Part shown: positions 1 to 64,000 of the stretch, piece by piece | How positions within the stretch are numbered: position 1 is the first letter of the stretch | Layout of the letters: every line of letters begins with the position of its first letter | Source: Gammaproteobacteria bacterium | Lineage (GTDB): Bacteria > Pseudomonadota > Gammaproteobacteria > Eutrophobiales > Eutrophobiaceae | DNA length: 64,000 nucleotides | Reading direction: 5' to 3' | NCBI GenBank assembly: GCA_965222155.1 | Contig: CBDCTH010000012.1 | Coordinates: forward strand, 384,001-448,000 | The notes under the pieces: model-generated | What the model saw: only the letters and a program-made list of their open reading frames with translations | Databases searched by the model: none | What the model was told of the DNA's origin: nothing | Translations under genes and position numbers: made by a program

Positions 1-36
1 CGTGCCTGAAATACGTTATTAGATACATACGAAAGC

Positions 37-1062
37 TCAATACCCCCCTCCTTGCTGGATACCCAACTCTGACAATTTTCTTCTGTATGCGATAGATATA
101 ATATCGGCCCGGATATGGAATTCCTGTGACAAATCCAACGGCAGGTACACCGGGTACTGGTTCTCAACTATCCTTCTATCTTCTTCGTTGACAACTTCCT
201 GAAATTGCAACCAGTCAGAAACCGGTTTGTCTTTATCAAAGTTACGTGCCTTCAGCATGAAGATTCGTATTTTGTCTGCTGAGACAGGTGTTGCCACATC
301 AAAAATATACTCAACACCAACGGAGCTTGTCACTTTCAAACATATCGCATAAGGCATGGTCAGGGTATATTCCGAAAGACATTCTTCTACTGTGCCTTTG
401 TATTCAAATGTGTTAGCCGACAAAAACATGGTTTTTATCTGATAATAAAGTCCCTCTGCTGTTTGCTCTACGTCAAATTTACCGATCTCCGGATAATCCC
501 GGGGTGCAAATGTATCAGCATGTATCCATGCGGCATGTGCGATATCAAGGAAGTTTTCCGTGTGTCTGGCTGCCGAAGTTTGCCATTCCGTGCTTAATTC
601 GATTACCTGATTTTCTGATGTTTCGAGCGCATTCCAGTCAGGTAAAGTAAATCGGGGTTCGGAACCCAGGCAGGTCCAGATTAATCCATAGCGCTCGAGC
701 GCCTGAAAGGTGTTCAAGCGTAAATTAAGAGAAACCTTTGCATCATGGCCCTCTGCCGGGATCAATGTACACTGCCCTGAACTGTCGTAATGCAGACCAT
801 GGTAAGCACACACCAGTCTATCGTCTTTCAACCAGCCCTGACTCAGGTCTGCGCCACGGTGCGGACAATTCCGTTTTGCAACAGTAATACCTCCGTTGGT
901 ACGGTATATTATTAATGGGACATCAAGTAACGTTGCAGCGTACGGCTTGTCTGAGACCTCACTGCTGAAGGCGACAGGATGCCAGCAGTTCGCCAGTATG
1001 TTCCAGTTGTTCTCTGAAAAAGTACTTTTTACGGGTTGGATACAACGGTCAGTACTTATCAT
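37..1062 (-). CDS. Rieske non-heme iron oxygenase (VanA/NdmA-like O-/N-demethylase family), alpha subunit
   Basis: Rieske motif CPHRG...CAYH; mononuclear Fe motif ENFLDIAHAAWIH. Confidence 0.85.
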   Translation of the reverse strand: MISTDRCIQPVKSTFSENNWNILANCWHPVAFSSEVSDKPYAATLLDVPLIIYRTNGGITVAKRNCPHRGADLSQGWLKDDRLVCAYHGLHYDSSGQCTLIPAEGHDAKVSLNLRLNTFQALERYGLIWTCLGSEPRFTLPDWNALETSENQVIELSTEWQTSAARHTENFLDIAHAAWIHADTFAPRDYPEIGKFDVEQTAEGLYYQIKTMFLSANTFEYKGTVEECLSEYTLTMPYAICLKVTSSVGVEYIFDVATPVSADKIRIFMLKARNFDKDKPVSDWLQFQEVVNEEDRRIVENQYPVYLPLDLSQEFHIRADIISIAYRRKLSELGIQQGGGY

Positions 1063-1081
1063 TGACAGTTCTCCAGTCGTT

Positions 1082-2257
1082 CTACACGGCTACGGATTTT
1101 TGTGTTCCCAGTCGATATACAATATATATTAAAATTAACCATGACAGCATTGTTGTAGACGCTGAGGCGAGCCCCAGCCCGGCATAGCCATACCACTCGA
1201 TCAGATTGCCCGCAATCATGGGTCCAAAAGCGAATCCCAGTAAATACACCGAACCTGCAGCGGCGGCCAATCTGCCCTTTTTATCCAATGCGGCAGCCAG
1301 GCCAAATAAATACGGAACTGCAAAGTAAAATGATATAAAAGATGACATAACCGCAACAATGTAGACCGTTGCATTGCTATTCAAACAAAGAACCATACTC
1401 GTTGCGGTATACCAGATACAAAAAATTGAAATAGGAATAAAGCGTCCTATCCGCACGTTTAACCAGGTAGCCAGACCGGCGCCTATTATTCCAACACCAC
1501 TGCCAACCGTTAATACAAACCCAACCTGAGTAGTTGTCAATCCACTGCGAACACCTAATTGTTCAAAAAACGTGTAAACGGCTGCTCCTGCCGCTATAAA
1601 TATAAATATTCCGGCTAATGTACAAATTCCCAACATTGTCGGTATTCTGTTCTCAGCCACAGGCTTGTTTTTTACTATCGTCGGCTTATCCGATGGTAAA
1701 CCTCTCAGGAAAAACACGAAAATAATCATAACGATTGCGGTCAGGCCGAAAATTCCCCGATGGGCATACATATCTGTCAGATAACCACCGGCAGAAAAAA
1801 GGATAACGCTGACCAGCGCCCAGGCGACTTGAAAGTAACCATAAACTTTGTCCGGATTACGGGAATGCGAGGCAACTGCCGCCAGTGAGATGGCATAAAT
1901 TATACCTTCGCCGATACCGGCCAGGCATCTTACGATGATCATGACAGTCAGGGTAGCCACCTGGACTGATACGACATTTGCAGTTATTGCCAGACAAACC
2001 GCATAAAAGCATATCGTACGATAAGGGAATCTGTGTAAAACCGGTGCAACCAGAATAGCCGTAATGGACAACACCAGAAATTCAGCGAATGCGATATAAC
2101 CTGCTTGCTGGGCAGAGAGCGTCAGTCCTGTTATCACGCCCCCGATCACCAGAGGTGATAGCTGGGTAATTACACCACCAATTACCTGTGCAGCTATTAC
2201 TGCGTAGACGAAAAATAATTTATCACCGGATTTATGTGGAGAATCCGGCACGTTCAA
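1082..2257 (-). CDS. MFS transporter
   Basis: 391 aa, about 12 hydrophobic segments; clear paralog of 5777..6913. Confidence 0.85.
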   Translation of the reverse strand: MNVPDSPHKSGDKLFFVYAVIAAQVIGGVITQLSPLVIGGVITGLTLSAQQAGYIAFAEFLVLSITAILVAPVLHRFPYRTICFYAVCLAITANVVSVQVATLTVMIIVRCLAGIGEGIIYAISLAAVASHSRNPDKVYGYFQVAWALVSVILFSAGGYLTDMYAHRGIFGLTAIVMIIFVFFLRGLPSDKPTIVKNKPVAENRIPTMLGICTLAGIFIFIAAGAAVYTFFEQLGVRSGLTTTQVGFVLTVGSGVGIIGAGLATWLNVRIGRFIPISIFCIWYTATSMVLCLNSNATVYIVAVMSSFISFYFAVPYLFGLAAALDKKGRLAAAAGSVYLLGFAFGPMIAGNLIEWYGYAGLGLASASTTMLSWLILIYIVYRLGTQKSVAV

Positions 2258-2275
2258 TTTCGTACTTATTTACCT

Positions 2276-4516
2276 TTACCAGTTATAACCAATCTCAACA
2301 CCGTAACTACGCGGCCTGTTTGGCACAGCGGTTTGGAGCCCGATACTTGTGTAATCGAATGTTTGTACACGGTACTTGGTATCCGAAAGGTTACGCCCCC
2401 AACCAGCGACCTCCAGCTTTTCATTCAACATTCGATAAGATATCCGGGCGCCAACCAGCCAACGGGCTTTTGACCGTACGGCATGATGATTTTCCACGCT
2501 GTGAAACATTTCATCGGTCCAACTCCAGTCAAAATTGAATGCCAGGGTACCTTCCGTTGTGGTTTGTAACGGCCACTCGTAAGCCAGATTACCAACAAAT
2601 TTCCACTCCGGCGCATACACGTTGTCATGCCCGGCAAGATCCTGACCCGTAATAGCACGTGTAAATTGCTTGAATTCCGTATTCAGATATGCCATGCCAA
2701 AGTTCAGATCCAATCTGTCGATGAGGCGTGTCTTCAGTTCCGCTTCCATACCGTAATAATCTGCCTGGTCCGCATTGCCGAGCACAATCAGCAGGTTGCC
2801 GAATGAACCAATGAAATTATCAAATACCTGCAGGTCTTCATAATCATAATAAAATCCGGATACATTTAATTGCGCCCTGCCATCAAACAGGGTTGATTTA
2901 AACCCGGATTCAACGGCAAGAATAGTTTCTTCATCATAGATGTTGAACTCTGCAGGATCACCAAAACCAACATTGATCCCTCCACTCTTGTAACCGGTGC
3001 CGACATGCGCATAAACCAGTAAATCTTCAGTAGGCGTAAAATCCACACCCACTTTCCACGTCACGTCATCGTATGTGCGTTCACCACTGGTGCCCGGATC
3101 AAACACACTTAACCCTGTTCCGAAGCCTACAGGGTAAGGCGGGTCAAATAAATCGCTGTTATGATAAATTTCGATTTCATCCCTCGTGTAACGGAGACCC
3201 CCATAGACCTTGAATAACTCATTGATCTGGTATCCCAGGTTGGCAAAAGCTGCAAAATGGTCCGATTCCTGTTTGTAATTTGAATACGTGATGAAACCAA
3301 AGAATTCGTATTCGTTCGTCGACGGCAATTCCTCCGATGCATAATAAAGACCCACTATCCAGTCCCAGGGGCCTTCGCTTGTCGATGTCAATCGAACCTC
3401 CTCTGAAAACGTTCTGGTTTCATGCCGATAGATGTTATGGCTGACTGCACTGGGGCCTCCATCGTCGTCACCTGTCATAGCTCGCTGAAACTTATCATAG
3501 GCAGTAATGGATGTGGCCCTGAAACCATCAAAGTCCCAGTCAATCCGCATATAACCGCCAAGGGTTTCAATATCGGTGGGACCGAAAAGATCAAAGTCAC
3601 CGGCAGTAGGATCGCCACGTTCTTCAATTCCGTCCGGGTCCCGGTAACCATCAAAATTGATACAGTCGTCTCTTACCGTGGCATCACAGTCGGTTGCAAA
3701 TGTATTAGGGTCCACGGTACCGACCTGCTGGTACTGAAATCCGCTGGAATGGTCCTGGGATCCATGTACATTAAATAGAATTTCAATGTTCTCTTGCGGC
3801 GTCCATAAGGCCATGCCACGCCAGTAATACTGATCCGTATCGTTAAACGTACCGCCAATCGTCCCCGGTATGGTAGACCTGCCTTCCATCCAGCCATCAT
3901 CATTCTGGTAGGTTCCCGCGACTCGCAGGGAAAGATTTTCCGTTACCCCACCCGTAACTGCGCCTTCGAACCGCACGGCGTCATAGTTACCATAGCCGAT
4001 GGTACCGTACCCATGAAACTCCTGCTCAGGCTTGTTGGTAATATAGTTGATTGCGCCGGCAGTGGCGTTACGCCCGTACAGTGTGCCTTGCGGTCCTCGC
4101 AAAACCTCCACGCGCTGCATGTCAAAAGGCACCAGCGTATGGGCAAAAATGCTGCTCATGTAAACTTCATCTGAATAGACACCGACTGTCGTATTCGCGT
4201 TTCCGGCAAAATCCACGCTTCCTGAGCCACGAATGATGGTTTTTGCAAACTGGTTTCCCGATGCAGCTTCGACCTGGACACCCGGCAGATATTGACCCAG
4301 TTCGTTGGAAGTAATCAGGTTGCGATTCTTGATTTCCTCGCCGGAAAATGCCGTGATTGAAATGCTGACGTCCTGCAGGCTTTCTTCACGCTTCTTTGCG
4401 GTGACAATCACTTCTTCGAGAATATCGGCGGGAACATTTATGGGTACAACAATAATCAGAAAGACTGCGGAACAGACAAAGCGGAAGTAAATGCGAGAAC
4501 ACAGGTTAAACTTCAT
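2276..4516 (-). CDS. TonB-dependent receptor
   Basis: Signal peptide from MKFNL (start placed at 4516), TonB box LEEVIVTAKKREE, plug motif RVEVLRGPQGTLYGRNATAG, aromatic C-terminus GYNW. Confidence 0.92.
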   Translation of the reverse strand: MKFNLCSRIYFRFVCSAVFLIIVVPINVPADILEEVIVTAKKREESLQDVSISITAFSGEEIKNRNLITSNELGQYLPGVQVEAASGNQFAKTIIRGSGSVDFAGNANTTVGVYSDEVYMSSIFAHTLVPFDMQRVEVLRGPQGTLYGRNATAGAINYITNKPEQEFHGYGTIGYGNYDAVRFEGAVTGGVTENLSLRVAGTYQNDDGWMEGRSTIPGTIGGTFNDTDQYYWRGMALWTPQENIEILFNVHGSQDHSSGFQYQQVGTVDPNTFATDCDATVRDDCINFDGYRDPDGIEERGDPTAGDFDLFGPTDIETLGGYMRIDWDFDGFRATSITAYDKFQRAMTGDDDGGPSAVSHNIYRHETRTFSEEVRLTSTSEGPWDWIVGLYYASEELPSTNEYEFFGFITYSNYKQESDHFAAFANLGYQINELFKVYGGLRYTRDEIEIYHNSDLFDPPYPVGFGTGLSVFDPGTSGERTYDDVTWKVGVDFTPTEDLLVYAHVGTGYKSGGINVGFGDPAEFNIYDEETILAVESGFKSTLFDGRAQLNVSGFYYDYEDLQVFDNFIGSFGNLLIVLGNADQADYYGMEAELKTRLIDRLDLNFGMAYLNTEFKQFTRAITGQDLAGHDNVYAPEWKFVGNLAYEWPLQTTTEGTLAFNFDWSWTDEMFHSVENHHAVRSKARWLVGARISYRMLNEKLEVAGWGRNLSDTKYRVQTFDYTSIGLQTAVPNRPRSYGVEIGYNW

Positions 4517-4630
4517 AAGACCCCCTAATAATTTGAAATCCGAGTCGTGAATCGTATTACACACCATACTATAATAAAAAGAATCTTGTTAAAGTAACAT
4601 GCTTGGAATACACAAAATCATATCCTGGAT

Positions 4631-5656
4631 TCACTCACGGCACCAATCATCCAATCCAGCCAGGTAAGCAGTCTTTTCTTCGTCCGAGGCATAAGAACAG
4701 GAAAAACTGTTTCGGACCAATTGGATGATATCGTCCACACCAAGATTGAACGTCTCAGCCAGTTGAGTGAAATTTGTATTTAAATCCGTTTGAAAAAAAG
4801 GAGGGTCATCGGAGTTTACCGTAACGGTAGCGCCTCTGTTTCTCAATTCAATAATCGGATGTTCTGCAATCGACTCATAAACATTAATCGAAACATTGCT
4901 TACCGGACAAAGAGTCATGGGAATATCATTCTCGACAATATGGTTGACCAGTTCATTATCCCGTATTGCCTGGTTGCCATGGTCAATCCGGTCCACGTTC
5001 AGGTCATTAACCACATCCCAGACGCCTTCAGGTCCTGCAGCATATTCCTCACCACAATGGGCAGATAATTTAAAGCCGAGTTCCCTCGCGCGAGCAAACG
5101 CATCTTTGTGAACACCGGCAGGATAACCCACCTCCTGACAATCCAATCCAATTCCAAGGATCCCGACTTCGTCTTTATAGGCTGCAATTTCATCAACATA
5201 GTTCAGGCTTCGTTCCGGACTGATGGTCCGATCAATGTCGGCAATAAAATAAAGATCAAGACTGAATTCTTCCTTTACCTGCTGACGGCCACGGGCCAGT
5301 CCTTTCATAATCGTATCCAGTTCCACCCTGCCTTCATGGGCAGCCGCATAGGTAAACATCACTTCACGCCGAATGATGTTCTGTCGTTGCATGTCCTTGC
5401 CCAATTCCAGAGCTATCTCGTAATAATCGGTTTCCGTAAATAACACGCCGGTGGTCACTTCCCATTTCTGCAAAAATTCTTCAAGATCATTGAACCGGTA
5501 CCACTCGATTGCGCCCTTAACGTCCGAAAAAGGAAGCTCCACATTATTACGCCGTGCATATCTCAACAGTAATTCCGGGGGAACCGAATCCAAGTGTATA
5601 TGCAACTCTGCTTTTGGGATTCCCCGGATAAATTGTTTTATATCGTCGGCCGGCAT
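4631..5656 (-). CDS. add: adenosine/adenine deaminase family protein
   Basis: PKAELHIHLD, HCGE, RIDHG and NSDDPPFF metal/catalytic motifs. Confidence 0.85.
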   Translation of the reverse strand: MPADDIKQFIRGIPKAELHIHLDSVPPELLLRYARRNNVELPFSDVKGAIEWYRFNDLEEFLQKWEVTTGVLFTETDYYEIALELGKDMQRQNIIRREVMFTYAAAHEGRVELDTIMKGLARGRQQVKEEFSLDLYFIADIDRTISPERSLNYVDEIAAYKDEVGILGIGLDCQEVGYPAGVHKDAFARARELGFKLSAHCGEEYAAGPEGVWDVVNDLNVDRIDHGNQAIRDNELVNHIVENDIPMTLCPVSNVSINVYESIAEHPIIELRNRGATVTVNSDDPPFFQTDLNTNFTQLAETFNLGVDDIIQLVRNSFSCSYASDEEKTAYLAGLDDWCRE

Positions 5657-5776
5657 GAAAGTAATAATTATCGACTGAGTTGACTGAATGTAACACTCTT
5701 AAGGAAACATTATCAATGCGAGCCAACTACGTCAATATTGCGATGAACTCGTATTGCCTGAAGACTGAATTAGTGG

Positions 5777-6913
5777 CTACAAATTTCTGACTACAACCAA
5801 CAATAATATCCAGGCCAGGATTGTGGCTATAACGGCTGCAACACCCAAGCCGATATAGTCATACCACTCGATCATCGTGCCGGCAAACGCCGGTCCTACG
5901 GCAAAACCCAGTAAATACGCTGATCCCGCTACCGCCGCCCAGCGGCCTTGCTGGTCCAATGCCGCTGCCAGGCCAAACAGGTAGGGGACAGAGAAATAGA
6001 AAAATACTACTGATAGAACCAGGGCAACCACATAGATTACAGGATGGGTATTAACACATAACACGATGGCAATAATTGAGAACGCAACCGAGAATACCGA
6101 AATAGGAACAGCTCGGCCCTTACGTATGTTCAACCAGGTTGCCAGAACTGCGCCGCTGAAACCAACGGCTGACCCTGTGGTCAGGGCATAGCCGATCTGG
6201 TTCGTAGACAGTCCTGCCCGTTCACCCAACGGCGCAGTGAAGGTATATATGGCCGCGGATGCGGTCAGGTAAATAAAAATTCCCGCTAACGTGACGATAC
6301 CCATCCAGAGCGGCGCAGCGTTGTGATTTTTATTAACTGATTGTGTCGGTGCCGTAACACCGGTCGGCAGCCACCTCAGAAAAATTATCAGGACAATTGT
6401 GATGCAGGCGATCATGCCGTATATACCCCGGTGGGCGAATATATCGGTAAGGTAGCCTCCTGCGGTAAACAACAAGGTGCTCAATACTGCCCAGGTCACC
6501 TGGATATAACCATACAACTTGTCCGGGTTGGCGGAACGTGACGCCACCGCGGCCAGTGATGCGGCATACACCAAGCCCTCGCCGACGCCGGCTATACATC
6601 TCATTATCACGATGAGATACAAATCGGTTAATAATATTGAAACAACCTGGGCACCAACGGCTAGACTCGCGGCATAAAGACACAGCGACCGGTATGACAG
6701 TCTCGGCAAAACCGGCGCTATCACGATTGCGGTGAGCGATAAAACGATAAATTCTGCAAATGCGACATAACCGGCCTGTTGTTCCGTTAATTCAAGACCG
6801 ATAATAACGCCACCCACCACCAGGGGAGACATCTGCGTCACCAATCCGCCGGCCACCTGGGCGGCAATTACCGCAGTAACAAATTTTAGCGGGTCACCCG
6901 CGCGGGTCTGCAC
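5777..6913 (-). CDS. MFS transporter
   Basis: 378 aa, about 12 TM segments; paralog of 1082..2257. Confidence 0.85.
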   Translation of the reverse strand: MQTRAGDPLKFVTAVIAAQVAGGLVTQMSPLVVGGVIIGLELTEQQAGYVAFAEFIVLSLTAIVIAPVLPRLSYRSLCLYAASLAVGAQVVSILLTDLYLIVIMRCIAGVGEGLVYAASLAAVASRSANPDKLYGYIQVTWAVLSTLLFTAGGYLTDIFAHRGIYGMIACITIVLIIFLRWLPTGVTAPTQSVNKNHNAAPLWMGIVTLAGIFIYLTASAAIYTFTAPLGERAGLSTNQIGYALTTGSAVGFSGAVLATWLNIRKGRAVPISVFSVAFSIIAIVLCVNTHPVIYVVALVLSVVFFYFSVPYLFGLAAALDQQGRWAAVAGSAYLLGFAVGPAFAGTMIEWYDYIGLGVAAVIATILAWILLLVVVRNL

Positions 6914-6919
6914 TGTTAC

Positions 6920-7903
6920 TCAACTCGTTCCATAATTTAATCCCATCTCTTTCAACCAGCGCCGGTATACGTTAGAAGATTTGTCGGCCGGTTGGTGTAA
7001 TTCTGCGGTGGGATCCAAAGGTAAACATTTTGGCCGTTGCGATTCCAGAACTGCCTTATCCTGGTAGAAGATCGTGTCCTGAAAATCCCGGAAATATTCT
7101 TCCGGCTCGCCATGACCATAGTTCATGGCAAGGACAAACCAGGCGCGGATACGAGTTTCTTCCTTCGATTGTATTGACATCAGGATCAAATCGGATGGTT
7201 TCTCGCTGGCGGCGCCGGGCTCCTTGGTGAGCATGACGGTCAGCGGCCGCAGTACCCGGTAGGAATAGGCAACTTTGGTGCCTTCCTCGCTGGTCACATT
7301 GGCCCTAGGTTGATAGACGGTCGCATTGGTCACTCTGATTTCGCTGTCTATCACCTCAACATCGTAATCATCCATTTCCGTGTAGGGCTCCTCCCCCAGG
7401 TAACCGGTATGTACAAAGGGAAAGTGCGACAGGTCCAGAAAATTCTCTACGGCTCGGGGGCCACTGGTCTCAACGTCATAGGGCCCGGTGATCACCAGGT
7501 GATAATCCTCATCTACGCCGTGAAACAATGGCACGTCACCAGCCGGATCACCCAGGCACACCCACACCAGGTCGTATTTCTCCCGCACCTGCAGTCGGGT
7601 CGTCCTGGCCCTTTCCGAGATAGGCTGATCAGGATGGGCGGGCATCCTGATGCAGCGGCCATCGGAATTAAAATGCCAGCCATGATAGGGGCAAACTACC
7701 GTGTCGCCATTTCTGATTTCGCCTAAAGACAACTTGGAGCCACGGTGGGGACAGCGGTCCAGCCAGGCGTGTATCTCACCGTGACTGCGCCAGATAAGAA
7801 TATCCCGTTCCAACAATTGTGTTGCGAACTTATCACCGTCCGCCAGCTCCCTGGCGTTCGCTACCGCATGCCAATCATTGAGCATGATAATATCGTTTGT
7901 CAT
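6920..7903 (-). CDS. Rieske non-heme iron oxygenase (VanA/NdmA-like), alpha subunit
   Basis: CPHRG...CPYHGW; ENFLDLSHFPFVH. Confidence 0.88.
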   Translation of the reverse strand: MTNDIIMLNDWHAVANARELADGDKFATQLLERDILIWRSHGEIHAWLDRCPHRGSKLSLGEIRNGDTVVCPYHGWHFNSDGRCIRMPAHPDQPISERARTTRLQVREKYDLVWVCLGDPAGDVPLFHGVDEDYHLVITGPYDVETSGPRAVENFLDLSHFPFVHTGYLGEEPYTEMDDYDVEVIDSEIRVTNATVYQPRANVTSEEGTKVAYSYRVLRPLTVMLTKEPGAASEKPSDLILMSIQSKEETRIRAWFVLAMNYGHGEPEEYFRDFQDTIFYQDKAVLESQRPKCLPLDPTAELHQPADKSSNVYRRWLKEMGLNYGTS

Positions 7904-7920
7904 CTTATCTGCTCGTGGGT

Positions 7921-8982
7921 TTAACTTGTAGCCGGTGCACCCAGGTTAAATTTACCGGCCAGTGCTTTCCTGTATTCCAGTGACATACGATCAGCGGGAA
8001 TATGGATCTCTTCCCGCAAATCCAGCGGCAGATCTTCCGGTGATTGTGCTTCCACCAGGGGCTGGTCTTCTTTATTTATGTCTATCGTTTCCTGTATCAG
8101 CTCATCCGTGGCCGGATCACCGGAGTTGTCTGCCAGGATTTGGAAAATGCCGCTCTCGTGCGCGGAGATAGGGCAGACCGTATCCAATATCACCTGTATA
8201 TAATCGGACCCCTGCACATCCACTTCCAGCAGGGTGGAAAACGGAAACGTTAGTTCGTAGCTGTAAACGACTTCACGGTCCTGCAAATCATCTCTCCCGT
8301 CAGGAAAGCGGTTGCCCAGTTCCAGGTAAGGTAATCGAAAGTTGAGGCCGTAATCAGTCTGTTCCACCTGGTATAACGGATAGGCTGCATCCATTTCACC
8401 GCCGAAAGTGGCGCCATGCACCCAGGGGAAGTGCGCCACGTCGTTAAAGTTTTCGACGTGACGGCCCGCTGCTACCTGCCACTTCCCCGGAGGAACAAAC
8501 ATGGATTGATATTGAGAAGTTTCCAGATGGCGCCAGTAAGGTAACGGCCAGGCAGGGTTATCTTTCAGACACACCCAGATAATGCCGTAGCGTTGTTCCG
8601 TCCGGTAGGTTTGCAGCCGCAACTTCTCCGGTATTCTCACATCGGTGTCGGCGATGGACGGTATCTTTCGACAAACACCTTGACCATCATAATGCAAGCC
8701 ATGCATGGGACAAACCAGCAGGTCATCCTGCATCCAACCCAGGCTCATCCTGGTGCCCCTGTGCATACACTGGTCTTTCGCGACCGTGACGCCTTCACTG
8801 GTCCGGTAAATCACCAGGTTTACGTCCAGTAATTTGGCGGCGACAGGTTTGTCCCCGATATCATGGAGAAATGCAACAGGGTGCCAGAAACCGGCCAGTA
8901 TGTGCCAGTCGCTTTCCCGAAAGGTGCAGTGACGGGGTAACTCGGTATTTACCTGAGTTGAATGGTCTGTAGCCAGAAACAT
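7921..8982 (-). CDS. Rieske non-heme iron oxygenase (VanA/NdmA-like), alpha subunit
   Basis: CMHRG...CPMHGL; ENFNDVAHFPWVH. Confidence 0.88.
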   Translation of the reverse strand: MFLATDHSTQVNTELPRHCTFRESDWHILAGFWHPVAFLHDIGDKPVAAKLLDVNLVIYRTSEGVTVAKDQCMHRGTRMSLGWMQDDLLVCPMHGLHYDGQGVCRKIPSIADTDVRIPEKLRLQTYRTEQRYGIIWVCLKDNPAWPLPYWRHLETSQYQSMFVPPGKWQVAAGRHVENFNDVAHFPWVHGATFGGEMDAAYPLYQVEQTDYGLNFRLPYLELGNRFPDGRDDLQDREVVYSYELTFPFSTLLEVDVQGSDYIQVILDTVCPISAHESGIFQILADNSGDPATDELIQETIDINKEDQPLVEAQSPEDLPLDLREEIHIPADRMSLEYRKALAGKFNLGAPATS

Positions 8983-9204
8983 GAACTCTTACCACATATT
9001 TTGTATTTGTTATCGGTTAAAAACGAAACCAACCCAAGCTGGATTATAGAGGCAGACTAAGGTTCAAGTATATGACTATCGTGTAGGGATTCGTATCTGA
9101 AATTCACTTCACGCTCTGCAAGACGAATGCAACCAATCAGGCAAACCCTGGCCCGGATTTTTGATGTGCGCCCTCCATGGCGTACACCCATACGCGGACT
9201 CTCC

Positions 9205-9229
9205 GGGGACGGATTTCAAATCCGTCCCC
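9205..9229. repeat. REP-like palindrome, GGGGAC(A/G)GA...TC(T/C)GTCCCC family
   Basis: ggggacggatttcaaatccgtcccc; family members at 11523, 11777, 38396, 39198, 39583, 42746, 47295, 63393. Confidence 0.85.
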
Positions 9230-9313
9230 TTATGCACTGACAGATTTGTCTGGTTAAGGGGTGAGCCGGAAAAAGAAAAAGACACTTAACGTGTCTTTTT
9301 CCCAGCGAACGAC

Positions 9314-10243
9314 TCAACAAGGAAGTTGTGGCTGCTGGTCGCCTTCCACCTTGCCTGAAATCGGCGCCAACGGCAGCGCATCATCACCCGGCTCTATGGT
9401 AAAAGTGAAATCGAGCGAACACCAGGGCCCGGTCACTTCAGGGTCCGGCGCAGGTACGTTTTCGTGATGAATATAATCACCGATCAGAGCTTTCGTCACG
9501 CCGAACTGCGCGTCGGTTTCCAGGTAGGGGTCGTCATTGACATAAACCTGTGAAATATGCGTTTTATAACCCGGCTTGTGAATCAGGAAATGCATATGTG
9601 CAGGCCTCATATTGGCGCGCCCTTGCACCCTGAGAAGGTCGCCGACCGGCCCGTTCACGGGAACCGGGTACGCCGCCGGTTTCACGGTACGAAAATTGAC
9701 TTGGCCGTTATTATCAGTTCGGAATTTGCCGCGAAGATTCATATCAGCCTGGACAGGGTCCTGGTTCTCGTACAAGCCTTCTGCTGACGTGTTCCACACA
9801 TCAATCTCTGCATCGACGACCGGATTATCTTCGTTATCCCTGATCCTTGCAGTCACGAATAACGGTTCGCCGATTGTCGGCGAGCGCACGATTGACCCGC
9901 CGCTCTCCGTCTCCGGCGAGTGTGCGCGCCAGAACGGGCCTAGCAGGTTGGCCGTGGTTTCTCTCTGGCCGCGGCCGTTGTTCAGGAGGCACACCAATGA
10001 CGATAGACCAAGCGTACCGGCCAGAAGCACCACTTCATTGTGACTTTTATTCGTTAGTTGCCCTGCCTGCGCGATAAGTGCGCATCCCTGACGAAATTCC
10101 GCCTCCGTCAGTTGTACTTCACGGGCAAAATTGTGTAAATGCCGTACTGCAGCGGATAGAAGCTCTTTAAGACGAGGATCGTTAATGCGCTCAAGTTCGC
10201 TCAATACCGCTTCAGTGACCTGTTCCTGGTTTTTAATGATCAT
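9314..10243 (-). CDS. intradiol ring-cleavage dioxygenase (hydroxyquinol/catechol 1,2-dioxygenase family)
   Basis: LLGPFW, GLYENQD, YPVP and RPAHMHF iron-ligand motifs. Confidence 0.9.
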   Translation of the reverse strand: MIIKNQEQVTEAVLSELERINDPRLKELLSAAVRHLHNFAREVQLTEAEFRQGCALIAQAGQLTNKSHNEVVLLAGTLGLSSLVCLLNNGRGQRETTANLLGPFWRAHSPETESGGSIVRSPTIGEPLFVTARIRDNEDNPVVDAEIDVWNTSAEGLYENQDPVQADMNLRGKFRTDNNGQVNFRTVKPAAYPVPVNGPVGDLLRVQGRANMRPAHMHFLIHKPGYKTHISQVYVNDDPYLETDAQFGVTKALIGDYIHHENVPAPDPEVTGPWCSLDFTFTIEPGDDALPLAPISGKVEGDQQPQLPC

Positions 10244-10285
10244 TTAAGGTACCGTCTGGCTTAGGTCGATGTTGATAGTATGAAA

Positions 10286-10603
10286 TTATTTGCTGGCTGC
10301 AATCAATTCAGCTACTTCTTCTTTCGTAGCGCCAAGGCTCAATAGAGATTTCATAACCAGATCGAAGGATACTGATGAGTCACCCGCTTCAATCTTGGCT
10401 ACCCGTGATTGACTGGATGAAATTACCTTTGCAAATTCAGTTTGGCTGAGGCGCTTTTTCATCCGTCTTGACCTGACTGAATCACATAAAGTAAGTTTCA
10501 TTTCTATATAGGCTGATTCTTCAGGGGAAAGGGACAGAAATTCATCAGTTGAACCAACCTTCCAACCCGCTCTTTCAAGTTTTTTTTGTTTATCTGGTCT
10601 CAT
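10286..10603 (-). CDS. XRE-family HTH antitoxin (HigA-like)
   Basis: HTH LSQTEFAKVISSSQSRVAKIE; overlaps the upstream RelE-like toxin gene. Confidence 0.8.
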   Translation of the reverse strand: MRPDKQKKLERAGWKVGSTDEFLSLSPEESAYIEMKLTLCDSVRSRRMKKRLSQTEFAKVISSSQSRVAKIEAGDSSVSFDLVMKSLLSLGATKEEVAELIAASK

Positions 10604-10928
10604 CGTCGTACGCCTTCGTTCGTTTTATGCACACATCAATTATTTGTTTTGGAGTCTTACCGGTTTTCTTCTGAAAGACCTCAAACAGTACAATCGCATC
10701 TGAATCAATTCGATACATAATTCTCCAAGTAAAATATTTATCATTGATTCTCAACTCGTGACAGCGTTTTCCAACATCCGGCATCGGTCGTGATTGTGGC
10801 ATACTCAGCTTGTCGCCACGCTGTAGCCGTCTGAGTAAGAATCCTGCCTCAACCCTGGCTTCGTCTGAAAACGGTGGTGTTTTAATCTCACCGTGTAGCC
10901 AAACCAAGGGTTTATGTTTATCATCCAT
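10590..10928 (-). CDS. RelE/ParE-family toxin (Gp49/HigB-like)
   Basis: SRPMPDVGKRCHELRI...FQKKTGKTP; toxin-first TA order. Confidence 0.8.
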   Translation of the reverse strand: MDDKHKPLVWLHGEIKTPPFSDEARVEAGFLLRRLQRGDKLSMPQSRPMPDVGKRCHELRINDKYFTWRIMYRIDSDAIVLFEVFQKKTGKTPKQIIDVCIKRTKAYDDETR

Positions 10929-11288
10929 TAAAAACCATAATATGTCAAATATGACATATATTCAAGCGTGAAGCTCCATATAATTGAAATGGCAAATAGC
11001 TGTACTCACGAAAAACAGATAAGTATCGATATAGACGTCCCTGTGTACGCGATCGGCTTCCACTAAAGCCGTCAGAGAGTGGTTATCAAGCGATTCAGAT
11101 GCAGGCATGGGAATATGATGCTATCGTTTCTCCCGAAATTATACACCAACAGGACCTGCCGGTAGCGGCCGGATACTTACCGGGTCAGCAATATCCGACC
11201 ATTAATGCGCAAGATTACCCCCTGTATGACATTGAGCAGGGGCAATTAAAATGCCCCTGATACGGGCTGTTTATGAGGAAAAATAAAC

Positions 11289-11482
11289 ATGACAGATCGA
11301 ATTACCATTGCTGAGTACCATCAAAGGATTGCAGCACTGGCGCCTGCCCTGCGGGAACGGGCCGGTGAGGCGGAAACGTTGTTGTACAGGATAAAAAAGT
11401 ACTCAGCATGGATGAAGCAGAGATCATTCACAAGGCACAGTTGCGCGCTGACGAATTGAGACGGTCCGCTCACCTCAACTGA
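11289..11482 (+). pseudogene. chimeric remnant: acyl-CoA dehydrogenase/flavin monooxygenase-like N-terminus joined out of frame to an amidohydrolase-like C-terminus
   Basis: MTDRITIAEYHQRIAALAPALRERAGEAET, then in another frame LYRDKKVLSMDEAEIIHKAQLRADELRRSAHLN*. Confidence 0.4.
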
Positions 11483-11522
11483 CAGGCGCTCCGGCTAAAT
11501 CGAGGTCAATACAGAAGACAGA

Positions 11523-11548
11523 GGGGGACAGATTTAAATCTGTCCCCC
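11523..11548. repeat. REP-like palindrome
   Basis: gggggacagatttaaatctgtccccc. Confidence 0.85.
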
Positions 11549-11776
11549 AAGTTCCAAGGGGCATGTTTCCCTACACCTGGAGAAAGCTGAAACCGTTGCC
11601 ATCCACGCCTACGTCATCAAACGCGCCCACGACCCGGAATATATTCCGGAAAGAAAGACATCGGTATTGGCATACTGATATGCAAGGAATTAACATGGAT
11701 ATACAGGATATACAGGATTATGGATTCCTGCTTGCGCGGGAATGGATGTCCCCGTTCGTCATTTCCGAAATGCAAT

Positions 11777-11952
11777 GGGGACGGACTTCAAGTCCGTCCC
11801 CGGTAAGCCCCCCGTCCGTCCCCGGTAAGCCCCCCGTCCGTCCCCGGTAAGCCCCCCGTCCGTCCCCGGTAAGCCCCCCGTCCGTCCCCGGTAAGCCCCC
11901 CGTCCGTCCCCGGTAAGCCCCCCGTCCGTCCCCGGTAAGCCCCCCGTCCGTC
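11777..11952. repeat. REP-like palindrome followed by a 22-bp tandem repeat, about 7.3 copies of gtccgtccccggtaagcccccc
   Basis: ggtaag occurs at 11802, 11824, 11846, 11868, 11890, 11912, 11934; no spacers. Confidence 0.95.
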
Positions 11953-11976
11953 ATTCCTGCGGATGCAGGAATCCAG
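11950..11976. repeat. second palindromic repeat family (GTCATTCC...GGAATCCAG type)
   Basis: gtcattcctgcggatgcaggaatccag; related copies near 11721, 14648, 36232, 36786. Confidence 0.7.
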
Positions 11977-12081
11977 TAAACAAACAGTCACCTCAGGTGA
12001 CACATTTGTTTCCGTCACCCGGCTTAGTACGTGCCAGGAAGGCAAGCCCATTCCTGTTCATCTTGTACATCCATGTCAATG

Positions 12082-14516
12082 TTAAAAATTATAGCGCAGG
12101 CTTCCCCCGAACCAGCGCGGCTTGATGTAAGCCACCTCATTACACCCGCACAAGGTGGCCAGGTCGAACTTGATGGTTTCGTTCCTGGCATTGGCGATGT
12201 TATTGATGAAAAAGGTGAGGCTCCACTTGCCGCCGTCAGCCATATAGGAAATATTGGCGTTGCCCTCTATGGAATCGTCGATCCCGTTTGCCTCGTAGTT
12301 GTTTACGTTGGTGTAAAAGCTTGACCGGTAGTTGGCATCCATCTGTACTGCCATGGTCCCGTTAACCAGCGGCCACTCATACCACGCCAGGCCGCTCCAG
12401 GTGAAATCCGGCGAATAGGTGGGTTCGCGATCACCCACGATACCACCTGGGAATACAACGTCCTTGACCGTGAAGTCGAAAGCGCCCAGACCCATGATCA
12501 GGTCGAAGCCATCAAACGGCGTAACCGCGATATCTATCTCGCCTCCCACGTTGGTCGCTTCCTGGTTGGTCACCACGCTGGATACACCTACAAAGGAAAA
12601 GTTGTGGTAACCGTCATAGTCATAATAATAGACCGCGCCGGATACCCTTGCCCTGCCGTCCATCAGGACGGCCTTGAAACCACCTTCAAAAGCCAGGAGT
12701 TTCTCCTCATCATAGCCTATGTCATCAGCGGGCAAGGGCGGACCCGTAAGCGGAAGCGGCGCCTGGAACGAACCGGCTTTTACGCCCCGGTTGACACTGG
12801 CATATAACAACAGGTCCTCGCTGGGTTTCCAGTTCAGTTGCACCTTGCCGGCCCATAAGGTGTTGCTGGTATCTTCTACGTAGGCCGCGCCGCTCGGGTC
12901 CTCGGCACTGGTGGGAAAAAAGAATGTAGGTTGATCGAGATCATGGCGTAATAAATCATCACTGATGCTCGCCAGTGCATGCAGGTTGAATTCCTTCTCT
13001 TCCTGGATCACCCGCGCCCCGATAATGAAGGTCAAATCGCTGGTCAGGTCATATTCGAGCTGCCCGAAAACCGAATAGGAATCCGTCTCCAGGGTTTCGT
13101 CGTTCGGGGCGTCATAAGGCAGGTCGTCGGGTACGCCGAAGAATGCTCCGAAGGGAATAAAGAGTGAACCCGGAGGGATCAAGAAGCCGGCGGTAAAATC
13201 CGTATTTATATTGAGATAGTATAAACCCGCTACCCATCTCGTACGCTCGGTTTCACCATTCAGTCTTATTTCCTGGCTGAATTGCCACTGGTCGGTGATC
13301 TGCTCATAGATCAACTGGTTTGTCGGGCCGGCATCAACGTCGGTAGTCTGGATACGATCAAACTTTTTATAGTCGCTGATGGCGGTCAGGGTCATGTCGT
13401 TATCCAGCTCCCAGGTCAGCTTGCCGTTGAAACCGTAAAACTCGAACACCGCCTGATCGTCATAGGCCCAGTCCTTGGACACGTCCAGCCCGTCACCGTC
13501 GGGGTCAACGAAACCGAAGAAATCACCGCCGGGCACTGGCCGTGTTTGGGTGGTGGGCAGGCAGCCTCCGTCGACGTTGGCGCCGCTGGGGCCGATGACC
13601 GTGCGCGTCTCGTCGGGCGCGGCGATCAATGTCTCCACTATCCGTCCCTGATCATCGCATACCGCAATGGTGGAAATTTCCTGGTAGGGGTTTTCCCCCT
13701 GCTCCACGCGGTAGCCATGTCCCATCAGGTCAACGGTAACGTTTTCGCCCGGGTCCCAGCGGAGTTTGACACGGTCGGCAATGTTATCGTCATTCCAGTG
13801 ATCTTTACCCCCGCCGGGAGGCGCCGCGCCTACGGCAGGGGCAGAAAGGGGACCGGTGTCTGGATAGATATTGTTGTAGATACCGTCGTGCCGGTTGTAA
13901 TACAGCGCAGCCCGGGCCGACACCCCGTTTCCCAGCGGGCCGCTGACCGCGCCCTGGAAATTCACCTGGTCATAGCTGCCGTAGGTCACGTCGGCATAGC
14001 CTTCGAATTCATCGGTGGGGGCGCGGGAAATATAATGCACCAGGCCGGCCGTCGCGTTACGACCGAAAAGCATGCCCTGGGGTCCTTTCAGAATTTCGAC
14101 CCGTTCGATATCAAACAGGGAAAAAATTCCCGCGCCGATGTTGGCGACGTAGCCCTCATCCAGGTAAATGGCCGTCGTCCCCTCGGCAATTTCATTGAAT
14201 TCGTTCAGGGAGGCGCCACGAATGACAAACTGCTGGTTCTGTGGCCGCCGCCTCCGGCGGAAACGTCGACAGAAGCCGCTAAAGCCGCGACTTTGGTGGA
14301 ATCCGTGTAACCAAGCTGGTCGATCTGGTCGCCGGTAAAGGCGGTAATCGAAATACCGACGTCGTAGACGGACTATTCACGTTTCTGCGCCGTCACAACC
14401 ACTTCTTCCAGTAAGGCAGCCAACACAGCCGACGTCGGCAGCGCAAACGAGAATGTCAGGATGAGACAGAAGAACGGATGGATTCGGTTGAAAATGCCGG
14501 AGTTCACCAGGTGCAT
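12082..14516 (-). pseudogene. TonB-dependent receptor, disrupted
   Basis: Signal peptide plus LEEVVVTAQKRE, then in-frame TAG at 14373-14375 and a frameshift near 14240; barrel intact in 12082..14073, ending YNF. Confidence 0.85.
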
Positions 14517-14706
14517 GATTGTTTCCCCCTTATTGTGAGACAGGATAACTACCAAGGTGGTATAGCACAATCATCCGCATTCTGCCGGATAAAAACGCCC
14601 GGAAATCCAGTGAAACAAAGGGTCGCCGGGGCGACACAGTATTATACTGGATACCGGGTCAGGCCCGGTATGACGATGGAGTGGCTAGCGACAAACGAGG
14701 GAAATA

Positions 14707-16089
14707 TCAGCCAAGGTTCTTCTGCAGGTAACCTGCCGCAGCCAGCGCAACGTCTTCCCGGTAAGGCTGCGCGGCCAGTTGCACTCCCAGCGGCAATCCA
14801 TCCTGGACGCCGGCAGGGGCGACGGCAACAGGCGTTCCCGCCAGGGCAAAGGTATGGACGTAATTGAAAGCCCGGTAAAGAAAATACTCGTCCTGCGGGA
14901 TCCCGAAAGGCGTTTCCATGTGGCGTGGCGCTGGCCCGGTAGTCACCGGCGCTATGACCAGGTCATAGTCATTCATGAATTGACGCATGCGCGCCCGGAA
15001 GGCAAAGAAGCGCCCCTGCAAATCGAAAAAGTTCGGCAGGCTCATGGACTCGCCAAATCCCTCAAGCAAGGTTTTGAACTGTATATGGTGGCGAGCGTTG
15101 GCACCGTCGAGGTCTTTCAGCGTGCGTACGCCGCCATCTGCCCCCGCCATGGAGAAGAATATAGCAGTTGCAGCGCTGACGTCAGGAAGCTCAGCCGCAC
15201 TGACCCGGCAGCCGGCCTGTTCCATCGCCTTAACCGCGGTGGCCAGTGCTTTTTCGGTTTCCGGGCTGACTTTGGCGACGCCGTCATAGTCATAAAATCC
15301 CACCCGCAACTCGCTGATTGTTACGCTGTCAGGCGATAGCAGCGGGGCCAACGGCGCGTAGGGGTCTATCCAGTCAGGCCCTGAAATGACGGATAAAATC
15401 AATGCCAGGTCCTCGGCATAGCGCGCCATCGGCCCGACGCACATCAAGTCGCGGTAGCCCGTATCCCGAGTCACTGGCCAGGTGCCCGTATCCGGCACGC
15501 GGCCTGTCGTCGGCCTGATACCGTAGATGCCGCAATAGTGGCTGGGCACACGGATGGAGCCGCCGCCATCCAGGCCGATACCGACAAGCGAGGCATCGGC
15601 GCCAAGCAAGGCGCCCTCTCCACCGGAAGACCCACCGGCTGTGCGCTGCGTGTCAAACGGGTTGTTGGTGCAGCCGAAGATAGCGTTATCAGTCTCGTAG
15701 GAAGAGGAATATTCAGGCACATTGGTCTTCGCGACCACGATAGCGCCGGCCGCGCGCAAGCGCGCAACTACGGTCGAATCCTTCTCCGGCCGGAAATTCT
15801 CCCGCGCAAACGAGCCGCCGGTACAGGGAAAACCCACGGCATCGATGGAGTCTTTCACGGTAATCGGCAGGCCCAGCAACGGCAGGTCGGCTCCCTGACG
15901 GCGCTGTGAATCTGCGGCCTGTGCCTGTTTGATACAGGTCTCCGGGTCATCTGCGACGACGGCATTCAACTCCTTATTTGCCCCATTGATCCGCGCAATA
16001 GTCTGATTGACCAACTCTACCGATGATATCTCACCTTTCTTCAGTCGGCCAAGCCATTCCGTCGCGGAAGGTTCGGTGATATTTTTCAT
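14707..16089 (-). CDS. amidase signature family enzyme
   Basis: GLPITVKD, GGSSGGEG, GLDGGGSIRVP. Confidence 0.92.
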   Translation of the reverse strand: MKNITEPSATEWLGRLKKGEISSVELVNQTIARINGANKELNAVVADDPETCIKQAQAADSQRRQGADLPLLGLPITVKDSIDAVGFPCTGGSFARENFRPEKDSTVVARLRAAGAIVVAKTNVPEYSSSYETDNAIFGCTNNPFDTQRTAGGSSGGEGALLGADASLVGIGLDGGGSIRVPSHYCGIYGIRPTTGRVPDTGTWPVTRDTGYRDLMCVGPMARYAEDLALILSVISGPDWIDPYAPLAPLLSPDSVTISELRVGFYDYDGVAKVSPETEKALATAVKAMEQAGCRVSAAELPDVSAATAIFFSMAGADGGVRTLKDLDGANARHHIQFKTLLEGFGESMSLPNFFDLQGRFFAFRARMRQFMNDYDLVIAPVTTGPAPRHMETPFGIPQDEYFLYRAFNYVHTFALAGTPVAVAPAGVQDGLPLGVQLAAQPYREDVALAAAGYLQKNLG

Positions 16090-16135
16090 GCCACAACAAG
16101 CGCCGATATGGTTGATGATAAGCGGGAATACCGGG

Positions 16136-17302
16136 TCACAGGTGTTTCTTACCCAAGCTGATTGCCGTCAAGTGCCACACCAGTGACAGGGCCAGGAACA
16201 AGCCGCAGATTATGTATAGCAGGGAGAAACCGCCTGCCAGCATATTCGCGGCAAGGGCCGGACCCAGTCCCGAACCCAGACCGGCAACGGCATTCAGCAA
16301 CAGCATCGGCCTGCCGTCCCGGTCAAATGCCGCCAGCAAAGCGAACTGGTAGGGAACATACATGTACCAGCCAAAGCAAAACAACACGGTTGCGATGCTG
16401 AAGAGCAGGTAGTTGAAACCCTGGGACAGCAGCAACAGCCCGATCAACTGGATTGTCAGGCCCACGGATAGCGGCAGGATTCGTCCCATTTTGATGTTTA
16501 ACGCGGCGGCAACATACGCGCCCAGTAACCCCCCGAACAGACCCGTGCTGACCGCGTTGCCGGTTTGCTGCTTGGTAAACCCCGCATCAATGCCAATTGG
16601 CGCAATATAGGTCCAGAAAGCGCCTATGGCTGTGAAGAAGAAGATGAGCCCCATCATAACCAGCGCACACATAAACCAGTGAAACCTGTCATTGCCTTGT
16701 CCCTGAGAGGCGCTTTTCCAGCGTACGACAGGCATGAAACGGGATACGAGAACAATAGCCAGCAGCTCCAGCAGGCACAGAATCAGAAAAATTCCATCCA
16801 GCCCCGCCATGTCCAGCACCGACGGAAAGCTAAAACTGGCGATAATCGCAAAGCCCACCTGTGTGGCCATGAAGGAGCCAAAATTCCTGTCCGTATTGGT
16901 GGTCAGTCCCAAGCCGTAAGCAGCGAAGGAAACACACACCCCGCCAGCAAAACCCGAAATGAAACGCAGGACCAACAACTGCGTTATATTCCCGGTGAGC
17001 GTACAGGCAAAATCGCTGATTAACAGCAACGCCAGCCCAAAGCGCGCCAGGTTCCTCCAATCAAGGAACTTCAACAATATGACACTGGCAATGGAGCCAA
17101 GACCGAGCCCCAGCAACTGGAATGAGGATAGCTGTCCTATTTGACGTTCAGAGAACCCCAGTTCGGAGACAAACCCGAGGATAAGTGAAGGCAGTGCCTG
17201 GAACGAAGCAATCCCCAACAAGCCGGTGATGATCAGCGTGACCAGAAATCGGCTGGAATCCAGTTCCTGACGTAACTCCGATGATAGTGAATTGGTTTGC
17301 AC
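16136..17302 (-). CDS. MFS transporter
   Basis: 388 aa, about 12 TM segments. Confidence 0.82.
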   Translation of the reverse strand: MQTNSLSSELRQELDSSRFLVTLIITGLLGIASFQALPSLILGFVSELGFSERQIGQLSSFQLLGLGLGSIASVILLKFLDWRNLARFGLALLLISDFACTLTGNITQLLVLRFISGFAGGVCVSFAAYGLGLTTNTDRNFGSFMATQVGFAIIASFSFPSVLDMAGLDGIFLILCLLELLAIVLVSRFMPVVRWKSASQGQGNDRFHWFMCALVMMGLIFFFTAIGAFWTYIAPIGIDAGFTKQQTGNAVSTGLFGGLLGAYVAAALNIKMGRILPLSVGLTIQLIGLLLLSQGFNYLLFSIATVLFCFGWYMYVPYQFALLAAFDRDGRPMLLLNAVAGLGSGLGPALAANMLAGGFSLLYIICGLFLALSLVWHLTAISLGKKHL

Positions 17303-17399
17303 GATTGCTCCTCAAGGTGTTTTGAGTATTATGTCACTATGCTGGAAAATATCACTTCGTTTTTCCGGTAATCCATGTCAAGCAGCTATTACCTCGTTA

Positions 17400-18548
17400 T
17401 CACAATTTCAACAGTTCGCAGAATTGTGTTACAGGGATAACCCGGGCTTTCAACTCTGCCCTCTCATAGTGTTTGACCCCGGCATGTACCTGATAATAAA
17501 AAGGAATATCTGTACGCTGCGAGAAATAAGCTATATTCCTGCTCAGGTTCCGCTCCCCTGTCTTGCACTCAACCGCAAATAACGGCTTATTATTTTCAAT
17601 CACGACAAAGTCCAGTTCTCTTCCGTTTGCGTCCCTGACAAACCTCAGTTCCATTTCATCACCCTCGGTATCTTCCCGGAAATGGCAATATTTCAACAAA
17701 TGAGACGCCACCATGTTTTCAAAACGCGCGCGCTCATCACTGCAAAGAGACCAGTCCCAGAGATACAGCTTCCGTTCTTTTTTCATGGCCCGCAACCGAG
17801 GCAGCCCATAAGGAGAAATCCTGAAACAATAATACAGGTTTTCCAGGATCGTGACCCAACGGTCCACGGTTTCGTAAGCGACCGACAGTTCCTGCTTCAG
17901 TTTGTTAAGCGAAAGGATGGAAGACACCTTGTCCGGCAACATACGGGCAAGTAAATCCAGTTGCGATACCTCTTTTACATTTTCAAGGTTGATCAAATCC
18001 TCCTGGATAACGCGGCTTTGCCGCTCCCGCTGCCACCTTTTCCAGTGCCGGGTATTCTGTTTCAAAAACGGCTCGGGGAAACCGCCATAGTGCATCAGGG
18101 CAGAGAAATCAGACCGGGTCGGTTTGTTATTCAATTCATATAATGAAAGAGGGTGCAGGCGGCAGTAGTGATAGCGTCCCTGCAACGAATCGCCCCCTCT
18201 CCGATAATGATCCAGACGCGCAGAGCCGGTGATCAGGAAGCGCTTTGTGGATTTGAACTTATCGTAAAAACCCTTAACCAGGTTACGCCAGTGTCTGTAT
18301 TTATGTATCTCGTCAAGGATAATCAGGGATTGATCTGCCGGCAAACCACCGTCCAGCAGCATCCGCTGCGTTTCATACAAATCCCAGTTAAGGTACGCAG
18401 GGTGAGATTCGTCAGCGCCTGTGATCAGGCCGAGCGCAAGCGTCGTCTTACCCACCTGCCTGGGCCCACCCAAAAAGACCATTTTCTCCGCCAGGTCCTC
18501 ATTAATACAGGCCGTCAGGTAGCGGTTCAGGAGCAAGATTTCTGACAT
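17400..18548 (-). CDS. AAA_14 ATPase with DUF4143 / PD-(D/E)XK-like C-terminus
   Basis: Walker A GPRQVGKTT, Walker B IILDEIH, LITGSA, C-terminal ELDFVV...AVECK. Confidence 0.85.
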   Translation of the reverse strand: MSEILLLNRYLTACINEDLAEKMVFLGGPRQVGKTTLALGLITGADESHPAYLNWDLYETQRMLLDGGLPADQSLIILDEIHKYRHWRNLVKGFYDKFKSTKRFLITGSARLDHYRRGGDSLQGRYHYCRLHPLSLYELNNKPTRSDFSALMHYGGFPEPFLKQNTRHWKRWQRERQSRVIQEDLINLENVKEVSQLDLLARMLPDKVSSILSLNKLKQELSVAYETVDRWVTILENLYYCFRISPYGLPRLRAMKKERKLYLWDWSLCSDERARFENMVASHLLKYCHFREDTEGDEMELRFVRDANGRELDFVVIENNKPLFAVECKTGERNLSRNIAYFSQRTDIPFYYQVHAGVKHYERAELKARVIPVTQFCELLKL

Positions 18549-19027
18549 ATCATTTTTTGTAAATTTTAGAGTATACTCTATAATAAACGTGATAATTTCA
18601 GAGTCAACCCTAAATTTTACCTGTAGCCCGGATTTCTCAAGAGTTTATCGAGCAGACTCCTTCATAATCCCATCATCAGAAAATGTATGACATACTACGA
18701 TTTACCTACAGCGAATTATTAACATACTTCTGTCTAACCCGCATTTCTCACCAGTTCGCTTGTTGTCATCGGCTAGTTGTTTGCTGTCAATACGTTATGA
18801 TAATCTGCTCACTATATCAACATAACAGACTGCGCTTGATGCGCCCTCGCTTGTCTTTTTGCCGCCAGCGGGCACGTGCTCCCTCAACCAGAGCTACGGC
18901 TATGCTTTCGGTCGCAGGCACCCGCCGCCGGCAAAAATCCGGCGCGATCATCGCATTAACTGGTGAGAAATGCGGGCTAAGAGCAATTTTCATCAAATTT
19001 TAACCCTGAACGCCCAACACAAACACC

Positions 19028-19849
19028 ATGAAACCGGAAGACTATCCCCCTCAGGAACCCGTACCCGAATTTGCCAGGGAGTACAACAAATACCTCCTGC
19101 AAAGGGCGGCAGAACTTGGCGGCGCTGAAGACAATTATGGCCCGGACCCCTACCAGAGCGTTCTCTATTTCCCTGCCCCGGCGCCTGACGGTAACGTGTT
19201 CATCATGATCCACGGCGGCGGCTGGGTCGGTGGCTACAAGGAATGGATGGCGTTCATGGCGCCGCTGTTCAACCAGGCCGGCATCGGCTTCGTCAGCAGC
19301 GGTTACCGGCTGGCCCCGACCCACGTCTTCCCGTCCGGACTGGATGACTGCATGAGTGGGCTGAGATGGGTTTACAACAACGTCGACAAGCTGTCCGGCG
19401 ATCCGGCCCGCCTGTTCATCTCCGGCCACTCCGCCGGCGGCCACCAGACCAGCCTCATGGCCGTGCGCAAGGACTGGCAGGAAGACTACGGGCTGCCCGT
19501 GGATGTCGTACGCGGCTGCCTGCCCGTCTCCGGCGTATTCGACTTCCGTGAAGGCTCAGGCCTGTCCATGCGCCCCCGCTTCCTGGGCCCAACCGGCAAC
19601 GAGGAAGCCGCCAGTCCCATCTGTAATATCCAGGGCACGCCGCCCCCGTTCTTCCTGTCCTGGGGCAGCAAGGATTTCCCTCACTTGATTACCCAGGCGC
19701 AGAAGATGGAACAGGCGCTACGTGAGGCGGGTGGGGAGACCACCAGCCTGGAACTGGAGGGTTGTGACCATCTGCAGGCCAATCTGGTATGCGGCGACTC
19801 GGACGGACCCTGGGCGGGCAGGGTGATTGAGTGGATCAAGGAGCATTGA
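19028..19849 (+). CDS. alpha/beta hydrolase (HSL / arylformamidase-like)
   Basis: HGGGW oxyanion motif, GHSAG nucleophile elbow. Confidence 0.88.
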   Translation: MKPEDYPPQEPVPEFAREYNKYLLQRAAELGGAEDNYGPDPYQSVLYFPAPAPDGNVFIMIHGGGWVGGYKEWMAFMAPLFNQAGIGFVSSGYRLAPTHVFPSGLDDCMSGLRWVYNNVDKLSGDPARLFISGHSAGGHQTSLMAVRKDWQEDYGLPVDVVRGCLPVSGVFDFREGSGLSMRPRFLGPTGNEEAASPICNIQGTPPPFFLSWGSKDFPHLITQAQKMEQALREAGGETTSLELEGCDHLQANLVCGDSDGPWAGRVIEWIKEH

Positions 19850-19902
19850 TACGCAGCATTTTCCAATCCCGGGGCTAACGTCCCCTCTCCCCTGGAGGGA
19901 GA

Positions 19903-20310
19903 TCAGTCCACCCAATCCTCGAATGATAGACCCTTTATCCGGTTAAATTCTTTAGTGTTGTGGGTGACGAGTATTGCATCTTCTGCAAGGGCATGACAGG
20001 CAATCCACAAATCGTTCGCGCCAACAGGCATGCCAGTTTCCTTCAGGTAGGTAAAATGAGCGGCATATTGTTCACATAAAGTACGATTAACGTGATAAAT
20101 CACGGGAACCTGCCTGACTAATTGACCCAGTTGGCGCAATACCCTGTCTTTGCGCGTACTGCGCTCTGCGCCCTTAAGCATTTCCGCATAGGTAAAAAAA
20201 GACATGCATAGCTGGGCATCCTCTCCCAGCTTGTTGAAGCGTTGCGCTACTGACACAGGCTTGTTCTTGAGCAGGTAAATCAGGATATTCGTATCCAGCA
20301 TATACCTCAT
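19903..20310 (-). CDS. vapC: VapC PIN-domain toxin
   Basis: YMLDTNILIY...GANDLWIACHAL...LVTHNTKEF. Confidence 0.92.
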   Translation of the reverse strand: MRYMLDTNILIYLLKNKPVSVAQRFNKLGEDAQLCMSFFTYAEMLKGAERSTRKDRVLRQLGQLVRQVPVIYHVNRTLCEQYAAHFTYLKETGMPVGANDLWIACHALAEDAILVTHNTKEFNRIKGLSFEDWVD

Positions 20311-20561
20311 AAGTCTTCCCTTTCCTGTACTGTAGGCTGGGTCCGATAATTTTCTTCGAGAATGTCAATAAAATCATTATCGAACGCTGACAATGCATCA
20401 AGGAGCGCAGTGCCGCGATTTTCAGGTATTGCATGGATCACAAGGTCGCCATCTTTATTCCGGGTAATTTCTACCTGAGAAGTATTCAATCTGAATTCCT
20501 GCGGAATACGTACTGCCTGGCTGTTGCCGTTCATGAATACCCGGCTGTTCAATGTAGTCAT
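20307..20561 (-). CDS. vapB: VapB antitoxin (AbrB/MazE fold)
   Basis: SRVFMNGNSQAVRIPQEFR; 4-bp overlap with vapC. Confidence 0.92.
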   Translation of the reverse strand: MTTLNSRVFMNGNSQAVRIPQEFRLNTSQVEITRNKDGDLVIHAIPENRGTALLDALSAFDNDFIDILEENYRTQPTVQEREDL

Positions 20562-21320
20562 CTAAATCTCCTGTGTGTACATATCTGTGTGTATTCTAGG
20601 CTGGAAACGATCAAAACACAAGTAGCTCGTTCAGTGTTTTGTCTGAAAAGAGCAATAGAGTGGATCAGGGACATTGACAACTGCCCGAATAAACGATAAA
20701 CACAAAAAAAGAGTTACACAATTTCCCGGTTGAAAGAACGGTTTGCCCGCCAACCCCTGTGGGAACGATAACCGTATACAGAAATGCAAATTCAAATCAA
20801 CGATAAAACCCTGGAACTCGCCGAAGGCGATATCACCGAACTCCACACCGACGCCATCGTCAATGCGGCAAATGCCTCGCTCATATTAGGCGCGGGCGTG
20901 GCGGGCGCCATTCGCGCCAAAGGCGGTCCCGCCATCCAACAGGAATGCGAAGAAATCGGTGGCTGTCCGGTCGGCGGCGCGGTAATCACGGGTGGCGGCA
21001 ACCTCAAGGCGCGGCACGTCATCCACGCCGTCGGCCCGCGCAAGGGAGAAGGGGACGAGGAGGAAAAACTCAGGAACGCCACACTGAGCAGCCTGAAAGT
21101 CGCAGACGAAAACGGCCTGAAAAGCATCGGGTTCCCGGCTATCAGCACCGGCGTTTTCGGGTTTCCGATAGAACGCTGCGCGGAGATCATGCTTTCCGGT
21201 GCGATTGATTACCTGCATGCGTATTTCACTGAATCCTGCCACCCGTTTCACGTGAAGGCTGCCACCCGGAACGCAGCAAAGCTGCCACCCCCAGGCGCGT
21301 GATGACGTGGGTGTTGGTCA

Positions 21321-22079
21321 TTATGACTCTGTTGGGGTCATCGTCGTCAATGTTTTTTTCTGTTTTCGCATGGATTCACCCTTGAGTTGTATTTTGTAAG
21401 CATTGTGCACCAGGCGGTCAAGGATGGCATCGGCGAGGGTGGGGTCGCCGATGCTGTGATGCCATTTTTCGGCCGGTAATTGACTGGTAGCGAGGGTGGA
21501 GCGTGCGCCGTGGCGGTCTTCCAGGATTTCCAGCAGGTCACGGCGCTGCGCTGCGTTCAATTTGACCAGGCCCCAGTCATCGAGGATGAGGGCCTGGGTT
21601 TTTGCCAGGGTGGTGAGGAGCTTGGGATAGCGTCCATCGCCCTTGGCGATGGACAGGTCCTGGAGGAGTCTGGGCAGGCGCAGGTAGAGGGCGGTGTAGC
21701 CGTGCCGGCAGGCGTTGTGTGCCAGGGCACAGGCGAGCCAGGTTTTGCCGACGCCGGTGGGGCCGGTGATGAGGATATTGAGGTGTTCGCGGACCCACTG
21801 GCAGGTGGCCAGTGATTGCATCAGGGATTTATCCAGTCCGCGCGGGTGGCGATAGTCGATATCCTCCAGGGTGGCATTGTGTTTGAGGCGGGCGCGTCGC
21901 AGCCGGTTGGACAGGCGTCGGTTGTCCCGTTCGGTTATCTCCCGGTCGACGAGCAGGCCGAGGCGTTCCTCGAAGCTGAGGGTATCGATATCGGGCACGG
22001 ACATCTGCTCGGTGAGGGCGGCAGCCATACCGGTGCATTTCAAGGTCTGGAGTTTGTCCAGGGTGGGATGTATCAACAT
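21321..22079 (-). CDS. istB: IS21 helper ATPase IstB
   Basis: GPTGVGKT, LILDDWG, TSQLP, AILDRLVH; start placed at MLIHPT. Confidence 0.95.
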   Translation of the reverse strand: MLIHPTLDKLQTLKCTGMAAALTEQMSVPDIDTLSFEERLGLLVDREITERDNRRLSNRLRRARLKHNATLEDIDYRHPRGLDKSLMQSLATCQWVREHLNILITGPTGVGKTWLACALAHNACRHGYTALYLRLPRLLQDLSIAKGDGRYPKLLTTLAKTQALILDDWGLVKLNAAQRRDLLEILEDRHGARSTLATSQLPAEKWHHSIGDPTLADAILDRLVHNAYKIQLKGESMRKQKKTLTTMTPTES

Positions 22080-22098
22080 AGCAGTCTCCTGTCGTGGG

Positions 22099-23640
22099 TC
22101 AGTGGTAGTAGGATGGGCCACGGATATTGTCGTGGTCATCAGGTAAGGCCGCCTCGGTCTGCTCGGCGAGGGGTTGCCGGTCCAGGCCGTGGCGGAGGAT
22201 GGATTCGATACTTTTGTAACTGTGGCTGCCCAGGGTGAGGGCGCGTTGGCAGGCGGCCTCCAGCCGGTCGTCGCCGTAGGTTTTAGCCAGGCGCAGGATC
22301 CCTAAGCAACTGCGGTAGGCCTGCTGGGGGTGCTTGCGGGCAGACAGGACACGGAGGATAAGGGTTTCTGTGGCCGGCCCGACCTGCGCGGCCCAGCGGC
22401 CCAGGCGTTGCGGGGACCACTCGCCGGCCTGGCGGTGCGCCTCGGGCATGTGGGCCGGGACGGTGGTATGACGTGCCTTATGATACGAGCGTCGATGGCT
22501 GGCGATGCGCTGGCCGCGATGAAAGCATTCAATGGTGTTGGCGGTGATGCGCACGTCCAGTTGTTTTTTGATGAGCGCGTGGGGCACGGAGTAGTAATGG
22601 CCATGGACCTCGATGTGATAGTCGATATGGACCCGCGCCTGCTTCCACTCGGCGTATTCGTACGCTTCGACGGGCAGGGGGCGCAGGGCCGGTTTATCCA
22701 GTTGCTCAAACAGCGCGCGCCGGGTGCCCGGCAGTTTCTTGAAGGGCCGGTTGTTGAGCGTCTCCAGCAACGCCCGGATGGCGCGGTTCAACTCTGCCAG
22801 GGAGAAGCACTGACGCTGGCGCAGGGCGGCGAGGATCCAGCGCTCTACCACCTGTACCGCGACCTCGGCTTTCGCTTTGTCACGGGGACGACGCACCCGT
22901 GCCGGGACAATGGCGACCCCGTAATGGGTGGCCAGGTCCTGGTAGGTGGGGTTGATGTCCGGCTCATAGCGATGCGCCTTGCTGACCCCGGCGCGTAAAT
23001 TATCCGGCACCACCACTTCAGGCACACCGCCCAGGTAGGTAAAACAGCGCACGTGGGCGCCGATCCAATCTTCCAGGCCCTGGCTCCAGGTGGCCTCGGC
23101 ATAGGTGTAGTTCGACGCGCCCAGCGCTGCCACAAACACCTCTGCCTCACGGACTTCCCCGGTTGCCGGGTTGATGACCTGAGCACGCATACCGGCATAA
23201 TCCACGAACAGCTTCTCACCGGCCCGGTGACTCTGGCGCATGACCAGATCCAGCTTGCCACGCCACGTCCGATAATGCTGGCAGAACCAGGTGTACTGAT
23301 AGCCTTGCGGGTGAGTCTGGCGATACTCATGCCATAACAACTGCAAGGTGACGCCCGGGCGTTTCAACTCCCGATGAATGTGTGACCAATCGGGCACGCC
23401 GCGGGCCGCGGCGGGCACGGCCGGGGCGGGCGGAAACAGCAAGCGCTCCAGCGCCCCGTCATCCAGCGCCGCAGGCAGCGGCCAGCTCATCCCGGCCGCC
23501 TCAGCACGGCGCAGGTAATCATCCACCGTCGGGCGTGAGACCCCGCAACTGCCGGCCGCCTTGCGCTTGCTCAGACCCTGGCTCCAGCACAGGCGTAATA
23601 CGTCTTTTATCTTTCTCATGGACAACCTCTTTGCAGGCAT
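22099..23640 (-). CDS. istA: IS21 transposase IstA
   Basis: N-terminal HTH; FVDYAG, VVPDNL and KAKAEVAVQ DDE motifs. Confidence 0.95.
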   Translation of the reverse strand: MPAKRLSMRKIKDVLRLCWSQGLSKRKAAGSCGVSRPTVDDYLRRAEAAGMSWPLPAALDDGALERLLFPPAPAVPAAARGVPDWSHIHRELKRPGVTLQLLWHEYRQTHPQGYQYTWFCQHYRTWRGKLDLVMRQSHRAGEKLFVDYAGMRAQVINPATGEVREAEVFVAALGASNYTYAEATWSQGLEDWIGAHVRCFTYLGGVPEVVVPDNLRAGVSKAHRYEPDINPTYQDLATHYGVAIVPARVRRPRDKAKAEVAVQVVERWILAALRQRQCFSLAELNRAIRALLETLNNRPFKKLPGTRRALFEQLDKPALRPLPVEAYEYAEWKQARVHIDYHIEVHGHYYSVPHALIKKQLDVRITANTIECFHRGQRIASHRRSYHKARHTTVPAHMPEAHRQAGEWSPQRLGRWAAQVGPATETLILRVLSARKHPQQAYRSCLGILRLAKTYGDDRLEAACQRALTLGSHSYKSIESILRHGLDRQPLAEQTEAALPDDHDNIRGPSYYH

Positions 23641-24275
23641 CTGTGTCTCCTCCTTTCAGTAGAAATAAGGACACAGGATACCCTTGGTTATCCACGTCAA
23701 ACGCGCCGGTTATCTACCTCCTTGGGGGTGGCAGCTTTGCCGTGTAATGGGTGGCAGCTTTGCTGTGAAATACGCAACCTGCAGGGAGAAACTGGGCTGG
23801 TGAGAGTATTGTTCTGTCTGTATGGGCAGGAGGCGTTTGGGGTTTTTGAGGGGGTTTTGAAAAATCTCTAATGACAGTGTTGGCAGGTTGCGGAAACTTG
23901 CCGAATACGCCGGCGTGATTAGAATAGCGGCACCCTAAAACCGGCCAGAATTAAATTGAAACGGTACTAGTACCTTTTCCAGTTAATTCTGATCAGTTGA
24001 CGGGTCAAAGTTAATCAAGCTGCGGCAGTAGACGGGCTGGTATAGCGAGAGACACGCTACGAACCATTCCCGGTTGTTTACGAATCAGTCCCATCTCCTG
24101 CAAATGGGTCAAAGTTCTTCCACGTTTGCCGTTTTTTTCATTTCAGTTATGCACAAGACAAAATCGTTGAACCACAACACAAACATACACCATATATAGC
24201 ATAGGGGCATGCCGGAAATTCCGAATTTTCAGGTGTCTAGTTCCGGGGTCATCAACCTGAATTTTTCAGAATACC

Positions 24276-25043
24276 TTATTTTTTAACCCTGTCTTCTTTA
24301 CTATCGTTGGTCTGCAACACCCCTGAAATTTGACGCTCTGTTCCAGCTGCTATATCCGTAGCAAATCTTTCACTAAAGCCTGTTAGAAACGCTATGGCAA
24401 AAAAGAAGTATTCTTCAGTATCCGCTTCAAAGGCCAGAGGTAGCATTCCAGACCTGATAAGGGCAAATACGAAGAGCGCGAATCCGGTTCCAATTAACGG
24501 TTTAAAGAAACCTATGGCAATTAAAACAAAGCGATCAGTTTTCTCCAAATTAGAAAAGTCCTGTATTCTGACCATGACGCTAATGATGCTACCTAGGCCA
24601 CCCCCGATAATTACTAGCATGAGAAGCTCTATGGGAATGCCTAGAAAGTGCTCTGTATTATTAATCAATAGTGGAAGTAACATCATCGCAGCTGCTAAAA
24701 CCACGTATAACAACAAACCTAAACCGAAGACAACAAGCGTGGGGGGTGTGCCACTTTGCCAAATCTTATTCATTGGGCTTTTTCTAATACGAATACCCTT
24801 TGTTATTTTCTTTCGCAAATCAGTAGCGAGTTTTACATTTGGCTTGTCAAGCAGAAGCGAGTGGACAGCAATTTCCAATAAGCTCACAAATGAAGCGTAT
24901 TCTGGTTTTCGAATTTCTTCTGTGAGTGCTAAAACACTGGCGAGTTCAGTTTGAATGGTAATGTCGGTCGCTTTTGAGAGATTTTCTTTTACTTCTAACA
25001 AAATAGAATCGACATTTGTTGTTTGTTCAGTTTGGTTTGCCAT
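24276..25043 (-). CDS. hypothetical membrane protein with about 4 TM segments
   Basis: Soluble N-terminus plus four hydrophobic segments (GGGLGSIISVMVR, KPLIG, AFLTGFSERF); last gene of the defence run. Confidence 0.7.
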   Translation of the reverse strand: MANQTEQTTNVDSILLEVKENLSKATDITIQTELASVLALTEEIRKPEYASFVSLLEIAVHSLLLDKPNVKLATDLRKKITKGIRIRKSPMNKIWQSGTPPTLVVFGLGLLLYVVLAAAMMLLPLLINNTEHFLGIPIELLMLVIIGGGLGSIISVMVRIQDFSNLEKTDRFVLIAIGFFKPLIGTGFALFVFALIRSGMLPLAFEADTEEYFFFAIAFLTGFSERFATDIAAGTERQISGVLQTNDSKEDRVKK

Positions 25044-25078
25044 TATATCGGTATTCAGGTTGGGAGATTAAACCTACT

Positions 25079-25993
25079 CTAGTTTCGTGATTTCAAGCGT
25101 AAGACAAACGATTCAGGCGCCACTTCAAACTGATCTTCAAAAAAGATTCCAATCCATTCTCGGACTATTCTCCACTGTGCTCGAACATCCTGTTCTATTA
25201 AGTCGGGGCGAGCTTCTTTAATACGTTCTATCCCGTCAGTATCCGAAAGACCTTGTGGCACAATATCAATAATTCCAGCGAATGCAGGGATTTGCAGAAG
25301 TGTATCCCGTACTCTAGTTTTGAAAACCTTTTCCGATAGTCCTGGTTGGATATGTAAGTCTTTTAAATCAGCAAGACCATCTTCCTTTGTCCCAGATACA
25401 ACTACAGTTGTTTCAGGGTTAGAGTAGATCTCATATAGCTTATCAGGCGCTGCACAGCGAGGGAGCCAGGTAACTTGGTGGACTGAACTATCTCCTGCCA
25501 TCTTTTCTCCTTCTTCATGCTTTGTCATCTTGAGGGCGTTGGCCAATTCCTCTATTTTAGAGTGAATTTCGATGGTTGCTATTTCTGCTGTGTCGAGCCG
25601 TTGTAATAAATTAACGATGTCTGGGTCTATAGATTTAGCTGGGACCAGAAGTTCTACATTGCTATTTTTTGCCCACCCTAATGCGCTGGCTGTAAGATTT
25701 GCTGAACCAACTAGACATAGATCATCTGCGAGATACAGTTTTGCGTGTAGGTCATTTAACAATCTGAGTTCTGTATGCGGTCTCTCATTTACAATCTGCA
25801 ATACTTCAAGATCACTGACACCTGCTGCAACTTCAGTTGCTCGCCATCGGGTAAAAATTTGAACAGGAATATTTGTTGGTATGATTGGTAATATTGTCTT
25901 TAATACATCCGCTTTAATAAATGGAGCACATAAGATCACTCTGACGTGAGCTTTTTTGAGTAGTGTTTTTAGTCGTTCTCCGTCTGCAATCAT
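25079..25993 (-). CDS. phospholipase D (HKD) family nuclease
   Basis: CAPFIK; single HKD motif LHAKLYLADD...VGSANLT. Confidence 0.85.
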   Translation of the reverse strand: MIADGERLKTLLKKAHVRVILCAPFIKADVLKTILPIIPTNIPVQIFTRWRATEVAAGVSDLEVLQIVNERPHTELRLLNDLHAKLYLADDLCLVGSANLTASALGWAKNSNVELLVPAKSIDPDIVNLLQRLDTAEIATIEIHSKIEELANALKMTKHEEGEKMAGDSSVHQVTWLPRCAAPDKLYEIYSNPETTVVVSGTKEDGLADLKDLHIQPGLSEKVFKTRVRDTLLQIPAFAGIIDIVPQGLSDTDGIERIKEARPDLIEQDVRAQWRIVREWIGIFFEDQFEVAPESFVLRLKSRN

Positions 25994-26013
25994 GAGCAGT
26001 CCTCACAAAATAG

Positions 26014-27870
26014 TTACAGTGAGTAGCTATCATCCGGTTCTAAAAACTTCGCTGCGATTTGTCCCCAGTCAAATCTTACCTTCTGTAGGGCTTTGGAGCG
26101 CTCAATACCTGCTTCCCTTTCATAGCGTCCCCATGCTGCAAAGATAATTTTCCCCGCATTTACTGCTCTTGTTAATCGTTCAAGTACTTCTTCTCTCGTG
26201 AACTCGCTTACATCCTCGTCAGTAGTGGCGATCGTACCAAAGATATCGTCGAAAGCCGGGTGTTTCCTGTTGAATATTATTTCGGTAACATTTCCCTTCA
26301 TCTCTACATTAAACAGTTGATATGCATCAGGAAAATCTGCCTCTAGAAATACTACTTTTAAGTCTGCATCTCTGATGAGTGAAATAAGCTGTTCAGCATC
26401 CGCCTCACTATATTTCTTGTTTTCAGTGAGATCGGTTCGGATATCATCAAGGTCACTTTCTGTGGGTGATTTCTTATCATCTTCAAGAGGACGTTCTTTT
26501 GAACGTTCCTTCCATCCCTGGTTGGCTGCTTTGGTTACGTCGTCAGCTTCATCATGGCGATTTCGTCTGCTTGATCGCTTACCTGCCCCTTGAGCCTTTA
26601 TCAAAGCACGTAGTTGAATGATATTACGTTTGATACCGTTACTTACGCCAAGTAACCACCCGCGAGGATCACCTTCCTCCTTCAGGCGATTTACGACATC
26701 AATAAATTGTTCACCTTCTTCAGCGAGTTCTTCCCATTCCATGGTAGCTAATTCAGCAAAATGGGTTGCTGCTTGCTTATTGTTTGTAACGCCAAATACC
26801 TCGTCGAGTTGAGGAGGGAACTCTACTTCAGCACCCCACCACCTTTCCCTGGGGTCGTATCCAATGCACCATCCGTGATCAAGCATGATCTCGCGTCGCG
26901 CGCGAAGTACTGAAACACCAATGTTACTTGCTGCATGTTTCCCATATTTTGTACTTCCTCGATCAAATGTGCCAGCTTCTGAAATCGTATCTTCAGTCGC
27001 TATCGAATAGCGAGTTATTACTGGATAGACATGCCCTTTATACTCAATTTCATGTGTTTCATTAAACACATCTTCAAACATAGGACGTTCATTAAATGGT
27101 GGCGGCAAAGACATTATAGGTGCAAGATAAAGTGGATCATTAATTTTGGTTTCTCTGTCAATTAATACATTATTGTTATCCTCTTCAATTGCGTGCAGCC
27201 GTATCTTTACAGTGTCATCAGCAATGAAGTTCCTATACACTCGTCCCACTATCTCCTCTGTGCGAAGTAGAGCACGTTCGGCACGTTTCCATGTCAATCT
27301 TTCAAAGTCAAGATCTGACCATACCACTAAGGTCCCATGTTGCCCGATGTCTTCTGAAAACTCTCGCCATGTTTCAGGAACTCTATCACGCTTAGGTTCT
27401 GGTATTTTTTTCATATCACCTGACTCGACTTGACTAAGGTCAATGAACGACGTTATTGCATTATCCGGTCCATTCTGCCAAGTCCAAACATCCACTCGTC
27501 TAGCTTGTGAGATAGATGCATTTGGAAGCCCCATACCGAAACGACCGATACCAGTTCGGTCACCAAGACGTGTGCCGTTACCAAATTGGAGTGCCATCCA
27601 TAAAGTCTGCAAATCCATACCTGCTCCATTGTCAAGCACTGCTATTTTCCAAAGCCTTGAACGCTCACGCTTATGAACTTGTTCGCGTTTTTCTATACAG
27701 AACACCTCAATCATTGAAGCTTCGGCTTGAACAGCGTTGTCTATCAGTTCCGCAAGTGCATAGGCTGTGTTCTTGTACCCCGAATCACGCATAGCAGTAA
27801 TTGCGAGACTCGGAGGAATGATTTGAGCGTCAAACAGGTCACTTTGTTTAAAATTCTCGCTGCTAGTCAT
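26014..27870 (-). CDS. MORC-like GHKL ATPase
   Basis: AELIDNAVQA, DNGAGM, GIGRFGMGL, HGTLVVW; start placed at MTSSEN, overlapping the helicase stop by 8 bp. Confidence 0.87.
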   Translation of the reverse strand: MTSSENFKQSDLFDAQIIPPSLAITAMRDSGYKNTAYALAELIDNAVQAEASMIEVFCIEKREQVHKRERSRLWKIAVLDNGAGMDLQTLWMALQFGNGTRLGDRTGIGRFGMGLPNASISQARRVDVWTWQNGPDNAITSFIDLSQVESGDMKKIPEPKRDRVPETWREFSEDIGQHGTLVVWSDLDFERLTWKRAERALLRTEEIVGRVYRNFIADDTVKIRLHAIEEDNNNVLIDRETKINDPLYLAPIMSLPPPFNERPMFEDVFNETHEIEYKGHVYPVITRYSIATEDTISEAGTFDRGSTKYGKHAASNIGVSVLRARREIMLDHGWCIGYDPRERWWGAEVEFPPQLDEVFGVTNNKQAATHFAELATMEWEELAEEGEQFIDVVNRLKEEGDPRGWLLGVSNGIKRNIIQLRALIKAQGAGKRSSRRNRHDEADDVTKAANQGWKERSKERPLEDDKKSPTESDLDDIRTDLTENKKYSEADAEQLISLIRDADLKVVFLEADFPDAYQLFNVEMKGNVTEIIFNRKHPAFDDIFGTIATTDEDVSEFTREEVLERLTRAVNAGKIIFAAWGRYEREAGIERSKALQKVRFDWGQIAAKFLEPDDSYSL

Positions 27871-29497
27871 GCCATACATCCTCCCAATTGGTAAACGCAT
27901 CAGCAATATCGCCAAAACCAGGTAAGTCAATATCAATCACTGTAGAAATTTCGCAAATTTTATTACCGCCAGCTTTAGGTCCTCTTGTTGCGCGACCCAC
28001 CATCTGACTGAAAAGAACAAGGGATTTAGTAGGTCGAGCGATCACGGCAGCGCTCGTGTTAGGAGCGTCAAACCCGGTCGTTAGGACGCCGAAATTGCAT
28101 AGGACAATCGGCTTTGTCGAAGGTCTTCGAAACATTCTAATGCTTCTTATGCGGGAAGTAGAATTTGTTTTACCAGTCACAACTTGTCCATCAATCCCCA
28201 AAGCTGACAGAGCCGCAGCTAACAACTCAGCGTGTCGTACTGACGAGCCGAAAAGTATAATTCGGCTATGTCCCTTTTCTATCAAACGTCGTATTTCGTT
28301 AATTATTATGACATTTCGACCTGATTGTTGAGCTAGCAATTCTAGCACCGCTGAATCATAGTCGTCCCATCTACCTGAATCCTTTAGATATGGCTTAAGA
28401 TCAGATGTCGCTTCAAACTCCAAGCGTCGAAAAGTTGGTCGAGCCAAATATCCCTGTTCTATAAGAAAAGCAACTGGATCGTCCCAACCCTCGACTTCCA
28501 ACATGACCTTTCGGCCACCGAAAAATTCAGAGAGCTGTTCATCGGCTGCAATATCTGACCATGTGCGACCCGGTGTCGCCGTCAAACCGACAAGAGCGTT
28601 ATTTGAGCCAGTTTCTGTCAAGATATCAATTATGTCCCGATAGGTTGGCGCAATTGCCTGATGCGCCTCATCAACAATGACTAGCTTTACAGATTTTGCG
28701 AGCCTCAAAACGCCGATATGATCCCTCGTTTTAAGAGCATACATTTTTTGTAACCCGGCGAATATTATGCAATCTGAGGGTGTAGTTAGATCTGGTGAGT
28801 AATTCCCCCAATATCGCAATATGCTTACCTCACGGTTACCGAGTTGTGACCAGGCATTTTGGAAAGCGTCTGCTGCCTGGTCGAGTAACTCTGAACTTGC
28901 AGCTAACCAAACGATAACCGAAGGTTCAGAGGCAGTCATAAATCTGCTAACAATATGCATAGCTGTTCTAGTCTTACCTGCACCGGTTGGCATGTGGAGG
29001 ACAACTCGTCCATGACCGCCTCGGATTGCATTACATACTCGGTCGGCTACTCGTCGTTGATGTGGAAACAGCCCATAGTTAGCTCGAACCTCTTCCAGTT
29101 CGTACTCAAGAGAGAACGGAACAGCTTCATGTGTATCGATCCCAAAAAAGCCCAAAAAGGACTGCCAAGTTTTAGTATTCGCTGTTAAATCCAGGGAGCG
29201 AAACACGGCTATATCCTTTACGCCTAAACGGTTTACTAACTCCGTGAGTTTTCCTTCCGACAGTGCGTTGAAGCATATCTTTTGGATATCCCTACGCGCC
29301 ATCAAAGTGTCTGCCTGCTCTCGCAGTATTTCGGTAGCGATTCGGCGGAGTGTTAAATTAATATCTTTGGGATCGGAAATAGCTTCCACAAGCGAGATGA
29401 TGTCTTTCCCAAGAATTTTATATAAATCATCCATGCTTATGCGGTTTACAACCTCATCCAAGTCCTGTCCAGGACTGTTACCATAGAATGCTTCCAT
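27863..29497 (-). CDS. SF2 DEAH-box helicase/translocase (restriction-type)
   Basis: MPTGAGKT, VDEAH, GLTATP, TTGFDAP, QMVGRATRG. Confidence 0.92.
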   Translation of the reverse strand: MEAFYGNSPGQDLDEVVNRISMDDLYKILGKDIISLVEAISDPKDINLTLRRIATEILREQADTLMARRDIQKICFNALSEGKLTELVNRLGVKDIAVFRSLDLTANTKTWQSFLGFFGIDTHEAVPFSLEYELEEVRANYGLFPHQRRVADRVCNAIRGGHGRVVLHMPTGAGKTRTAMHIVSRFMTASEPSVIVWLAASSELLDQAADAFQNAWSQLGNREVSILRYWGNYSPDLTTPSDCIIFAGLQKMYALKTRDHIGVLRLAKSVKLVIVDEAHQAIAPTYRDIIDILTETGSNNALVGLTATPGRTWSDIAADEQLSEFFGGRKVMLEVEGWDDPVAFLIEQGYLARPTFRRLEFEATSDLKPYLKDSGRWDDYDSAVLELLAQQSGRNVIIINEIRRLIEKGHSRIILFGSSVRHAELLAAALSALGIDGQVVTGKTNSTSRIRSIRMFRRPSTKPIVLCNFGVLTTGFDAPNTSAAVIARPTKSLVLFSQMVGRATRGPKAGGNKICEISTVIDIDLPGFGDIADAFTNWEDVWHD

Positions 29498-29640
29498 AAT
29501 TTTGTTGTACCTTTCCTAGATGGTTAGTCAGATGGGTTATATCTCCATTGTTTGGCAGGGATTATATTTATGAGCGTGCGTTCTGCTAAACATTTTACCT
29601 AGAGAAGCCTGAAATACTAGATTTGGAGTAACTATTTGAA

Positions 29641-30483
29641 TTATTTATGACAAGCCAAACAAACCTTCGCCTGCCCGTATAAATCGTCAATATCCAGAGG
29701 ATCATTATCAGGACGTAAAGGATTAGGCTGGACCTTGGAGCGCATACGAAATAGACGCTGTTCATGCTCCAGCCTGATTTGTCTGACACGTTCCGGCTTC
29801 TCCAGTTCTTCAAGCGCTTCGCCCTGACACCAGGTGAAAGGAGAACCGTGTTCCACGGAGTTCTTTTCGTAAGTTTTAGCTTCCTCAAATGCTTCAGGGT
29901 GATACTCTTTCAACCGGACCCATTCGATTTTTTGTTGGAAAAAACAGAAAGTGCAGCCACTGCGGGTACGCCATGCGTAATATGTCGGCAAGCCCAGACC
30001 CGCGCCATCTAGTATATCAAGAACGCCTGTCTTGTCGATCCCGACTTCCTTGAAAGGTAGACGCACTATAAGCCTGTCGTTTTTGGAGGCATAGCCTTCT
30101 CGATATTCCTCGTCCGAACGGATAGCGACATAGCTGTAGATGGTCTCCCCATTTTCGAGCTTGGGACGCAGCCATTGTTCGAACGGCCGCAGCTTCAGTT
30201 GTCTGGTACACCAGCGGCTTTGAGGTGAAGGTAGGAAATCATTGTATTGCTTGAGCCAGAAATCAAAATCCCGGTCGGGATTCAGCCGTAATATCGGCTG
30301 GCCCAAAAAACCTTCCAAACGCCCAAGATATTCGTACACTTCCGGCAATTCTTTGCCGGTGTCCGTAAAAAAGTATTCAATTTCCAGTTCCGGATGGTGT
30401 TGCCGCATATAAACTGCCAAGGCTGCGCTATCCCGACCGCCGGACAGGCCTAGTACATGTCTTTCTGCCACCGCAATACTCAT
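29641..30483 (-). CDS. sspD: PAPS-reductase-family protein, SspD/DndC-like
   Basis: PP-loop LSGGRDS, RWCT, SGCTFC, C-terminal CLAC; ATGA overlap with the upstream ATPase gene. Confidence 0.8.
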   Translation of the reverse strand: MSIAVAERHVLGLSGGRDSAALAVYMRQHHPELEIEYFFTDTGKELPEVYEYLGRLEGFLGQPILRLNPDRDFDFWLKQYNDFLPSPQSRWCTRQLKLRPFEQWLRPKLENGETIYSYVAIRSDEEYREGYASKNDRLIVRLPFKEVGIDKTGVLDILDGAGLGLPTYYAWRTRSGCTFCFFQQKIEWVRLKEYHPEAFEEAKTYEKNSVEHGSPFTWCQGEALEELEKPERVRQIRLEHEQRLFRMRSKVQPNPLRPDNDPLDIDDLYGQAKVCLACHK

Positions 30484-33400
30484 GACGCCGTGTGTTTCTT
30501 CTGCTCCATATCCGTAGGGTCGGTTACTGCCTGTTTAAGATACCGGGCGCTCAACTCCGCCAAGGCCGCTAGAATTATGTTGCGGCGTTTTTCTTTACTA
30601 TTCTCAAGCGTTTTATCTACCCGTTTTATTAAATCTTCTACTTGATTACGTTCTAGGTCAGAAACGGCAAATTCATCATGAACAGGTGTCGGGCGGCCAT
30701 CCATCCCGACCACCACTGCCATGGCATGGCGTTTGTCTTGCCGTCCTTTTACCCGGGCGAATGTTTCAGCCCGCAGAAATTTTTGTGATAGCTCGGCGAG
30801 CTCAACAGTTGTCCGATCGAGATCGATATCTATCCAATGACGTGGTGGTTTATTTGCCGCTAGGCTGGCTATGTCTTCAATACTCGTATCATTATCATCG
30901 AACTGCGAGAGCCTGCCGATAAATGCTTCGAGTTTGAAGTCTCCGACAACCTGGCGGATGTTCTGTGCACGGTCATGCAATTCATTCAGAGATTGCGGGG
31001 AGATATTCGGCACTTGCAATTCTGAGAGCATAATGTCGCGCAGTCGATGCAACATCAAAGGGTAGGCGCGTACCAGCTCCGTCAGACCATCACGTACATT
31101 TTTTACAACGTGGTGCAAGGCTTCCGCATCGATTTGGGAAATGTCTTGGCCCAGGGTTTCGGGTATATCATCAAACAGGAACTTGTTCGGATCCCGTGCG
31201 CGCTTGAACATATCCCTGATACGTACTGCGTTGGCTGATAATCGCATTGTCCGTTTAGACCATTGTGGTAATAGATCGTATATCACCACTAGTCCGCGTG
31301 CGACGTCGATAGGTTCAAGTTGGGCCAACTGGTTGGTTTCGTCAAGGTCCCTCACGATTGCAGCCATTTCTGACAACAACCTTCGGGCAATGTCGGATAA
31401 ATCCATCCATCTGATTTGGATGGTGCTTGAATCCTTTGCCAAGTAGTCAACATCCACGTCGTCAAATCGTGCTTTGAATAAACCTTCCCGGTAGATCGCT
31501 AGTTTTTCCTGTTGTGAAAGAATGAACGCGACGGAAAGAACCGGCAGCAGTCCGTCCTTAACGCCGTAAGGTGGTTTGCGCCAGAGATCATACAAATCCG
31601 AGACTGCAATAGTCTTTTCACGTACCCGCTTGGTCGCAGCTTCCCACATTGGAGTTAGATGACAGGGATCCGAGTTTTCATCGGGAGGCAGAAATTGCCA
31701 TTGATCATTGTGTTGCCGATAAAGCCCGGACGCATCCAGTATTGAAACAAATAGGCCGGCTTCTGCCGGGAATTTCTGTATGCCCAACCTGTCTGCTCCT
31801 TTATTTAGAACCATGCGTCGAAGCAATATATTTTGGGCTGCCACGGCGCTGCCGGATGGTTTCTGCCGGTTCAACAATTCATTATGCAAGCGTGGGCATT
31901 GGTTGAAACGACTGTCTGCAAGTTCTGATGCGATGTTGTTTAGCTCAGCCTGTCTCAGGCGCTGGGCAGTTTGTGATTTGCCAAACCATTGGGCATTATC
32001 AAAGGATTTGTGCAACTCTGTTTCTATCAGTGATTGCAGGGCTGCAAGGCGCGCGGAAACTTCTAGTCTGGCAACGGAATCGCCCGCTAATTCAGGATGC
32101 TCGTCACTCACCCACTCCAACGCAAGTAATTCACGGGCCAATGGAACTATAGCCCATGATGCCATCGACATGCCGACCATACTGTCCCAGGGGGCATCAT
32201 GGTCGGCTGTTTCACGACACAGTTTTGTTGCTTCTTCTTCGCTCTCACCCTCGGTGGGCACGGCAAGAATAAATTGGCCTATGGCCCCCTTCTCAGGCTG
32301 GTAATGCTCAACAGTATCGCGGAGAGCACTGACCGGTATGATGTTCACCTCAAACCATCGCATTGCCCCGGTTTCGTGATAGTGCCGCTTGGCAAGAATG
32401 GGCTGAATGCCCGCCAGTGATTTAAGTTCCTTGAAATCTATCTCATTAATATGCTCAAGCGCTGACCGTGTGGCTTGATCAATATCAAAATCACTTCCGG
32501 CAAAAATAGCATGTGCGTCAAGGTACTTTTTGAAGATGGTGAATGACCAATTATTCAGCTTTGACAGGGCATTCCGGAGTTCTTGATCAGATTTTTTATG
32601 GAAACAGGTTTTCAGTACGTTGAAGTTTGCAATAATCCCTGATCGTTCCTTGAATAAATCTATGATGGCAATGGTTTTTAGAAGCTTGATATGAATTTCA
32701 TTACCGCCCTGGGATTCACATCGTTCAAGCGCCTCAGCAGCCAGCGCCCAGCGATGACCGTCCGGGGATGCCAGTATGGACGGCTCCAGGTTGGCTCGTA
32801 GATAATCCCAGAGCATATCCGGTGTATATAACCTCTCATCTTCGGCATGTTTCAGGAAATCCTGAAACCCGAATAGCTCTGCCGAATTCAGAAAACCGAA
32901 CAGACTGCGCTGATTCTGGCCGAAACGGCGGCGTGAAATAGGTCCGAGCAGACAGGTAACGACCGGATGCAAGGGCCAGCATTCTGAAAGTTTGGAAGCG
33001 AGCCGCTCAGTATCGGTCTTGTTGTTTTGCTGCGTAACCTTGGCGACATTAGTGCAAAGATCATCCATATTTTCAGGCTGGCAATCACTTTCGATTGCGC
33101 GGGAAATCAGTTCTATCTGTTCTTCACCCGTCGCATTGATCACCAGGTCGATGAAGCGCCCTTGTATCTTTGCCCATTCATCCCGTATTTCATGGGAAAG
33201 CCGGTGGGTATATTCCTCGAATGACTGGTGCAGTATGCCGATTACCAGCAAGCGCCCCTTGCTCCTTGATGCAGCTTCGGCAAGCTGTTGAAAGACGTAT
33301 ATATCAGTTCCGTTCCTGACTGCAGCCTCCAGGAATTTGCCCATCTCATCGATGAACAACACCACACCGCCATACTTATCAGGTTTGTATTCGGCGGCAT

Positions 33401-33863
33401 CTGTAAGCGCTTTTATCAGGTTGCTTTCACTCCACCCGCCGCGTGGACGGCGTCTTGCAACTCGTTCTCGTCTCACTGCTTCTCCGATAACCCTGACAGG
33501 GTCATCCCTAACACCGACTACCGGCACAACGCGCCATCCTTCAGTTCCCAAAGGTAGCGCTTCCCCGATGGTATCCGTCAATTCCTGTCCGAATACCTTC
33601 AACGCTTGTGCGCGTAAAGATGAGTTGCCGTTCAACAATGCGCTCAATGCAACGACCAAACTGGATTTCCCACTTCCATACGGGCCGGTCCATGTGAATG
33701 CTCCCTGTCCGGTTTCGGATACGTGGCGCGCCATGGTCATCAGGACGTCGCTGTATGATTGTGGACAAATAAAGCCTTCCAATGCTGAGCTTTCAGTCAG
33801 ATCAGTATCGATGCGTATTGATCTTAAGAAGCGGCGGGCGATGTGGACGTGTTCGTTCAGCAT
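30480..33863 (-). CDS. sspC: large P-loop ATPase, SspC/BrxC-like
   Basis: RFLRSIRI, Walker A GPYGSGKSS, Walker B FIDEMGKFLE, WPLHP, FGQNQRSLFGFL; 1127 aa. Confidence 0.8.
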   Translation of the reverse strand: MLNEHVHIARRFLRSIRIDTDLTESSALEGFICPQSYSDVLMTMARHVSETGQGAFTWTGPYGSGKSSLVVALSALLNGNSSLRAQALKVFGQELTDTIGEALPLGTEGWRVVPVVGVRDDPVRVIGEAVRRERVARRRPRGGWSESNLIKALTDAAEYKPDKYGGVVLFIDEMGKFLEAAVRNGTDIYVFQQLAEAASRSKGRLLVIGILHQSFEEYTHRLSHEIRDEWAKIQGRFIDLVINATGEEQIELISRAIESDCQPENMDDLCTNVAKVTQQNNKTDTERLASKLSECWPLHPVVTCLLGPISRRRFGQNQRSLFGFLNSAELFGFQDFLKHAEDERLYTPDMLWDYLRANLEPSILASPDGHRWALAAEALERCESQGGNEIHIKLLKTIAIIDLFKERSGIIANFNVLKTCFHKKSDQELRNALSKLNNWSFTIFKKYLDAHAIFAGSDFDIDQATRSALEHINEIDFKELKSLAGIQPILAKRHYHETGAMRWFEVNIIPVSALRDTVEHYQPEKGAIGQFILAVPTEGESEEEATKLCRETADHDAPWDSMVGMSMASWAIVPLARELLALEWVSDEHPELAGDSVARLEVSARLAALQSLIETELHKSFDNAQWFGKSQTAQRLRQAELNNIASELADSRFNQCPRLHNELLNRQKPSGSAVAAQNILLRRMVLNKGADRLGIQKFPAEAGLFVSILDASGLYRQHNDQWQFLPPDENSDPCHLTPMWEAATKRVREKTIAVSDLYDLWRKPPYGVKDGLLPVLSVAFILSQQEKLAIYREGLFKARFDDVDVDYLAKDSSTIQIRWMDLSDIARRLLSEMAAIVRDLDETNQLAQLEPIDVARGLVVIYDLLPQWSKRTMRLSANAVRIRDMFKRARDPNKFLFDDIPETLGQDISQIDAEALHHVVKNVRDGLTELVRAYPLMLHRLRDIMLSELQVPNISPQSLNELHDRAQNIRQVVGDFKLEAFIGRLSQFDDNDTSIEDIASLAANKPPRHWIDIDLDRTTVELAELSQKFLRAETFARVKGRQDKRHAMAVVVGMDGRPTPVHDEFAVSDLERNQVEDLIKRVDKTLENSKEKRRNIILAALAELSARYLKQAVTDPTDMEQKKHTAS

Positions 33864-34834
33864 TACCAGCTTGTTCCCTCTACGGTTGAACTGTCATAAT
33901 CGGAAAACAGGTATAGGAGTTTGGTTTCTTCGTCAATATCGATACTACGAACCACCTGTTTCAAACCGGCGGACTCAGACCACCGCAATCTCCCATCCGT
34001 TATATCTTCAAGTACTGTCAAGCGATCGACTACGTCATTCTCTTCCAAGGCAAACACGCGCCCCGGCCCGCCAGGTTCATAGGCGATAGCTTCAAATGAC
34101 AATGTATTAGCGTCGGAGTAGTGCGACCAGAAATCCAATAGAGCATATACAAACACGCTGTCAGAAAGGGTTGCCTTGGGACCGCGCACAAAACGAAATC
34201 CGTCTTTTTCACCTATGGCTTTTATCAAACCTAATTCCGTCAAAGGGGATTCCAAGGCATCATCGTGTCCGGTTCTCCCCGTTGGTTGTCGTGCTGCATA
34301 GGTCCGGATAAAACAGGCTACATCATTTTTAATAGTCGTATTTGAGACGCGGGGCCAGGCGCGATCTTGTGCAAGGCGTCCGATTTTTTGCAAGAACAAG
34401 TTACGGGTAAATATAACTGCAGGGTAATGGCTGAAAGCCCAAAACCAGGTTGTTTTCCTAGCTTGGGCAGCTAACTTCCAATGAATCAGCCAGAGTGTTG
34501 CGGGGTGTTCCATATATGGGTCGTGTCCTTTTATCCCGTTGTTTCCAAAAAGCTTTTTCCCAAGTATTGTCGTATGAACTGAATCTTCCTTATCAGACTC
34601 CTCAATAATACCACAGCTTGTTGCCCAATGGCGTATGGAGGCAACCATATTTTTTCCAACACCGTATCGTGCGATGGCGTCGTCACCCCAACACAGGGAT
34701 TTATTATCAGGGGTATCCTCGGTTTCAGCTACGCGATCAAATGCCTTTTTCAGCCATCCGTAGCGTAGTGGGAATGTCTCATGCCCCGAGAAATGTGGGC
34801 GATAATTCTGTTCATAGAGCGGTCTATGTGGCAT
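33863..34834 (-). CDS. sspB: DUF4007 protein, SspB-like
   Basis: FSGHETFPLRYGWLKKA, GVGKNMVASIRHW, DPYME...TLWLIHW; 1-bp stop/start overlap with the next gene. Confidence 0.85.
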   Translation of the reverse strand: MPHRPLYEQNYRPHFSGHETFPLRYGWLKKAFDRVAETEDTPDNKSLCWGDDAIARYGVGKNMVASIRHWATSCGIIEESDKEDSVHTTILGKKLFGNNGIKGHDPYMEHPATLWLIHWKLAAQARKTTWFWAFSHYPAVIFTRNLFLQKIGRLAQDRAWPRVSNTTIKNDVACFIRTYAARQPTGRTGHDDALESPLTELGLIKAIGEKDGFRFVRGPKATLSDSVFVYALLDFWSHYSDANTLSFEAIAYEPGGPGRVFALEENDVVDRLTVLEDITDGRLRWSESAGLKQVVRSIDIDEETKLLYLFSDYDSSTVEGTSW

Positions 34835-35010
34835 CGTTACGCGTCCTGTGTGATATAAAATGTTTTCCCTTCCTGGAGATGTCCTCCAGTTCGATTTTAA
34901 TGTAAAGGATATGCTATAGTCAATCTGTTTGTGAAAGTTATTTCCGTATTTTGGCTATGGCGTCGAGGATGTGTCTGACATAGAATTTATATTCTATCTG
35001 ATTGAATTAA

Positions 35011-36216
35011 ATGAGGATTTCAGAAACCATCTATTTGGACCATCAGGCGACAACACCTGTCGATCAGCAGGTTTTAGACAGAATGCTGCCTTATTTCAGG
35101 GAATCGTTCGGCAACCCCCATTCTGCAGACCATAGTCTCGGTTGGAAAAGTTCGCTTGCCGTGGAGCAGGCGGCAGCGCAAGTCGCAGATTTGATTGGTG
35201 CTGATGCCGATGAGATCATTTTCACGTCAGGCGCCACTGAAGCTAACAACATGGCACTGCTTGGACTTGCCCGTCATGGACGTTCTGATAGTAAGCGAAG
35301 ACTGTTTATTCTCAGTGATATTGAACACAAGTGTGTGCTTGCTGCCGGACGTGTTATTGCTGAACGACTTGGTTTTTCTGTAGAGCATCTCCCTGTCGAT
35401 GATGAGGGCCGGATCCTGTTGCCGTCATTAGAAGATGCCTTGAATGATGACGTGCTTGCCGTTTCCGTCATGGCTGTAAATAATGAAATCGGTACGATAC
35501 AAGAGATCAGTAATATATCCGAACTCGCCAGAAAAGCAGGCGCTATATTCCATTGCGATGCTGCCCAGGCCCCCGTTTCCATGGATTTACGGGAAATTGT
35601 AAAGCATGTAGATCTGTTGAGTCTTTCCGCCCACAAGATGTACGGTCCGAAAGGGATTGGCGCGCTCTACATTCGTCGTGAGTTACAGGATGATTTAGAA
35701 CCGCTTATCTACGGCGGCGGACAACAGGGTGGGTTGCGTTCAGGTACTGTTCCTACTCCTTTATGTGTAGGCATGGGTGCTGCAGCTGAACTTTTGAGTG
35801 GAAACGAAGCGAGACAGAAACGCGAGATTTTACGTCAACGACGAGACCGCTTTGTTGAAAAATTAACAGGTTTGCCGTGGCCCACGCGCTTGAATGGTCG
35901 TGCGGGGGAATACCGTCATCCCGGCAATGCCAATATCTGTTTCAATGGTTTCTCGGCCCAGGATATTTTACAGGTGCTTCAACCCCATCTTGCCGCGTCA
36001 ACCGGGTCTGCGTGTACATCAGGTATTCCTGAGCCGTCTCACGTTCTCAAAGCCATTGGTTTGACCCATGAAGATGCTGAAGCATCCATACGTTTCAGTC
36101 TTGGTTTCGATACAAGTGACGAAGATATTGATGAAGCCGTGAACTTGATAGACAATGCGCTTAACAGACTTTCAACTATGCAGATCAGTGTTTCAGCGGC
36201 AGGCGGCACCGGTTAG
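35011..36216 (+). CDS. cysteine desulfurase (IscS/DndA/SspA-like)
   Basis: IYLDHQATTP, SAHKMYGPKG (PLP lysine), STGSACTS (catalytic Cys); divergent from sspB. Confidence 0.92.
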   Translation: MRISETIYLDHQATTPVDQQVLDRMLPYFRESFGNPHSADHSLGWKSSLAVEQAAAQVADLIGADADEIIFTSGATEANNMALLGLARHGRSDSKRRLFILSDIEHKCVLAAGRVIAERLGFSVEHLPVDDEGRILLPSLEDALNDDVLAVSVMAVNNEIGTIQEISNISELARKAGAIFHCDAAQAPVSMDLREIVKHVDLLSLSAHKMYGPKGIGALYIRRELQDDLEPLIYGGGQQGGLRSGTVPTPLCVGMGAAAELLSGNEARQKREILRQRRDRFVEKLTGLPWPTRLNGRAGEYRHPGNANICFNGFSAQDILQVLQPHLAASTGSACTSGIPEPSHVLKAIGLTHEDAEASIRFSLGFDTSDEDIDEAVNLIDNALNRLSTMQISVSAAGGTG

Positions 36217-36292
36217 AGGATGATTGCCATTCTGGATTCCGGCTTCCGCCGGAATGACGCAAAATAAATAACCCCGATTAAGGAGAAAACCA

Positions 36293-36739
36293 ATGCGATA
36301 TCTACATACCATGCTCCGGGTCTCCGACTTGGACAAGACCATGTCTTTTTTCTGTGGCGTCATGGGCATGCAGGAAGTGCGACGCATGGAAAGCGAGAAG
36401 GGTCGTTTTACCCTGGTATTCCTGGCTGCATCCGGTGACGTGGACGGGATGGAAGGGCCGGGCCAGCCGGCGCCGGTGCTGGAGTTGACCCATAACTGGG
36501 ACCCGGAGGAATACACCGGCGGGCGTAATTTCGGTCATGTCGCTTTTGAGGTGGATGATATTTATGCCACATGTCAGAAGATTGCGGACAGCGGCGTGAC
36601 CATCAACCGGCCGCCGCGTGACGGCCACATGGCATTCCTGCGTACGCCGGATAATATCTCCATTGAGTTGTTGCAGAAGGGCGGGGCGCGGCCGCCGCAG
36701 GAGCCCTGGGCGTCTGCGGAGAATATAGGTGTGTGGTAG
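36293..36739 (+). CDS. gloA: lactoylglutathione lyase (glyoxalase I / VOC family)
   Basis: [30 protein letters not shown]. Confidence 0.88.
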
Positions 36740-36825
36740 TCGACCGTCTTGTAATAAGGAGCCGTTTTGCGGCATGTTGTTCTACTGGATTCCTGCATTC
36801 GCAGGAATGGCGATTGGGGCGCCAG

Positions 36826-38316
36826 TTATTTCGTCAGTTTCTGATCCAGTAGCAGGTTCAGGGTAAAGCGCACCCCGAAGCCCGTGGTGTCGGTGGGGAT
36901 ATGGGCCAGGCCGCCCTTGTTGTTGCCGGCGGAGAGGTCCACGTGTATCCACGGGCAGTCGTGCTTGACGAACCGTTGCAGGAAGCGCGCTCCGAGGATA
37001 TGGTCCACGCCGGGGTCGCTGCTGCACTGCTTGGTATCGGCAAACTTGCTTTCCAGCGGCTCGTCATAGTCCTCATCCATGGGGAATGGCCAGACCCGCT
37101 CGCCGCTGTCCACGCCTGCCTTGACCATCCGGGGCAGAAACTCTTCCTGGTTGGTAAATACGCCGCTGTAGGTCTTGCCGATGGCGTAGACGCAGGCGCC
37201 GGTCAGGGTGGCGTAGTCGATGATCAGTTTCGGGCGGCAGCGGGAGGCCAGCACCAGTGTGTCTGCCAGCACCATCCTGCCTTCGGCGTCTGTGTGGACG
37301 ATCTCGATGGTGGTGCCGTCAACGGCGGTGACGATATCGCCGGGGTTGTAGGCGTCCGGGCCGATATGGTTGGTGCAGATTGCCAGCCAGCATTCAACGG
37401 GAAATTGGACCTTGAGCCGGGTCAAGGCCGTCAGGGCGCCTAACGCGACCGCGCTGCCTTCCATGTCCTCGTGCATTCCCATCATGTAGTTGTGGGGTTT
37501 CAGGTTGACGCCGCCGGTGTCGAAACAGATGCCCTTGCCCACCAGGGTCAGTGTATCTGTAGATTTCGGTTCGTCGGGCACATAACGCAGGCGCAGGATG
37601 CCGCCGTCCTTGTGCGGGCTGCCCTGGGCGACGGCCAGGAACGCGCCGGCCTTTTTCTTCTCCAGTTGGGCGATGCTGAAGAACTGGCTTTTCCAGCCGT
37701 ATTCTTTGGTCAGCCCGGCGATGCGCTTGCGATACAGGGCCGGGGTGAGTTCATTCTGGGGCAGGGCGGTCAGGTAGCGCGCCAGGGCGTTGCCCTCGTC
37801 TTCGGCGAAGGTGCGCTCGAACCCGTATTTTTCCGGTACGCCGAACAGGTGGATCTGTTTGAGCCTGTTGCGGTTTTTGCGCTTGCTGTGAAAGTCAGGC
37901 ATGTCTGCATCAGCCGCCAGGGCCGCCGCCAATAGGGCCTCCGCCACCCGCGCGGACTTTTTCGTGGTAAAGCCGATAACGGCGATGCCCAGTTCCCTCG
38001 CCTGGTAGTCATGATGGCCGTCGACCAGCTTGCGCGCCAGGGTGAGCAGTTCGAACGCGGACTGGTCGGGCTTGATGGTGGAGAGCGCGACGCGCCCGGC
38101 CTTGTCGTTGGGTAAATCGGTGAGCAGCAGTGGTGGGTTGTCAGCATCGTCTTGCTGCAGCCGCTTATGGCGTTTTTGCAGGACGTCGCGGTAGGGAAAT
38201 GACGGCCATCTACCCTTTGCCCCTGGTTCCTTGACGACGATTATCCAGTGTTCAAGGGCATCGAACCGGGTTGAGTCCGGCAGTTCTCCGAATTGTTGCA
38301 ATTGTGTCTGTTTCAT
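36826..38316 (-). CDS. M17 leucyl aminopeptidase family protein
   Basis: VGKGICFDTGG, DMEGSA, HTDAEGRMVLAD, ATLTGA. Confidence 0.92.
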   Translation of the reverse strand: MKQTQLQQFGELPDSTRFDALEHWIIVVKEPGAKGRWPSFPYRDVLQKRHKRLQQDDADNPPLLLTDLPNDKAGRVALSTIKPDQSAFELLTLARKLVDGHHDYQARELGIAVIGFTTKKSARVAEALLAAALAADADMPDFHSKRKNRNRLKQIHLFGVPEKYGFERTFAEDEGNALARYLTALPQNELTPALYRKRIAGLTKEYGWKSQFFSIAQLEKKKAGAFLAVAQGSPHKDGGILRLRYVPDEPKSTDTLTLVGKGICFDTGGVNLKPHNYMMGMHEDMEGSAVALGALTALTRLKVQFPVECWLAICTNHIGPDAYNPGDIVTAVDGTTIEIVHTDAEGRMVLADTLVLASRCRPKLIIDYATLTGACVYAIGKTYSGVFTNQEEFLPRMVKAGVDSGERVWPFPMDEDYDEPLESKFADTKQCSSDPGVDHILGARFLQRFVKHDCPWIHVDLSAGNNKGGLAHIPTDTTGFGVRFTLNLLLDQKLTK

Positions 38317-38361
38317 GCCTCGCCAATATATCAGGAAGCGGGTAAAAAAGGGAAAGCTTTA

Positions 38362-38544
38362 CAGGGCAACCATACTTTCTCTCAGAGGGGATAAAGGGGA
38401 CAGATTTGAAATCTGTCCCCGGCGGCCCGGAAAGCAAATTTGGGACACCCATAAATTTAAAATGCTCGTGTAATTTATGGGTGTCCCAAATTGAGCAGGC
38501 TCACAGTTCTACGGGGTAGAATCCAAAAGTATGATCTTGCCCAA
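38362..38544. mobile_element. putative ISAs1-derived MITE carrying REP-like palindromes
   Basis: Ends cagggcaaccatacttt and aaagtatgatcttgccc resemble the IRs of the ISAs1 at 50273-51526; internal palindromes at 38396-38420 and 38437-38492. Confidence 0.55.
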
Positions 38545-38607
38545 GGAAAACCTGGAAAAAAGCGCTGAAATGTCAGTCTCGATCGGCTACACTTGATAGT
38601 GAGTAAA

Positions 38608-38637
38608 CGGGCGACCCGGATTTATCCGGGTCGCCCG
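38608..38637. repeat. palindrome
   Basis: cgggcgacccggatttatccgggtcgcccg. Confidence 0.75.
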
Positions 38638-38686
38638 GATAGTTGCGGATTGCCTACCCTTGAAACTAACTCTTGAGGTAGCGATC

Positions 38687-39058
38687 ATGAGCGTTGATTA
38701 TCAACTCATTGCTGGTATTGACTCTGCTGTTAAGGCAGAGAAAAGTGAAGATGGCTGGTATACGATAGTCAGGGACGGCGAAGTCCAATTGGGTGAACTG
38801 GTTACCGACAAGTACCGGAACCTGACCTTTAAGGTCACAGGCTTTGGTGCCCCCTTCTACGTTGCCGAAGTCCGTATCGAGGATGCGGGGGAAGGCTATT
38901 ACTCTTCTGTCATTATTGACTACCATGAGGCGGTCAATAATTTCGACAGGTACGAAAAAATAGCTGTCTGTCAGGCATTCCTGGAACCGGTGCGTCACCT
39001 TCGCCGCGTCCAACCGCAACGCGACATGCCTGTCGCGCTTGCAGCAGGTTGGAGCTGA
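38687..39058 (+). CDS. hypothetical protein
   Basis: RBS gagg before the ATG, 123 aa, followed by an intrinsic terminator. Confidence 0.6.
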   Translation: MSVDYQLIAGIDSAVKAEKSEDGWYTIVRDGEVQLGELVTDKYRNLTFKVTGFGAPFYVAEVRIEDAGEGYYSSVIIDYHEAVNNFDRYEKIAVCQAFLEPVRHLRRVQPQRDMPVALAAGWS

Positions 39059-39065
39059 CCGGCGG

Positions 39066-39094
39066 AAAAGGCGATCTCTCGATCGCCTTTTTTT
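39066..39094 (+). terminator. rho-independent terminator, possibly bidirectional
   Basis: aaaaggcgatc-tctc-gatcgcc-ttttttt. Confidence 0.85.
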
Positions 39095-39197
39095 ATGCCG
39101 GAAGCGTTATTTTGCGCTATTCTTTGACTGTTGTAGAAGCAGGTGCTCCCGTTAAATCGGGGTCAATACAGTGATTCTTGCCGGATTCGAAGACAGC

Positions 39198-39221
39198 GGG
39201 GACAGATTTAAATCTGTCCCC
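39198..39221. repeat. REP-like palindrome
   Basis: ggggacagatttaaatctgtcccc. Confidence 0.85.
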
Positions 39222-39268
39222 CAGGAGTTAGCGGGAACGGCTGTTGTAGAAGTGTAGGAGTATAGGAA

Positions 39269-39628
39269 ATGAAACGGATATGTTACGTTATGTTTTTGCT
39301 GTTGATCCTGGTCCAGGGACGGGTGGTTTCCGGAGCTGACCTGTTGACGGGTGTTACGCGCCTGTCCTGTGAAGCCCTGCTTTGCCTGTCCTCGCCAGCG
39401 CGTCCCGCGGCCTGCAATGCAGCACTGTCATATTATTTTGCCATCAAGAAATTCACTTGGCCGGCGACGTTTGCAGCCAGGGTGAGGTTCCTGAACAAGT
39501 GTCCGACGGGTTCGCCGGAACTGGCCCGGTCGGTGGCTGACAAGGCCCCGCGGAGATGGGAGGCCGCACCGGGGACCATCCCGGGGACAGACCTGAGGTC
39601 TGTCCCCAGATACTTGGGGTCAGAGTAA
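39269..39628 (+). CDS. trbM: TrbM/KikA-family conjugal transfer protein
   Basis: Signal peptide; LSCEALLCLSS...C...LSYYFAI...ARVRFLNKCP cysteine pattern; C-terminus runs into a REP. Confidence 0.75.
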   Translation: MKRICYVMFLLLILVQGRVVSGADLLTGVTRLSCEALLCLSSPARPAACNAALSYYFAIKKFTWPATFAARVRFLNKCPTGSPELARSVADKAPRRWEAAPGTIPGTDLRSVPRYLGSE

Positions 39629-39685
39629 AAATATGTAACAAGAGCTGGAAACGCCTGCCAATAACTGTATTTTTACTCTGACCCC
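39583..39685. repeat. REP cluster: GGGGACAGA palindrome plus a GGGGTCAGAGTAAAAATA...TATTTTTACTCTGACCCC inverted pair
   Basis: 39583-39607 and 39616-39685; the inverted pair is homologous to 63469-63540. Confidence 0.85.
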
Positions 39686-39691
39686 GAATAT

Positions 39692-41347
39692 TTAGTCCAG
39701 GTAAGCAGGCTCCACGGTTACCCAGGATGTATGGATGATTTCGGCCAGTCTGCCCGGCATCTTTGCCATGGCCACCCTGGAAGGCAGCATCATCAGGGTA
39801 TTCGGGTGGATGTAATACACCTCTTCCTGGGTGATCAGGTTTCTCTCAGCGTATACCTCGCCGCCGGCTTTGTTGATATCCACGTTCATGCGGTAGCGGC
39901 TGGCCTGTTTCGTGCCGCTTTGCTGGGCGGCGTATTCGGCGGTTTCAAAGTCAGTGGGCTGGTAATACAGAGACATCTTGCAGTTGTTCTCAACGCTGAA
40001 CTCCAAGGCTTCAACGTTGACCAGCCGCCTGTTGACGGATTTCAGGTCTCCCAGGCTCTGGTAAGCAATGGCGATATGGCAATCAAACCCGGTGATTGTC
40101 GCCAGCATGTCTCCAAGGATATCGGTGGCGAGGAATTTCACCTCGTCTATGCCGATGAACAGGTGGCTGTTGCGCTCACGGCGCCGGTACATACGCGTCG
40201 TGGCCTGTAACAGGCATAACAGGAACACCTGGGTGGCACGTTTGACTACCGGATCGGTGGCAGACGAACGCACGTAGAGGACGGCGTTTTCCCGCAGCAC
40301 GCGCTCTATATCGACCCCCTTGCTGCGTCCCGGCTTCAGCGCGGACAAAGCCAGCATCTCCCGGGTCAGGTTGGTGACGGTGGGTGGGGGTTTCGCCGAG
40401 TCCCTGAGCAGTTTCGGCAAATCGATCAGTTCCTTATTCCACTTGTCGAAAACTGATTCCAGGAATTCCCGCTCACCTATCTTGTAGAAATCCGCAGTGT
40501 CGCCTCTTTCTGCGAGGTTATAGGCCTGCATCAGCCGGGTTTTGATTTCCCGGTCGGTGCCGGTCCTGAACGGCGACCATTTTCCCGGCAATTCACCGTT
40601 GAAATCGACGGTTACCAGTCGCCTGCCGGTTTCTTCGCAGGCTTTTTTCATGATCCCCAATGCGTGCCTGTCCGGCTTCACGTCAAAGAAAACCGTACAA
40701 AACCCCTGGCGTACGGACTGGTCCAGTTGTACGCCGAACAATATACCCTTGCCGGTCTGGGTGGCGCCCACCATCCGCTGGTTCCAGTTTTTCCAGTCTT
40801 CCATTGCGACGTACAGGGGTTTGTCGTCCTGGTGCAATCCGATAAACATTTTCCCGGCCTTGTAGTATTTCCCGGGCCGAAACTTCTTTTCCCGGTAGCG
40901 ATCGGCCTCGGTCCGTATATCGGAAACCTGGTCGCCTCGCTGCGATACCCGCCTGAATATGTACCAGGACGAGAAGCGCGGGTACAGGTAGCGCAGGAAA
41001 ACGATCCGGGTCAGCAGTCCGGCAAGCAGGCCGCCGGTTATCAGTCCCCACATCCTCCCGGCCTGGCTGATGATGACTATGTCCACAATATTATTGGCAG
41101 CCGTGATACTGCCTGTGACGCTTGTCGCCAGGAACCACAGGATTAACGGGAAACCCGGGAACAGAACAAGGAACATGAGCAACAGGAGCCGCCGCGCGTG
41201 CATTAAAAAGTGCTCTCCCGCGGTCAACTCCCTGTCCGATGCGAGCGGGAAGAAGCCGATGACGGTATTCGTGTAAAGAAGGGCGGTAAAACACAGCCAG
41301 AACCAGGGGTCGCTCCAGCTTGCCAGTCGGGACAGCAGATCATCCAT
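39692..41347 (-). CDS. type IV coupling protein (TraD/TraG/VirD4-like)
   Basis: N-terminal TM segments, Walker A VGATQTGKG, FDVKPD, Walker B IGIDEVK, AYQSLGDL, TAEYAAQQSG. Confidence 0.8.
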   Translation of the reverse strand: MDDLLSRLASWSDPWFWLCFTALLYTNTVIGFFPLASDRELTAGEHFLMHARRLLLLMFLVLFPGFPLILWFLATSVTGSITAANNIVDIVIISQAGRMWGLITGGLLAGLLTRIVFLRYLYPRFSSWYIFRRVSQRGDQVSDIRTEADRYREKKFRPGKYYKAGKMFIGLHQDDKPLYVAMEDWKNWNQRMVGATQTGKGILFGVQLDQSVRQGFCTVFFDVKPDRHALGIMKKACEETGRRLVTVDFNGELPGKWSPFRTGTDREIKTRLMQAYNLAERGDTADFYKIGEREFLESVFDKWNKELIDLPKLLRDSAKPPPTVTNLTREMLALSALKPGRSKGVDIERVLRENAVLYVRSSATDPVVKRATQVFLLCLLQATTRMYRRRERNSHLFIGIDEVKFLATDILGDMLATITGFDCHIAIAYQSLGDLKSVNRRLVNVEALEFSVENNCKMSLYYQPTDFETAEYAAQQSGTKQASRYRMNVDINKAGGEVYAERNLITQEEVYYIHPNTLMMLPSRVAMAKMPGRLAEIIHTSWVTVEPAYLD

Positions 41348-41738
41348 ATTCCTTTTAGTCAGCGCAGTGTGAACGCCGACCTCCTCATATTATTTCCATC
41401 ACTTTTGAATACTACCAGAAAATTGGAAAATGAGCAGGGCAAACGCATACTCTGTAACCTTATCGCCCGGGACCCATCGCCATTTCCGTGGAAGCAGGCA
41501 TCCATTCAACAAAACAATTCCTTTAAAACTACATTTTGCCCCCAAAATGGCCCTTTTAAGCTCATTTATAGCCCCGTTTTAGTATTTATACATAATACAA
41601 TCAATGGGTTACCAGGGTTATACTGGTCCGACCCTATCCGCCTATCCGTTATTATGTTAGAATAGTGGGGTAACGGTTCCCGGGCTTTCTGCAGCGGGGG
41701 CTGTCGTGGACAATTACGGATATGGATAAAGGATCATC

Positions 41739-42737
41739 ATGTTAATCGCATTAACCAGCGCTGATTGGGAACTGGTCAGGTTCTACCTCTCGCCCATCCA
41801 ACCCCTGTTGGACAACGACCAGGTGACGAATATCATGGTCAACCGCTATGACGAGGTCTGGGCGGATGACCTGGATCAGGGTATGTATAAAACCGCACTT
41901 TCCTTCCCCGATGACGCTGCCGTTGCCACCCTGATTGAACAGATTGCCAATGCCTTGTCGCAATATTTTGATCCGCTGATAACGCCGATCATCAATGCGC
42001 GCCTGCCTGACGGCAGCCGGGTGTGTGCGACCCTGCCCGCGGCCACGCCCAGTGGTTGTACCTTGTCGATTCGCCTGCACCGGCGCCGCGGTCTGGACCT
42101 GGAACACCTGGTGGAGAGTCATACCATCAATACGGCAATGAGGGACCTGTTGCTGGATGCCGTCGAACGCGGTGACAATCTGCTGGTTTCCGGCGCCACC
42201 AACAGCGGCAAAACCACCCTGTTGAATGCCTTGTCCTTTGCCATTCCAAAGCGTGAGCGGATCGTGGTCTGCGAAGACGTGGCCGAGATCAGGCTCAACG
42301 CCCCGAATGTCGTACAAATGGAGGCGCAAAGACATGATTCCGAGGATACTCCCGCACTTACCCTGGCAACACTTCTCGCGACGTCCCTGCGGCAAAGGCC
42401 CGACCGGATCATCGTCGGAGAGATCAGGGAGCCGGATGCCGCTGAAGTATTCTTCCAGGCGTTGAATACGGGTCATCGCGGTGTGTACACTACATTGCAC
42501 GCGAACGACGCCGGATCGGCACTCAAACGTCTGGTCAGCCTGACCATGGGCCGTTCTACACTGCCGTTCAAGGTTATTGAAGCCGAATACTTGCACAACC
42601 TGGACCTGTTTTTGCACATGGACTACCTGGAAGGCAAGGGGGTGAGGCGGCTGACGGAGATCTGCGTCGTGGAGGCGGGGGAGTTGAAGCCTTGTTTTAA
42701 TTATAACGCTGCTGACGATGCCTGGCGGGAGAAGTGA
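41739..42737 (+). CDS. VirB11/TrbB/CpaF-family secretion ATPase
   Basis: SGATNSGKTT, EDVAE, RQRPDRIIVGEIR, NTGH...TTLHAN. Confidence 0.88.
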   Translation: MLIALTSADWELVRFYLSPIQPLLDNDQVTNIMVNRYDEVWADDLDQGMYKTALSFPDDAAVATLIEQIANALSQYFDPLITPIINARLPDGSRVCATLPAATPSGCTLSIRLHRRRGLDLEHLVESHTINTAMRDLLLDAVERGDNLLVSGATNSGKTTLLNALSFAIPKRERIVVCEDVAEIRLNAPNVVQMEAQRHDSEDTPALTLATLLATSLRQRPDRIIVGEIREPDAAEVFFQALNTGHRGVYTTLHANDAGSALKRLVSLTMGRSTLPFKVIEAEYLHNLDLFLHMDYLEGKGVRRLTEICVVEAGELKPCFNYNAADDAWREK

Positions 42738-42745
42738 ATGGAACA

Positions 42746-42770
42746 GGGGACAGATTTAAAATCTGTCCCC
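42746..42770. repeat. REP-like palindrome
   Basis: ggggacagatttaaaatctgtcccc. Confidence 0.85.
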
Positions 42771-42829
42771 GTCAGCCAATGCGAAATTTTGCATACTATC
42801 CGCCCTGCAGATAACGTTAATTCTTGCCG

Positions 42830-44242
42830 ATGGTAACCGAGAACAAAACAGAAAAGCCCTGGGGTGGCCGGTTTACCGAAGCCACGGATCGGTTCGTGGA
42901 GGAGTTTACCCAATCCGTGTCTTTCGACCAGCGGCTGGCTCCTTATGATATCCGGGGGTCTATCGCCCATATGGCGATGCTGGCGCGCGTCGGCGTTTTG
43001 ACGGAGACCGAGTGTGAACAGATCAGCGGCGGGTTGAACGCCATCCTGGACCAGATTGAAGCAGGAGAGTTCAGCTGGAGGCAGGAACTGGAAGACGTTC
43101 ACATGAATATTGAAGCTGCACTGGTTGATCGGGTCGGTGAGGTCGGAAAAAAAGTGCATACCGGCCGTTCGCGCAATGACCAGGTTGCTACGGATATGCG
43201 CCTGTTCCTGCGCGCGGAAGTAGACAACATAAGGTCGTTATTGCTGCAGAACATGCAGGCGCTGGTAACACTGGCCGAGCAGGAGGCAGCGACCCTCATG
43301 CCGGGGTATACCCACCTGCAGCCGGCGCAGCCGATCACGTTCGGCCACCATATACTGGCCTGGTATGAAATGTTGAAGCGAGACCGGCAACGGCTCGGGG
43401 ATTGCCTGGAACGTATCAACGTACTGCCGCTGGGGGCCGCGGCATTGGCCGGAACGCGTTACCCTATCGACCGATCCTTGACCGCAGGGTTACTGGGGTT
43501 TACCGCCGTGGCGCAAAACTCACTGGACGCCGTGAGTGATCGGGACTTCATCATCGAATTCTGTGCTGCCGCGGCGCTGGTCATGTTGCACTTATCCCGG
43601 TTTTCCGAGGAATTGATCCTGTGGCTGTCGCCGGCTTTCGGCTTCATCGATCTCGACGATGCGTTGTGTACCGGTTCTTCCATCATGCCGCAAAAGAAAA
43701 ACCCGGACGTGGCGGAACTGGTACGCGGCAAGACGGGCCGTGTGTATGGCGACCTGATGGCTATGCTGACTATCATGAAGGGGCAACCACTGGCTTACAA
43801 CCGGGATAATCAGGAGGATAAGGAGTGTTTGTTCGACGCGGTGGATACACTGAAGCTGTGCCTGCATGCATACCTCAAGCTGGTTCCCTCAATACAGGTA
43901 AATCGCAAGGCCATGCTGGCTGCCGCGCAGAAGGGCTATCTGACTGCCACCGACCTGGCGGATTACCTGGCCATGAAAGGGGTGGCGTTCCGGGATGCCC
44001 ATGCCATCGTCGGCAACATCGTGCAGTATGCCATACGGCAGAACCGTGAGCTGGAACGCCTGGAACTTCCTGAATTACAGCAATTCCACGACGGAATTGA
44101 AGCTGACGTTCACGAATATCTGACGTTGCAAGGTTCCATTTCCGCCCGGGATCATTCGGGTGGGACCGCCCCCAACAGGGTCAAGGAGGCCATTGCAGAG
44201 GCGCGCCGGTACCTGGCGACAGTTGCTGCCGATACAGGCTAG
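42830..44242 (+). CDS. argH: argininosuccinate lyase
   Basis: [33 protein letters not shown]. Confidence 0.97.
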
Positions 44243-44263
44243 TTTGCCGGATTAACGGGGCCT

Positions 44264-47200
44264 GTGAAGAAGCTGATAAAGCTCTTGTTCTGGCTGGCCG
44301 GCCTGGCCGTTATCGTGATAGCGGTTGCGGTGTTCCTGATCACATCAATCGATCCCAATGAACACAAGGACTGGATTGCGGACAAGTTCCACGAGGAGAC
44401 AGGCCGCAGCATCTCCCTGGATGGGCCTGTTGCCTTAACCTTGTACCCCTGGTTGGGTCTGGAAGCGAGTGAAGTCAGCATCGCCAATACAGGAGAGTTC
44501 GGCGCCGGGCCGTTCGCCAACCTGGATTACATCAAGCTGCGGATCAAGTCACTCCCGTTGTTACGCGCAGAATACGAAGTGGATACGATTGTCGTCAAGG
44601 GCGCTGACATCAACCTGGTCCGGAACGAGCAGGGTGTTGCAAACTGGGATGATTACGACGGTTTGGATGAGGGCGCAGACAACAGGGATGAAGTAAAAAG
44701 AGACAAGCCGATCCTGCCCCTGGCCGCAGTCGCCCTAGGCGGTGTGGCCATAGAAGGCGCCAGGATCACCCTGGACGATCAACAGGCGGCGGCGCGCTAC
44801 GAAGTGTCTGATCTTGATGTGTCGACGGCAGAGCTGAAATACGGTGAACCCGTTGATATCAACATGAGTTTTCGCGGCAGGAGCAGCAGTCCGGAGCTGG
44901 ATGCTACAGTGGCCCTGACCGGAATCATTACCTATGCAACGGATGCGCAACGATTTTCTATTAATCCGCTGGATGTCAATGCCGTGATCAAAGGCAGGAA
45001 CATCCCCGGCGGCAGGACTTCTGCGAAGTTGTCCACTGCTGTCGACGTGAACCTGGATGCGGAAACAGTCACACTCTCCGATTTTACACTCAGCGCCCTG
45101 GACGCCGCGGTCAGGGGCAATCTCAGCGCGCGGCGTATCGAATCGCCCACTCCTGCCGTTGGCGCGACCCTCAACGCGCAAGGTTCGGACCTGGGGTTGT
45201 TGTTCAAGGTGGCCGAGATTGAACCGTTGGCTTCGCAGTTGGCCGGGTTGGCGGATCGGAGTTTCCAGATTAGTGCGACGTTGGATGCGGACTTACAGCG
45301 GGGTGATATTGACCTGTCCGAATTGTCGGCAAACCTGCTCGGCGCGGTCATCAGCGGCGAGGTGAAGGCCCGTAACATCCACTCCGACACGCCCGGTTAC
45401 CAGGGTGAATTGAATGCCGGAGGGCCTGATTTGCCCACCTTGATGCAGGTACTGGGTCAATTACAAGGGGGGCAGGATGCTGCACTGACCGGTTATGGTA
45501 AAAAACTGGCCGCTATTCCGGCAAAGGCATTCCGGCTAACCAGCGTTTTCGATGCCGACCTGAAAAGCGGTGACGTCTACGTGCCGAACCTGTCCCTTGA
45601 AGCACTGGGCATCGAGGCTACGGGCGCCCTGGACGCCAGGAATATGAAGAGCAGGAAAGGGACGGTGGAAGGCAATCTGAATATAAAGGGCAACCGCGTT
45701 GCGGGGTTGCTTAAGGCACTGGACCAGGCTGGGTTGGCCCAGGTGCTGCAATCAGTGGAGCTGGATACCCGCGTGCAGGGGACAAGCGCGGGCATTGCCC
45801 TGGAACCGATGACCCTGCAGGCCGTATTCGCCGGAAAGGATATACCCGGTTCGCCGGCTACAATGACTCTCAATGCCGACACCCGGCTCGACCTGGATCA
45901 GGAGACGCTGGTCTTTGACGGGTTTACCCTGGAGGGACTTGGGCTGGAATCCTCCGGTCACGTCGAGTTCAATAATATCTTCGATGAACTTGGCGCCGGC
46001 GGGAAAGTGGAGGTCCTGCCTTTTAACCTGCGCCGGCTTGCGCAACAACTCAAGCAGGAGCTTCCCGAAACAAAGGACGACAAAACTTTTACCAATGTTT
46101 CCCTGGCCGGACGGTTTGACAGCTCTGCAAACGGTCTGGACCTGGATCAACTGGTTTTGCAGGTGGACGATACGCGCCTGAGCGGTGAGTTCAGGATGAC
46201 CGATGGAAATCCAAAACCTGTTGTGCAGTTCGACTTGAACATGGATAAACTCGACCTCGACCGTTACCTGCAGGACGGATCGAAAAAGAGGCGGGAACCT
46301 GCGCAGTCGGGAAAGAAAGGCAGCAGGATTGCATCCCTTCCCATTGTTGCCGCCGGCACTACGGATATGGAGGGAGACCTGAGGATCGACAGCTTGATTA
46401 TTTCAAACGCGCGCCTGGATGGGTTCAGGTTGCACCTGAAAGCACAAGATGGCGTTCTGCGGGTAGGCCCGGTAGCCGCCAGCCTGTATGAAGGCAGGTT
46501 AACAGCCAGCGTCGACCTGGACGTGAACTCCGCAATCCCCACACTCACCCTCAAATCAGACTTGACGGGTATCCAGGCCGAACCTTTGCTGATGGATATG
46601 AAGAACAAGGCGCACCTGCGCGGCAAGGGTAATTTCACTGCTGCATTGACCGCTGAGGGTGCCAGCATTGCCGCCATGAAGCGTAGCCTGGATGGCCAAA
46701 TGAGCATGAGCTTCACCGAGGGCGCCATTACCGGCTTCAACCTGGGCCGGACGTTGCGCCAGTGGAAACAGTTCAAGAAGGGCAGGATCATCGATCTCGA
46801 GGAAACGGCGGCAACCGATTTTTCTGAATTTACCGGTAATCCCGTAGCAAAAGACGGCATTGTCCGAATGGATGACCTAGTCTTGAAAGCGCCGGCATTT
46901 CGCCTGCAAGGCACAGGCGTACTGGCGAACCTGCACACCGATACCATCGATTACCAGGCCCGGGCGACTGTCGTCAATACTACAAAAGGCGCGGGCGGAA
47001 AAGAACTGGCCGAACTGGAAGGGCTGGAACTGCCCCTCAAGGTCTCCGGCTCGCTGGATAATCCGAAAATAAGGCTTGCCTGGGAAGATATATTGTCCGG
47101 ATTACTGTTGAATAAAGTCTTTGACGTTCTCGATTTATCGCTTCCCGGGACAGGAGATCCCGGCGCTTCGGAAAAGGAGGAGGAAACGGATGGGGACTCC

Positions 47201-47275
47201 GGGTTCGACCCGGTTAAGGAGTTACTGAAAGAGGGCCTGAAAGAGGGTTTGAAGGGGATTTTCAAGAAGAACTGA
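44264..47275 (+). CDS. asmA: AsmA-family protein, long form (1003 aa)
   Basis: N-terminal TM plus IDPNEHK...TGR...YPWLG; C-terminal LPLKVSGSLDNP; synteny with mutY-yggX. Confidence 0.85.
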   Translation: MKKLIKLLFWLAGLAVIVIAVAVFLITSIDPNEHKDWIADKFHEETGRSISLDGPVALTLYPWLGLEASEVSIANTGEFGAGPFANLDYIKLRIKSLPLLRAEYEVDTIVVKGADINLVRNEQGVANWDDYDGLDEGADNRDEVKRDKPILPLAAVALGGVAIEGARITLDDQQAAARYEVSDLDVSTAELKYGEPVDINMSFRGRSSSPELDATVALTGIITYATDAQRFSINPLDVNAVIKGRNIPGGRTSAKLSTAVDVNLDAETVTLSDFTLSALDAAVRGNLSARRIESPTPAVGATLNAQGSDLGLLFKVAEIEPLASQLAGLADRSFQISATLDADLQRGDIDLSELSANLLGAVISGEVKARNIHSDTPGYQGELNAGGPDLPTLMQVLGQLQGGQDAALTGYGKKLAAIPAKAFRLTSVFDADLKSGDVYVPNLSLEALGIEATGALDARNMKSRKGTVEGNLNIKGNRVAGLLKALDQAGLAQVLQSVELDTRVQGTSAGIALEPMTLQAVFAGKDIPGSPATMTLNADTRLDLDQETLVFDGFTLEGLGLESSGHVEFNNIFDELGAGGKVEVLPFNLRRLAQQLKQELPETKDDKTFTNVSLAGRFDSSANGLDLDQLVLQVDDTRLSGEFRMTDGNPKPVVQFDLNMDKLDLDRYLQDGSKKRREPAQSGKKGSRIASLPIVAAGTTDMEGDLRIDSLIISNARLDGFRLHLKAQDGVLRVGPVAASLYEGRLTASVDLDVNSAIPTLTLKSDLTGIQAEPLLMDMKNKAHLRGKGNFTAALTAEGASIAAMKRSLDGQMSMSFTEGAITGFNLGRTLRQWKQFKKGRIIDLEETAATDFSEFTGNPVAKDGIVRMDDLVLKAPAFRLQGTGVLANLHTDTIDYQARATVVNTTKGAGGKELAELEGLELPLKVSGSLDNPKIRLAWEDILSGLLLNKVFDVLDLSLPGTGDPGASEKEEETDGDSGFDPVKELLKEGLKEGLKGIFKKN

Positions 47276-47294
47276 GCACTCATTAATGTGTAAA

Positions 47295-47318
47295 GGGGAC
47301 GGATTTCAAATCCGTCCC
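47295..47318. repeat. REP-like palindrome
   Basis: ggggacggatttcaaatccgtccc. Confidence 0.8.
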
Positions 47319-47639
47319 TCAGCAGTTCCCGCTAACTTCCGGGATCGATGGCATCTTGCCCTCGCCGAGGGCGGGACGCCCTCGATCCCAGGGCAATATC
47401 CCCCCATTTGCACAGAGTAACCTCGATTCGGGACAGAATGGCTGTTGAGACACAAAGTTAGCGGGAATGGCAGTCCGTCCCTATTCGTCATTCCGGCGTC
47501 TGCTCTCTGGCCGTTATTCCTGCAAAAGCAGAGAAGTGGCACAGGGACGTGCCGTCAACTCACCAAAGGACGGAAATTTAGTATAATTACATTCGCCCGA
47601 ACGTTGGCAGATAAAGTAACAACTCATGAAGAAATAACA

Positions 47640-48206
47640 ATGCGACACCTGTTAATCGTTAATCTGATTTTTTTCAGCGTATTGTCAAGCGCCGGAGAGA
47701 TAAAGTCAGCACACGTCGAGCATGAGGGCAACGATTACCGGCTGGACCTCACCGTGCAGGTTGAGGCCGGACAGGAAGGCATCTTGGCGCTCCTGATGGG
47801 CCACGATAATTTTCATGAGCTCAGCGACGCGATGATCGAATCGGCTCTTGTGCAGGACGCGCCCGAGGGTAAGACCCGGCGCCGGCTTGTCGTTGAAACC
47901 TGTATCGTGTTCTTCTGTTTCAGGGTCGTAATGGTCGAGGACCTGGAACAGTTCTCCGATGGCAGAATCCTGGCAAACATGGTCCCGGAAGAAAGTGATT
48001 TCAAATACGGCAGGACAGAATGGCAGATCGAGCCGCTCGGCCCGGGCCGGAGTAAAATCAACTATAGCTCCCAACTCCAGCCTGATTTCTGGATCCCACC
48101 CGCTATCGGCCCGTTTTTTCTGAAACGCAAAATGGTCACGGAAGTGCGGGATAGCGTTCTTAAGATGGAGAGTCTGGCCGCTGGCGCCTACAGCGAGGAG
48201 ACGTGA
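47640..48206 (+). CDS. SRPBCC/START-like exported protein
   Basis: Signal peptide from MRHLL; CIVFFC, SDFKYG..EW, PDFWIPPAIGP. Confidence 0.7.
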   Translation: MRHLLIVNLIFFSVLSSAGEIKSAHVEHEGNDYRLDLTVQVEAGQEGILALLMGHDNFHELSDAMIESALVQDAPEGKTRRRLVVETCIVFFCFRVVMVEDLEQFSDGRILANMVPEESDFKYGRTEWQIEPLGPGRSKINYSSQLQPDFWIPPAIGPFFLKRKMVTEVRDSVLKMESLAAGAYSEET

Positions 48207-48240
48207 TATCCTGACCCCAAATATCAAATATCCTGGCTGA

Positions 48241-49284
48241 ATGCCGATGCCCGAACTTGCCGCCGCATTACTGCCCTGGTTCAGACAGCATGGCCGGCAT
48301 GATCTCCCCTGGCAGCAGGACGCCAGTCCCTATCGCGTCTGGGTATCCGAGATTATGCTGCAACAGACCCAGGTGAAGACCGTAATACCGTATTTCATCC
48401 GCTTTGTTGAACGGTTTCCGGACGCTGTCGCCCTGGCCGATGTTCCCCTGGACCGGGTGCTGCATCTCTGGACGGGGTTGGGATATTATGCCAGGGCGAG
48501 AAATATGCACCGGGCCGCACAGGTTATCTCCCGCGATTTCGCCGGTTGCCTGCCTGATGATGCGGAGGCTTTGATGGCATTGCCCGGCATCGGACGTTCC
48601 ACTGCGGGGGCAATAATGACACTGGGTCATGGCCGTCGCGCCCCCATCCTCGACGGTAACGTAAAACGGGTACTGGCCCGCTTTTATGGAATATACGGAT
48701 GGCCCGGCCATAGGGAGGTAGAGAAGCGCTTGTGGGAACTGGCCGAAAGGGAGACACCGCAATGGGAAACGGCCGCATACACACAGGCTATCATGGACCT
48801 GGGCGCTACGGTCTGTATCCGGTCCAGGCCGCGCTGCGCGGATTGTCCCCTGGCATCAGGTTGCCATGCATTCCGACACGGCGAACAGCAGCTATTGCCG
48901 ACCGGGAGAACAAGGAATTCACTACCGGTGCGTCGTGTGGTATTCGCGATACTGGAAAACGAGCAAGGGGAAATCCTGCTGGAAAAACGTCCCCCAGCCG
49001 GTGTATGGGGAGGGTTATGGAGTTTCCCGGAATACAGCTCCGACACGGAATTGATCGGCTGGATAAAGACCCGCGCTGTCCTGGTATCTGAGGCGCTCAC
49101 CACACTGCCGCAAATCCGCCACAGCTTCAGTCACTTTCACCTGGATATTACCCCGGTCAAAGCCGTAATCCGGGACAAGGCTGATACAATAGGGGATAAT
49201 GAAGTCTACCTCTGGTATGCGCCGGAACACGGGCCGGAAATAGGCATGGCCGCTCCGGTGAAAGCGCTGATGGAGAAAGCATAA
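48241..49284 (+). CDS. mutY: A/G-specific adenine DNA glycosylase
   Basis: WVSEIMLQQTQV, GLGYYARARN, LPGIGRSTAGAI, 4Fe-4S C-x6-C-x2-C-x5-C. Confidence 0.97.
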   Translation: MPMPELAAALLPWFRQHGRHDLPWQQDASPYRVWVSEIMLQQTQVKTVIPYFIRFVERFPDAVALADVPLDRVLHLWTGLGYYARARNMHRAAQVISRDFAGCLPDDAEALMALPGIGRSTAGAIMTLGHGRRAPILDGNVKRVLARFYGIYGWPGHREVEKRLWELAERETPQWETAAYTQAIMDLGATVCIRSRPRCADCPLASGCHAFRHGEQQLLPTGRTRNSLPVRRVVFAILENEQGEILLEKRPPAGVWGGLWSFPEYSSDTELIGWIKTRAVLVSEALTTLPQIRHSFSHFHLDITPVKAVIRDKADTIGDNEVYLWYAPEHGPEIGMAAPVKALMEKA

Positions 49285-49330
49285 CTGACAGAGATATTCT
49301 AACGATACGATACACAGGAGAGAGAACATC

Positions 49331-49603
49331 ATGACACGTACCGTCACCTGCATAAAATTGAACCGGGAAGCAGAAGGACTGGTTGCCCCGCCATACCCCG
49401 GCGAACTGGGGGTGCGCATCTATGAAAACGTGTCGAAGGAAGCATGGCAGATGTGGCTGTCACACCAGACCATGCTGATCAACGAATACCGCCTGACCCC
49501 GTTCGAAGCGAAAGCGCGGGCATTCCTCGAAGAGGAAATGGAGAAATTTTTCTTCGGAGAGGGTTCTGAAAGACCGAAGGAGTTTGTGTCCCCTACCGAA
49601 TAG
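49331..49603 (+). CDS. yggX: Fe(II)-trafficking / oxidative damage protection protein
   Basis: MTRTVTC...[30 protein letters not shown]; follows mutY. Confidence 0.95.
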
Positions 49604-49699
49604 CCTGTAACTCCGCAAAAAGCCGGCAGTTTATTTGTTCGCAACACATTCTTGATATTACCGTTTGAAAAACTGTCCTTTATATAGGACAATAAGTTC

Positions 49700-49876
49700 A
49701 TGGATTACGAAGTCAGGTACACGGAGGTATTTGAGGATTGGCTTCGCGGATTACGCGACCTGCGGGCGGCAATGAAAATCACCGCCAGAATCAGACGGAT
49801 GGAGTTGGGCAACTTTGGGGACCACAAATCAGTGGGAGGAGGTGTCTATGAAAACCAAAAAATTCGACGTGATTGA
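49700..49876 (+). pseudogene. truncated RelE-like addiction-module toxin (HI1419 type)
   Basis: MDYEVRYTEVFEDWLRGLRDLRAAMKITARIRRMELGNFGDHKSVGGGVYE, then runs into the antitoxin start; the C-terminal half (LRI..GPGYRVY) is missing. Confidence 0.8.
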
Positions 49877-50123
49877 CTTCCTGGACAGTGATGAGGCAAT
49901 TGTCGGATATCTCAATGCCGTGCTCGAAGATGGCGATGCCGAATTTTTCGTCAAGGTTGTTGGCGACGTTGCCCGCGCAAAAGGTATGATGAAAGTTGCC
50001 CGAGCAACCGGCTTGGGCCGACAAAACCTGTACCGATCGCTATCCAGTGGGGGCAACCCACGCATTAACACATTGTTTAAAGTCCTTGATGCCCTGAACA
50101 TCAGACTCTCCGTCGCTCGATAA
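49848..50123 (+). CDS. addiction-module antidote (HI1420-type HTH antitoxin)
   Basis: FDVIDFLDSDEAIVGYL...VARAKGM..VARATGLGRQNLYRSLS..GNP. Confidence 0.88.
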   Translation: MKTKKFDVIDFLDSDEAIVGYLNAVLEDGDAEFFVKVVGDVARAKGMMKVARATGLGRQNLYRSLSSGGNPRINTLFKVLDALNIRLSVAR

Positions 50124-50272
50124 CGACGTGTAATAGCGCCCACAGTCCTCAGGGATGCAGACAGCCTGGCTGCAGCCGTTATTGAAATCTTTGCTGTGTG
50201 CATGATCACCTTATACATTGGTATAACAGCAAATACTACATGACATCTTAGGTCGTGATTTTCCGTCAGTAA

Positions 50273-51526
50273 CAGGGCAAACGCATACTTTCATCCGGCT
50301 TGTCCAAACAGGATTTCAGCCCGTCTTTCATCACTCCACCCGGCCTGCTTGAGTTTCCCTCGCATACTGTTCTTCTGTGGGTGTAATCTCGCCAGGTTCA
50401 GACAGAAGCGCCGGATAATCCCCACGTTCTCCGCCCCGTCCCCTTTGCGGATCCGGCAATCCTCCTCCTTGAATGCCACGTCCAACACCCAATGCGCCTT
50501 GTTCTCCACCTCCCAATGCCGACGGATCCCCTGCGCCACCCGTTCAGCATCTAATGGCAGGGAACTGATATAGTACTGTGTCTCGGTCTCCACCTCCTGC
50601 CCCGGCAGGTGCCGTTCCCGCTCCATCTCAACCACCGTTTGCAGTCCCGGCCACTTGGCCGCCTCACTCACCCAGTCACTCACCGACACCTGCCGGCAGG
50701 TGCGCTTCTCCACCCGACCATGCCCCGCATCGACCTCCTCATACACCCCTGTCAGACCCGGTGTATCACGTCTAACCTTATGAAAGTACGCCTGTATTTC
50801 ACGCTGAAAGGTCTTGTGATTACCCTTCAGCGATAACGTGTAATCGCCCCCCTTCCCATGAATCTTGCGCGCTATCTTCTTCTGCGTATTCATCGCATCC
50901 GCGGTAATATGCGCCCCCTTTACCTGTAACAGTTCCAGCAACTCCATCACCGAGGCCTGCTCATTCTTCTTCCCCGACGACTTCATCTGCGCCAGCACCA
51001 ACCCGCATTCATGACCCCAGGCCGTGATGCTGTGCAAGGCCGCCTGCCGCACCCCGTCATGGGAACGCCTCAACGTCTTCCCATCCAACGCAATCTGTGC
51101 CTGTCCCCGTTCCCCGCGTACCTCATTCACCCAAGCAATGAACGCCCGGTTGAACTGCTCAGGGTCTATCGCACGCACCACCCGCGCAATCGTATCATCC
51201 ACCGGTACCCCGTTCGCAAACGGCCGGTATTGTCTCAACCAAACCAGCTTCTCATCGCCAAACTCCTTGATATCTTTCCACCCTTCCGCCCCCGATATGA
51301 CCGCACTCACCGTCAAAAACAGAATGTCCAACAGGTCATGACGCTTGTTGATATCACGCCGCGGGTCATCAATCGTCGCCAATTGTGACAGTAAACTCAT
51401 GGTGTTCTCCTCTTTTTGCGGTAATGACTGCTATGATCCACCCAAATTCCAGGAGTTCCCCACCTATCTATATCTCTTTGGAATAAAAAATACTCTGTTT
51501 ATGACTTAAAGTATGATCTTGCCCTG
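50273..51526 (-). mobile_element. ISAs1-family insertion sequence
   Basis: IRs cagggcaaacgcatacttt / aaagtatgatcttgccctg; 10-bp target duplication CCGTCAGTAA at 50263-50272 and 51527-51536. Confidence 0.95.
50291..51400 (-). CDS. ISAs1 transposase
   Basis: DPRRDINKRH, IALDGKTLR, TADAMNTQ, RRHWEVENKAHWVLDVAFKEE. Confidence 0.95.
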   Translation of the reverse strand: MSLLSQLATIDDPRRDINKRHDLLDILFLTVSAVISGAEGWKDIKEFGDEKLVWLRQYRPFANGVPVDDTIARVVRAIDPEQFNRAFIAWVNEVRGERGQAQIALDGKTLRRSHDGVRQAALHSITAWGHECGLVLAQMKSSGKKNEQASVMELLELLQVKGAHITADAMNTQKKIARKIHGKGGDYTLSLKGNHKTFQREIQAYFHKVRRDTPGLTGVYEEVDAGHGRVEKRTCRQVSVSDWVSEAAKWPGLQTVVEMERERHLPGQEVETETQYYISSLPLDAERVAQGIRRHWEVENKAHWVLDVAFKEEDCRIRKGDGAENVGIIRRFCLNLARLHPQKNSMRGKLKQAGWSDERRAEILFGQAG

Positions 51527-51555
51527 CCGTCAGTAACCAATAAACAATCTCCCGC

Positions 51556-51584
51556 TTGACGGAAAACCCGGAGTAAGATTTAAT
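51556..51584 (+). promoter_or_regulatory. sigma70-like promoter for tRNA-Phe
   Basis: TTGACG-17 bp-TTTAAT about 50 bp upstream of the tRNA. Confidence 0.6.
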
Positions 51585-51632
51585 ACCTCCCTTTCTCCAA
51601 CGCCTCCTCACCCTTGGCGCCCGTATTGATTT

Positions 51633-51705
51633 GGCCAGGTAGCTCAGTAGGTAGAGCAGGGGACTGAAAATCCCTGTGTCGGCAGTTCGATTCTGTCCCT
51701 GGCCA
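51633..51705 (+). tRNA. tRNA-Phe (GAA); CCA not encoded
   Basis: GGCCAGG acceptor stem, TAGCTCAGTAGGTAGAGC D-arm, CTGAAAA anticodon loop, GTTCGATTC T-loop, CCTGGCC-A. Confidence 0.97.
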
Positions 51706-51710
51706 TACTT
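51695..51710 (+). repeat. att core copy 1 (tRNA-Phe 3' end), GTCCCTGGCCATACTT
   Basis: Identical 16-mer at 54649, 56078, 60896 and 61987. Confidence 0.92.
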
Positions 51711-51747
51711 ATCTACAAATATTGACGCTGATGAGCGTCATTCTGCA

Positions 51748-51948
51748 CTATGTGGTTTCAAATTCCAGAGAGGACCATTTGATGCTGGAGGAACGCTTGG
51801 AAAGATTCAACATCTCTACGCCTACGAGTTCGTTGGCTTCATTGTAGTCGAGAACAACTCCTGGCGAGACCTCTTCTGATTCGACAATTTTTGAATCATC
51901 CAGACGCAGGTAGAGTGCGTCAGCTTCTTTATCAACGTGCAGTTTCAT
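51748..51948 (-). CDS. DUF2283-family putative antitoxin
   Basis: MKLHVDKEADALYLRL...ESEEVSPGVVLDY...LVGVEML. Confidence 0.85.
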   Translation of the reverse strand: MKLHVDKEADALYLRLDDSKIVESEEVSPGVVLDYNEANELVGVEMLNLSKRSSSIKWSSLEFETT

Positions 51949-52100
51949 AATTTTTCTCGCTTGCTTCGGTCAAAGAATACGCTTACCACCCGCCAGGGTG
52001 CACTCGGGTGTTTACTGCTACCCGTAAGGTGCGATCGCCATTTTCGGGGATGCGACGGAAAAATCGCTCTACAAACGGATCGTTCGGGTCCGGTGAAAGG
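51945..52100 (-). pseudogene. DUF4258-family putative toxin, 5'-truncated and frameshifted
   Basis: C-terminus PWRVVSVFFDRS; 1-nt deletion relative to the copy at 62237; 5' part replaced by an IS-end-like sequence. Confidence 0.65.
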
Positions 52101-52216
52101 GGGGTTTAAGGAGAAATAACAGGCATAAATGGCACATAAACTGAACTGGAACAAATAGTCAGGCAGGTCCGACCCTATCCTGCAAAATATCCTTATATGC
52201 CAGGTGCAGCTTCCTG

Positions 52217-52510
52217 TCAGGCTACTTCAAGTTTTTCGAAATCGTCGAGGTTGATCTTCTGCCGCGCTTCCCATAAATCATAGTTATCCTGCATTGACAA
52301 CCAGCTTTCCGGGGACCTGCCGATGACTTTGGACAGCTTGAGCGCCATAGTCGGCGTGATGCTGCTCTTGGCGTTGAGAATCCGGCTGATCACGGATTCA
52401 CTGACTCGTAACCTCTCAGCCAGTTCTTTCGCGCCGATGTTAAAGGGTTCCAGGTAGACCCGTTTGATAAACACTCCCGGATGCATGGGATTATGTTGCT
52501 CGATACTCAT
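52217..52510 (-). CDS. higA: HigA/VapI antitoxin
   Basis: NPMHPG...LAERLRVS...ITPTMALKLS...SPESWLSMQDNYDL. Confidence 0.92.
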   Translation of the reverse strand: MSIEQHNPMHPGVFIKRVYLEPFNIGAKELAERLRVSESVISRILNAKSSITPTMALKLSKVIGRSPESWLSMQDNYDLWEARQKINLDDFEKLEVA

Positions 52511-52788
52511 TAGTGATAATCCTCATAATCTACGGCATAGGCGTCGCTGTCCATGAACTCGAATATGATCCGCCAGTTGCCGCTTACGTTAATTGCCCAC
52601 TGCCCTCTCTTATCACCCTTGAGTGGGTGCATGCGCCAACCGGGTATATTCATATCCTCGATTGTGAACGCAGTATGCAAGGCCTGTAACCGTTCCTCAA
52701 TTCGCGCTTTATGGGTTGACTGAATACCGGCCGTGCTACCCGTGGTGAAGAATTTCTCTAATCCCTTATGCTTAAAGCTCCTGATCAT
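52510..52788 (-). CDS. higB: HigB (plasmid maintenance killer) toxin
   Basis: MIRSFKHKGLEKFF...HPLKGDKRGQWAINVSGNWRIIFEF...DYEDYH. Confidence 0.92.
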   Translation of the reverse strand: MIRSFKHKGLEKFFTTGSTAGIQSTHKARIEERLQALHTAFTIEDMNIPGWRMHPLKGDKRGQWAINVSGNWRIIFEFMDSDAYAVDYEDYH

Positions 52789-52856
52789 GACGGCTTGTAC
52801 TTTACACTTGCGCAAGTTGGAATTCAAGGATGAATTCACAGTTTAATTGTTCCTAA

Positions 52857-53602
52857 GGTACTGACAAATTAACTCCCGAAAATACATAATGCCGGTATGA
52901 ATATATACAAACGTCACCGGTTTCCACCCGATATCATCAGTTATGCAGTCTGGCTATATTTTCGATTCAATCTTAGCCACTGGGATATTGAAGACCTGCT
53001 GGCACAACGTGGAATAATCGTCAGCTATGAATCCATCAGGTTATGGTGCATCAAGTTTGGCCGGATTTATGCCAGACGGTTGAAGCGCCGACACACAGGT
53101 TATGGAGACACATTCTTCATGGATGAAGTCTTCGTGAAGATAAACGGCAAGCAGCAATATCTATGGCGAGCTGTTGACCAGGAGGGTGAAGTGGTTGATG
53201 TATTTCTACAGTCGCGTCGTGATGGGGTAGCGGCTAAACGATTCTTTAAACGCCTGCTGCGAAGACAGGATGAAGAGCCCAGGCAAATTGTAACCGATAA
53301 ATTACGACGCTATGGCATCGCGCAGCGTGCGCTGATCCCGGAGACTATCCATAACACAGCACAGTATGCCAATAACAGGGCGGAATTATCTCATCAGCCG
53401 ACCAGAGTCAGAGAACGCGGGATAAGGCGATTCAAGTCAACTGCGCAGGCTCAGCGATTTTTGAATGTCCACGCGGCAGTGTACAATCTTTTCAACCTTG
53501 GACGACATCTTGTAAGCGCCAGGCATTACAGAAAACTCAGGATAGATGCCTTTGGACAATGGACAATAGCCGTTGCTTGATTCCGGACAATGAATTTCTA
53601 CT
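52857..53602 (+). mobile_element. IS6-family element, right IR lost; transposase 52897..53580
   Basis: Left IR ggtactgacaaattaact; HRFPPDII, MDEVFVKING, VTDKL, NNRAELSHQP. Confidence 0.88.
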
Positions 53603-53751
53603 GTGACCTTCCCCCAATAAACTGGACCAATCTAAACTAGAGTTTTCCGCAATTTGGCCCTTCTGACCTGCCCCCTACGGATCAGACCGAATGGATGGGA
53701 TGAACTGAAGGGAGGGCGAAACTCCGAAGGGTGTATCTACGGGTCCTTCTC

Positions 53752-54111
53752 TCAGGTCTCGCCAATAAGACTTTCCAACGGAATGGACAGCTTGGAATGA
53801 AGGTTTCTTATCATGGCCAACGAGAGTTCACGGCGCCGGTTGAGGATGTCCGAAACCCTGCCCCGGTTGCCGATACAGGGCTCCAGGTCCTTTCTCGTCA
53901 GGTTCATTTGCTCCATCCTGAATTTTATGGCATCCACGGGGTCCGGCGGAGCAATCCGGTGATGCTTGTCTTCATAATCTTCAACTAGGATTAGCAGGAT
54001 ATCCAGTTTGTCACCCGCTGCCGTCCCTTCTTCGGCTCCCCACAACCTTTCGATTTCTGCAAGGGTCTGGTCGTAATCCTGTTCATTTCTTATGGGTTGA
54101 ATATCCATCAT
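53752..54111 (-). CDS. higA: HigA-like HTH antitoxin
   Basis: IQPIRNEQDY...PDPVDAIKFRMEQ...RVSDILNRRRELSLAMIR. Confidence 0.9.
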   Translation of the reverse strand: MMDIQPIRNEQDYDQTLAEIERLWGAEEGTAAGDKLDILLILVEDYEDKHHRIAPPDPVDAIKFRMEQMNLTRKDLEPCIGNRGRVSDILNRRRELSLAMIRNLHSKLSIPLESLIGET

Positions 54112-54409
54112 ACGTCTCCGCATCAATAGTGTCATATTGCTTGTGAGTGCCGATAAACTTCACAAAACAGGCCTGTCTCTGGTAATCGATAGCAACAACC
54201 AGCCGGTACTTATTCCCTGCTATATTGAAAACCACACGGTTGTTTTTGAGGATACTCGCCGCCCCGAACTGTGCTTTCAACTCCTGGGGCTTAGTCCATG
54301 AAGCCCTTATTACTTCAAAATACCAAGACTCCAATGGCCCCTTCGCATCAGCATATTCAGGCACCGACTCCCAGAACTCCCTTAATGACCTTTTTGCGAT
54401 TACCCGCAC
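54083..54409 (-). CDS. higB: HigB-family toxin
   Basis: MRVIAKRSLREFW...RVVFNIAGNKYRLV...FIGTHKQYD. Confidence 0.9.
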   Translation of the reverse strand: MRVIAKRSLREFWESVPEYADAKGPLESWYFEVIRASWTKPQELKAQFGAASILKNNRVVFNIAGNKYRLVVAIDYQRQACFVKFIGTHKQYDTIDAETYDGYSTHKK

Positions 54410-54483
54410 AGGGATTATTATAGATGATTCCTGATTGGGATCAAGCTAAGATTTGAGTAGTGTCAAATCACCAAACTCGATAT

Positions 54484-54664
54484 TTACTGATAATTCAATA
54501 TCTTGCACGTCCTCACGAAGTTTACATATCTCTCCCGCAGAGACGTAAAATCATACCGGATATATTGTTGGTACAGATGTTGGGATAATAAAAATAGTGA
54601 AGTTATTAATTACAATAAATCAATAAGTTATAAATGTAATACTATTACGTCCCTGGCCATACTT
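54484..54664 (+). other. attR-like site 2: conserved arm plus tRNA-Phe 3'-end core
   Basis: TGTTGG direct repeats 12 bp apart (54566, 54578), IHF consensus match AATCAATAAGTTA (54618-54630), core 54649-54664. Confidence 0.8.
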
Positions 54665-54694
54665 ATCCGCCTGAATCGAATCGGCCATTATAGG

Positions 54695-54800
54695 GTGAGG
54701 CGCCGTGAAACGCTGATTGCCCGGCCGCGTTTTGGCTATCGGCGTCTGCATGTGTTATTGCAGCGGGAAGGCTGGGCGGCGAATCACAAGCGCATTAATT
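54695..54800 (+). pseudogene. IS3-family OrfB fragment
   Basis: RPRFGYRRLHVLLQREGWAANHKRI. Confidence 0.7.
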
Positions 54801-54854
54801 TAGAGAAGAGTATAACCTGGGGTTGAGAACGGTGCTGATGAGCGTCATTCTGCG

Positions 54855-55055
54855 CTACATGGTTTCAAATTCCAGGGAGGACCATTTTATGCTGGAGGAA
54901 CGCTTGGAAAGATTCAACATCTCTAAGCCTACGAGTTCATTGGCTTCATTGTAATCAAGAACTACTCCGGGCGAGACCTCTTCTGATTCGACATTTTTTG
55001 AATCATCCAGGCGCAGGTAGAGTGCGTCAGCTTCATTATCAACGTGCAGTTTCAT
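54855..55055 (-). CDS. DUF2283-family putative antitoxin (diverged third copy)
   Basis: MKLHVDNEADALYLRL...; no DUF4258 partner upstream. Confidence 0.82.
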   Translation of the reverse strand: MKLHVDNEADALYLRLDDSKNVESEEVSPGVVLDYNEANELVGLEMLNLSKRSSSIKWSSLEFETM

Positions 55056-55061
55056 AAACAA

Positions 55062-55397
55062 TCAGGAATAAATTTCAAGGCAACTGCTCTCGTGATCATT
55101 ATAGAAGTCATGAATTCTATCCTGGTTGTTGATCAGGAGGCCAAGTACATACCACTTGGGCTTGTTACCACATTTGAGCCAGATAACTTTGGGCGGTTTG
55201 CCATGTAACAGGCTGAGTTCGTGAAAATCTGAGTCCTTGGTAACAATCGTATAACCATTATCTTTGGCAAATCGCCAGATAGTCATATCGTCTGCCTGCT
55301 CAAGACCCAGTGATCTGACTTGCGTTGAACCGGGGTAGATGGACTTGATCTTGTCCAGCAACCGGTACGGCAGGTTCTGGTCCAAGAGCAACTTCAA
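55062..55397 (-). CDS. DUF5615 PIN-like toxin
   Basis: MKLLLDQNL...DD..IW..A......IVTKDSDF...GKPPKVIWL. Confidence 0.88.
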   Translation of the reverse strand: MKLLLDQNLPYRLLDKIKSIYPGSTQVRSLGLEQADDMTIWRFAKDNGYTIVTKDSDFHELSLLHGKPPKVIWLKCGNKPKWYVLGLLINNQDRIHDFYNDHESSCLEIYS

Positions 55398-55621
55398 GTC
55401 TGTGCTATCGTAGATAACTGGTGTTCACGGTCGGCAGCAAAGGCAAGACAAGCTCTGATATCATCCCTGGTCAGTTCCGGATAATCGTCCAGAATCTCAG
55501 TTTCGCTCATACCTGACGCCAACCAGTCCAGCACATCATAGACGGTGATCCGCATGGAGCGGATACACGGCTTGCCGCCACGCTTACCTGGTTCGATGGT
55601 AATGTAATTTTGATAGTTCAT
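55394..55621 (-). CDS. DUF433 antitoxin
   Basis: PGKRGGKPCIRSMRITVYDVL...EILDDYPELT..DIRACLAFAA. Confidence 0.9.
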   Translation of the reverse strand: MNYQNYITIEPGKRGGKPCIRSMRITVYDVLDWLASGMSETEILDDYPELTRDDIRACLAFAADREHQLSTIAQT

Positions 55622-55710
55622 TATGTGGTGCACCACATTGAGTAACAGCATAAACCTTAATCACGATCCTTTACAAGTAATACTACTCATTTAATTGGCT
55701 TAGTCCCATC

Positions 55711-55906
55711 TGACATGCCCCCTGCGGATCAGACTGAATGAATGGGATGAACCGCAGGCAGGGCGAAACACCGAATGGCGGATCTACGGGTCCTGCCCTC
55801 AGGTCTCGCCAATAAGACTTTCCAACGGAATGGACAGCCTGGAATGAAGGTTTCTTATCATGGCCAACGAGAGTTCCAAGCGCCGGTTCAGAATATCCGA
55901 AACCCT
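55711..55906 (-). pseudogene. diverged copy of the higA 3' end and trailer (about 53664-53860)
   Basis: Shared tcaggtctcgccaataagactttccaacggaatggacagc and adjacent tgac.tgcccc..cggatcaga. Confidence 0.75.
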
Positions 55907-55924
55907 CATACATCTCCACAATAA

Positions 55925-56093
55925 TTACTGATAAATCAATGTCTTGCACGTTCTCACGAAGTTTATATATCGTCCCCGCAGAGAAGTAAAGCCATATCGG
56001 AATAAATGTTGTAACGGCATTTATTAAACCAATAAAAATGCATTTATAACAGTATCTTATCAGTCCAGTACTATTACGTCCCTGGCCATACTT
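55925..56093 (+). other. attR-like site 3
   Basis: Arm homologous to 54484-54600 (ttactgataa.tcaat.tcttgcacg..ctcacgaagttt); core 56078-56093. Confidence 0.78.
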
Positions 56094-56195
56094 TTGCCTG
56101 AATCGAACCGGCCATTGTCAGGCCATGCGCTGTTCTGCGAGAGTCGGCGCATCTTGAGTGTCGTGACTTGGTTACGACTGGCAGTCGTACTTTTT

Positions 56196-56396
56196 TCACT
56201 TCACAGCCTCAATCAAATCGATATCTTTTCTAAGCATCTCATTGATCAATTCATTCACCTCGACGCCTTTCGATGCGGCCCTCTCTTTAAGGTAATCAAG
56301 TACGTCATCGTCCAGGTAGACAGGCAGGTTAAATTTAGCTCCGGGCCGGTAAAATTTACCGCGCTCGCCTTCGGTAAAATCGTATTCGTCTCTCAT
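56196..56396 (-). CDS. BrnA/CopG-like antitoxin (orphan)
   Basis: MRDEYDFT.GERGKFY...VYLDDDVLDYL...LINEMLR; no toxin gene upstream. Confidence 0.75.
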   Translation of the reverse strand: MRDEYDFTEGERGKFYRPGAKFNLPVYLDDDVLDYLKERAASKGVEVNELINEMLRKDIDLIEAVK

Positions 56397-56397
56397 T

Positions 56398-56550
56398 GGG
56401 TATTGACAAGTTAACTAAAAAATCAAGGATTTCTTGATTTTTCATACGCTATTGAAAAATAAATAGCTACGATAATCAACAAGTTGAATTTTGTGCGCGA
56501 ACACAAACTTTAGCTAAAACGGTGATTTTTCCGTTAACTTGTCAATACCC
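56398..56550. mobile_element. 153-bp MITE with IS6-like terminal inverted repeats
   Basis: Perfect 18-bp IR gggtattgacaagttaac / gttaacttgtcaataccc; resembles the IS6 IR ggtactgacaaattaac. Confidence 0.75.
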
Positions 56551-56575
56551 ATTTTTCAGCGGGTATCGAAAAATA

Positions 56576-56866
56576 TCAGGACGCATGAGGTCTGGCCATC
56601 AGGTCAACCCCCAGTGACTTCATGACTGCAAGCATGGTTTTAAGCCTCGGATTCCCTTTCTCACTGAAAGATCGATAAAGCTGTTCGCGTGACAACCCAG
56701 TCTCCCTGGCAAGTTCTGTCATGCCCTTGACGCGAGCTGCCACACCCATCGCCTTGGCAATGTATACAGCGTCCCCGGTTTCCAGGGCGTCAGTAACAAA
56801 TTCTGCTATTGTTTCAGGGCTGGTCAGGTAATCAGCCGGGTCAAATTCAGTAAATGTTTCAGCCAT
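56576..56866 (-). CDS. addiction-module antidote (HI1420-type)
   Basis: FDPADYL...AARVKGMTELARETGLSREQLYRSFSEKGNP. Confidence 0.9.
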   Translation of the reverse strand: MAETFTEFDPADYLTSPETIAEFVTDALETGDAVYIAKAMGVAARVKGMTELARETGLSREQLYRSFSEKGNPRLKTMLAVMKSLGVDLMARPHAS

Positions 56867-57119
56867 TTTGTTTCCTCCAATCGGTTAAAATCCGGCATGC
56901 AGTATCAATGTCCCTGCGTTGTGTACCCTTATCGCCTCCGCAAAGTAGGATGATCATTGTGTCTCCCCGTTGATGGAAATAGACCCGGTATCCCGGCCCG
57001 TAGTGTATCCGTAGTTCACTCACTCAGTTGCCGACAGGCGCAACATCACCCGGTAACCCTTCCATCAGCCGGTTGATCCGGGAGACAATTCTGGCTCTTC
57101 CGGTTTCAATCTTTTTCAC
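56859..57119 (-). pseudogene. HI1419-type RelE toxin with a nonsense codon and an N-terminal internal deletion
   Basis: VKKIETGRARIVSRINRL...PVGN*VSELRIHYGPGYRVYF...LLCGGDKGTQ; TGA at 57024-57026. Confidence 0.85.
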
Positions 57120-57223
57120 TGGTTTATTGTAGTTTATTGACTACACATAAGCAATGTTTTTCTGTGTAGGCAAAATAAAATGTTTGAATTCCAGGGACAC
57201 GAATTCCAGGGACACAATACTTA

Positions 57224-58791
57224 GTCGTCCCTGAATAACCCCAAAAGCTATTCTAACCTGTTGATTATATTTATATAAGTTACGTTTTTTTCTGGACTGA
57301 TAGTGCCGGTTTTGGTATCATGGACCTTCATTTTCTTGCAATATCGGAGATAAAAATGACGCCCAGACAACCTGACGCCGCTACCCGCACCGCAACCGAC
57401 CTGTTCCGCGAACGCCTGGACACTATGCTCAACCAACGCCATGCCTTATATCGCCTGGCCGACCTGATAGAGTGGTCGGTGTTTGATAAGGAGTTCGGGT
57501 CACTGTACTGCCCGGATAACGGTTGTCCGGGGAAACCGACCCGGTTGATGGTGGGGTTGCAGTATCTCAAGCATGTGTATGGGTTATCGGACGAGGCAGT
57601 GGTGTCGGGCTGGGTGGAGAATCCGTATTGGCAGTATGTCTGCGGGGCGGTGTACTTTCAGCATGAGGCGCCGGTAGACCCGAGCAGCCTGACGCGCTGT
57701 CGCCAACGCATTGGGGAGTCGGGGTGTGCGCGGATTTTACAGGTGACGGTGGCGCTGGGGGTGCAGAGCAAGGCAGTGAAGACGACGGACTTCAAACGGG
57801 TGACGGTGGACACCACGGTACAGGAGATAAGCGGTGAGTTATCCGACCGACAGCAAGTTGCTGAATCGGTCCCGGGTGCGGTGGGTACGGTTATGTCACA
57901 AACAGGGGGTGGTGTTACGCCAGAGCACTGCCCGCAAGGGGCCGCGGGCGTTACAACAGGCGAACCGCTACGGTCATGCCAAACAGTATCGGCGGCTGCG
58001 GCGCGAGGTGAAGCGGTTACGCACGTATCTGGGCCGGGTGGTGCGTGACAGTGAGCGTAACACCGCTGGCAATCCGGCACAGCAGCGTATCTTTGCCGAT
58101 GAATTGGCCTTAGCCAAGCGGCTGCTGGCGCAGCAGAAACAGGATAAACACAAGCTGTACAGCCTGCATGCGCCGGAGGTGGAATGTATCAGTAAGGGCA
58201 AGGTGGCTAAACGTTATGAATTCGGGGTGAAGGCGAGCATTGCCACCACGAACAAGAGCAACTTCGTGGTGGGGGGTATGGCCTTGCCGGGCAGTCCGTA
58301 TGACGGGCACACCTTGAAGGAAGCCCTGGCACAGGTGCGGCGCTTGACCGGGACGAGTATTGACGAGGCGTTTGTGGACAGGGGCTATCGGGGGCATGAT
58401 GAAACGGCGAGTACGGTGTATATCTCCGGGCAGAAGCGCGGCATTAAAACCCAACGATTGAAACGGTCGCTCAAGCGCCGCCAGGCAATTGAACCGGTCA
58501 TCGGTCATTTGAAAGCCGACGGGCTGTTAGGGCGCAATCACCTGACAGGGACACAAGGCGACCAATTAAATGTCCTGTTGAGTTGTGCCGGCCACAACCT
58601 GCGCCTGGTCCTGAGACGGCTCAGGTTTTTTTGTCTCGAAAAAAGGATACTTATACTGGCTTGGCTCCGCGTGTTGGTGCCCGCAGCGCGTCTGTCAGGC
58701 ATCGGCACACAGTTGAACCAAAAGCTGGCTGGTCTGGCTCCGCTACCGACGTCCATAATGGCAGCCTGAAATCGGGTTTTTCAGGATCGAC
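57224..58791 (+). mobile_element. IS5-family element with a frameshifted transposase (57320..58769)
   Basis: IRs gtcgtccctgaataaccc / gggtttttcaggatcgac; WVENPYWQY, VDTTVQE, frameshift near 57830, VDRGYRG, IEPVIGHLK. Confidence 0.88.
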
Positions 58792-58880
58792 AAGTTAAGG
58801 GTACTCTGATAAGCGAACCATGAAACAGACGTGGTGCTAACAATATTTCGAATCGCCCAGGATTTAATTTCGAGCCTACC

Positions 58881-59138
58881 ATGAGATTAACGGACGTTAA
58901 AGAAGTTATAGGTCCGGACGGTACGATTATTAAAGCTGACCCATTCGGTAATAATCTTGCTATTGCCTGTGAAAATGAGAATTGCGAATATCCAGTACTT
59001 TTGATTGCTCGCAAACATCAACGAGGAAACAGTAGAGGTAATCCCGCTGTGTGTAGACGTTGTCGTAGCGCCTATTACCTGGATACTGATCGCTCTAATT
59101 CAGAAACACTATACATTCACAAGTTGCCTAAACAATAA
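58881..59138 (+). CDS. small hypothetical protein, possible zinc ribbon
   Basis: 85 aa with CENENC and CRRC. Confidence 0.5.
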   Translation: MRLTDVKEVIGPDGTIIKADPFGNNLAIACENENCEYPVLLIARKHQRGNSRGNPAVCRRCRSAYYLDTDRSNSETLYIHKLPKQ

Positions 59139-59155
59139 ACCAATGGTCTGTATAG

Positions 59156-59852
59156 GGTACTGACAAATTAACTCTTTTGGCCCAGTAGAAACTTATTGTT
59201 AGGAATCAAGCGATGGCTGTTGTCCATAGTCCAAAGGCATCTATCCTGAGTTTTTTGTAATGCTCAGCGCTTACAAGATGTCGTCCAAGGTTGAAAAGAT
59301 TGTACACTGCCGCGCGGACATCCAGAAATTGCTGAGCCTGCGCTGTTGACTTGAATCGCCTCATCCCGCGTTCTCTGACTCTGGTCGGCTGATGAGATAA
59401 TTCCGCCCTGTTATTGGCATACTGTGCTGTGTTATGTATAGTCTCCGGGATCAGCGCACGCTGCGCGATGCCATAGCGTCGTAATTTATCGGTTACAATT
59501 TGCCTGGGTTCTTCACCCTGTCTTCGCAGCAGGCGTTTGAAGAATCGTTTAGCCGCTGCCCCATCACGGCGCGATTGAATAAATACATCAATAACTTCAC
59601 CCTCCTGGTCAACAGCCCACCACAGATATTGCTGATTGCCGTTTATCTTCACGAAGACTTCATCTATGTAGAATGTGTCTCCATAACCTGTGTGCCAGCA
59701 GGTGTGCCAGCAGGTCTTCAATATCCCGGTGGCTAAGATTGAATCGAAAGTAAAGCCAGACAGCATAGCTGATGATAGCGGGTGGAAACCGGTGACGTTT
59801 AGTTGTATTCATACCGGCATTATCCATTTTCGGGAGTTAATTTGTCAGTACC
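59156..59852 (-). mobile_element. IS6-family element with an internally deleted transposase pseudogene
   Basis: Both IRs present (ggtactgacaaattaact); homologous to the 52857 copy but with a deletion and a cctgctggcaca duplication near 59690-59715. Confidence 0.88.
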
Positions 59853-59859
59853 CAAGGGG

Positions 59860-60015
59860 GCGCCGACTGACGGCCGTGCTTGGTGCGGCCGGCGGGTGGT
59901 TCGGGGCGGTTCCTGGCTCAGTGATCCGCGGGCCCTGCGTTCCGCCGACCGTTACGGGTTCACCCGCTCGTCCCGCGGCAGCGATATCGGCTTCCGCCTG
60001 GCCCAGGACAAGTAG
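59860..60015 (+). pseudogene. formylglycine-generating enzyme (FGE-sulfatase) domain, C-terminal remnant
   Basis: RVVRGGSW...LRSADR...IGFRLA; cut by IS6. Confidence 0.7.
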
Positions 60016-60149
60016 AACGAAGTTGAGATACGATGCCGGTTGAGCAGGCTTCGGACTATTTCGAACGCTTGTGATTCAGGGCTTGATAGCTGATGATAAT
60101 CAACCCGGCAATGAATACACCAAAGGTGAAAATGAACAGGTATTCCATG

Positions 60150-60377
60150 TTATAACTCCTCTAATCGGTCAAGACAGGTAAAGACACGACGGTTGATGAA
60201 AACCAGAATGATTGTCACGACAATAACGGACATTGAGCAGAGTATCAGGATGGATTGCCTGGCTGTTTCAAAGTTCTGAACAAACCACGCCAGCAACGAG
60301 AGGTCTGTGACAGTCATAATAGCGAAAATAATCTTGTACCATCCAATTTCCTGCTCAATTCGGTTAACCTCGGACAT
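60150..60377 (-). CDS. small 2-TM hypothetical protein
   Basis: 75 aa, two hydrophobic helices. Confidence 0.6.
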   Translation of the reverse strand: MSEVNRIEQEIGWYKIIFAIMTVTDLSLLAWFVQNFETARQSILILCSMSVIVVTIILVFINRRVFTCLDRLEEL

Positions 60378-60789
60378 GTAGCAATTATAGCACAGCCTGA
60401 GTCGCTCCCGATGTCTATTCCCGAGTATGGAACGCGAAAACCAGCACTATAGCACTATAGGGTCGGACTGGTCTAACTACTTGTTTCAAATTAGTTTATA
60501 TGCCAACTATGCCTGTTATTTCCTCTTAGATCCCCCTTTTTGCCATCAAAATCGAGGTTGTAAAAACTCCATGTCTGTTTGACGGCATTACTCTCCTGAT
60601 TCGAAGTGGTCTGCCTGTGCTGCATCTGATACTTCCTCCTTAAAGTCCTGTATTGACATATGAAAAACACAGTCTAAGCGTAGAACAGCACGTTTTTTAG
60701 ACATGGTTTTTCTTTATTTTCAGTAGCTTCTGCCAGGCTGGCCTGGTCTGATTCTGTACTGTAGTTCGCGGCAAATCTGTTCAGGGGCA

Positions 60790-60911
60790 CGTCAGAAATC
60801 ATGCCGGATAAATTGTTGGGACAGATGTTGGGATAAAAAAATTAGTAAGTAAATAATTAATACTAATCAACAGGTTATAAATATAATACTATTACGTCCC
60901 TGGCCATACTT
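60790..60911 (+). other. attR-like site 4
   Basis: TGTTGG repeats at 60814 and 60826, IHF match AATCAACAGGTTA 60865-60877, core 60896-60911. Confidence 0.8.
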
Positions 60912-61055
60912 ATCTACAAATACTGACGCTGATCTATCCTCAATAATCCGAGCCAAATCAGTTTAAAGGGAGAAGACCATTTAAGTTATTTTCTAACGTA
61001 ATCACTGGTATCGCTTTAAGGGTGCAGGTCACTCATCAGGAGCGATTCAATAGTT

Positions 61056-61499
61056 TCATTCGGCAACTTTGACCTCGGTCTCCATGAGAGGCGCAAAAGG
61101 ATTAATCACACGCAAGCCATCGTAATCCTGCTCGCTGCTCATGTCTTCGGAGTACACGGCATCGCAGCCGCAGGCGCGCGCTGCCGCCAAAATGGCGCTG
61201 TCCCAATAAGACAACCCGAAGCGCTCACGGATTGCGAACGCAGCGCGCATCACATCACTCGTTACAGATTGCACACGAAAGCGGTGTAGGGACTCTACAA
61301 AATTCACGGCTTCGCGGTGTGTGAGCGCGCCCAATCGCGAAGCACGGGTTGCCTGTACGTAGAATTCCTGCAGGACCTGTACGGATAGGGCAAGATCGCG
61401 CGCCGTAAGCAAGCTGATAGCGCGTCGCTGTTTGTCCGCGTCCGCGCCGCTGACGGCATAAATCAGAACATTGGTGTCAAGGAAGCGCAGCGCGCTCAT
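61056..61499 (-). CDS. vapC: VapC PIN-domain toxin
   Basis: FLDTNVLIYA, SVQVLQEFY, LSYWDSAI, YSEDM; start placed at MSALRF. Confidence 0.9.
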   Translation of the reverse strand: MSALRFLDTNVLIYAVSGADADKQRRAISLLTARDLALSVQVLQEFYVQATRASRLGALTHREAVNFVESLHRFRVQSVTSDVMRAAFAIRERFGLSYWDSAILAAARACGCDAVYSEDMSSEQDYDGLRVINPFAPLMETEVKVAE

Positions 61500-61740
61500 G
61501 CAACGCGCTACGAGGAAGATTGTCGGTTGCTCGTAACCCCGCACCGCGGGCGCGGATATCTTCCAGAGTCCTGTCCTGGAGTTGACTGAGCCGATCGAAC
61601 TCGGTCCCGATAACTCGTCCCTGGACCAATGCCAGGAGATATTCGCGCACAAGAGCTGATACCGATGTCCCCGTTTCAGCCGCTTTGACGCGGGAGAGCC
61701 GGTATGTTTCGTCGTCTACGGATACAGTGATATTTTTCAT
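61477..61740 (-). CDS. vapB: RHH/CopG-like antitoxin
   Basis: MKNITVSVDDETYR..RVKAAE.GTSVSALVREYL; overlaps vapC. Confidence 0.85.
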   Translation of the reverse strand: MKNITVSVDDETYRLSRVKAAETGTSVSALVREYLLALVQGRVIGTEFDRLSQLQDRTLEDIRARGAGLRATDNLPRSALHERAALP

Positions 61741-61899
61741 CGACACAGTTTCACATTTATTGTGCTACACAGGTTAGACCAGGTACTGACCAACGTCAAG
61801 CAAGTCTTCAACTAAATTTCTGACCCTGGACAAACACATGTCGCAGGGGGCTGGTCAGTGGGCGGTTAACCAGCCAATATAGGCCGGAACGGTTAAAAA

Positions 61900-62002
61900 T
61901 TCATGTTGGTGCAAATGTTGGTTAAATTAAATTATAAGAATTATTATTTTAATAAAAACAATAAGATAAAATAATAATTATATTGCGTCCCTGGCCATAC
62001 TT
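61900..62002 (+). other. attR-like site 5
   Basis: TGTTGGT repeats at 61904 and 61916, AT-rich arm, core 61987-62002. Confidence 0.78.
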
Positions 62003-62039
62003 ATCTATAAATATTGACGCTGATGAGCGTCATTCTGCA

Positions 62040-62240
62040 CTATGTGGTTTCAAATTCCAGAGAGGACCATTTGATGCTGGAGGAACGCTTGGAAAGATTC
62101 AACATCTCTACGCCTACGAGTTCGTTGGCTTCATTGTAGTCGAGAACAACTCCTGGCGAGACCTCTTCTGATTCGACAATTTTTGAATCATCCAGACGCA
62201 GGTAGAGTGCGTCAGCTTCTTTATCAACGTGCAGTTTCAT
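62040..62240 (-). CDS. DUF2283-family putative antitoxin (duplicate)
   Basis: Protein identical to 51748..51948. Confidence 0.85.
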   Translation of the reverse strand: MKLHVDKEADALYLRLDDSKIVESEEVSPGVVLDYNEANELVGVEMLNLSKRSSSIKWSSLEFETT

Positions 62241-62392
62241 AATTTTTCTCGCTTGCTTCGGTCAAAGAATACACTTACCACCCGCCAGGGTGCAACTCGG
62301 GTGTTTACTGCTACCCGTAAGGTGCGATCACCATTTTCGGGGATGCGACGGAAAAATCGCTCTACAAACGGATCGTTCGGGTCCGGTGAAAG
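62237..62392 (-). pseudogene. DUF4258-family putative toxin, 5'-truncated
   Basis: PDPNDPFVERFFRRIPENGDRTLRVAVNTRVAPWRVVSVFFDRS; N-terminus replaced by an IS-end-like sequence. Confidence 0.7.
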
Positions 62393-62508
62393 GGGGTTTA
62401 AGGAGAAATAACAGGCATAAATGGCACATAAACTGAACTGGAACAAATAGTCAGGCAGGTCCGACCCTATCCTGCAAAATATCCTTATATGCCAGGTGTA
62501 GCCTCCTG

Positions 62509-62802
62509 TCAGGCTACTTCAAGTTTTTCGAAATCGTCGAGGTTGATCTTCTGCCGCGCTTCCCATAAATCATAGTTATCCTGCATTGACAACCAGCTTT
62601 CCGGGGACCTGCCGATGACTTTGGACAGCTTGAGCGCCATAGTCGGCGTGATGCTGCTCTTGGCGTTGAGAATCCGGCTGATCACGGATTCACTGACTCG
62701 TAACCTCTCAGCCAGTTCTTTCGCGCCGATGTTAAAGGGTTCCAGGTAGACCCGTTTGATAAACACTCCCGGATGCATGGGATTATGTTGCTCGATACTC
62801 AT
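62509..62802 (-). CDS. higA: HigA/VapI antitoxin (duplicate)
   Basis: Protein identical to 52217..52510. Confidence 0.92.
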   Translation of the reverse strand: MSIEQHNPMHPGVFIKRVYLEPFNIGAKELAERLRVSESVISRILNAKSSITPTMALKLSKVIGRSPESWLSMQDNYDLWEARQKINLDDFEKLEVA

Positions 62803-63080
62803 TAGTGATAATCCTCATAATCTACGGCATAGGCGTCGCTGTCCATGAACTCGAATATGATCCGCCAGTTGCCGCTTACGTTAATTGCCCACTGCCCTCT
62901 CTTATCACCCTTGAGTGGGTGCATGCGCCAACCGGGTATATTCATATCCTCGATTGTGAACGCAGTATGCAAGGCCTGTAACCGTTCCTCAATTCGCGCT
63001 TTATGGGTTGACTGAATACCGGCCGTGCTACCCGTGGTGAAGAATTTCTCTAATCCCTTATGCTTAAAGCTCCTGATCAT
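62802..63080 (-). CDS. higB: HigB toxin (duplicate)
   Basis: Protein identical to 52510..52788. Confidence 0.92.
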   Translation of the reverse strand: MIRSFKHKGLEKFFTTGSTAGIQSTHKARIEERLQALHTAFTIEDMNIPGWRMHPLKGDKRGQWAINVSGNWRIIFEFMDSDAYAVDYEDYH

Positions 63081-63134
63081 GACGGCTTGTACTTTACACT
63101 TGCGCAAGTTGGAATTCAAGGATGAATTCGCAGT

Positions 63135-63540
63135 TAATTCGGGACACCCATAAAAAAGTTAATTCAGGACACCCATAAAATGGGGACAGGCACAAGCCTG
63201 TCTGCAGTACAGGCTCAGACCAGTCCAGCCTGACAGGAACCTACTGATAATAAAGGGAAACTGTCACAAACGACGTGCTGTCCCAGGCTTGAACTGCGAT
63301 TTTCATACGCCGAAACAGGACTTTAACCCGGATTTCTCACCAGATGATGCGATGATCGCGTAGGATCTTTGATGTGCACCTTCCATCTCTCCGGGGACGG
63401 ATTTCAAATCCGTCCCCTTATGCAGTACGGGCGCCCGGCGAAGGATATTTGGGGTCAGAGGATATTTAGGGTCAGAGTAAAAATACAGTCAGTTTGGCAA
63501 GTGGTAGTGGCTTGTTGTTGAGTATTTTTACTCTGACCCC
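63135..63540. repeat. cluster of REP-like elements
   Basis: ggacacccataaaa twice (about 63141-63180, compare 38442); palindrome 63393-63417 with flanks shared with 9155-9236; GGGTCAGAGTAAAAATA...TATTTTTACTCTGACCCC at 63469-63540. Confidence 0.85.
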
Positions 63541-63589
63541 AAACTCTCATGATCAGGGCTTTGCACACCCCGACTGCATGTAACTGAGA

Positions 63590-63845
63590 AACTCCAAGGA
63601 TGCGGGAGACCCGCATCCCCGGAGTTGGCTAACGCCCCGTTCTGGTGCACTATACGACTGCGGCAGCGGGACCGAGGACGCTTTTATTTCGGTGCCTTTT
63701 GAGCCCGACCCCAAACTGTTCCCGGTCAACGGCTTCGAACCCCGCCCTGTACCCGGCGCCGCCGAGGACGCACAGCAAAATGAACCCCTCCCGCACGGGA
63801 TGCGAGTCAGCTATCCGTTGCCCCCCGCGGCCGCATGTTGTTACA
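63590..63845 (+). ncRNA. candidate IS110 bridge RNA
   Basis: Non-coding IS110 left end with a strong 5' hairpin (63590-63626) and GACCCCAAACT (63707-63717) matching the flank at 63535-63545; boundaries are inferred. Confidence 0.5.
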
Positions 63846-63873
63846 CCATCACCACTACTACGGAGGAAGCGTT

Positions 63874-64000
63874 ATGTCACACAGTGTACACACTGATACC
63901 CTGCACGTCATCCATGCCCGCGCCGCGGGCCTTGACGTGCATAAAATGCAGATCACCGCGACCGTGCGTCTGGCGCGGCCCGGCAGCGAGGCCGAGACCC
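63874..64000 (+). CDS. IS110-family recombinase/transposase (5' part, runs off the window)
   Basis: RBS ggagg; MSHSVHTDTLHVIHARAAGLDVHKMQITATVR contains the GxDxxK first DEDD motif. Confidence 0.8.
   Translation, partial: MSHSVHTDTLHVIHARAAGLDVHKMQITATVRLARPGSEAET

Follow-up and report, generated by a model that had tools for sequence, protein, structure and literature searches.

How does one tRNA gene come to be followed by a row of small toxin-antitoxin (TA) modules, separated by copies of the tRNA's own 3' end and with no integrase among them? The question is raised by a window of 64,000 nt (forward-strand positions 384,001-448,000 of CBDCTH010000012.1, here C12) from assembly GCA_965222155.1, Gammaproteobacteria bacterium. 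The source genome (4.55 Mb, 12 contigs, estimated contamination 7%) belongs to an uncultured gammaproteobacterial genus, from which congener genomes (G008, G014, G016 and G022 where they are named) were available for comparison. A preliminary description of the window had proposed an integron-like array of non-autonomous cassettes, stacked by an integrase acting in trans.

Cores, cargo and extent of the array

The 16-mer GTCCCTGGCCATACTT, claimed to recur five times, is found exactly and on the forward strand at all five places (Table 1), compared to 0.02 occurrences expected by chance; no more sites were found in the window with up to two mismatches allowed. The tRNA gene does not encode CCA. 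The spacings between the five cores and the division of post-core sequences into two classes are as first reported, but the fifth unit is not open-ended. An exact search of the 4.55-Mb genome gave a sixth core, 8.5 kb beyond the end of the window, and no others: unit 5 is therefore 10,504 bp long and the array is closed, with a total length of 20.9 kb from tRNA-Phe to core 6. The sequence following core 6 is the chromosomal flank conserved in relatives, and in G008 the matching sequence comes directly after the tRNA. In outline the array matches a tDNA island: it runs from a tRNA gene to a distant direct repeat of that gene's 3' end.

Table 1. Features of the tRNA-Phe array in window coordinates.
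Feature	Position	Strand	Remark
tRNA-Phe(GAA)	about 51633-51705	+	sole tRNA-Phe in genome; attB and left end of array
Core copy 1	51695-51710	+	final 11 nt of tRNA and 5 nt beyond
Core copy 2	54649-54664	+	exact 16-mer
Core copy 3	56078-56093	+	exact 16-mer
Core copy 4	60896-60911	+	exact 16-mer
Core copy 5	61987-62002	+	exact 16-mer
Core copy 6	72491 (C12:456491), outside window	direct orientation	exact 16-mer
Unit 1	51711-54648	+	2954 bp core to core; two fused cassettes: DUF2283 + HigA/HigB-like, and 127-aa/HigB_toxin
DUF2283 protein, 66 aa	51748-51948	-	
HTH_3 antitoxin, unit 1	52217-52510	-	
HigB-like toxin, unit 1	52510-52839	-	
IS6-family element	52857-53640	+	DDE_Tnp_IS240 transposase 52897-53580; left inverted repeat intact, right end truncated
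127-aa partner of HigB_toxin	53752-54135	-	cassette also in G022, G016 and G014
HigB_toxin (PF09907)	54083-54409	-	as above
P arm, unit 1	54521-54648	+	TGTTGG at 54566 and 54578, IHF-like site at 54618
Unit 2	54665-56077	+	1429 bp core to core
P arm, unit 2	55963-56077	+	single repeat, TGTTGT
Unit 3	56094-60895	+	4818 bp core to core
IS5-like element, unit 3	57320-58769		frameshifted
IS6-family copy, unit 3	59156-59855		
P arm, unit 3	60779-60895	+	
Unit 4	60912-61986	+	1091 bp core to core; intact-looking mini-cassette
PIN VapC	within 61056-61652	-	unit 4
RHH VapB	61477-61746	-	unit 4
P arm, unit 4	61875-61986	+	
Unit 5	62003-72490 (end outside window)	+	

The cargo consists, as the preliminary description had it, mostly of minus-strand TA genes: DUF2283 (three), HigB-like/HTH_3 (two), HigB_toxin with its 127-aa partner, DUF5615/DUF433, PIN/RHH, dnstrm_HI1420 with a Gp49 fragment, and a 66-aa protein with a weak RHH match. 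We class these as putative type II/IV TA modules because adjacent small genes match toxin and antitoxin families. Unit 4 is the only clean single-pair mini-cassette among the five units. Unit 2, whose P' arm is the short GCCTGAATCGAA one, is small but carries extra fragments: beside DUF2283 and DUF5615/DUF433 it holds a remnant of the 127-aa gene and, with a weak HTH_21 match, part of an IS3-like OrfB. The IS6-family element joins the two cassettes of unit 1, between which a P arm and a core have disappeared together with ~78 bp of the second cassette. Unit 3 combines the 66-aa RHH protein and the dnstrm_HI1420 antitoxin with its Gp49/HI1419 toxin fragment with two insertion sequences (IS; Table 1) and a 75-aa ORF. 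The first ~1.1 kb of unit 5 duplicates, at 99%, the DUF2283 + HigA/HigB module of unit 1. Outside the window follow an IS110 transposase, a PIN protein, an M24/Creatinase_N fragment, one HTH and one Nramp-like protein and a second IS5-like element, before the unit closes with its P arm and core copy 6; it also carries non-TA genes. The orientation of the TA operons suggests that cassettes have their own promoters, as does one promoter-like site ahead of higB (its score is not above that of shuffled sequences).

Repeats are the classic place for misassembly, and the contig number and estimated contamination of this genome add to the suspicion; that the cores reflect an assembly artefact or chance recurrence is nevertheless a negligible prospect. 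Chance is countered by the number of cores. As to misassembly, the same architecture recurs in independent assemblies (several single-contig congener genomes and one metagenome contig), and contigs from public run X8, which contains the window, cover the units evenly at a depth of ~115-130 without differences; one spans 60903-62016, from inside core 4 to past core 5. Neither excision nor a circular junction was observed; the X8 contig joints listed include no core-to-core deletion, these being assembled contigs from which rare forms are dropped.

Attachment sites and the integrase they fit

Pairs of TGTTGG repeats 12 bp apart had been reported ahead of three cores. They start at 54566, 60814 and 61904 (83, 82 and 83 bp ahead of the core), and are the only matches to TGTKGK-N6-TGTKGK in the 64 kb, compared to 0.12 expected; the TGTTGT at 56007 (71 bp ahead of its core) and the IHF-consensus matches at 54618 and 60865 were likewise recovered, the window containing eight such matches against 2.3 expected. 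The limitation to three cores did not hold: a homologous arm of ~130 bp (the P arm) precedes all five non-tRNA cores, two of the five being reduced to one of the two repeats. Along the arm come TGTTGG-type repeats (about -83 and -71), an AT-rich tract, an IHF-like site (near -31) and finally TACTATTRC. In an alignment of the five arms the repeat, IHF-like and TACTATT columns are invariant or nearly so, while mean identity overall is 67%. Since each unit is ordered as core, short P' arm, cargo and ~130-bp P arm, every internal junction is attP-like.

None of the five units contains a PF00589 match, as the claim of an integrase-free array had implied; the genome has six such matches, none within ~1.9 Mb of the array on its contig. 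If the cassettes were served by another resident recombinase, the locus would be a dedicated system and, in function, a genuine counterpart of integrons. Enzymes for this role exist, namely two Cre-like proteins of ~330 aa (C12:2409265-2410290 and C4:433078-434073) and a 429-aa/743-aa recombinase pair, yet we consider it very improbable. None is near the array, and no N-terminal arm-binding domain is evident from reading their sequences, so that the conserved arm repeats would go unexplained. Nor is there a core-like sequence beside their genes: the 11-mer GTCCCTGGCCA has only three other copies in the genome, with unrelated flanks.

The arm design leads instead to a different group of enzymes. 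A candidate tyrosine integrase flanked by the same arm repeats adjoins tRNA-Phe in G022: a 399-aa P4-type integrase with an Arm-DNA-bind_3 domain, starting 158 bp after the tRNA gene and with a TGTTGG-N6-CGTGGG pair immediately ahead of its start codon. It belongs to a 12-kb mobilizable island (weak relaxase match, restriction-modification pair) that terminates in the same P arm and core and has an unannotated 110-aa/88-aa pair near the P arm. Integrases 70-72% identical adjoin tRNA-Leu genes at all four loci examined in congeners; the arm closing each of these four islands follows this design, and in three of them a copy of the tRNA-Leu 3' end comes after it. Arm design and P4-type clade go together in five of five integrase-bearing islands examined, and the P arms of the array are homologous to those terminating such islands. 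From these comparisons the arm is probably the docking site of one P4-type clade of tyrosine integrases (Arm-DNA-bind_3, Phage_int_M and catalytic domain), and the G022 enzyme is a candidate trans-acting integrase. Enzymes of this clade are frequent in the genus; the source genome lacks them, and tblastn found no homologue of the G022 integrase there (best match 26 aa, E 0.031); because no integrase is present, the array would be dormant there. Arm repeats occur only in the P arm of the mini-cassettes; the integrase-bearing island has an extra pair in its P' arm, and a lambda-type reaction may need repeats in both. No obvious TA pair lies beside the P arm in the ORF lists of the four tRNA-Leu islands, and no intermediates between integrase-bearing islands and mini-cassettes were found.

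The same cassettes in relatives

Of the 20 genus genomes in which tRNA-Phe was located, nine have P arms downstream of this gene. By our own tally, these arrays comprise 22 units, of which 11 measure 0.7-1.5 kb; nine of the 11 carry a recognised TA-family gene. Only one of the 22 contains an integrase (the first unit of G022), leaving eight of nine arrays without an integrase-bearing partner. Cassettes of the relatives add BrnT/BrnA (in opposite orientation in G022), RES/ParS, RelE/HTH and YafQ-like/HTH to the TA families. At other tRNA-derived cores, four congeners have tandem P arm and core pairs 1.7-2.4 kb apart, with RES/ParS + TacA, Fic, TacA-GNAT or AbiEii/AbiEi as cargo.

The units occur in relatives as cassettes of ~1.06-1.1 kb without an integrase rather than as large integrase islands, and their boundaries coincide with the core. 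Between G022 and G016 the 1.06-kb 127-aa/HigB_toxin cassette shows 97.2% identity across 1090 bp; homology extends from 11 nt before the left core to 6 nt past the right core, and both neighbours differ. G014 has the same cassettes in a third order, and a contig from a second public run, X12, joins an HI1420 cassette, P arm and core to a DUF2283 cassette, an order absent here.

Could these units be decayed remnants, that is, successive integrase islands whittled in place to their TA modules, which were never integrase substrates themselves and were rearranged later by homologous recombination at arm and core? Such decay is expected to leave ragged ends, yet half of the tallied units fall in one narrow size class and both arms are kept where both ends are intact. 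It also fits poorly with one cassette having identical boundaries in different contexts, with the persistence of arm repeats and IHF-like site in an otherwise diverging arm, and with the same type of TA mini-unit at other att cores. Several observations are in its favor. The source genome has no integrase, and IS-mediated fusion and truncation are evident in the array. Junctions share only one long identical stretch, the ~25-40 nt around the core, which is where homologous exchange would break as well. The 127-aa/HigB_toxin cassette is 86.7% identical between the source genome and G022, and the sole alignable chromosomal flank ~85-86% over 163-168 nt including the tRNA; because the two divergences are similar, vertical inheritance from a genus ancestor with later loss and rearrangement is compatible with the data. 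Decay is, moreover, the accepted origin of cis-mobilizable elements (CIMEs) in the accessible text of PMC5704250. On balance, we regard it as unlikely.

We favor, with a probability of roughly 0.7, tandem accretion of non-autonomous, CIME-like TA mini-cassettes at tRNA-Phe, enlarged by IS and now lacking an integrase. The basic units would be TA mini-cassettes of ~1.05-1.5 kb that encode no recombinase and are functionally cis- or trans-mobilizable. The integrase of an incoming mobilizable island (for example of the G022 type) would recombine cores in or beside GTCCCTG, such that cassettes are inserted or excised, or travel with the island; those encoding an addictive TA pair would survive direct-repeat deletion, and IS6, IS5-like and IS110 elements would later have enlarged, fused and partly duplicated the array. 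Mobility of single cassettes in trans is something we infer from sequence comparison. Of the original proposal, the idea of non-autonomous cassettes stacked in trans withstood the comparisons of boundaries, island size and assembly, while "integron-like" stands only as an analogy.

More tentatively, and with the odds somewhat against it, the cassettes could be distinct miniature mobile elements of ~1 kb, with a complete arm-bearing attP as their sole "mobility gene", that parasitize the P4-type integrases of mobilizable islands. If so, they would insert singly at tRNA-Phe and, given a matching core, also at tRNA-Leu and further tRNA genes; arrays would ratchet up and outlive the integrase, because loss of a cassette would be lethal; and there would be a second, independent route to bacterial cassette arrays, discarded by current island finders by design.

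Comparison with known systems

In integrons small cassettes, most of them facing one way, are lined up, each with its own recombination site; TA cassettes are prominent in sedentary chromosomal integrons, and cassette arrays, including attC clusters without an integrase, can persist with none adjacent. The array resembles them in its small cassettes, each with a recombination site, in their predominant orientation and in their richness in TA genes. It differs in having no IntI (PF00589 search of the genome), attI or Pc, and in its target, a tRNA gene. Whereas attC is a folded single-stranded site, the junctions here look like ~150-bp attP-type duplexes with arm repeats, an IHF-like site and direct-repeat cores; a structured-RNA search (Rfam) at the array returned only the tRNA.

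As outlined in the accessible part of PMC4383910, the tDNA islands of Islander consist of a tRNA gene and a displaced, direct-orientation fragment of its 3' end, with crossover in the T-stem/acceptor-stem, and tandem arrays are known; P4-type islands show the same signature as the array. Islander accepts only islands of 2 kb or more with an integrase inside, and reports tandems of three or more just four times among 3919 islands (PMC4383910, same part). It filters out units like these by design: all five lack an integrase, which only the first G022 unit contains. An island integrase that moves a second unit is exemplified by GIsul2, which mobilizes the CR2-sul2 unit by site-specific recombination; that, in the portion of PMC9376610 available, is a single resistance unit in pathogens rather than a TA cassette array at a tRNA gene.

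The concept itself is already known, as cis-mobilizable elements and tandem accretion (available sections of PMC5704250 and PMC3146451). The ssrA islands of Dehalococcoides include 15 units without an integration module, proposed to be CIMEs, and share with the array many tandem units after one small RNA gene, direct repeats of its 3' end and conserved adjoining sequence. According to the same sections of PMC3146451, those units are large, depend on the serine recombinase DsiB, carry dehalogenase operons and include no duplicate islands within a strain; here we find arm sites of a tyrosine integrase, tiny TA units and one module duplicated at 99%. CIMEs and tandem accretion were described for ICESt1-related elements of Streptococcus thermophilus (cited in PMC5704250). 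There, as far as the accessible text goes, they are flanked by attL and attR, have no integration or transfer genes, stand in tandem at the 3' end of the target gene and use the integrase of a related incoming element. The units described here equally have related flanking att sites and no integration or transfer genes of their own, the cargo being TA genes and IS. Compared to the CIMEs of that text, they measure 0.7-1.5 kb, carry almost solely TA pairs, are stacked up to five or six deep, lack an integrase-bearing partner in eight of nine arrays and occur at several tRNA-derived sites, in an uncultured gammaproteobacterial host in which mobilization, as we infer it, would be by a P4-type integrase.

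Extent of the array and anatomy of its sites

The core, a 16-mer (GTCCCTGGCCATACTT) whose first copy combines the tRNA-Phe(GAA) 3' end with the next five bases, had been placed at five exact positions in the window by a preliminary description. Exact and two-mismatch searches bear these positions out, with no further window site at up to two mismatches (chance expectation 0.02). The fifth unit (the stretch from one core to the next), which had been left open-ended, is closed by a sixth core on the same strand, 8.5 kb past the window end; the genome (4.55 Mb in 12 contigs) has no other copy, so that the array comprises six cores with five units between them. Beyond core 6 comes the ancestral chromosomal flank: it can be aligned with what follows tRNA-Phe in many relatives, and in one congener (G008) the tRNA is followed directly by sequence matching it. 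Upstream of tRNA-Phe, beyond ~170 bp, the flank is unlike that of most congeners.

Features of the array and of related loci in the source genome. Unprefixed positions are window coordinates; C4, C10 and C12 are contigs, C12 being that of the window.
Feature	Position	Length	Content or remark
ISAs1-family transposase	50291-51400 (-)		378 bits; directly upstream of tRNA-Phe
tRNA-Phe(GAA)	51633-51705 (with core 1 to 51710)		GGCCA followed by TACTT
Core 1, unit 1	51695	2954 bp	DUF2283-HigAB module and 127-aa/HigB_toxin cassette, fused by an IS6-family element without right end
Core 2, unit 2	54649	1429 bp	DUF2283, DUF5615/DUF433, IS3-like fragment, 127-aa gene remnant
Core 3, unit 3	56078	4818 bp	enlarged by one IS5-like and one IS6 copy
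Core 4, unit 4	60896	1091 bp	VapBC
Core 5, unit 5	61987	10,504 bp	enlarged by IS110 and IS5-like elements; non-TA genes also present
Core 6	72491 (C12:456491)		
Duplicated start of units 1 and 5	51690-52840; 61982-63130	~1.1 kb	98-99% identity; core, DUF2283, 87-nt repeat, HigA/HigB module
Terminator-like hairpins	51723-51740; 62015-62032		in the ATCTACAAATATTGACGCTGAT class
87-nt repeat, copies	52096-52197; 62389-62489; 60457-60556 (-); past the array ~73320-73418		
87-nt repeat, clusters	C12:364 kb, 602-608 kb, 867-869 kb, 1285-1288 kb, 1337-1339 kb		
Gene-free element	56398-56552	~155 bp	between RHH gene and HI1420 gene; bounded by inverted repeats like IS6-family ends (GGGTATTGACAAGTTAAC...)
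Doubled GAATTCCAGGGACAC motif	57184-57215		adjoins IS5-like element
Two tandem 24-nt repeats (AGTTAATTCGGGACACCCATAAAA)	63132-63180		end of unit-5 HigAB module copy (family D10; by reading)
tRNA-Leu(CAA)	C12:3196968-3197054		3' end repeated at 3.9 kb
tRNA-Thr(CGT)	C10:28338-28413		3' end repeated at 6.7 kb
743-aa and 429-aa proteins	C4:336399-340491		adjacent; weak tyrosine-recombinase matches

Ahead of each of the five non-tRNA cores lies a homologous stretch of ~130 bp, the P arm. When 12 arms were aligned (five from the source genome, seven from relatives; mean identity 67%), the invariant or near-invariant columns proved to be the two TGTTGG-type repeats, a AATCAATARGTTA block (an IHF-like site) and TACTATT. 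Both repeats are present in three of the five arms of the source genome, one having been lost before cores 3 and 6. The P' arm, after the core, is short and of two types: TCGCCTGAATCGAACCGGCC, found in units 2 and 3 and common among relatives, and ATCTACAAATATTGACGCTGAT, found in units 1, 4 and 5, with a terminator-like hairpin that would serve the minus-strand genes (the scan was not above shuffles). The arm repeats, IHF matches, two post-core classes and gene content reported earlier all hold on re-examination. A promoter in the P arm was rejected: in a combined promoter and terminator scan, promoter-like sites were not above shuffles (21 vs 15.5 expected). The tRNA was the sole Rfam match, with no other known RNA family.

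The gene that carries the first core is the only tRNA-Phe gene of the genome and one of three among its 46 tRNA genes to lack an encoded CCA; across the genus, CCA is encoded in 7 of 20 tRNA-Phe genes. The island of another congener, G022, supplies GGCCACCATACT at tRNA-Phe, and the cassette core looks like this site minus CCA. The array also has its price for the host: with the cassette-type core in place, this sole tRNA-Phe gene does not encode CCA.

Within the array, only unit 4 looks like a clean single-pair cassette. The second cassette of unit 1 has lost its first ~78 bp together with the preceding arm and core. The duplicated copies in units 1 and 5 both stop ~10-15 bp upstream of higB and give way there to IS-derived sequence that differs between the two. 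The gene-free element looks, from our own reading and repeat family D8, like a miniature IS derivative; the doubled AGTTAATTCGGGACACCCATAAAA and GAATTCCAGGGACAC motifs, which are similar, are possibly IS subterminal repeats.

The region also contains a dispersed, sharply bounded repeat of ~87 nt (GGGGGTTTTAAGGAGAAATAACAGGC...GGTCCGACCCTATCCTG): it has 22 BLAST hits in the source genome, no Rfam match, and a conserved ~27-nt stretch ahead of many copies. Its candidacy as a second cassette site (e.g. attC) is rejected for now, the copies at C12:1285-1288 kb not lying in TA (toxin-antitoxin) cassettes; the ORFs around those copies have N-termini that resemble (by reading) the IS5-like transposase of the window.

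Mini-cassettes across the genus

Of 23 genus genomes, 20 have a located tRNA-Phe gene, which is single-copy; in nine of these it is followed by P arms. Measured between successive cores or arm ends, half of the units (11/22) are 0.7-1.5 kb in size; G022 has examples of 1059, 1098 and 1057 bp, and a second congener, G016, of 1514 and 1057 bp. Nine of the 11 small units hold recognised TA genes, the other two being without a family match; an integrase is present in only 1/22 units, the G022 island.

The most clear-cut example is the 127-aa/HigB_toxin cassette, whose copies in G022 and G016 share 97.2% identity over 1090 bp: homology runs from 11 nt before the left core to 6 nt past the right core, and the neighbours on both sides differ. 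A third order of the same cassettes is found in G014, and in a contig from a different public run an HI1420 cassette, an arm, a core and a DUF2283 cassette are joined, an order absent from the source genome. Other tRNA-derived cores, in G013, G002, G018 and G009, likewise have arm-plus-core pairs in tandem, spaced 1.7-2.4 kb, with RES/ParS with TacA, Fic, TacA-GNAT and AbiEii/AbiEi as cargo.

Two further loci of the source genome were observed. At tRNA-Leu(CAA) the repeated 3' end bounds an integrase-free unit whose arm, with TGTTGG/TGTGGG repeats, is similar to the array arms; at tRNA-Thr(CGT) the first ORFs of the unit resemble a VapBC pair (by reading only).

A candidate integrase type for the sites

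Domain scans of 30 ORFs (in the array and just past it), a genome-wide PF00589 search and tblastn revealed no integrase hidden in or near the array. The six PF00589 matches in the source genome all lie elsewhere: two proteins of ~300 aa, taken from size and score to be XerC and XerD, two Cre-like proteins of ~330 aa, and the 429-aa/743-aa pair. A pair similar to the latter occurs in G015 (C4:173498 and C4:175632). The same congener has a 423-aa tyrosine recombinase gene in four copies (C1:97253, C1:526578, C1:751332 and C7:411022), one of them ~3.5 kb upstream of tRNA-Phe; their identical scores suggest a multi-copy element moving by tyrosine recombinase.

A candidate integrase is found in G022, where a 399-aa protein of P4 type (Arm-DNA-bind_3, Phage_int_M, Phage_integrase) starts 158 bp after tRNA-Phe, with a TGTTGG-N6-CGTGGG pair directly ahead of its start codon. 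Other products of the island (~12.3 kb) are DUF2726, a methylase with a SmaI-like nuclease, and a protein that weakly matches the MobA/VirD2 relaxase; the island ends in the same P arm and core as the array. Integrases 70-72% identical to this one adjoin tRNA-Leu genes in G022, G018, G013 and G015; all four islands end in an arm of the array's design, followed in three by a repeat of the tRNA-Leu 3' end. Because islands with related integrases share this arm design, the arm is the signature of the G022-type clade. Nine of 23 genus genomes have homologues; tblastn found none in the source genome.

The arm model has matches in 13/21 other genus genomes vs 0/99 genomes representing 33 further genera of the order. 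A TA pair beside the P arm of integrase-bearing tRNA-Leu islands, as a source of the cassettes, is not seen in the ORF lists of four such islands. A phage or satellite origin was rejected, the arm-plus-core pattern having no match among viral contigs. The only metagenome match to the pattern is the same sequence as G016.

Mobility and comparison with known systems

The comparisons show how the sites are built, that arm design goes with integrase clade, that cassettes are bounded at the cores and that the integrase is absent from the source genome. In the mechanism proposed from this, the N-terminal domain of the integrase would bind the arm repeats, IHF would bend the AT-rich arm, and strand exchange would take place in or beside GTCCCTG; TACTATTAC and GCCATACTT may be read as imperfect inverted core-binding sites (5/9 matching). 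Cassettes would enter or leave singly, as circles with P-core-P', or along with a mobilizable island, the route of the accretion model for CIMEs (cis-mobilizable elements) as outlined in part of PMC5704250. Each cassette sits between direct repeats and should therefore often be deleted: survivors would be those whose loss kills the cell, which would explain the near-exclusive TA cargo.

A less likely but serious alternative is that the units decayed in place and were later exchanged by homologous recombination within the ~25-40 nt that are conserved about the core. The mini-cassettes have no P'-side arm repeats, they diverge between genomes much as the small alignable part of the flank does, and no excision product was seen in assembled contigs. 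Among the 15 joints listed of 47, none from X8, a public run containing the window sequence, is a core-to-core deletion (joints 51525>63211, 52181>63206 and 51705>63524, with sides of only 20-27 nt, were left out, as were the small parts of the window present in other runs), these being contigs and so uninformative on rare excision. Against decay in place stand the cassette boundaries, which coincide with cores, and the changed neighbours of the near-identical 127-aa/HigB_toxin cassette.

Should the mini-cassettes move on their own, an integrase docking site and an addictive gene pair would suffice for a successful mobile element, and tRNA genes would collect cassette arrays, integron-like, through ordinary attP x attB chemistry. 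Were they no more than fossils, the locus would still document cleanly how TA pairs outlast the decay of islands.

The preliminary description had read the locus as an integron-like array of non-autonomous att-bounded cassettes. The cassette boundaries at cores support part of this reading; the array is not an integron, having no IntI, attI or attC. Nor is it a new idea that att-flanked units without an integrase can be stacked at one target gene: it is already known from CIMEs and accretion (PMC5704250) and from the Dehalococcoides ssrA arrays, with 15 module-less islands (PMC3146451). Islander (PMC4383910) records tandems of three or more just 4 times among 3919 islands and drops candidates without an integrase or below 2 kb; tools with such requirements do not see units like these, and arrays of this kind would go unrecorded. 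In the open PMC/bioRxiv literature, to which the search was confined, no account was found of ~1-kb att cassettes with TA genes alone at tRNA genes. What is new, then, is the size of the units (~1 kb), a cargo of nearly all TA pairs, recurrence over the genus and at several tRNA-derived sites, and most arrays having no integrase whatever.

What the first reader, a model, noticed from the sequence alone, without database searches (positions are those of the whole stretch)
63535..64000. IS110 element next to a REP, with a candidate bridge-RNA guide matching its own flank
Seen: an IS110 recombinase start (AGLDVHK) at 63874 is preceded by about 330 non-coding bases that begin right after a REP-like inverted repeat ending ...CTCTGACCCC-AAACT. 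This region holds a strong hairpin (aactcc-aa-ggatgcggg-aga-cccgcatcc-cc-ggagtt, 63590-63626) and the 11-mer GACCCCAAACT (63707-63717), identical to 63535-63545 and ending in CT. A small hairpin (ccg-gtcaa-cgg) follows the 11-mer. Established: IS110-group elements such as IS621 encode a bridge RNA in the left end whose target-binding loop matches the target flank; IS621 targets REP sequences with a CT core. Inference: 63707-63717 is the left target guide, the element starts at about 63544-63546, and it is programmed against this genome's GGGGTCAGAG-type REP family.
Basis: partly seen in the sequence, partly recalled or inferred. Interest (0 to 1): 0.7.

Follow-up and report, generated by a model that had tools for sequence, protein, structure and literature searches.

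The report
IS110 element with bridge RNA in MITE
A foreign IS110-type insertion sequence sits inside the end of a small repeated element, and its left end encodes a guide ("bridge") RNA that matches that repeat; this is a known kind of RNA-guided mobile element with some unusual details, and this copy is probably dead.

Summary
GACCCCAAACT occurs at 63535-45 and 63707-17 (2 matches; 0.05 expected), and an IS110-type recombinase gene starts at 63874.

The main reading holds. 63707-16 is a left target guide. In 41 insertions of 16 homologous guide types, the guide covaries with the left flank (4.17 of 7 matches against 2.38 permuted; 0 of 10000). A left donor guide, CACAGCAAA (63771-79), equals the element's right end.

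Three details are wrong:
- **Core:** it is AA (63541-42), not CT. The CT is element sequence.
- **Target:** it is the terminal inverted repeat of an 83-bp MITE (52 near-full copies), not a classical REP.
- **"Small hairpin" ccg-gtcaa-cgg:** it is one strand of a long-range helix with compensatory changes.

Right target and right donor guides are not established.

The copy is single. The recombinase has Ala where all 14 homologs have the catalytic DEDD Glu, so it is probably inactive.

This is a new member of a known kind. The guide layout may resemble the IS1111 type, although the RNA is encoded in the left end.

The parts
63461..63542 (+). 83-bp MITE (terminal inverted repeats GATATTTrGGGTCAGAGTAAAAATAC) interrupted by the IS. 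Its last bases ATATC lie beyond the window at extrapolated 65345-65349.
   Evidence: 52 near-full copies in the genome, of which 38 end in GACCCCAAA and most continue TATC/TATT. CTCTGACCCCAAA occurs 92 times on both strands. Uninterrupted copies were read.
63541..63542 (+). Core dinucleotide AA, left copy. The right copy is at extrapolated 65343-65344.
   Evidence: Left junctions always read [variable]AAAC..CATG, and right junctions always read ..CAA|[variable]. 4 of 25 distinct right junctions plus the C1 array have a non-A right after CAA. Tandem junctions read CAGCAA|ACTCTCATG. Inferred from junction comparison, not from biochemistry.
63543..64000 (+). IS110-group element. It runs off the window to extrapolated 65344 (1802 bp with one core copy; left end 331 bp, right end about 200 bp).
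   Evidence: Genome sequence beyond the window; boundaries. Over extrapolated 63543-65348 (1806 bp), GC is 66.4% against 52.9% for the genome. Single copy by tblastn.
63579..63585 (+). Subterminal inverted repeat, left arm TGTAACT. The right arm AGTTACA is at extrapolated 65332-65338.
   Evidence: Arms change together in homologs: TGTAAC/GTTACA, TGAAAG/CTTTCA, TGAAAT/ATTTCA, TGAAAC/GTTTCA (read). Function not tested.
63590..63626 (+).
   Evidence: Present in the MFE and centroid folds. The homologous helix is 63-65% paired (helices 1-2).
63660..63834 (+). Body of the bridge RNA, closed by helix P1 (63660-67 with 63827-34).
   Evidence: P1 is 86.5% paired, and 6 of 8 pairs change on both sides (helix 3). 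The window copy has one A-G mismatch.
63676..63721 (+). Target-binding module. Helix P2 (63676-80 with 63717-21) encloses the U-rich strand, hairpin H1 (63690-63707) and the left target guide.
   Evidence: P2 is 88.6% paired with 2 of 5 pairs changed on both sides; H1 is 95% paired. The paralogous relic at C12:2424804 carries a G-C to A-U double change in H1.
63681..63689 (+). CUUUUAUUU, the candidate right target guide. UAUUU is complementary to AAATA, which is the core plus the right flank.
   Evidence: Own against permuted anchored complementarity is 3.99 against 3.38 (sd 0.26); 181 of 10000 permutations reach it, with a flexible register. Tentative.
63707..63716 (+). Left target guide GACCCCAAAC. 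GACCCC+AA matches the flank plus core, and AC matches the element's first two bases.
   Evidence: Identical to 63535-44. Covaries with flanks: 41 insertions, 16 guide types, 0 of 10000 permutations reach the observed match. Positions -1/-2/-3 match in 98/98/80% of own pairings against 29/49/38% of cross pairings.
63724..63823 (+). Donor-binding module. Long-range helix P3 (63724-32 with 63815-23) encloses hairpins H3 (63748-70) and H4 (about 63785-63804) as a multiloop.
   Evidence: In P3, 6 of 9 pairs change on both sides (for example CAAC/GUUG to CGGC/GCCG). H3 is 97.7% paired with 5 of 9 two-sided changes.
63771..63779 (+). Left donor guide CACAGCAAA. It equals the last bases of the right end plus the core plus the first base of the left end.
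   Evidence: Exact 9-mer at extrapolated 65337-65345. 16 of 25 left-end types have a match with at most 1 mismatch at their own right end, and the variants covary (CAGCAA, CGGCAA, CAGTAA, ATAGCAA).
63874..64000 (+). Recombinase gene. It runs to extrapolated 65142 and encodes 422 aa.
   Evidence: Pfam PF01548 and PF02371. Residue 72 (codon GCG at extrapolated 64087-89) is Ala where 14 of 14 homologs have Glu. It aligns with the Glu of ISCro4 'cmEAT'.

Best explanation
This is the left part of an 1802-bp IS110-group insertion sequence (window 63543 to extrapolated 65344). It was acquired horizontally and is inserted in the terminal inverted repeat of an 83-bp MITE.

Its 331-bp left end encodes a bridge RNA of about 175-250 nt. 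The RNA has a 5' stem-loop and then two modules closed by a common helix.
- In the first module, the strand GACCCCAA(AC) (63707-16) has the sequence of the left target flank plus an AA core. [quoted passage not shown] It would pair with the donor (the circle junction).

Recombination between the circle junction ...CACAGC-AA-ACTCTCATG... and the target ...GACCCC-AA-ATATC... at the shared AA gives the observed junctions.

Shown here: the boundaries, the guide-flank and guide-end covariation, and the RNA helices. Inferred from IS621 and seekRNA work: the pairing strands, the strand-exchange chemistry and the circular intermediate.

This copy is probably immobile, because the DEDD glutamate is replaced by alanine. 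Its RNA could still be made.
For: - Boundaries and core: uninterrupted MITE copies read GACCCCAAATATC, while the window reads GACCCCAAA|CTCTCATG... and ...CACAGCAAA|TATCCGAGG. An empty site CCGTCTCTAAAAATGCC lies next to occupied sites in a homolog's genome.
- Tandem junctions: CAGCAA-ACTCTCATG is seen in L014/L015 and in the C1 array.
- Left target guide covariation: 41 insertions with 16 guide 7-mers give 4.17 of 7 matches, against a permuted mean of 2.38 (maximum 3.41); 0 of 10000 permutations reach it.
- Left donor guide: 16 of 25 left-end types match their own right end with at most 1 mismatch, and the variants covary.
- RNA structure: 79.1% of cells are paired against 39-44% with slid partners. 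The covariation score is 0.246 against 0.085-0.108, and 0 of 500 shuffles reach it.
- Same target in this genome: 4 left ends of the family all follow CCCCAAA.
- Protein: it carries both IS110 Pfam domains.
- Weak hint of transcription: two metatranscriptome runs of one study each hold a contig lying wholly in the left end. X18 has 216 nt on 63576-63785 with 5 differences. X20 has 255 nt on 63602-63863 with 10 differences and 7 gaps. DNA in an RNA library is not excluded, and contigs show no ends.
- Inactivity: Ala72 stands against Glu in 14 of 14 homologs. It aligns with the catalytic Glu of a solved relative. Mutation of E60 abolished IS621 recombination (passage of PMC11208158). The gene is single copy.
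Against: - No right target guide or right donor guide could be established. A column-wise scan found no convincing partner for the right flank or for the left-end donor side. The U-rich candidate passes only weakly, and only with a free register.
- Beyond position -4 the guide matches natural flanks little better than chance.
- No sigma-70-like promoter was found by the simple scan, either in the left end or across a tandem right-end/left-end junction.
- No Rfam family matches at E <= 0.1.
- No direct RNA ends or protein binding are known for this family.
- The single-sequence fold is only modestly better than shuffles (z = -2.23; 6 of 200 shuffles fold as well).
- The insertions are not all independent, because several sit in copies of one repeat within one genome.
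Confidence: 0.85

Rival explanations
1. IS621-like model: CT core, element start at 63544-46, left target guide followed by a local hairpin, and then a right target guide that is the reverse complement of the right flank.
For: The 11-mer identity includes CT. IS621 uses a CT core and the order left target guide, stem-loop, right target guide (passages of PMC11208160 and PMC11208158).
Against: - The right junction has no CT; it reads CAGCAA|ATATCC.
- Empty MITE ends read AAATATC.
- After AAAC, the next base differs among homologs while the guide keeps AAACUG.
- The bases of the 'hairpin' covary with 63815-23.
- No complement of the right flank lies 3' of the guide.
Confidence: 0.04
2. The conserved left end is mainly a 5' leader of the recombinase mRNA, or a set of protein-binding DNA sites. 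The flank match would then reflect a sequence preference of the protein, not an RNA guide.
For: No transcript ends are known, and no promoter was found by scan. Several invariant blocks (CCCCG, ATG.AA) and a covarying subterminal inverted repeat look like DNA sites.
Against: - Compensatory base-pair changes occur in five helices, which argues for RNA structure.
- The guide changes together with the flank across 16 types, while the protein stays 52-77% identical.
- The same logic holds for the donor guide.
- RNA guidance is established experimentally for the family.
Confidence: 0.07
3. The 11-mer repeat is a chance or hitch-hiked duplicate of the flank with no function.
For: Only one copy of the element exists in this genome.
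Against: Only 0.05 matches are expected by chance. A paralogous relic keeps the same guide. The guide covaries with flanks in other genomes.
Confidence: 0.02

Closest known systems
IS621 (IS110 group) and its bridge RNA (Durrant et al. 2024, PMC11208160; Hiraizumi et al. 2024, PMC11208158; passages read)
   Same: - A DEDD plus Tnp_20 recombinase.
- A long non-coding left end upstream of the gene that encodes a structured RNA.
- One guide with the sequence of left flank plus core, and one with the sequence of right end plus core.
- A 2-nt core present at both junctions.
- A repeated extragenic element as the natural target.
   Different: - The core is AA, not CT.
- The recombinase is 422 aa (IS621 chain: 328 aa).
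- The left target guide lies 3' of its module's hairpin, not 5'.
- The donor module is a multiloop with two hairpins.
- A 6-7-bp covarying subterminal inverted repeat is present.
- Right guides are not identified.
- The catalytic Glu is lost in this copy.
IS1111-type elements and their seekRNA (Siddiquee et al. 2024, PMC11187229; passages read)
   Same: - Subterminal inverted repeats.
- If the U-rich strand is the top-strand guide, the order 'top-strand complement 5' of bottom-strand match' is the IS1111 order.
- A multiloop donor-binding region is reported for many IS1111.
   Different: IS1111 elements carry the RNA downstream of the gene, in a long right end. Here it lies upstream, in the left end, and the left end (331 bp) is longer than the right end (about 200 bp).
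ISPpu9 / ISPpu10 of Pseudomonas putida (abstracts only) and IS4321/IS5075 (title in a reference list only)
   Same: [quoted passage not shown]
   Different: Here the target is the terminal inverted repeat of an 83-bp MITE. No sequence comparison with those elements was made.

Membership tests
IS110 family (DEDD recombinase elements) | N-terminal DEDD/RuvC-like domain (PF01548) and C-terminal Transposase_20 domain (PF02371) | tested here: met
   PF01548 at 5.2e-17 and PF02371 at 7e-20, both above their cut-offs. PDB relatives are the ISCro4 and IS621 transposases.
IS110 family (DEDD recombinase elements) | Intact catalytic D-E-D-D residues and the conserved Ser (SG motif) | tested here: not met
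   D21, D110 and D113 are present, and so is the Ser of ..NNESAGK... The Glu position is Ala72 in this copy, against Glu in 14 of 14 homologs. This bears on the activity of this copy, not on its ancestry.
IS110 family (DEDD recombinase elements) | Site-specific insertion without a long target duplication; a short core shared by target and circle junction | tested here: met
   AA is present at both junctions. Empty sites and tandem junctions are consistent with this.
IS110 group, as opposed to IS1111 group | Left end longer than right end, with the guide RNA encoded in the left end | tested here: met
   The left end is 331 bp and the right end about 200 bp. Both identified guides are in the left end.
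IS110 group, as opposed to IS1111 group | No long subterminal inverted repeats (IS1111: 7-17 bp) | tested here: inconclusive
   A 6-7-bp inverted repeat (TGTAACT/AGTTACA) covaries in homologs. It is placed asymmetrically, 37 nt from the left core and 5 nt from the right core.
Bridge RNA / seekRNA | Guide with the sequence of left target plus core, covarying with the flank | tested here: met
   0 of 10000 permutations reach the observed match.
Bridge RNA / seekRNA | Guide with the sequence of left donor (right end) plus core | tested here: met
   16 of 25 left-end types match, with covarying variants.
Bridge RNA / seekRNA | [quoted passage not shown] | tested here: inconclusive
   The U-rich candidate reaches 181 of 10000 permutations with a free register. 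Column scans found nothing clear.
Bridge RNA / seekRNA | Conserved secondary structure with guide strands unpaired in internal loops | tested here: met
   Five helices carry two-sided changes, and the guides lie between helices. The topology differs from IS621.
Bridge RNA / seekRNA | Expressed as a discrete RNA bound by the recombinase; promoter formed at the circle junction | not testable with these tools
   Only contigs from RNA libraries lie on the left end. The promoter scans were negative.
Rfam curated families | Match to a curated covariance model | tested here: not met
   No match at E <= 0.1 on the whole element. The window's 62500-64000 stretch gave only two chance-level hits.

The most novel reading that the evidence does not exclude
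This clade of long (about 420 aa) IS110 recombinases, found here and in sponge-associated and other MAGs, uses a left-end bridge RNA wired like an IS1111 seekRNA. The top-strand (right target) guide lies 5' of the hairpin, the bottom-strand (left target) guide lies 3' of it, and the donor module is a multiloop. The clade also has covarying subterminal inverted repeats and an AA core. It would then be an intermediate between the two described groups. It also spawns guide-less 297-bp mini-elements that are moved in trans and pile up in tandem.
Probability: 0.35. Interest if true: 0.5.

Novelty: new member of a known kind. Interest (0 to 1): 0.35.

Why it matters
The case shows that a reader of raw sequence can find a bridge-RNA guide by its match to the flank, and it corrects that reading in detail.

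For the field it adds a clade of IS110 elements with an A-rich (AA) core. Its mapped RNA layout differs from the IS621 model, and it targets a MITE end. This is of modest use to those cataloguing or engineering bridge recombinases.

For this genome it explains one foreign, high-GC island. It also links that island to a small family of 297-bp non-autonomous derivatives that share its ends and target.

It does not open a new question, because RNA-guided IS110 recombination has been established since 2024.

Tried and rejected
- CT core and start at 63544-46: rejected by the junctions.
- Local hairpin ccg-gtcaa-cgg: rejected in favour of long-range helix P3.
- A first idea that CGGTGCC pairs with GGCGCCG around the guide: dropped, because homologs show a local hairpin H3 there instead.
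- Right target guide in the variable triplet before UGUACC (63745-47): no consistent complementarity to right flanks. I noticed by eye that the triplet resembles the 3 nt after the invariant CCCCG of the left end in some homologs; this was not quantified.
- Column-wise search for partners of the right flank and of the donor's left-end side: nothing clear.
- Handshake-guide logic of IS621 applied to the U-rich strand: it fits some families (..UG|CGG) but not the window, L018 or L031 (read by eye).
- H4 could not be placed in common alignment columns.
- Metagenome scan: 10 loci, mostly short contigs, adding only 3-4 left junctions, which agree at positions -1 and -2.
- Search of a homolog's genome with its right end found only the 3 known copies, so I stopped collecting sites that way.
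- Promoter scans were negative.
- Rfam was negative.
- In one search, parts of the element without cover in RNA-library contigs are not evidence of anything. Depths of contigs were not used to rank regions.
- Supplementary files of the papers were not opened. The ISfinder-wide tables and structure predictions of Durrant et al. may already cover relatives of this element.
- The claim that MITE-end targeting or guide-less IS110 mini-elements are undescribed rests only on the listings. I make it only weakly.

Full report
**What is there.** The window ends inside a mobile element, so I laid the genome and read on. An ORF of 422 aa runs from 63874 to extrapolated 65142. It carries both IS110 Pfam domains. 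tblastn finds it only once in the 4.55-Mb genome. Over extrapolated 63543-65348 the element is 66.4% GC, in a genome of 52.9%. The hairpin at 63590-63626 is real.

**The flank.** The 'REP' is an 83-bp MITE (63461-63543) with about 26-nt terminal inverted repeats.
- The genome holds 52 near-full copies, and 38 end in GACCCCAAA. Of those 38, 2 continue CTCTCA and nearly all the rest continue TATC or TATT.
- CTCTGACCCCAAA occurs 92 times counting both strands.
- The whole locus is nested in a second repeat of about 170 bp, whose arms lie at 63323-71 and extrapolated 65350-97.

**Boundaries and core.**
- Uninterrupted MITE ends read GACCCCAAATATC. The window reads GACCCCAAA|CTCTCATG on the left and CACAGCAAA|TATCCGAGG on the right. 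The element therefore sits inside the MITE's inverted repeat, and the CT belongs to the element.
- I fetched 46 homologous loci (52-77% amino-acid identity, mostly MAGs). Every readable left junction is [variable]AAAC(N1-4)CATG, except L016, whose left flank is another element's right end and reads AAGC. Every right junction is ..CA(G)CAA|[variable].
- Four of 25 distinct right junctions (L008, L009, L010, L016), and the C1 array in this genome, have a non-A right after CAA.
- Tandem copies (L014/L015, and the C1 array) read CAGCAA-ACTCTCATG.
- An empty site CCGTCTCTAAAAATGCC lies beside occupied ones in one homolog's genome.
- Together these place the exchange in the first two A's. The core is AA (63541-42 and extrapolated 65343-44), and element-specific sequence runs 63543-65342. 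This is inference from junctions, not from cleavage mapping.

**Left target guide.**
- In every homolog a segment N7-AAACUG lies about 150-190 nt into the left end, and its N7 follows the flank.
- Of 47 loci examined, 43 had both features. I dropped L015 and L016 because their left flank is another element's right end.
- For the remaining 41 insertions and 16 distinct guide 7-mers, the per-guide mean is 4.17 of 7 matches. Permuted pairings give 2.38 (maximum 3.41), and 0 of 10000 reach the observed value.
- Positions -1, -2 and -3 match in 98, 98 and 80% of own pairings, against 29, 49 and 38% of cross pairings. Beyond -4 the excess is small.
- The window (6 of 7) and the L018 family (7 of 7, in copies of one repeat) are the best matched. 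Insertions within one genome are not independent; averaging per guide allows for that.

**Left donor guide.** CACAGCAAA (63771-79) equals the right end plus core plus the first base of the left end. Sixteen of 25 left-end types have a match with at most 1 mismatch at their own right end. Variants change together: CAGCAA, CGGCAA, CAGTAA, ATAGCAA. Of the nine without a match, six had a truncated or missing right end, L009 has 2 mismatches, and L034 and L037 showed none.

**RNA structure.**
- I tested a model on an alignment of 25 distinct left ends. The model was built from alifold runs and reading. It holds well: 79.1% of cells are paired against 39-44% with slid partners, the covariation score is 0.246 against 0.085-0.108, and 0 of 500 shuffles reach it.

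| Helix | Coordinates | Support |
|---|---|---|
| P1 | 63660-67 / 63827-34 | 6 of 8 pairs two-sided |
| P2 | 63676-80 / 63717-21 | 2 of 5 pairs two-sided |
| H1 | 63690-63707 | 95% paired, little variation |
| P3 | 63724-32 / 63815-23 | 6 of 9 pairs two-sided |
| H3 | 63748-70 | 5 of 9 pairs two-sided |

- A relic copy in this genome shows a G-C to A-U double change in H1.
- H4 exists in single sequences but could not be aligned.
- The left target guide lies between H1 and the 3' strand of P2. The left donor guide lies between H3 and H4, inside P3.

**What could not be settled.**
- In IS621 the order is stem, left target guide, stem-loop, right target guide. Here the only strand opposite the left target guide is CUUUUAUUU (63681-89), 5' of H1. 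Its UAUUU is complementary to AAATA, which is the core plus the right flank.
- Over 26 insertions and 14 strand types, anchored complementarity is 3.99 against 3.38 (sd 0.26). With a register free by 0-3 nt, 181 of 10000 permutations reach it. That is weak.
- Column scans gave no clear partner for the right flank or for the donor's left-end side.
- If the U-rich strand is the guide, the order is that reported for IS1111 seekRNAs, not for IS110-type ones. The multiloop donor module also recalls IS1111. So does a covarying inverted repeat: TGTAACT at 63579-85 with AGTTACA at extrapolated 65332-38.

**Activity.**
- All 14 homologs have Glu in ..ME(A/G)TG..; the window has Ala72. This residue aligns with the Glu of ISCro4 'cmEAT'.
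- Mutation of the equivalent E60 abolished IS621 recombination. This copy also differs at other positions that are otherwise conserved.
- I take this copy to be inactive, with a probability of about 0.7.

**Expression.** No promoter was found by the simple scans. Two metatranscriptome runs of one study each hold a short contig lying wholly within the left end: 63576-63785 and 63602-63863, from close relatives. This is a hint only.

**Comparison and verdict.** RNA-guided IS110 recombination is established, and bridge RNAs are predicted for most family members. This is a new member, with an AA core and a layout that may be a variant. Its IS621-derived details are not.

Noticed in passing
Genome contig C1:37617-38507; C12:1193165-1193460; C12:511913-512180; C12:69432-69479: A 297-bp non-autonomous derivative of a related element. 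It keeps about 107 bp of the left end and about 190 bp of the right end, with no recombinase gene and no guide region. It has the same donor ends (CACAGC-AA-ACTCTCATGA) and the same target (CCCC-AA). Copies: three 100%-identical units in tandem on C1, one single copy (97%), one 5'-truncated copy, and one 48-bp relic.
   Followed up: partly
Genome contig C12:2424804-2424988: An 88%-identical relic of the guide region only (equivalent to 63611-63795). It keeps GACCCCAAACTGTTCCCGGTCAACGG and carries a compensatory G-C to A-U change in hairpin H1.
   Followed up: partly
window 63323-63371 and extrapolated 65350-65397; many other genome sites (e.g. C12:1913790-1913967): A structured repeat of about 170 bp, present in dozens of copies, with conserved arms (CCCGGATTTCTCACCAG..GATGCGATGATCGCG and CGAGGGCGCATCAAGCGCAGTCTGT) and variable or nested inserts. 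The MITE and the IS lie nested in one copy. No Rfam match at E <= 0.1.
   Followed up: partly
Genome contig C12:2983031-2983447 (- strand): A second, unrelated IS110-family gene (PF01548, 54.5 bits) with an in-frame TAG. It lies just downstream of a copy of the 170-bp repeat.
   Followed up: partly
L014/L015 (one homolog genome) and L036: Full-length homologs occur as head-to-tail tandem copies that share the junction ..CATAGCAA-ACTCTCATG... This is the sequence expected of the circle junction. L036's right end is followed by another, different left-end-like sequence.
   Followed up: no
window 63387-63424: A GC-rich hairpin, GGGGACGGATTTCAAATCCGTCCCC, that is itself a dispersed repeat with dozens of exact or near-exact copies. 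It gave a chance-level Rfam hit to CC0196 (E 0.083, below gathering).
   Followed up: no
window 62040-63119 (- strand): Small ORFs just upstream look by eye like toxin-antitoxin-type genes (a 97-aa HTH-like protein and a 105-aa partner; a 66-aa ORF). They were not searched against any library.
   Followed up: no
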